14,999 nt of DNA, taken from positions 1-14,999 of the forward strand of contig JBIOXB010000146.1 of assembly GCA_044869275.1 (NCBI GenBank), in the 5' to 3' direction. A program made the position numbers and the translations under genes. The notes under the pieces were generated by a model. The model did not search any database, had not been told where the DNA came from, and worked only from the letters and a program-made list of their open reading frames with translations. The DNA comes from a bacterium. Lineage in GTDB: Bacteria > Zhuqueibacterota > Zhuqueibacteria > Zhuqueibacterales > Zhuqueibacteraceae. Shown here piece by piece: positions 1 through 14,999 of this stretch. Position 1 is the first letter of the stretch. Each line of letters starts with the position of its first letter.

Positions 1-24
1 GCTTTGTGTTTTGAGTTTTTCGTT

Positions 25-39
25 TCCGGCTTGTCCGGA
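25..39. repeat. short palindrome TCCGG-CTTGT-CCGGA after a T-rich tract; possible REP-like dispersed element
   Basis: Perfect 5-bp inverted repeat at 25-29/35-39, downstream of the DUF2752 stop. Copy number cannot be judged from this window. Confidence 0.3.
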
Positions 40-83
40 TTTTGCCATGATCTGACTTGTTTTAAACCCCTCGTTTCAATCTG

Positions 84-488
84 TCATTTCAGGAGAAGAT
101 AAATCCAGTTTGCAGCCACCGCGCCGGCCATCCACCATCGCGCTCTGGTCAAGGCGGCCTCCAGGCCGCGGCTGCCCAGCGGCTTGTTGATCAGGGCAAG
201 CAATATCATCAGGACGCTTGCCGCGAGGAGGGCGGCATAAATCAGAACGATGACTGGATTCCATTGCAGCGCGGCGAGCCAGTCTCCCTGGGCGAATGCC
301 AGCGTCGCGCGCGTGGCCCCGCAGGTTGGGCAGGGCAGCCCGGTGAGTTGATGAAAGAGGCATGCCGGCATCAGAACCAACCAGCGTCCGAGAATTCTCG
401 CTCCCCAGATTGCCATCCACGCCAGCGCGAGAAGAGAGGCACCGAGAGCCAATTGCTGCCCGCGCCATGTCGCCCAAGGAGAATGCAT
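84..488 (-). CDS. DUF2752 family membrane protein
   Basis: Family motif CLFHQLTGLPCPTCGATRA...GDW..AL.WNP and three hydrophobic segments. ATG lies 3 nt after the stop of the upstream YIP1 gene. Confidence 0.88.
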   Translation of the reverse strand: MHSPWATWRGQQLALGASLLALAWMAIWGARILGRWLVLMPACLFHQLTGLPCPTCGATRATLAFAQGDWLAALQWNPVIVLIYAALLAASVLMILLALINKPLGSRGLEAALTRARWWMAGAVAANWIYLLLK

Positions 489-491
489 ACT

Positions 492-1343
492 TCAAATCTG
501 TCCGCCGAATTGCGAAAACCAGGCGGCGAAACGGTAAATGAGGAACAGCGCCGAGCCGCAGCAGAGCACAAAAGGCAGGATCACAGCGAGCACGACGCGG
601 CCGGTGGTGGTTTCATGCAATTCGCGCGCGCCGATGATGATCAGCACCATCTGCCAAAAAAACGAAACGACATCGCCGCACCAGGGGATGATGGCGAACA
701 ACTGCGGGCCTGCGCTGTACCCAACAGCGCGAAAGGTGGCGTCCCAGCCATGGCGGTTGCCGCCAACGATGATGAGCATGAGGTGAAGAATGGCAGCACG
801 AATAAAGACGGAGACCAGCACCCACAGCGGTGAACTGATCACAAAAAAGCGCAGCATGTCGCGATTCCATCCCGCGCCGAAAAAGCGCTCGAATCCTTCC
901 ATCTCCGGCATTCCTGAGAAGGGGGCAAACGCGTCCCAAAATTGATATTGCCAGAAGGAAGAAATCAGCGAGGCCACCATGCCGATCAAAAATGCATACC
1001 ACAAAGCTGCGCCGAGATTTCCGCTTTTGGGCGAAGCGCGAAAGAATTGCGTGGCTCTGAAGGTGGCATCGCTCCACGTCTGGCTGAAAGCGCGCAAATA
1101 TCCGAGCCGCTCACGATCTTCCCACGCCACGTTTGCTTGGGGCGCGCCCGCGGGTGCGGCGGCCGGGCTTGCGGAAACGGGCGAAAAACTTTTGGGTGGA
1201 GTTGCCTCCTCGGGAGAATCCGCTGCTACACCGGAGGTTTTCGGGGTGGTGGCGGCGTCCAATAATACTGCGCCGCAAAATGGGCAAAACCTGCCTTGAT
1301 TGATCTCGGGAATTTCACGCTGACATTGCTGACAAATGCTCAT
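492..1343 (-). CDS. N-terminal zinc-ribbon + YIP1-family multi-pass membrane protein
   Basis: N-terminal CQQC...FCPFCG, a Pro/Ala linker, then a WED...F..TW...P/T.FF pattern and about 5 TM helices including TFRAVGYS. Start placed at ATG 1343 because of an upstream GAGGGAG SD; the ORF track starts at 1373. Confidence 0.85.
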   Translation of the reverse strand: MSICQQCQREIPEINQGRFCPFCGAVLLDAATTPKTSGVAADSPEEATPPKSFSPVSASPAAAPAGAPQANVAWEDRERLGYLRAFSQTWSDATFRATQFFRASPKSGNLGAALWYAFLIGMVASLISSFWQYQFWDAFAPFSGMPEMEGFERFFGAGWNRDMLRFFVISSPLWVLVSVFIRAAILHLMLIIVGGNRHGWDATFRAVGYSAGPQLFAIIPWCGDVVSFFWQMVLIIIGARELHETTTGRVVLAVILPFVLCCGSALFLIYRFAAWFSQFGGQI

Positions 1344-1737
1344 AGATTCTCCCTCTCGTGGCATGCCGCGCAAGCGGAAATGCCCTCAGCTTCTTGACCA
1401 GCGCTGAGGTTTTTGCAGGAATATTGTGCCGCAATGGAGCTGCGTAAAATGAATGAAAGCGGAAGGAGATTGAGAAGGCAAGCGGAAATTTGGTAATCGC
1501 GATGCCACGATCGGCGAGGAAGGCATCTCAACGCTTTCACGCCAGCAGCCTGCGTTTGCATGCTGGTAGATTCGACCCCGACACCGCGGGAACGGATCAT
1601 CACGAAATGGCAAGGACAGCCCCGTTGGACAGATTACAAGTTCATCGCGACGAAACCTTTCCCGCCATGATGAAGCGCTGGTCGCACTGGAGCAGGCTTG
1701 AAACGTGGTGAATTCGACCAGTGGCCATGTCCCCACT

Positions 1738-2112
1738 TCACGCCATCGCCATCATCGTCTCGGGCGCAGTCAATTCTCGCACTTTGGATTTCAGCTCGCT
1801 GAGATCGGAAGATTTTACCAGATAAGCATCTGCCGACCAACTGGTGAAGTCGCTCATGAAGCTCGAGTAGGCGGAATTCAAAATCACGCGGAGCTGGCGA
1901 TCCTCGGTCATGATGTCGCGCAATACTTCCAAACCGCTCTCGCCCTCGAGCTTGACGTCCACGATGGCAAGATCGAACTTGCGCAAGCGCACTTGCTCGC
2001 GCGCGCTCTGTCCGTCGGGCACGGCCACGACCTCATAACCTTCAGAATTGAACTCCTGGCTGTACAACAGCCGCAAATTCCATTCATCCTCAACGATTAA
2101 AATCGACTTCAT
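1738..2112 (-). CDS. single-domain response regulator (receiver only), 124 aa
   Basis: ILIVEDE acidic pocket, phosphoacceptor DLAIVDVK, ILNSAY and YLVK motifs. AAGGAG SD precedes ATG 2112. No output domain. Confidence 0.92.
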   Translation of the reverse strand: MKSILIVEDEWNLRLLYSQEFNSEGYEVVAVPDGQSAREQVRLRKFDLAIVDVKLEGESGLEVLRDIMTEDRQLRVILNSAYSSFMSDFTSWSADAYLVKSSDLSELKSKVRELTAPETMMAMA

Positions 2113-2195
2113 CCTGTTGCTCCTTTCGCCGGCCTGTTCCTGAGGGGACGGGGCAAGCTGTGGGGTTCGTCCTCCCTCCTCCGAAATTGGAACGC

Positions 2196-2223
2196 AAGAT
2201 AACAATTTTTTTTCTAAAAGCAA
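2196..2223 (-). promoter_or_regulatory. putative sigma70-type promoter for the receiver gene
   Basis: Minus strand TTGCTT-N16-TATCTT with an extended -10 TG and an A-rich spacer, directly after the operon terminator. Confidence 0.5.
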
Positions 2224-2228
2224 GCGAC

Positions 2229-2264
2229 AAAAATGCGGCCTCGCCCTCCGGAAACGAGGCGGCA
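2229..2264 (-). terminator. intrinsic terminator of the ffh-rpsP-khpA-rimM-trmD-rplS operon
   Basis: Minus strand TGCcGCCTCG...CGAGGCcGCA stem followed by TTTTT, about 100 nt after the rplS stop. Confidence 0.6.
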
Positions 2265-2366
2265 CGAAGCTTGCCACTTTCTACGATTGCAAGGATCTGC
2301 TGACATTGGGCGGCGGCTGAGGTGATGCCATTCCGAAACGCCGGGACAGAATCACGGCACAAAGCC

Positions 2367-2708
2367 TCACCGCTTTTCTTCGATGCGGGCGGCCTTGCCC
2401 TTTAAATCGCGCAAATAGAAGAGGCGCGCGCGCCGCACCCGCCCGCGGCGCACGTGATCGATCTTGTCGATCATGGGCGAATGCAATGGGAAAATGCGTT
2501 CCACGCCGACGCCATCTGAAACTTTCCGCACCGTGAAGGTTTCGTTGATGCCCGCGCCGCGGCGTTGGATGACGACGCCTTCGAATGTTTGAATGCGTTC
2601 TTTATCGCCTTCCACGACTTTTTGATGCACCGCGACGGTGTCGCCGGGCGCGAAATCGGGATAGTCGCTGCGTAGCTGGGAGACGGAGATGGCATTGAGC
2701 TTGTTCAT
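2367..2708 (-). CDS. rplS: 50S ribosomal protein L19
   Basis: [29 protein letters not shown]...[23 protein letters not shown]...[16 protein letters not shown] overlap with trmD. Confidence 0.99.
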
Positions 2709-3424
2709 GGTCTATCCTCCTTGAAAGAATCAGATGTCGTTCGGTTTTCCAATAAGTCGGAGCGGCGCTCGCGGGTGCGCGCCGCGGCTGCGGCTTTGCG
2801 CCACGCTGCAATTTGCGCGTGATGGCCCGAGATCAGAACCTCCGGCACGCGATAGTCGCGAAAAACTTCCGGCCGCGTGTAATGCGGATAATCCAGGCCG
2901 CCGGCTTGAAATGAATCGCCCGAAGCGGAGTCGAGATTGCCGAGCACGCCGGGCAGCAGGCGAATGACCGCGTCCATCACCACCATCGCCGGCAACTCCC
3001 CCCCGGTCAGCACGTAATCGCCGATCGAAAGCTCCTCGCTGGCGAGGTGCTCGCGCACGCGTTCATCCACGCCTTTGTAATGGCCGCAAATGAAGATGGC
3101 GGCAGATTCTCGCGCCAGCGCGTTGGCTTTGCGCTGCGTGAAAGTTTCGCCCTGCGGCGAAGTGAGAATCACCCGCGCACCGGCGAGTTGAAATTCTTTT
3201 TGAATATGTTCGACGCATTTGAAAACGGGTTCGGGCTTGAGAATCATACCCGGCCCGCCGCCGAAAGGATAATCATCGATGTTGCGATGCTTGTCCGCAG
3301 TGTAATCGCGCAAATCGTGCACGAAAATTTCCACGAGTGCACGTTCGCGCGCGCGTTTGATGATGCTTTCGCTGAGCGGTCCGTCGAACAGTTTGGGAAA
3401 ACCTGTGACCACGTGAAACTGCAT
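2705..3424 (-). CDS. trmD: tRNA (guanosine(37)-N1)-methyltransferase
   Basis: [48 protein letters not shown] motifs and canonical synteny. Confidence 0.99.
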
Positions 3425-3445
3425 GGTCGCTTCTTATTTATCGGA

Positions 3446-4009
3446 TCATGAATTGTTTTTCACCGGAAAATCATCCAACAACCCGGGCAGGGGGGTGATG
3501 ACGACGTATTGCCGCGCCAGATTCACTTCCTGGATGATCGACGAAATCGCGGGAAGCAGCAATTCATTCCCGGCTTCGTCGTGCACGACCCACAAATCGT
3601 TCCCCGGATGCGCAATCACCTCCACGATCTTTCCCAGCGTCAGGCCGGCATTGGTGTGCACGGGCAAACCGATCAAATCAAAATGATAAAACTGATTCTC
3701 CGCCGTGGGCAAGCATTGCGTGCGCGTAATTTTGATTTCTGCCCCCCGGAAGCGCTGCACTTCATCGCAAGAATCGCATTCTGCAAACTTCAGCAGCACC
3801 AGATGCGGGCTGGGCACTTCCACGCGTTGCAGGCGAAACGTGCCGAGCGCTTCGCCGCGCAAAAAAAGGGCAACGCGATCGAGCTGATGAAAGCGCTGCG
3901 GGTCGTCCGTCGTCGGCTCTACTTTGACTGTGCCGCGCAGACCGTGGGGTTTAAGAATAACGCCGATGGTGACTTCCGGCTTGGGGATGTCGTCTGGTTC
4001 CACGCGCAC
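3446..4009 (-). CDS. rimM: 16S rRNA processing protein RimM
   Basis: IG.ILKPHGLRG motif, FYHFDLIGL.V and a PRC-barrel with GNDLWVV...LLLPAI. Lies between khpA and trmD. The GTG start is approximate. Confidence 0.96.
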   Translation of the reverse strand: MRVEPDDIPKPEVTIGVILKPHGLRGTVKVEPTTDDPQRFHQLDRVALFLRGEALGTFRLQRVEVPSPHLVLLKFAECDSCDEVQRFRGAEIKITRTQCLPTAENQFYHFDLIGLPVHTNAGLTLGKIVEVIAHPGNDLWVVHDEAGNELLLPAISSIIQEVNLARQYVVITPLPGLLDDFPVKNNS

Positions 4010-4030
4010 CGATCCGAAGGTTGAATGGCG

Positions 4031-4261
4031 CTATTCCAGAATCTCCAGAACCGCTCTCTTGCCCAATTTCGCCGAGGCCGCAGCCAGCAAGATGCGCAGC
4101 GATTTTGCCGTTTGTCCGTGCTTGCCGATGATCTTCCCCATGTCCCCCTTGCCCACGCGCAACTCGAAGACGATGGTGCGCTCACCGTCGAGCTCGTGCA
4201 CGACTACCTCGTCCGGCTTATCGACGATGTGCTGGACAATGAATTCGATGAATTGCTTCAC
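4031..4261 (-). CDS. khpA: KH-domain RNA-binding protein KhpA (YlqC/UPF0109)
   Basis: IVDKPDEV...DMGKIIGKHGQTAKSLR.LL with the KH GxxG loop. Strong AAGGAGGT SD and GTG start. Confidence 0.96.
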   Translation of the reverse strand: MKQFIEFIVQHIVDKPDEVVVHELDGERTIVFELRVGKGDMGKIIGKHGQTAKSLRILLAAASAKLGKRAVLEILE

Positions 4262-4625
4262 GCTTCAACCTCCTTTCGCGAGAGCCCGTTCTCGCCAAGG
4301 CCCTCGCCTTGAACCCGTATCCGGAGGCGGGGAATACCCCGGCCCAGAATCCGATGACCGGCTGAACATTCACGATGAGTTTCGACCAGGGGTTTGGTTT
4401 TCCGGCCGCCATTTCATCATTAGTCTCAGACGCCACTACCCCGTTCACCTCAACCCGCTACGGCGCACATTTTTTCACCGCGAATGCCAGAGATATGGAA
4501 GAAGATGAGGTCAAGCGTTCATTTGCACGGCGCGAGCGGTGCCATCACACCAGCAACGGGCGGTACGCCGCCCGCGGCCAGCCAGCCTGTGGTTGGATGG
4601 GCTCCGCGCAAAAGCGCTGGTGCTA

Positions 4626-5045
4626 TCAAGCCGAGGCGGCTGCAGCTTCCGCTGGGGCCGCTTTCTTTTTCTTGCGAGATCTTTTGCCTTGTTCGCGCAA
4701 AGCCTCCATGCGGCGCTGCCGCTCGCTTTGCGCCGCTTCCCATTTTTTGGTTTCTTCCTGCCTGCGCGCCTCATCATAGCCGCGCTTTTGCATATGCCAC
4801 TGCAGCAGCACGCCTTGCCGGCTCAGAATACTGCGCACGGTGTCGCTAGGCTGCGCGCCTTTGCTCAGCCAATAAAGCGCGCGCGCGGGATTGAGCAAAA
4901 CCGCCGCGGGCTCGGTGCGCGGATTGTACGTGCCGAGATTTTCCAAATACTCAGCGTCACGCGCCTTGCGCGAATCGATCGCCACGATGCGATAGGAGGG
5001 CTGTTTCTTTTTGCCCATCCGGCGAAGACGAAGACGAACTGCCAA
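4626..5045 (-). CDS. rpsP: 30S ribosomal protein S16 with charged C-terminal extension
   Basis: AVRLRLRRMGKKKQPSYRIVAIDSR..RD...LE.LGTYNP...WLSKGAQPSDTV. TTG start at 5045 with AAGGAGG 5 nt upstream. Confidence 0.98.
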   Translation of the reverse strand: MAVRLRLRRMGKKKQPSYRIVAIDSRKARDAEYLENLGTYNPRTEPAAVLLNPARALYWLSKGAQPSDTVRSILSRQGVLLQWHMQKRGYDEARRQEETKKWEAAQSERQRRMEALREQGKRSRKKKKAAPAEAAAASA

Positions 5046-5088
5046 TGCAACCTCCTTGGAAAATAAAATAGGGATGATATTGAAATTT

Positions 5089-6393
5089 TTAAAACGGCAA
5101 TCTCTTGTTGCGTCCAACCTGTTTCATCATTTTGCGCATCATCTCAAATTGCTTGATGAGCCGGTTCACTTCCTGCACGCTCGTGCCGCTGCCTTGGGCG
5201 ATGCGCAAGCGCCGGGTGCCGTTGAGAATCTGCGGCTTCTGCCGCTCTATGCGCGTCATGGACTGGATGATGGCTTCGGTGCGCACCAGCGCGCCTTCAT
5301 CGACTTCCGCATCTTTAGGCAGTTTGGCGCCCACGCCCGGCAGCATGCCCACCAACTGATTGAGCGGGCCCATCTTCTTGACTTGCTGCAATTGTTCGAG
5401 AAAATCTTCCAGCGTAAACTCGGATTTGCGCAGCTTCTCGGCCAGCTCGCGGCTTTTTTCCTGATCGACGGCCTGCTGCGCTTTTTCCACGAGTGTGACC
5501 ACGTCGCCCATGCCCAAAATGCGTGAAGCGATGCGATCGGGGTGAAATTTTTCCAGCGCGTCGAGCTTTTCGCCAGTGCCGATGAATTTGATGGGCTTGC
5601 CAATCACGGCTTTGATCGAAAGCGCCGCGCCGCCGCGCGCATCGCCGTCCATTTTGGTCAACACCACGCCGGTCAAATCCAGGCGACTTTGAAACGATTG
5701 CGCGGTGTTCACGGCATCCTGGCCGGTCATGCCATCGGCCACAAAAAGAATCTCGTGCGGCTTGAGGGTCTTCTTGATCGCGGCCAGTTCTTCCATCAAC
5801 TCCTCGTTGAGGTGCAAACGGCCGGCGGTATCGAGAATGGCGACGTCCAGCATTTTTTGCCGCGCCGCGTTGATCGCCGCTTTGCACACGTCGATCGGCG
5901 TGGAACCGGTTTTGGAAAAGAACTCGGCGCTGACTTGCTGGGATACAACCCGCAATTGCTCCACGGCCGCGGGTCTCTGTAAATCTGCTGCGACCAGGAG
6001 CGGCCGCCGGCCCTTGGCCTTGAGATGTTTCGCGAGTTTGCCGCAAAAAGTGGTCTTGCCCGTCCCTTGCAATCCCACCACCATGATGATCGTCGGCGGC
6101 AGATTGGCCTCGCGCAACGGCGTCTCATTGCCGCCGAGCAAACGCGCCAATTCGTCGTGCACGATTTTGATCATCTGCTGCGCCGGCGTAATGCTCTTGG
6201 CTACTTCCGCGCCCACGGCTTTTTTTTCAACCGCTTCAACAAATTCTTTGGTGACGTTGAGATGGACATCGGCCTCGAGCAAAACCCGCCGCACTTCCCG
6301 CAAGGTTTCAGAAATATTTTCCGGCGTGAGCTTGCCGTGTCCTTTCAGCTTGCGAAAAATTTCCTCGAAACGGCCGGAGAGTTGTTGGAACAT
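5089..6393 (-). CDS. ffh: signal recognition particle protein Ffh
   Basis: LLEADV, P-loop GLQGTGKTT, DTAGR, TKMDGDARGG, RILGMGD and a Met-rich M domain ending RIAQGSG. Confidence 0.99.
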   Translation of the reverse strand: MFQQLSGRFEEIFRKLKGHGKLTPENISETLREVRRVLLEADVHLNVTKEFVEAVEKKAVGAEVAKSITPAQQMIKIVHDELARLLGGNETPLREANLPPTIIMVVGLQGTGKTTFCGKLAKHLKAKGRRPLLVAADLQRPAAVEQLRVVSQQVSAEFFSKTGSTPIDVCKAAINAARQKMLDVAILDTAGRLHLNEELMEELAAIKKTLKPHEILFVADGMTGQDAVNTAQSFQSRLDLTGVVLTKMDGDARGGAALSIKAVIGKPIKFIGTGEKLDALEKFHPDRIASRILGMGDVVTLVEKAQQAVDQEKSRELAEKLRKSEFTLEDFLEQLQQVKKMGPLNQLVGMLPGVGAKLPKDAEVDEGALVRTEAIIQSMTRIERQKPQILNGTRRLRIAQGSGTSVQEVNRLIKQFEMMRKMMKQVGRNKRLPF

Positions 6394-6438
6394 GAAACTG
6401 ATTTTCCCAAAAATCTATTTGCGGACAATACAATGCCG

Positions 6439-6533
6439 TGTCACTCCCGTCCCGCAGTGGCGGGAGGAATCTCCTCGCACAAGCGCTGCTCTATCATGAA
6501 TAAAGAGTGATCCCTGCATTCGCAGGAATGGCA
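6439..6533. repeat. inverted pair of short palindromic REP-like elements in the ffh leader
   Basis: Plus strand TGTCACTCCCG..TCCCGC-agtg-GCGGGA-GGAATCT (6439-6472) and minus strand TGCCATTCCTGC-gaat-GCAGGGATCAC (6533-6507). Both resemble GTCATTCCCGC...GCGGGAATC-type palindromic repeats. Confidence 0.5.
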
Positions 6534-6593
6534 TATCCAGGAGAACCAGCAAGTTGCGCTGGCGATTGATGGCTCTTTCGAAAAAAGCTGGGA

Positions 6594-6622
6594 AAGTTAG
6601 AAAAACTTGGCTTTTGATGCAA
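6594..6622 (-). promoter_or_regulatory. putative sigma70-type promoter of the ffh operon
   Basis: Minus strand TTGCAT-N17-TAACTT, about 200 nt upstream of the ffh ATG. Confidence 0.5.
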
Positions 6623-6651
6623 GCGAATTTTCGGAGCTTTTCGCTTTGGCT

Positions 6652-8184
6652 TCAGGAAGCAGCTTCTGTCCAGTCCCGGCAAAGTTGCAGCAACAAGCGT
6701 ACACCCCAGCCGCTGCTGCCCTTGGGTATGAGCGCGTTTCCTTTCTGCGGCGCGGCCACCCCGGCAATGTCCAGGTGCGCCCATTTGAATCCTTTGACGA
6801 ATTCGGATAAAAACGCAGCGGCCTTGCTGGCCCCGGCTCCGGTTTTTTGCGCCGAAACGTTGCGAATGTCGGCAATGTCGCTTTCCAGATGTTTGCGAAA
6901 TTCTGGAAACAGAGGCAACTGCCAGACACGTTCGCCCGTGGCCGCAGCGGCGCGCTGAATGCGCCCGGCAAGCGATTGATCGTTGCTGAAAAGGCCCGCC
7001 GCGCTCTCGCCCAGCACGTAAAAAATTGTTCCGGTTAAAGTCGCGATATCGACAATCGCCGCAGGCTGAAAGCGCGCGGCATAAACCAGCGCGTCCGCCA
7101 GTATCAGCCGGCCTTCGGCGTCGGTGTCGGCAACTTCGATCGTCGTGCCATTCGCCGCGCGCACAACGTCGCCCGGGCGTTGCGCCGTGCCGCTGGGCAT
7201 ATTCTCCACCAGAGGCATCAATCCCACCACGTGCAGCGGAGTTTCAAGTTGCGCCAGCGCGCAGATGGCCGACAACACCACGGCAGCGCCCGACATGTCG
7301 GTTTTCATTTCTTCCATCGACTCGGCCGGCTTGAGCGAGAGGCCGCCGCTGTCGAACGTCACGCCTTTGCCCACCAAGACCAGCGTCTCGGCGCCGGCCC
7401 GCGGCTGGTTTTCCACAACCACGAATCGCGGAGCTTGCGCGCTGCCCTGAGCCACGCCCAGCAACGCCCCCATGCCCAGCGCGAGCATTTCTTTCTCATC
7501 CAGAACCCGGCAGAAAAGATGGGTTGATTTTGCTTTCTCTTGCGCAAGGGTCGCGAAAATCTCCGGGGTGAGATCGTTGGGCGGCAGGTTTTGCAGATCA
7601 CGTGCAAAGCAGGTCCATTCGCCCGCAATGGCGCCCACGCGCGCGCCAGTTTCGAATTTGGCTGCAGCTTCCGCCTGATCACAGAGCAGCGTCAGCGCAG
7701 ACAGGCGCGTGTCTTTTGGTTCTGGTTGAGATTTGTATCGATTGAATTGATAATCGGCCAGCACCGCGGCCTCGACGATCAGTTGCGCCGCTGCGCGCTC
7801 GCCGCCGGGCTGGCTCAAAGACCGGCCCAAAGGTACGCACAATTCCGTCACACCCACTTTGCGCGCGGCGGACACGGCCGAAGCGATGACGTGCTGCAAG
7901 TGCGGCCCGTCTCCGAGATGTTGCTTTTCCTCTTCTGGAAGATACATGCCAGCAAGCAACAGCCTTTGTGCGGGCAGATGAGGCGGGTAAAGCCAGGCGG
8001 TTTCACCGAATTTTCCCGTGAAATCGCCGCGGCGAATGAATGTAGAAACCACCTCGAAAGAGCGCGACGCAGGTGGCACATTCACGATGATGGCTTCACG
8101 CGAGGAAGGGCGCGAGGAGCACAGCACCAACAAAGCGGGTGTAGCTTCGGCTTCGACGGGGCCGAATTTGACAAGCGTTTTCAT
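6652..8184 (-). CDS. pepA: cytosol (leucyl) aminopeptidase, peptidase family M17
   Basis: VGKGVTFDSGGLSLK, MKTDMSGAA, ENMPSG, DTDAEGRLILAD, DIATLTG and WAHLDIAG motifs. AGGAGG SD upstream. Confidence 0.97.
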   Translation of the reverse strand: MKTLVKFGPVEAEATPALLVLCSSRPSSREAIIVNVPPASRSFEVVSTFIRRGDFTGKFGETAWLYPPHLPAQRLLLAGMYLPEEEKQHLGDGPHLQHVIASAVSAARKVGVTELCVPLGRSLSQPGGERAAAQLIVEAAVLADYQFNRYKSQPEPKDTRLSALTLLCDQAEAAAKFETGARVGAIAGEWTCFARDLQNLPPNDLTPEIFATLAQEKAKSTHLFCRVLDEKEMLALGMGALLGVAQGSAQAPRFVVVENQPRAGAETLVLVGKGVTFDSGGLSLKPAESMEEMKTDMSGAAVVLSAICALAQLETPLHVVGLMPLVENMPSGTAQRPGDVVRAANGTTIEVADTDAEGRLILADALVYAARFQPAAIVDIATLTGTIFYVLGESAAGLFSNDQSLAGRIQRAAAATGERVWQLPLFPEFRKHLESDIADIRNVSAQKTGAGASKAAAFLSEFVKGFKWAHLDIAGVAAPQKGNALIPKGSSGWGVRLLLQLCRDWTEAAS

Positions 8185-8291
8185 TTGTTCTCCTCCTGTT
8201 GTTGCACCATGGGTAGAATGTGCAGTTGTAGTTGCAAAGTTGCTCGAGAATTAGAAAGAGCACAGGCACGTCGTTTCGCGCCGAGGCAAAC

Positions 8292-8321
8292 ATATTACGC
8301 CGGAATTAACTAAACTTGCAA
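8292..8321 (-). promoter_or_regulatory. putative promoter for pepA
   Basis: Minus strand TTGCAA-N18-TAATAT in the AT-rich divergent intergenic region. Confidence 0.35.
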
Positions 8322-8385
8322 GTCTCACTCAACAGTTTTTTTCGTGAGCGTTCGTCTGCTGGAAAGTTCACCAGTAAAAAACTAG

Positions 8386-8413
8386 TTGACTTTTGGAATG
8401 AGAATCATATTTT
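8386..8413 (+). promoter_or_regulatory. putative promoter for the TrmB-family regulator
   Basis: TTGACT-N16-TATTTT, ending 28 nt before ATG 8442. Confidence 0.5.
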
Positions 8414-8437
8414 AGTAGCTGTAACAACAACCACTAA
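8412..8437. promoter_or_regulatory. imperfect palindromic operator TTAGTAGCTGT-AACA-ACAACCACTAA
   Basis: 11-bp arms with 9/11 complementary positions, covering the predicted transcription start region of the TrmB-family gene. Confidence 0.6.
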
Positions 8438-8441
8438 TTTC

Positions 8442-9305
8442 ATGGAACCGATCGTCGAATTGCTGCAGAAGCTTGGCTTCGGAGAGTATGAAGCACGGGC
8501 TTACGTGGCCTTGCTCCAAAATCAACCGTTGAACGGCTATGAGCTGGCGAAAGCCTCCGGGTTGCCCCGCGCCAATGTTTACAGCGTGCTGCAAAAACTC
8601 GAAGATCGCGGCGCCGTGGCGCGTTTCGAGACTTCTTCAGGAACGCGTTATGCAGCGGTGCCGCCCAAGGAATTGGCCCAAAAGCTGGGCAGCCGTTTTC
8701 ATGAGACGTTGGAAGCCACGCAGCGTTCCTTGGAAAAAATCAGCAGCGCGGTGGCGCACGATTATGTTTGGAATACCAAAGGCTACGCCACGATGCTGGA
8801 AGAAGCCCGGGCCGTTATTGACGCGGCGCAAGAAAATCTGCTGGTGGCATTGTGGCATCATGAAGCGCTGCGCCTGGCCGAGCCTTTACGTCGTGCTGAA
8901 ACGCGCGGCGTTGCGATCACGACATTGTGTTTGGAAGCCTGCCCGCAGCCCTGCGCAGGTTGCCGCGGCCGCGTCTATCGGTATCGTGTCGCATTGGATG
9001 AGTCCGCGCGCTGGCTGGTGTTGATTGCCAACGCGGCGGAAGTTTTTGCGGCTGAGATCGATGCCAGCGAAGCAGCACTGGCGATACGCACGCGGCAACA
9101 ACTGCTGGTGGATTTGGCCGCGTGGTACATTCGTCACAGCATTGCGCTGGCGGCATTGGTCAGCGATCTCGGCGGCAATCTGGAAAACCTGCTCGCGCCT
9201 GAGACGCGTGCCGTGTTGGCCTCGATCAGCATGCAGAAACAAGGCATAGGCTGGCTGGAGCATATGCGCAGCCTGTTGGGTCATCAACGTGATCTTGCCG
9301 AATAG
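8442..9305 (+). CDS. TrmB-family (winged HTH) transcriptional regulator with Cys cluster Cx3Cx3Cx2C, 287 aa
   Basis: N-terminal LQKLGFGEYEARAYVALL...GYELAKASGLPRANVYSVL.KL..RG is a typical TrmB HTH, followed by a coiled linker and an effector domain with CLEACPQPCAGC. Start moved to ATG 8442 because the TrmB domain begins there. Confidence 0.93.
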   Translation: MEPIVELLQKLGFGEYEARAYVALLQNQPLNGYELAKASGLPRANVYSVLQKLEDRGAVARFETSSGTRYAAVPPKELAQKLGSRFHETLEATQRSLEKISSAVAHDYVWNTKGYATMLEEARAVIDAAQENLLVALWHHEALRLAEPLRRAETRGVAITTLCLEACPQPCAGCRGRVYRYRVALDESARWLVLIANAAEVFAAEIDASEAALAIRTRQQLLVDLAAWYIRHSIALAALVSDLGGNLENLLAPETRAVLASISMQKQGIGWLEHMRSLLGHQRDLAE

Positions 9306-9389
9306 TTGCTCTGCTCAAGCTAATCCGGCATAAAGAAAAGCTGTCGCTGGGGAAGAATGAACGAAGAAATTTTGTTTTAGAAATGAGCA

Positions 9390-9422
9390 TGCGGGCCGCA
9401 ATTGTGTCCGCACCTTTTCTTC
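9390..9422 (+). terminator. hairpin with pyrimidine tail between the regulator and the exported-protein gene (possible weak terminator or attenuator)
   Basis: TGCGGGC/GTCCGCA stem (one G-U) followed by CCTTTTCTT. Confidence 0.3.
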
Positions 9423-9451
9423 ATTCCTAATCATTAATCAAGGAGATTGTT

Positions 9452-9859
9452 ATGCGGAGGTACTCACTTCTTCTGATCGCTGCCGTGCTGGCTCTCGCCA
9501 GCATGGCCACGATTCTGTCGGCGCAGGATAAAGCCGCGGCGAAGTCCGAGACCATCACCGGCACGTTGGTCGATCTCAAATGCTATGCCGCGGGTGGATT
9601 CCTCACCAATGATCATGGCGGCATGAAGGGCTGTGGCGCCGCCTGCGCCAAAGGCGGCAATCCCGTAGGTTTGGTGGAGGCCAACAAAAAGGTCCATTTC
9701 CTGGGCGTGGCTTCCCCGGACTATGCCGACTGGGTCGGCATGGAACTGCGTTTGACCGGCAAGCACAATGCGACTGCCAACATCTTTCTGCCCGACAAAG
9801 TGGAAGCTAATGTAGACGGCAAATGGGTGGAAAAGAAAGCAGCCAAAGGCATGATGTAA
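9452..9859 (+). CDS. exported hypothetical protein with G.lvD.kCY...H...C...C..gG.P.gl motif (putative metal-binding beta-rich domain)
   Basis: AAGGAG SD. Signal peptide MRRYSLLLIAAVLALASMATILSA-QD. Candidate ligands Cys44, His55, Met58, Cys61, Cys65. Followed by a terminator. Confidence 0.85.
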   Translation: MRRYSLLLIAAVLALASMATILSAQDKAAAKSETITGTLVDLKCYAAGGFLTNDHGGMKGCGAACAKGGNPVGLVEANKKVHFLGVASPDYADWVGMELRLTGKHNATANIFLPDKVEANVDGKWVEKKAAKGMM

Positions 9860-9890
9860 GCGCTGGAAGGCGGCAGATTTATATCAGCAG

Positions 9891-9917
9891 AAAAGGCGGC
9901 AAAGATGCCGCCTTTTT
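9891..9917 (+). terminator. intrinsic (potentially bidirectional) terminator
   Basis: AAAAGGCGGCA-aaga-TGCCGCCTTTT perfect 11-bp stem with A/T tails on both sides. Confidence 0.85.
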
Positions 9918-9982
9918 CATTTTGACACCGACCTGTACCGCTTTCACCAGAGCCGGCAAGCCCAAGCCGAGGAAAATCTTTA

Positions 9983-10011
9983 TGGCATTCACAAGAAAAA
10001 TATGCTAAATT
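9983..10011 (+). promoter_or_regulatory. putative promoter for the CheB/CheR kinase gene
   Basis: TGGCAT-N17-TAAATT with extended -10 (TGcTAAATT) and an A-rich spacer. Confidence 0.4.
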
Positions 10012-10077
10012 TTGAAAACATGTTGCTGAGCGAGCCGCTGCCCATGCCACCCATTTTGAGATGCTCCGGAGACTGCT

Positions 10078-13000
10078 ATGGCCAAAAAGCAATCAACACA
10101 GAATTCCAGCGCGGCAAGGGTTCGGGCCAGACCGGGTCAGTTGACCGGCAAGAAGGCCAAAGCGAGCACACCGCAGAAGTCCAAGCACTCTGCTGCTCGT
10201 CCGGGTCCGCAACCCGTGGCCGCCAATAAACCTGTCGCGAGCCGCTCCTCCGCGCCTCTGGATATTCCCGTGGTCGGCATCGGCGCTTCTGCCGGCGGGC
10301 TGGAAGCGTTCACGCAGTTGTTGGGATACTTGCCGACGGATACCAACTTGGCGTTCGTGCTGGTGCAACACCTCGATCCCAAGCACGAGAGCATCCTGAC
10401 GGAGCTGCTTGCCCGCGCGACCAAGATGGCGGTGAGCCAGGTGACGGAAGGCATGCCGGTGGAGTCCAACCACATCTACGTCATACCCCCCAACACCAAC
10501 CTGGCGATCGTGCATGGCGTCTTGCAGCTCATGCCGCGCACCGAGACGCGCGGACAACACATGCCCATCGATTATTTTTTGCGCTCGCTGGCCGAGGATC
10601 AGGGCAGCCAAGCGATCGGCGTGATTCTCTCGGGGACCGCTTCCGACGGCGCGCTGGGCCTGGAGGCGATCAAGGCGGAAGGCGGCATTACGTTTGTGCA
10701 GGATGAGCAGTCGGCCAAATACACGGGCATGCCGCGCAGTGCCATCGCCGCCAGCCGTGTCGATTTCATCCTGCCGCCGGAAGGCATTGCCAAGGAGCTG
10801 GCGCGCATCGGCCGCCACCCGTACTTGGTGCGGGTGCATGCCGCCGAAGCGGAGGAGCCCCTGCCCAAGAGCGAAGGGGAGGTTTTCAGCAAGATTTTCG
10901 CTTTGCTGCGCAGCGCCACGGGCGTGGATTTTACGCATTACAAATATAACACCGTCAAACGCCGCATTTTGCGGCGCATGGCGCTGCACAAGCTCGAAAT
11001 GCTGGGGGATTACTTCAAATACCTCCGCGGCAACCGCGCCGAAGCGGAAGCCTTGCAGCAGGAGATTCTCATCAAGGTAACCGGTTTTTTCCGCGATCCC
11101 GGAACCTTTGAAGCCTTGCAGCGCGAAACTTTTCCGGCACTCCTGGCGAATCGCCCTCCCGATGAGCCCATCCGCATTTGGGTGCCGGGATGCGCCACCG
11201 GCGAGGAAGTCTATTCCCTGGCGATGTGCCTGCTGGAATTTTTGGCAGAGCGGAAAACCACGGTCCCGATTCAGATTTTCGCGACGGACATCAGCGAGGC
11301 GGCCTTGGAGAAAGCCCGCACCGGCCTGTACATCGAAAACATCGCCATCGACGTTTCGCCGGAACGGTTGCGCCGCTTCTTCGTCAAGATGGACGGCAGG
11401 TACCAGATCAGCAAATCGATCCGCGAGATGTGCATTTTCGCCCGGCAAAATGTCTTCACAGATCCGCCGTTCTCGCGGCTGGACCTCATTAGCTGCCGCA
11501 ATGTGCTGATCTACCTCGACGCCATGCTGCAAAAGAAAGTCATTCCGATTTTTCATTATGCCCTGAAGCCTGCGGGCATTCTCATGCTGGGTGTTTCCGA
11601 GACCATTGGCACGTTTGCGGATTTGTTTGCGCTGGTGGACAAGAAACATAAAGTCTATGCCAAAAAATCGACCTCGGCGCGGCCAAGCTTTGACTTTGCC
11701 GGCGGTGAGCATCGCATGGAAAAAACGGAGAAGAGCACAGCCTCGGGCCGCCGTGCCGAAGAAAGTTGGGGCGGCTTTGACGTGCAGAAAGAAGCGGATC
11801 GCATTGTGTTGTCACGTTATGCGCCTGCCGGAGTCTTGATCAATGCTGACATGGACATCCTGCAATTCCGCGGCCACACCAGCGCGTATCTCGAGCCGGT
11901 GCCCGGCAAAGCAAGCTTGAACTTGCTGAAGATGGCGCGTGAAGGCTTGCTGCTGGAGCTGCGCACCGCGATTCACAAGGCCCAAAAAGCGAAAGCGACG
12001 GTCAGAAAGGAAGGCATTCAGGCCAAACACAACGGCCATTTCAAAGCAGTGAATATCGAGGTTATTCCGATTACCGGCGCTGCCCCGCGCGAGCGCTACT
12101 ATTTAATCCTGTTCGAAGAGGCCAAGCCGCGCGCAGCCGCGGAGATCAAGAGCAAACGCGCCAAAGCCATCCGCCCCAAGCAAGAGCAGGAGCAGCACCG
12201 GCGCAATGCGCAATTGCAACGGGAATTGGCGGCCACGCGGGAACATTTGCAGTCCATCATCGAGGAGCAGGAAGCTTCCAACGAAGAGCTCAGATCCGCC
12301 AACGAAGAGATCCTGTCGAGCAACGAGGAATTGCAGAGCATCAACGAGGAGATGGAAACCGCCAAAGAAGAGCTGCAATCCGCCAACGAAGAGCTGACCA
12401 CAGTCAACGAGGAGCTGCAAAATCGCAACCTTGAATTGAACCGGCTCAACAACGACCTGGGCAATCTGTTCAGCAGTGTCAACCTGCCGATCGTGATGCT
12501 GGGCAGCGATCTGCGCATCCGGCGGCTGACGCCGATGGCGGAAAAAGCGTTGCACCTGATTCCGGCGGACGTGGGCCGCCCGATCACTGACGTCAAGCTC
12601 TACATCGAGGTGCCGAATTTGGAAGCCTCCATTCTGGAGGTCATTGATATGGTGAGGACGAAAGAATGCGAGGTGCAAGACCGCGAGGGCCGTTGGTATT
12701 CGCTGCGCCTCCGGCCCTACCGCACCACGGACCACAAGATCGACGGTGCGGTGCTGGTTTTTGTCGATATCGAGGCGTTCAAGCGCAATCTCAAGCAGCT
12801 CGAAGAATCGCGGGATTACGCCCGCACGATCGTGGAGACGATTCGGGAGCCCCTCGCCGTTCTCAACGGCGGGTTGCGCGTGCAAACCGCGAATCGCTCT
12901 TTCTATCAAACTTTTCAGGTCACGCCCGAGGAAACCGAGAACAGTTTCATTTATGAGATCGGAAACGGGCAGTGGAACATTCCAGCGTTGCGCAAGCTAT

Positions 13001-14820
13001 TGGAAGAAATCATCCCCCAGAACGGCCAGTTTGAGAACTTCGAGGTCGAGCACGAATTTCCCGTCATTGGGCGCAAGATCATGCTGCTCAATGCCCGGCG
13101 CATTCGGCAAGCGGCGTCCGGCCAGGAGTTGATCCTGCTGGCGATGGAGGACGTCACCGCGCCCAAGCAAATGGCTCAGGCGCTGGCAAAGTCGCGCGAT
13201 TTCCATCTGAAGCTGTTCGAAGAATTTCCGGCTTTGATTTGGCGCTCTGGTGTTGATACCAAATGCAATTACTTCAACCAAAGCTGGCTGCGCTTCACCG
13301 GCAGAACGCTAGAGCAGGAGCGCGGCGAGGGCTGGGTCGAGGGCGTTCATCCGGAGGATCTGAAGCGCTGCGTCGCAACCTACCTGGATTCCTTCCACAG
13401 CCGCCGGCCTTTTGAAATGGAATATCGCCTGCGGCGCTTTGACGGGGAGTATCGCTGGATCGTTGATTTTGGCCGGCCGTACCACGATCTCGAGGAAAAC
13501 TTCGCCGGCTTCCTTGGCGCCTGTTACGACATCACCGAGCGCCAAGACGCAGAAGCACGCATGCGCCGGCACAGCCTGCATTTGCAAATCTTGAATGAGA
13601 TTTCCTCAGGGTTGGCGGCGACCAAGCTCGAGCTGCAGACGATTTTGCAGACCGTCGTGCTCAAAGCGGCGGAATTGATCGGGGACGCCTGCGCCATCAA
13701 CTTATTGTCGCCGGACCAACAGTGGCTCATTCCCGCTGCTTATCATCATCGCAAGCCTGAAGCGTTGGCGCTCATGCGCGAGGTGCTCTCGGGCCAGCGC
13801 CACCACGTCAGCGAGGGCTTGGCCGGCCGTGTGCTGCCGGCGGGCGAAACCATGTTCATGCCCGTGCTGCCGCCGGAGCAGGCGCGCGCCGCGATTAAAC
13901 CCGAGCATCGCACCTATCTCGAGCGCGTCGGCATCAGCAGCGTGCTGATCGTGCCACTGCGCCTGGAAGGCGGCTTAATTGGAACGCTCGGGGTGACGCG
14001 CGACCACGCCGGACAGCCCTACGATGACGATGATCGCATCCTAATGGAAGAGCTGGCCGGCCAAATTGCTTTGGCGATCGAAAACTCCCGTTTGTATGAA
14101 ACCGTGCAACGAGAACTTGCCGAGCGCAAACACGCCGAGGAAGAATTGCGGCGCTCGCGCGAGCAGTTGCGCGACCATTTCGTTCATTTGCAGGCCGCCA
14201 TCGAGCAGGAACGGGCGCGGATTGCGCGGGAGCTGCACGATGAATTGGGCCAGGCGTTGACTGCCGTGAAAATGGACGTCGCCTGGGTGGCCGGCCAAAC
14301 TCCTCCACAGCTCGAGACCATACACCAGAAAACGCTTGCGATCTCACGAAGCCTCGACACTACCATGAAGAGCGTGCAGCGCATTTCCGCGGAGTTGCGG
14401 CCCAACTTATTGGATGACCTCGGCCTTTCCGCCGCCCTGGAATGGCAGGCCGAGGAATTTTGCCGGCGAGCCGGAATCGAGTATGAACTGCTCAGTTCGC
14501 CGGAAGACATTGTGGTTGACCGCGAGCGCTCCACCGTGGTTTTCCGTATCTTCCAGGAAGCGTTGACCAATATTGCACGCCACGCCGAGGCCACACAAAT
14601 CAAAATCAGTTTGACCAAGGCCGAACGCAAGCTCATACTGAAAATCAGGGACAATGGCAAAGGCATTACCTTGGAACAGATTTCCAATCCGCACTCATTT
14701 GGATTGATTGGCATGCGCGAGCGGGTGTATCCTTGGGCCGGCAAGATTATGGTCAAGGGCAGGCAGGGCAAGGGCACCGTAACTCTCGTCAGCATTCCGC
14801 TCGACCCGTCGATTTTGTAG
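10078..14820 (+). CDS. CheB methylesterase-CheR methyltransferase-coiled coil-PAS/PAS/PAS-GAF-HisKA_3-HATPase fusion sensor kinase, 1580 aa
   Basis: CheB: GASAGG (S71), VQH (H98), SGTASDG (D190). CheR: VTGFFRD, WVPGCATGEEVYS, FATDIS, DLISCRNVLIY. EELQS heptads. PAS: FNQSWLRFTG...W...VHPED...DGEYRW. GAF: VPL...LIGTL...LAGQIALAIENSRLY. H-box RIARELHDELGQ (H1387), N-box FQEALTNIARHA, DNGKG, FGLIGMRER. GGAGA SD. Confidence 0.96.
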   Translation: MAKKQSTQNSSAARVRARPGQLTGKKAKASTPQKSKHSAARPGPQPVAANKPVASRSSAPLDIPVVGIGASAGGLEAFTQLLGYLPTDTNLAFVLVQHLDPKHESILTELLARATKMAVSQVTEGMPVESNHIYVIPPNTNLAIVHGVLQLMPRTETRGQHMPIDYFLRSLAEDQGSQAIGVILSGTASDGALGLEAIKAEGGITFVQDEQSAKYTGMPRSAIAASRVDFILPPEGIAKELARIGRHPYLVRVHAAEAEEPLPKSEGEVFSKIFALLRSATGVDFTHYKYNTVKRRILRRMALHKLEMLGDYFKYLRGNRAEAEALQQEILIKVTGFFRDPGTFEALQRETFPALLANRPPDEPIRIWVPGCATGEEVYSLAMCLLEFLAERKTTVPIQIFATDISEAALEKARTGLYIENIAIDVSPERLRRFFVKMDGRYQISKSIREMCIFARQNVFTDPPFSRLDLISCRNVLIYLDAMLQKKVIPIFHYALKPAGILMLGVSETIGTFADLFALVDKKHKVYAKKSTSARPSFDFAGGEHRMEKTEKSTASGRRAEESWGGFDVQKEADRIVLSRYAPAGVLINADMDILQFRGHTSAYLEPVPGKASLNLLKMAREGLLLELRTAIHKAQKAKATVRKEGIQAKHNGHFKAVNIEVIPITGAAPRERYYLILFEEAKPRAAAEIKSKRAKAIRPKQEQEQHRRNAQLQRELAATREHLQSIIEEQEASNEELRSANEEILSSNEELQSINEEMETAKEELQSANEELTTVNEELQNRNLELNRLNNDLGNLFSSVNLPIVMLGSDLRIRRLTPMAEKALHLIPADVGRPITDVKLYIEVPNLEASILEVIDMVRTKECEVQDREGRWYSLRLRPYRTTDHKIDGAVLVFVDIEAFKRNLKQLEESRDYARTIVETIREPLAVLNGGLRVQTANRSFYQTFQVTPEETENSFIYEIGNGQWNIPALRKLLEEIIPQNGQFENFEVEHEFPVIGRKIMLLNARRIRQAASGQELILLAMEDVTAPKQMAQALAKSRDFHLKLFEEFPALIWRSGVDTKCNYFNQSWLRFTGRTLEQERGEGWVEGVHPEDLKRCVATYLDSFHSRRPFEMEYRLRRFDGEYRWIVDFGRPYHDLEENFAGFLGACYDITERQDAEARMRRHSLHLQILNEISSGLAATKLELQTILQTVVLKAAELIGDACAINLLSPDQQWLIPAAYHHRKPEALALMREVLSGQRHHVSEGLAGRVLPAGETMFMPVLPPEQARAAIKPEHRTYLERVGISSVLIVPLRLEGGLIGTLGVTRDHAGQPYDDDDRILMEELAGQIALAIENSRLYETVQRELAERKHAEEELRRSREQLRDHFVHLQAAIEQERARIARELHDELGQALTAVKMDVAWVAGQTPPQLETIHQKTLAISRSLDTTMKSVQRISAELRPNLLDDLGLSAALEWQAEEFCRRAGIEYELLSSPEDIVVDRERSTVVFRIFQEALTNIARHAEATQIKISLTKAERKLILKIRDNGKGITLEQISNPHSFGLIGMRERVYPWAGKIMVKGRQGKGTVTLVSIPLDPSIL
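12253..12420 (+). repeat. eight degenerate 21-nt (heptad) tandem repeats encoding [ST]xNEE[LIM]x
   Basis: SIIEEQE/ASNEELR/SANEEIL/SSNEELQ/SINEEME/TAKEELQ/SANEELT/TVNEELQ read directly from the sequence. Confidence 0.85.
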
Positions 14821-14918
14821 GACTTAAACTGACGCATTAAAGCGCTCTCGTCTTACGGGCAAAACGGCCTGCATCTGCCCGCAAAAGACGCGGCGTGTCG
14901 TTACATTCTTCCGTGACT

Positions 14919-14995
14919 ATTGTCCGGATGCGCTTATTCCTTCGCGCGGCTATATCAGTTGGCGGGCACAGCGCGAAGGGAGGCGCCCGGACAAT
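14919..14995. other. long imperfect inverted repeat / stem-loop
   Basis: ATTGTCCGG (14919-27) pairs with CCGGACAAT (14987-95), GCGC with GCGC, and CCTTCGCGC (14939-47) with GCGCGAAGG (14971-79), around a 23-nt loop. Confidence 0.7.
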
Positions 14996-14999
14996 TTTG

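Follow-up and report, generated by a model that had tools for sequence, protein, structure and literature searches.

A four-cysteine TrmB-type regulator with a conserved operator and a predicted exported cysteine protein as a candidate redox-responsive cassette

What does a TrmB-type regulator sense when its second domain carries a loop of four cysteines, and which genes does it control? The question is raised by two co-oriented genes in a 14,999-nucleotide stretch of contig JBIOXB010000146.1 (hereafter the window), from a bacterium of the Zhuqueibacteraceae (Table 1). A sequence-only reading had taken these genes for an autoregulated unit, in which a cofactor-bearing repressor controls an exported metal or cluster carrier. 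We compared the locus with relatives in genomes and metagenomes (numbered below as genomes, G, and loci, L). It belongs to a four-cysteine (Cys4) TrmB subfamily with a fixed operator and an exchangeable redox cargo, which is undescribed in the literature searched; that search, mostly of abstracts in the open literature, returned no description of the subfamily, the operator or the family of the exported protein.

Table 1. Features of the cassette, in window coordinates
Feature	Position	Strand	Remarks
-35 hexamer TTGACT	8386..8391	+	promoter scan; 27 nt before the operator here
-10 hexamer TATTTT	8408..8413	+	last base shared with the operator; same layout in L092-L094
Operator palindrome, 24 bp	8413..8436	.	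family consensus TAGTAGTTG-N6-CAACTACTA; two mismatches here
Four-cysteine TrmB-type regulator, 287 aa	8442..9305	+	winged helix aa 8-76, long helix, PLD-like alpha/beta domain, C-terminal helices
Cx3Cx3Cx2C loop (C163, C167, C171, C174)	8928..8963	+	after a strand of the second domain
146-nt spacer	9306..9451	+	hairpin 9390-9412, then a pyrimidine run
Predicted exported OB-fold protein, 135 aa	9452..9859	+	predicted Sec-type signal aa 1-24; helical insertion with C44, H55, C61, C65
Intrinsic terminator hairpin	9891..9917	+	perfect 11-bp stem, 4-nt loop, A run before and T run after

Layout of the locus and inheritance of the pair

The two genes lie between a divergent M17 leucyl aminopeptidase gene (6652-8184) and a gene for a CheB/CheR-PAS-GAF kinase (10078-14820), and no sugar transport or catabolic gene adjoins the regulator in the window, just as the sequence-only reading had remarked. 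We rejected pepA and the kinase gene as members of the cassette because the flanks differ in L092-L094. The strong closing terminator described earlier is there: the stem at 9891-9916 has a folding energy of -18.9 kcal/mol with T runs 3' of it, and a similar hairpin closes all six cassettes (6/6). A consensus terminator scanner called the 9891-9916 hairpin on the minus strand only. The regulator gene has no clear ribosome-binding site, and the second gene has one (AAGGAG, 9440-9445) within the spacer. We looked for a promoter-like site or an operator in the spacer and saw none. The spacer hairpin (-11.3 kcal/mol) is terminator-like, is not conserved among the cassettes, and could serve in read-through attenuation.

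The same pair occurs in genome G001 and in L091-L094 (the L091 contig holds only the 3' end of the regulator gene), so the two families do meet elsewhere, and a DNA contig from another study also spans both genes. The two proteins of the pair each form one clade with the same basal member, giving congruent trees. Pair, operator and terminator persist at protein divergences of about 30%; the spacers can be as short as about 60 nt, and four kinds of upstream context are seen among the six loci. Judged by these comparisons, the pair is a single inherited cassette, retained and moved as a block; given this single origin, the six copies count as one event retained. The cassette is confined to one clade, and the two families are mostly found apart. 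Pairing is seen in 1/72 regulator loci and in 4/33 metagenome loci of the second gene, whose family occurs without the regulator in the other 29 of these 33 and in 30/30 loci of another class. Across 167 genomes of the phylum, the Cys4 regulator was found in 4, a match to the second family in 25 and the pair in 2, while G014 and G016 carry both genes unlinked. The proposed two-gene unit thus stands for these six loci, and not as a family-wide linkage. In the contigs of one metatranscriptome, a 98%-identical piece covers 9124-9355 and more distant pieces fall on the second gene; none among the matches listed bridges the spacer.

The regulator and its operator

The regulator is a TrmB-type protein with four clustered cysteines, as had been proposed. 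Its N-terminal winged helix matches PF01978 with 79.8 bits (cut-off 25.6), and its only cysteines are those of the loop, with none in the first 162 residues. The structural model (mean pLDDT 83) predicts the two-domain TrmB layout of a long helix and a PLD-like second domain, followed by C-terminal helices at 220-286. Foldseek aligned this model to TrmBL2 over 256 columns (E 7e-15), as well as to 2f5t, Nuc and NucT, and the best sequence matches in an HMM search were also TrmBL2 and TrmB (E 2e-16). The effector domain PF11495 is matched only by a fragment below the cut-off (profile positions 1-57 of 233), and, by this profile and the model, the sugar-binding C-terminal beta-barrel subdomain with its Asn305-Glu326 ligands (as defined in PMC4158304, partial text) is absent. 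The profiles for sugar-sensing TrmB and TrmBL1 (NF040851, NF047390 and NF047392) gave 50.7-54 bits against cut-offs of 500-650, and that for TrmBL2 (NF041141) gave 38.3 bits against 530.

Among known structures, TrmBL2 (5bpd, 5box, 5bqt) and TrmB (3qph, 2f5t) of Thermococcales share the winged helix, long helix and PLD-like domain with the window regulator, and TrmBL2 likewise lacks the sugar subdomain. The window regulator differs from both in its four-cysteine loop, its bacterial sigma-70-type promoter, its scores far under the family cut-offs, and its 24-bp operator, which is unlike the TM and TGM motifs listed in PMC4158304 (partial text). OxsR of Haloferax volcanii is a TrmB-family thiol-based regulator of oxidative stress, a role which for the window regulator is a prediction. 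However, OxsR consists of a single winged helix with one interface cysteine (C24) and recognises a CG-rich motif (PMC9426492, partial text), whereas the window protein has two domains and carries its cysteines in the second. The regulator is therefore a TrmB-family protein outside the sugar-sensing TrmB, TrmBL2 and OxsR groups.

The cysteine loop defines a clade. Our homologue search scored 7998 candidates, of which 671 were homologues and 120 were listed; among the homologues listed, Cx3Cx3Cx2C is exact in 118/119, and the remaining one has a single extra residue. The motif is present in 58 of the 72 genome loci. Of the others, three are truncated or carry a frameshift, and the rest, one from Deinococcota and ten from Actinomycetota (one of these truncated), lack it. 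In a FastTree tree of 68 rows, from which 17 truncated, frameshifted or redundant rows were left out, 56 Cys4 rows fall on one side of a branch with a support of 99, leaving 12 Cys-less rows; the outgroup segment that aligns with the loop is shorter and free of cysteine. The four-cysteine form was seen in Chloroflexota, KSB1, Vulcanimicrobiota, Gemmatimonadota and Pseudomonadota. Within the window's phylum, relatives lacking the cysteines adjoin either ABC permeases and a GH57 enzyme, with neither loop nor operator, or an aldehyde dehydrogenase, and this latter sister group uses a related palindrome. Sugar-linked bacterial TrmBs do exist, but on these alignments and gene neighbourhoods the Cys4 clade is not among them, and its members are not consistently found beside sugar ABC transporters. 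The automatic names given to the homologues read 'sugar-specific'.

The promoter with an overlapping palindrome, noticed in the sequence-only reading, recurs in relatives. A promoter-like site alone is at chance level in the window (2 found, 1.2 expected); the arrangement of -35 hexamer, -10 hexamer (16 nt apart here) and palindrome is repeated in L014 and L092-L094. Throughout the family, the consensus palindrome follows right after the -10 box, and a TTG-type hexamer lies at most 45 nt upstream of it in 46/55 promoters, most commonly at 27-28 nt. That earlier reading's palindrome may have been either 8413-8436 or a shorter one at 8380-8387. We rejected the latter as an operator because it is not conserved, being absent from L092-L094.

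We built an operator matrix from the 52 of 60 upstream regions that have a site with at most five mismatches, leaving the window out of training. Although only 7/9 of its arm positions are symmetric, the window operator scores 28.4 bits, the best of 6.66 million genome positions (next best 13.3), while 20 column-shuffled matrices gave genome maxima of 13.4-24.9 bits. Three more held-out cassettes (L092-L094) score 30.8-33.5 bits. Operators of at least 18 bits occur in 55/58 Cys4 loci, from which the 52 training sites were drawn, and two of the three loci below this value begin at a contig edge. The best score among Cys-less loci is 14.6 bits in the Deinococcota locus and at most 4.7 in the ten from Actinomycetota. 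A strict version of the pattern is found in 31/36 genomes with the regulator vs 2/33 without, although it misses the window site (two mismatches) and the G001 operator, and some of its matches are intragenic chance; the reversed control pattern is common in both sets. Four one-mismatch matches (14-19 bits), in or at coding regions, and two further ones (<10 bits) were set aside as chance.

The operator is also found away from the regulator gene. A second copy precedes an FAD reductase gene in nine loci, five loci with an internal trmB carry it at the operon head, and in G044 and G056 it lies between folE/reductase and DinB genes, distant from the regulator. As far as site comparison can tell, the operator tracks the regulon and not the regulator gene. 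No second operator was found elsewhere in the window genome (6.7 Mb, 94% complete), whose own FAD-reductase orthologue (62%) and folE both lack one. The exported gene is therefore the only visible target, and appears to be the regulator's only target in this genome. The operator would cover the transcription start, a position from which we infer repression, and the conserved palindrome at the regulator's own promoter supports, by comparison, the autoregulation suggested earlier.

The predicted exported protein and the genes headed by the operator

The protein of the second gene has no Pfam or NCBIfam match, yet 462 representatives at 50% clustering match the profile of its family. Across 124 aligned rows, C44, C61 and C65 are retained in 122-123 and H55, which precedes C61-x3-C65, in 119; the C..H..CxxxC pattern as a whole is found in 118/124, and 108/124 have exactly three cysteines after residue 25. 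All five residues singled out earlier (C44, H55, M58, C61 and C65) are present in the window protein, but M58 is kept in only 41/124 rows and is dropped as a ligand. The idea of an exported cluster carrier likewise finds no support: a Tat-like signal, searched with a twin-arginine pattern, occurs in 0/39 close and 1/124 wider homologues, which makes an exported Fe-S protein unlikely.

The model of this protein (mean pLDDT 92.6) is an OB barrel in which a helical insertion behind the first strand carries the conserved C/H/C/C residues. Its structural matches reach a best Z of 6.8, which marks a common fold only, and none has a Z of at least 8. No relative with a solved structure was found by sequence (best E 0.024), and Foldseek gave no match at E <0.001. 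YgiW/BOF, CusF, CcmE and DUF5818 are likewise small exported OB barrels. YgiW and CcmE match with Z 4.7-4.9 (YgiW, 1nnx: Z 4.9, rmsd 2.5, 64 aligned), and DUF5818 (PF19135) is weakly matched by 31/124 members (best E 7e-5), though not by the window protein; the same domain makes up 21% of one Atlas cluster. CusF (PF11604) matches neither the window protein nor the 124 family members at E 0.05. What sets the window protein apart from all four is the Cys3-His helical insertion.

A functional parallel is ScoI/SenC, which is exported, has a CxxxC and a conserved histidine as here (C61-x3-C65, H55), and is served by the thioredoxin-like TlpA (PMC6669012, partial text). Thioredoxin-like genes also stand beside genes of the window family. 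Among 30 loci from the class to which a Gemmatimonadetes genome belongs, 15 have the gene directly beside one for a co-oriented protein of about 450 aa, with a thioredoxin-like domain in 4/5 of those scanned and a CxxC in 13/15; L115, L117, L118 and L166 have thioredoxin-like or CcdA neighbours as well. Other neighbours include CusF-family proteins (L115 and L173), CtaA (L173), OsmC (L119-L121) and an iron-dependent repressor (L086), and at many other loci the neighbours are unrelated. In the window genome, a distant paralogue lies behind a gene for a ferric-reductase/Rieske protein, and L234 holds a fusion of the domain to such a protein. This fusion was seen directly; screening 7998 candidates for longer, fused versions gave none, a negative that carries little weight. 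In contrast to ScoI/SenC (PMC6669012, partial text), the window protein has an OB fold instead of a thioredoxin fold (its model is a beta barrel with OB-fold top matches, and the SCO1-SenC profile does not match it), a third conserved cysteine, a cleavable-type signal instead of a membrane anchor, and no regular association with oxidase genes. It is not a Sco protein. Given the thioredoxin-like neighbours, a ScoI/TlpA-like way of working is the most plausible, and by this analogy the protein would most likely act in the periplasm as a Cys3-His thiol/metal redox protein that thioredoxin-like partners keep reduced, as TlpA serves ScoI (PMC6669012, partial text).

In relatives, the operator heads other genes. 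When 62 loci were clustered whole, these encoded NAD(P)H/FAD ferredoxin-reductase-like proteins (28, some Rieske-fused), FolE with an intact CEHH motif (25) and RibD_C-like reductases (9). In 57 operator-headed units, delimited by a simple automatic chaining rule, we counted FAD or RibD_C-like reductases in 25, FolE in 21, cupredoxins in 6, di-heme MauG-like (peroxidase-like) proteins in 6, two small His-rich membrane proteins in 5-6, a 137-aa membrane protein, presumably DoxX-like, in 5 and an exported helical protein in 4. Rarer members are DinB, DUF488, DUF2231 (two loci), transaldolase, a chlorite-dismutase-family protein, YjeF_N, a luciferase-like monooxygenase and one divergent catalase. 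Inside these units we identified no gene of the arsenic-methyltransferase-like, NO-detoxifying or copper-exporting kinds. Control of sugar operons is not what this cargo suggests, consisting as it does mainly of reductases and FolE; the exceptions are sugar-type binding proteins near two Cys4 loci (L049 and L061) and glycogen-debranching and FGGY-kinase genes chained behind the units in L064 and L047. The cargo set is heterogeneous and mostly from related Chloroflexota, and because these dominate the loci, the counts are not independent. With FAD reductase and FolE as the usual cargo, oxidant stress is favoured over metal export or NO, and oxidant or thiol stress is the reading that best unites the cargo, followed by copper. 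A Zn-type FolE protects Cupriavidus against H2O2, paraquat and Cd (PMC10882993, partial text; for background on pterins see PMC13259868, partial text).

What the regulator may sense

We propose an autorepressor with a four-cysteine metal-thiolate redox switch that is released by oxidation, a reading to which we give roughly an even chance. The regulator would bind the palindrome over its own transcription start while its four cysteines hold a metal-thiolate site, either Zn or Fe-S. Oxidants (O2, peroxide or other thiol-reactive species) would damage this site, the regulator would let go of the DNA, and the downstream, probably exported and probably co-transcribed, cysteine protein would be switched on. 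The proposal is built from comparison of domain layout, loss of the sugar subdomain, cysteine conservation, the operator and where it lies, how it co-occurs with the Cys clade, the genes that follow it and the block inheritance of the pair. The commonest operator-headed cargo, FAD and RibD_C-like reductases with FolE, supports the oxidant reading, and OxsR provides a TrmB-family thiol switch in archaea (PMC9426492, partial text), while the cupredoxin and His-rich membrane proteins count against it in suggesting copper.

Clustered cysteines serve as metal or redox switches in CopY, ZAS anti-sigma factors and NsrR/FNR. The window regulator resembles these in using clustered cysteines as a predicted repressor switch, and differs in scaffold and cysteine spacing. 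A more specific and more tentative version is that an Fe-S cluster on all four cysteines of the loop has replaced the sugar pocket of the TrmB scaffold. One fixed operator would then serve an interchangeable oxidant-defence cargo, including a pterin-based antioxidant module, with the Cys3-His OB-fold protein as an electron or copper partner of TlpA-like and ferric-reductase/Rieske proteins. The predicted complex of the regulator homodimer with 4Fe-4S scored 0.20 (mark 0.42), a value that we count neither for nor against this version.

A sensor of copper or another soft metal is the main alternative, and somewhat unlikely. CopY holds Zn in its DNA-bound form until Cu(I) displaces it, and the cysteines here might do the same, so that Cu(I) would induce an exported Cu-binding protein. 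Several neighbours would suit such a role: the cupredoxin, with its His/Cys/His/Met residues, and the two His-rich membrane proteins in 5-6 operator-headed loci, DUF2231 in two, and the CusF-family, CtaA and iron-dependent repressor genes beside the exported family. A structural neighbour cluster in the Atlas is also rich in heavy-metal-binding domains, with an aligned part under the naming bar, and the CxxxC and histidine of the exported protein resemble those of ScoI (PMC6669012, partial text). However, no P-type ATPase, HMA chaperone or multicopper oxidase was identified within the operator-headed units (the P-type ATPases of L016 and L018 lie outside), their commonest cargo, FAD reductase and FolE, is not copper export, and M58 is not conserved.

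It is unlikely that the cysteines hold merely structural zinc and that the PLD-like domain senses a pterin, flavin or pyridine nucleotide as other TrmBs sense sugars, although TrmB second domains are ligand-binding (PMC4158304, partial text), FolE, the RibD_C-like protein and the NAD(P)H/FAD reductase make a coherent pterin/redox-cofactor set, and the Cys-less sister group with a related palindrome adjoins aldehyde dehydrogenase. Many of the regulons, that of the window included, lack any metabolic enzyme, and very different cargoes share one cysteine loop and operator, so a general stress signal fits better than a single metabolite.

Less likely again, the exported gene might be a passenger, an old single insertion behind the regulator with its own promoter or cut off by the spacer hairpin. 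The single origin of the cassette, the many loci of the family without the regulator and the terminator-like hairpin would fit this, but pair, operator and terminator have been kept over about 30% divergence and four upstream contexts, the spacer has no promoter-like site, and since the genome shows no further operator, the regulator would be left with itself as its sole target.

We consider a sensor of NO (through NsrR-like Fe-S) or of As(III) bound on the cysteines very unlikely. A folE within an ars operon confers arsenic resistance (PMC9144182, partial text), and Crp/Fnr-type genes lie near four loci. Yet the regulator loci gave no match to a methyltransferase query that we take to be ArsM-like, one ArsP permease has its own ArsR-family gene and is located beyond the unit, and no globin, hybrid-cluster or NO-reductase family was found among the neighbours scanned.

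An ordinary sugar-responsive TrmB with incidental cysteines is scarcely credible and already largely refuted, since, for all the 'sugar-specific' automatic names and the sugar-type binding proteins near two Cys4 loci, the sugar subdomain is absent (PF11495 1-57 of 233), NCBIfam scores are 38-54 against cut-offs of 500-650, and the relatives in ABC-permease/GH57 operons have neither the loop nor the operator.

Databases label this regulator subfamily 'sugar-specific', yet names can now be put to its operator, its targets and its candidate sensing residues, so that a single purified protein and a 24-bp DNA would suffice for a direct test of the signal. This may provide a handle on how Chloroflexota and KSB1 bacteria, in which few regulators have been studied, cope with oxidants, and it suggests a regulated role of pterin synthesis in oxidant defence. 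It also gives the first functional leads for a widespread, unannotated family of exported OB-fold proteins. If the Fe-S version were true, the regulator would represent a new class of bacterial redox sensor, and the window's exported protein would found an as yet uncharacterised family of periplasmic Cys3-His OB-fold proteins.

Operator position and operator-headed genes

In locus L040, the operator lies between the regulator gene and a divergent operon, which includes a gene for a succinate-dehydrogenase-type Fe-S subunit. The distance from operator to regulator start codon is about 140 nt in genome G001 (locus L014), compared with 1-5 nt in the other cassettes.

Three genes under the operator form a conserved trio (L016, L017, L039, L041, L051, L063): two code for small His-rich membrane proteins that match no Pfam family, the third for a cupredoxin whose N-terminus is lipoprotein-like. 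Elsewhere, the first gene 3' of the regulator encodes an exported His-rich helical protein of one or two repeats, without a Pfam or NCBIfam match (L021, L023, L025, L055). A di-heme MauG/MbnH-like protein, also lacking a Pfam match, occurs in L036, L044-L046, L073 and L088, often with a 137-aa membrane protein upstream.

Coordinates of individual features (C70 and C99, contigs of the window's genome, G000)
Location	Coordinates	Strand	Feature
L040	2453-5982		regulator and divergent operon
L014	5372-5537		operator to regulator start
G000 C99	13508-14680		FAD-reductase orthologue
Window	2367-6393	minus	ffh-rplS-type cluster (presumed)
G000 C70 (L189)	30445-32282		ferric-reductase-like/Rieske gene and cargo paralogue
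L086	3380-4625		DtxR/MntR-type repressor and cargo-family genes

Host genome and cargo-domain relatives

The host genome also encodes an orthologue (62%) of the regulator family's usual FAD reductase, without an operator; the genes 3' of it resemble those of a metal ABC transporter. The window's minus-strand cluster, labelled from translations, is presumably of the ordinary ffh-rpsP-KH-rimM-trmD-rplS type.

A distant paralogue (268 aa) of the exported cargo domain is encoded downstream of the ferric-reductase-like/Rieske gene on C70. Similar paralogues were found across genomes of the family, and in L234 paralogue and ferric-reductase-like/Rieske protein form one fused protein. In L086 and L009, from two genomes of the same genus, a cargo-family gene directly follows a DtxR/MntR-type repressor gene.

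A sister group without the cysteines

Within the window's class, a TrmB sister group (L203-L211) lacks the Cys residues and has a related palindrome, scoring 0-20 bits on the operator matrix of the four-cysteine family. An aldehyde dehydrogenase gene lies downstream of several members. This sister group probably represents another undescribed regulon.
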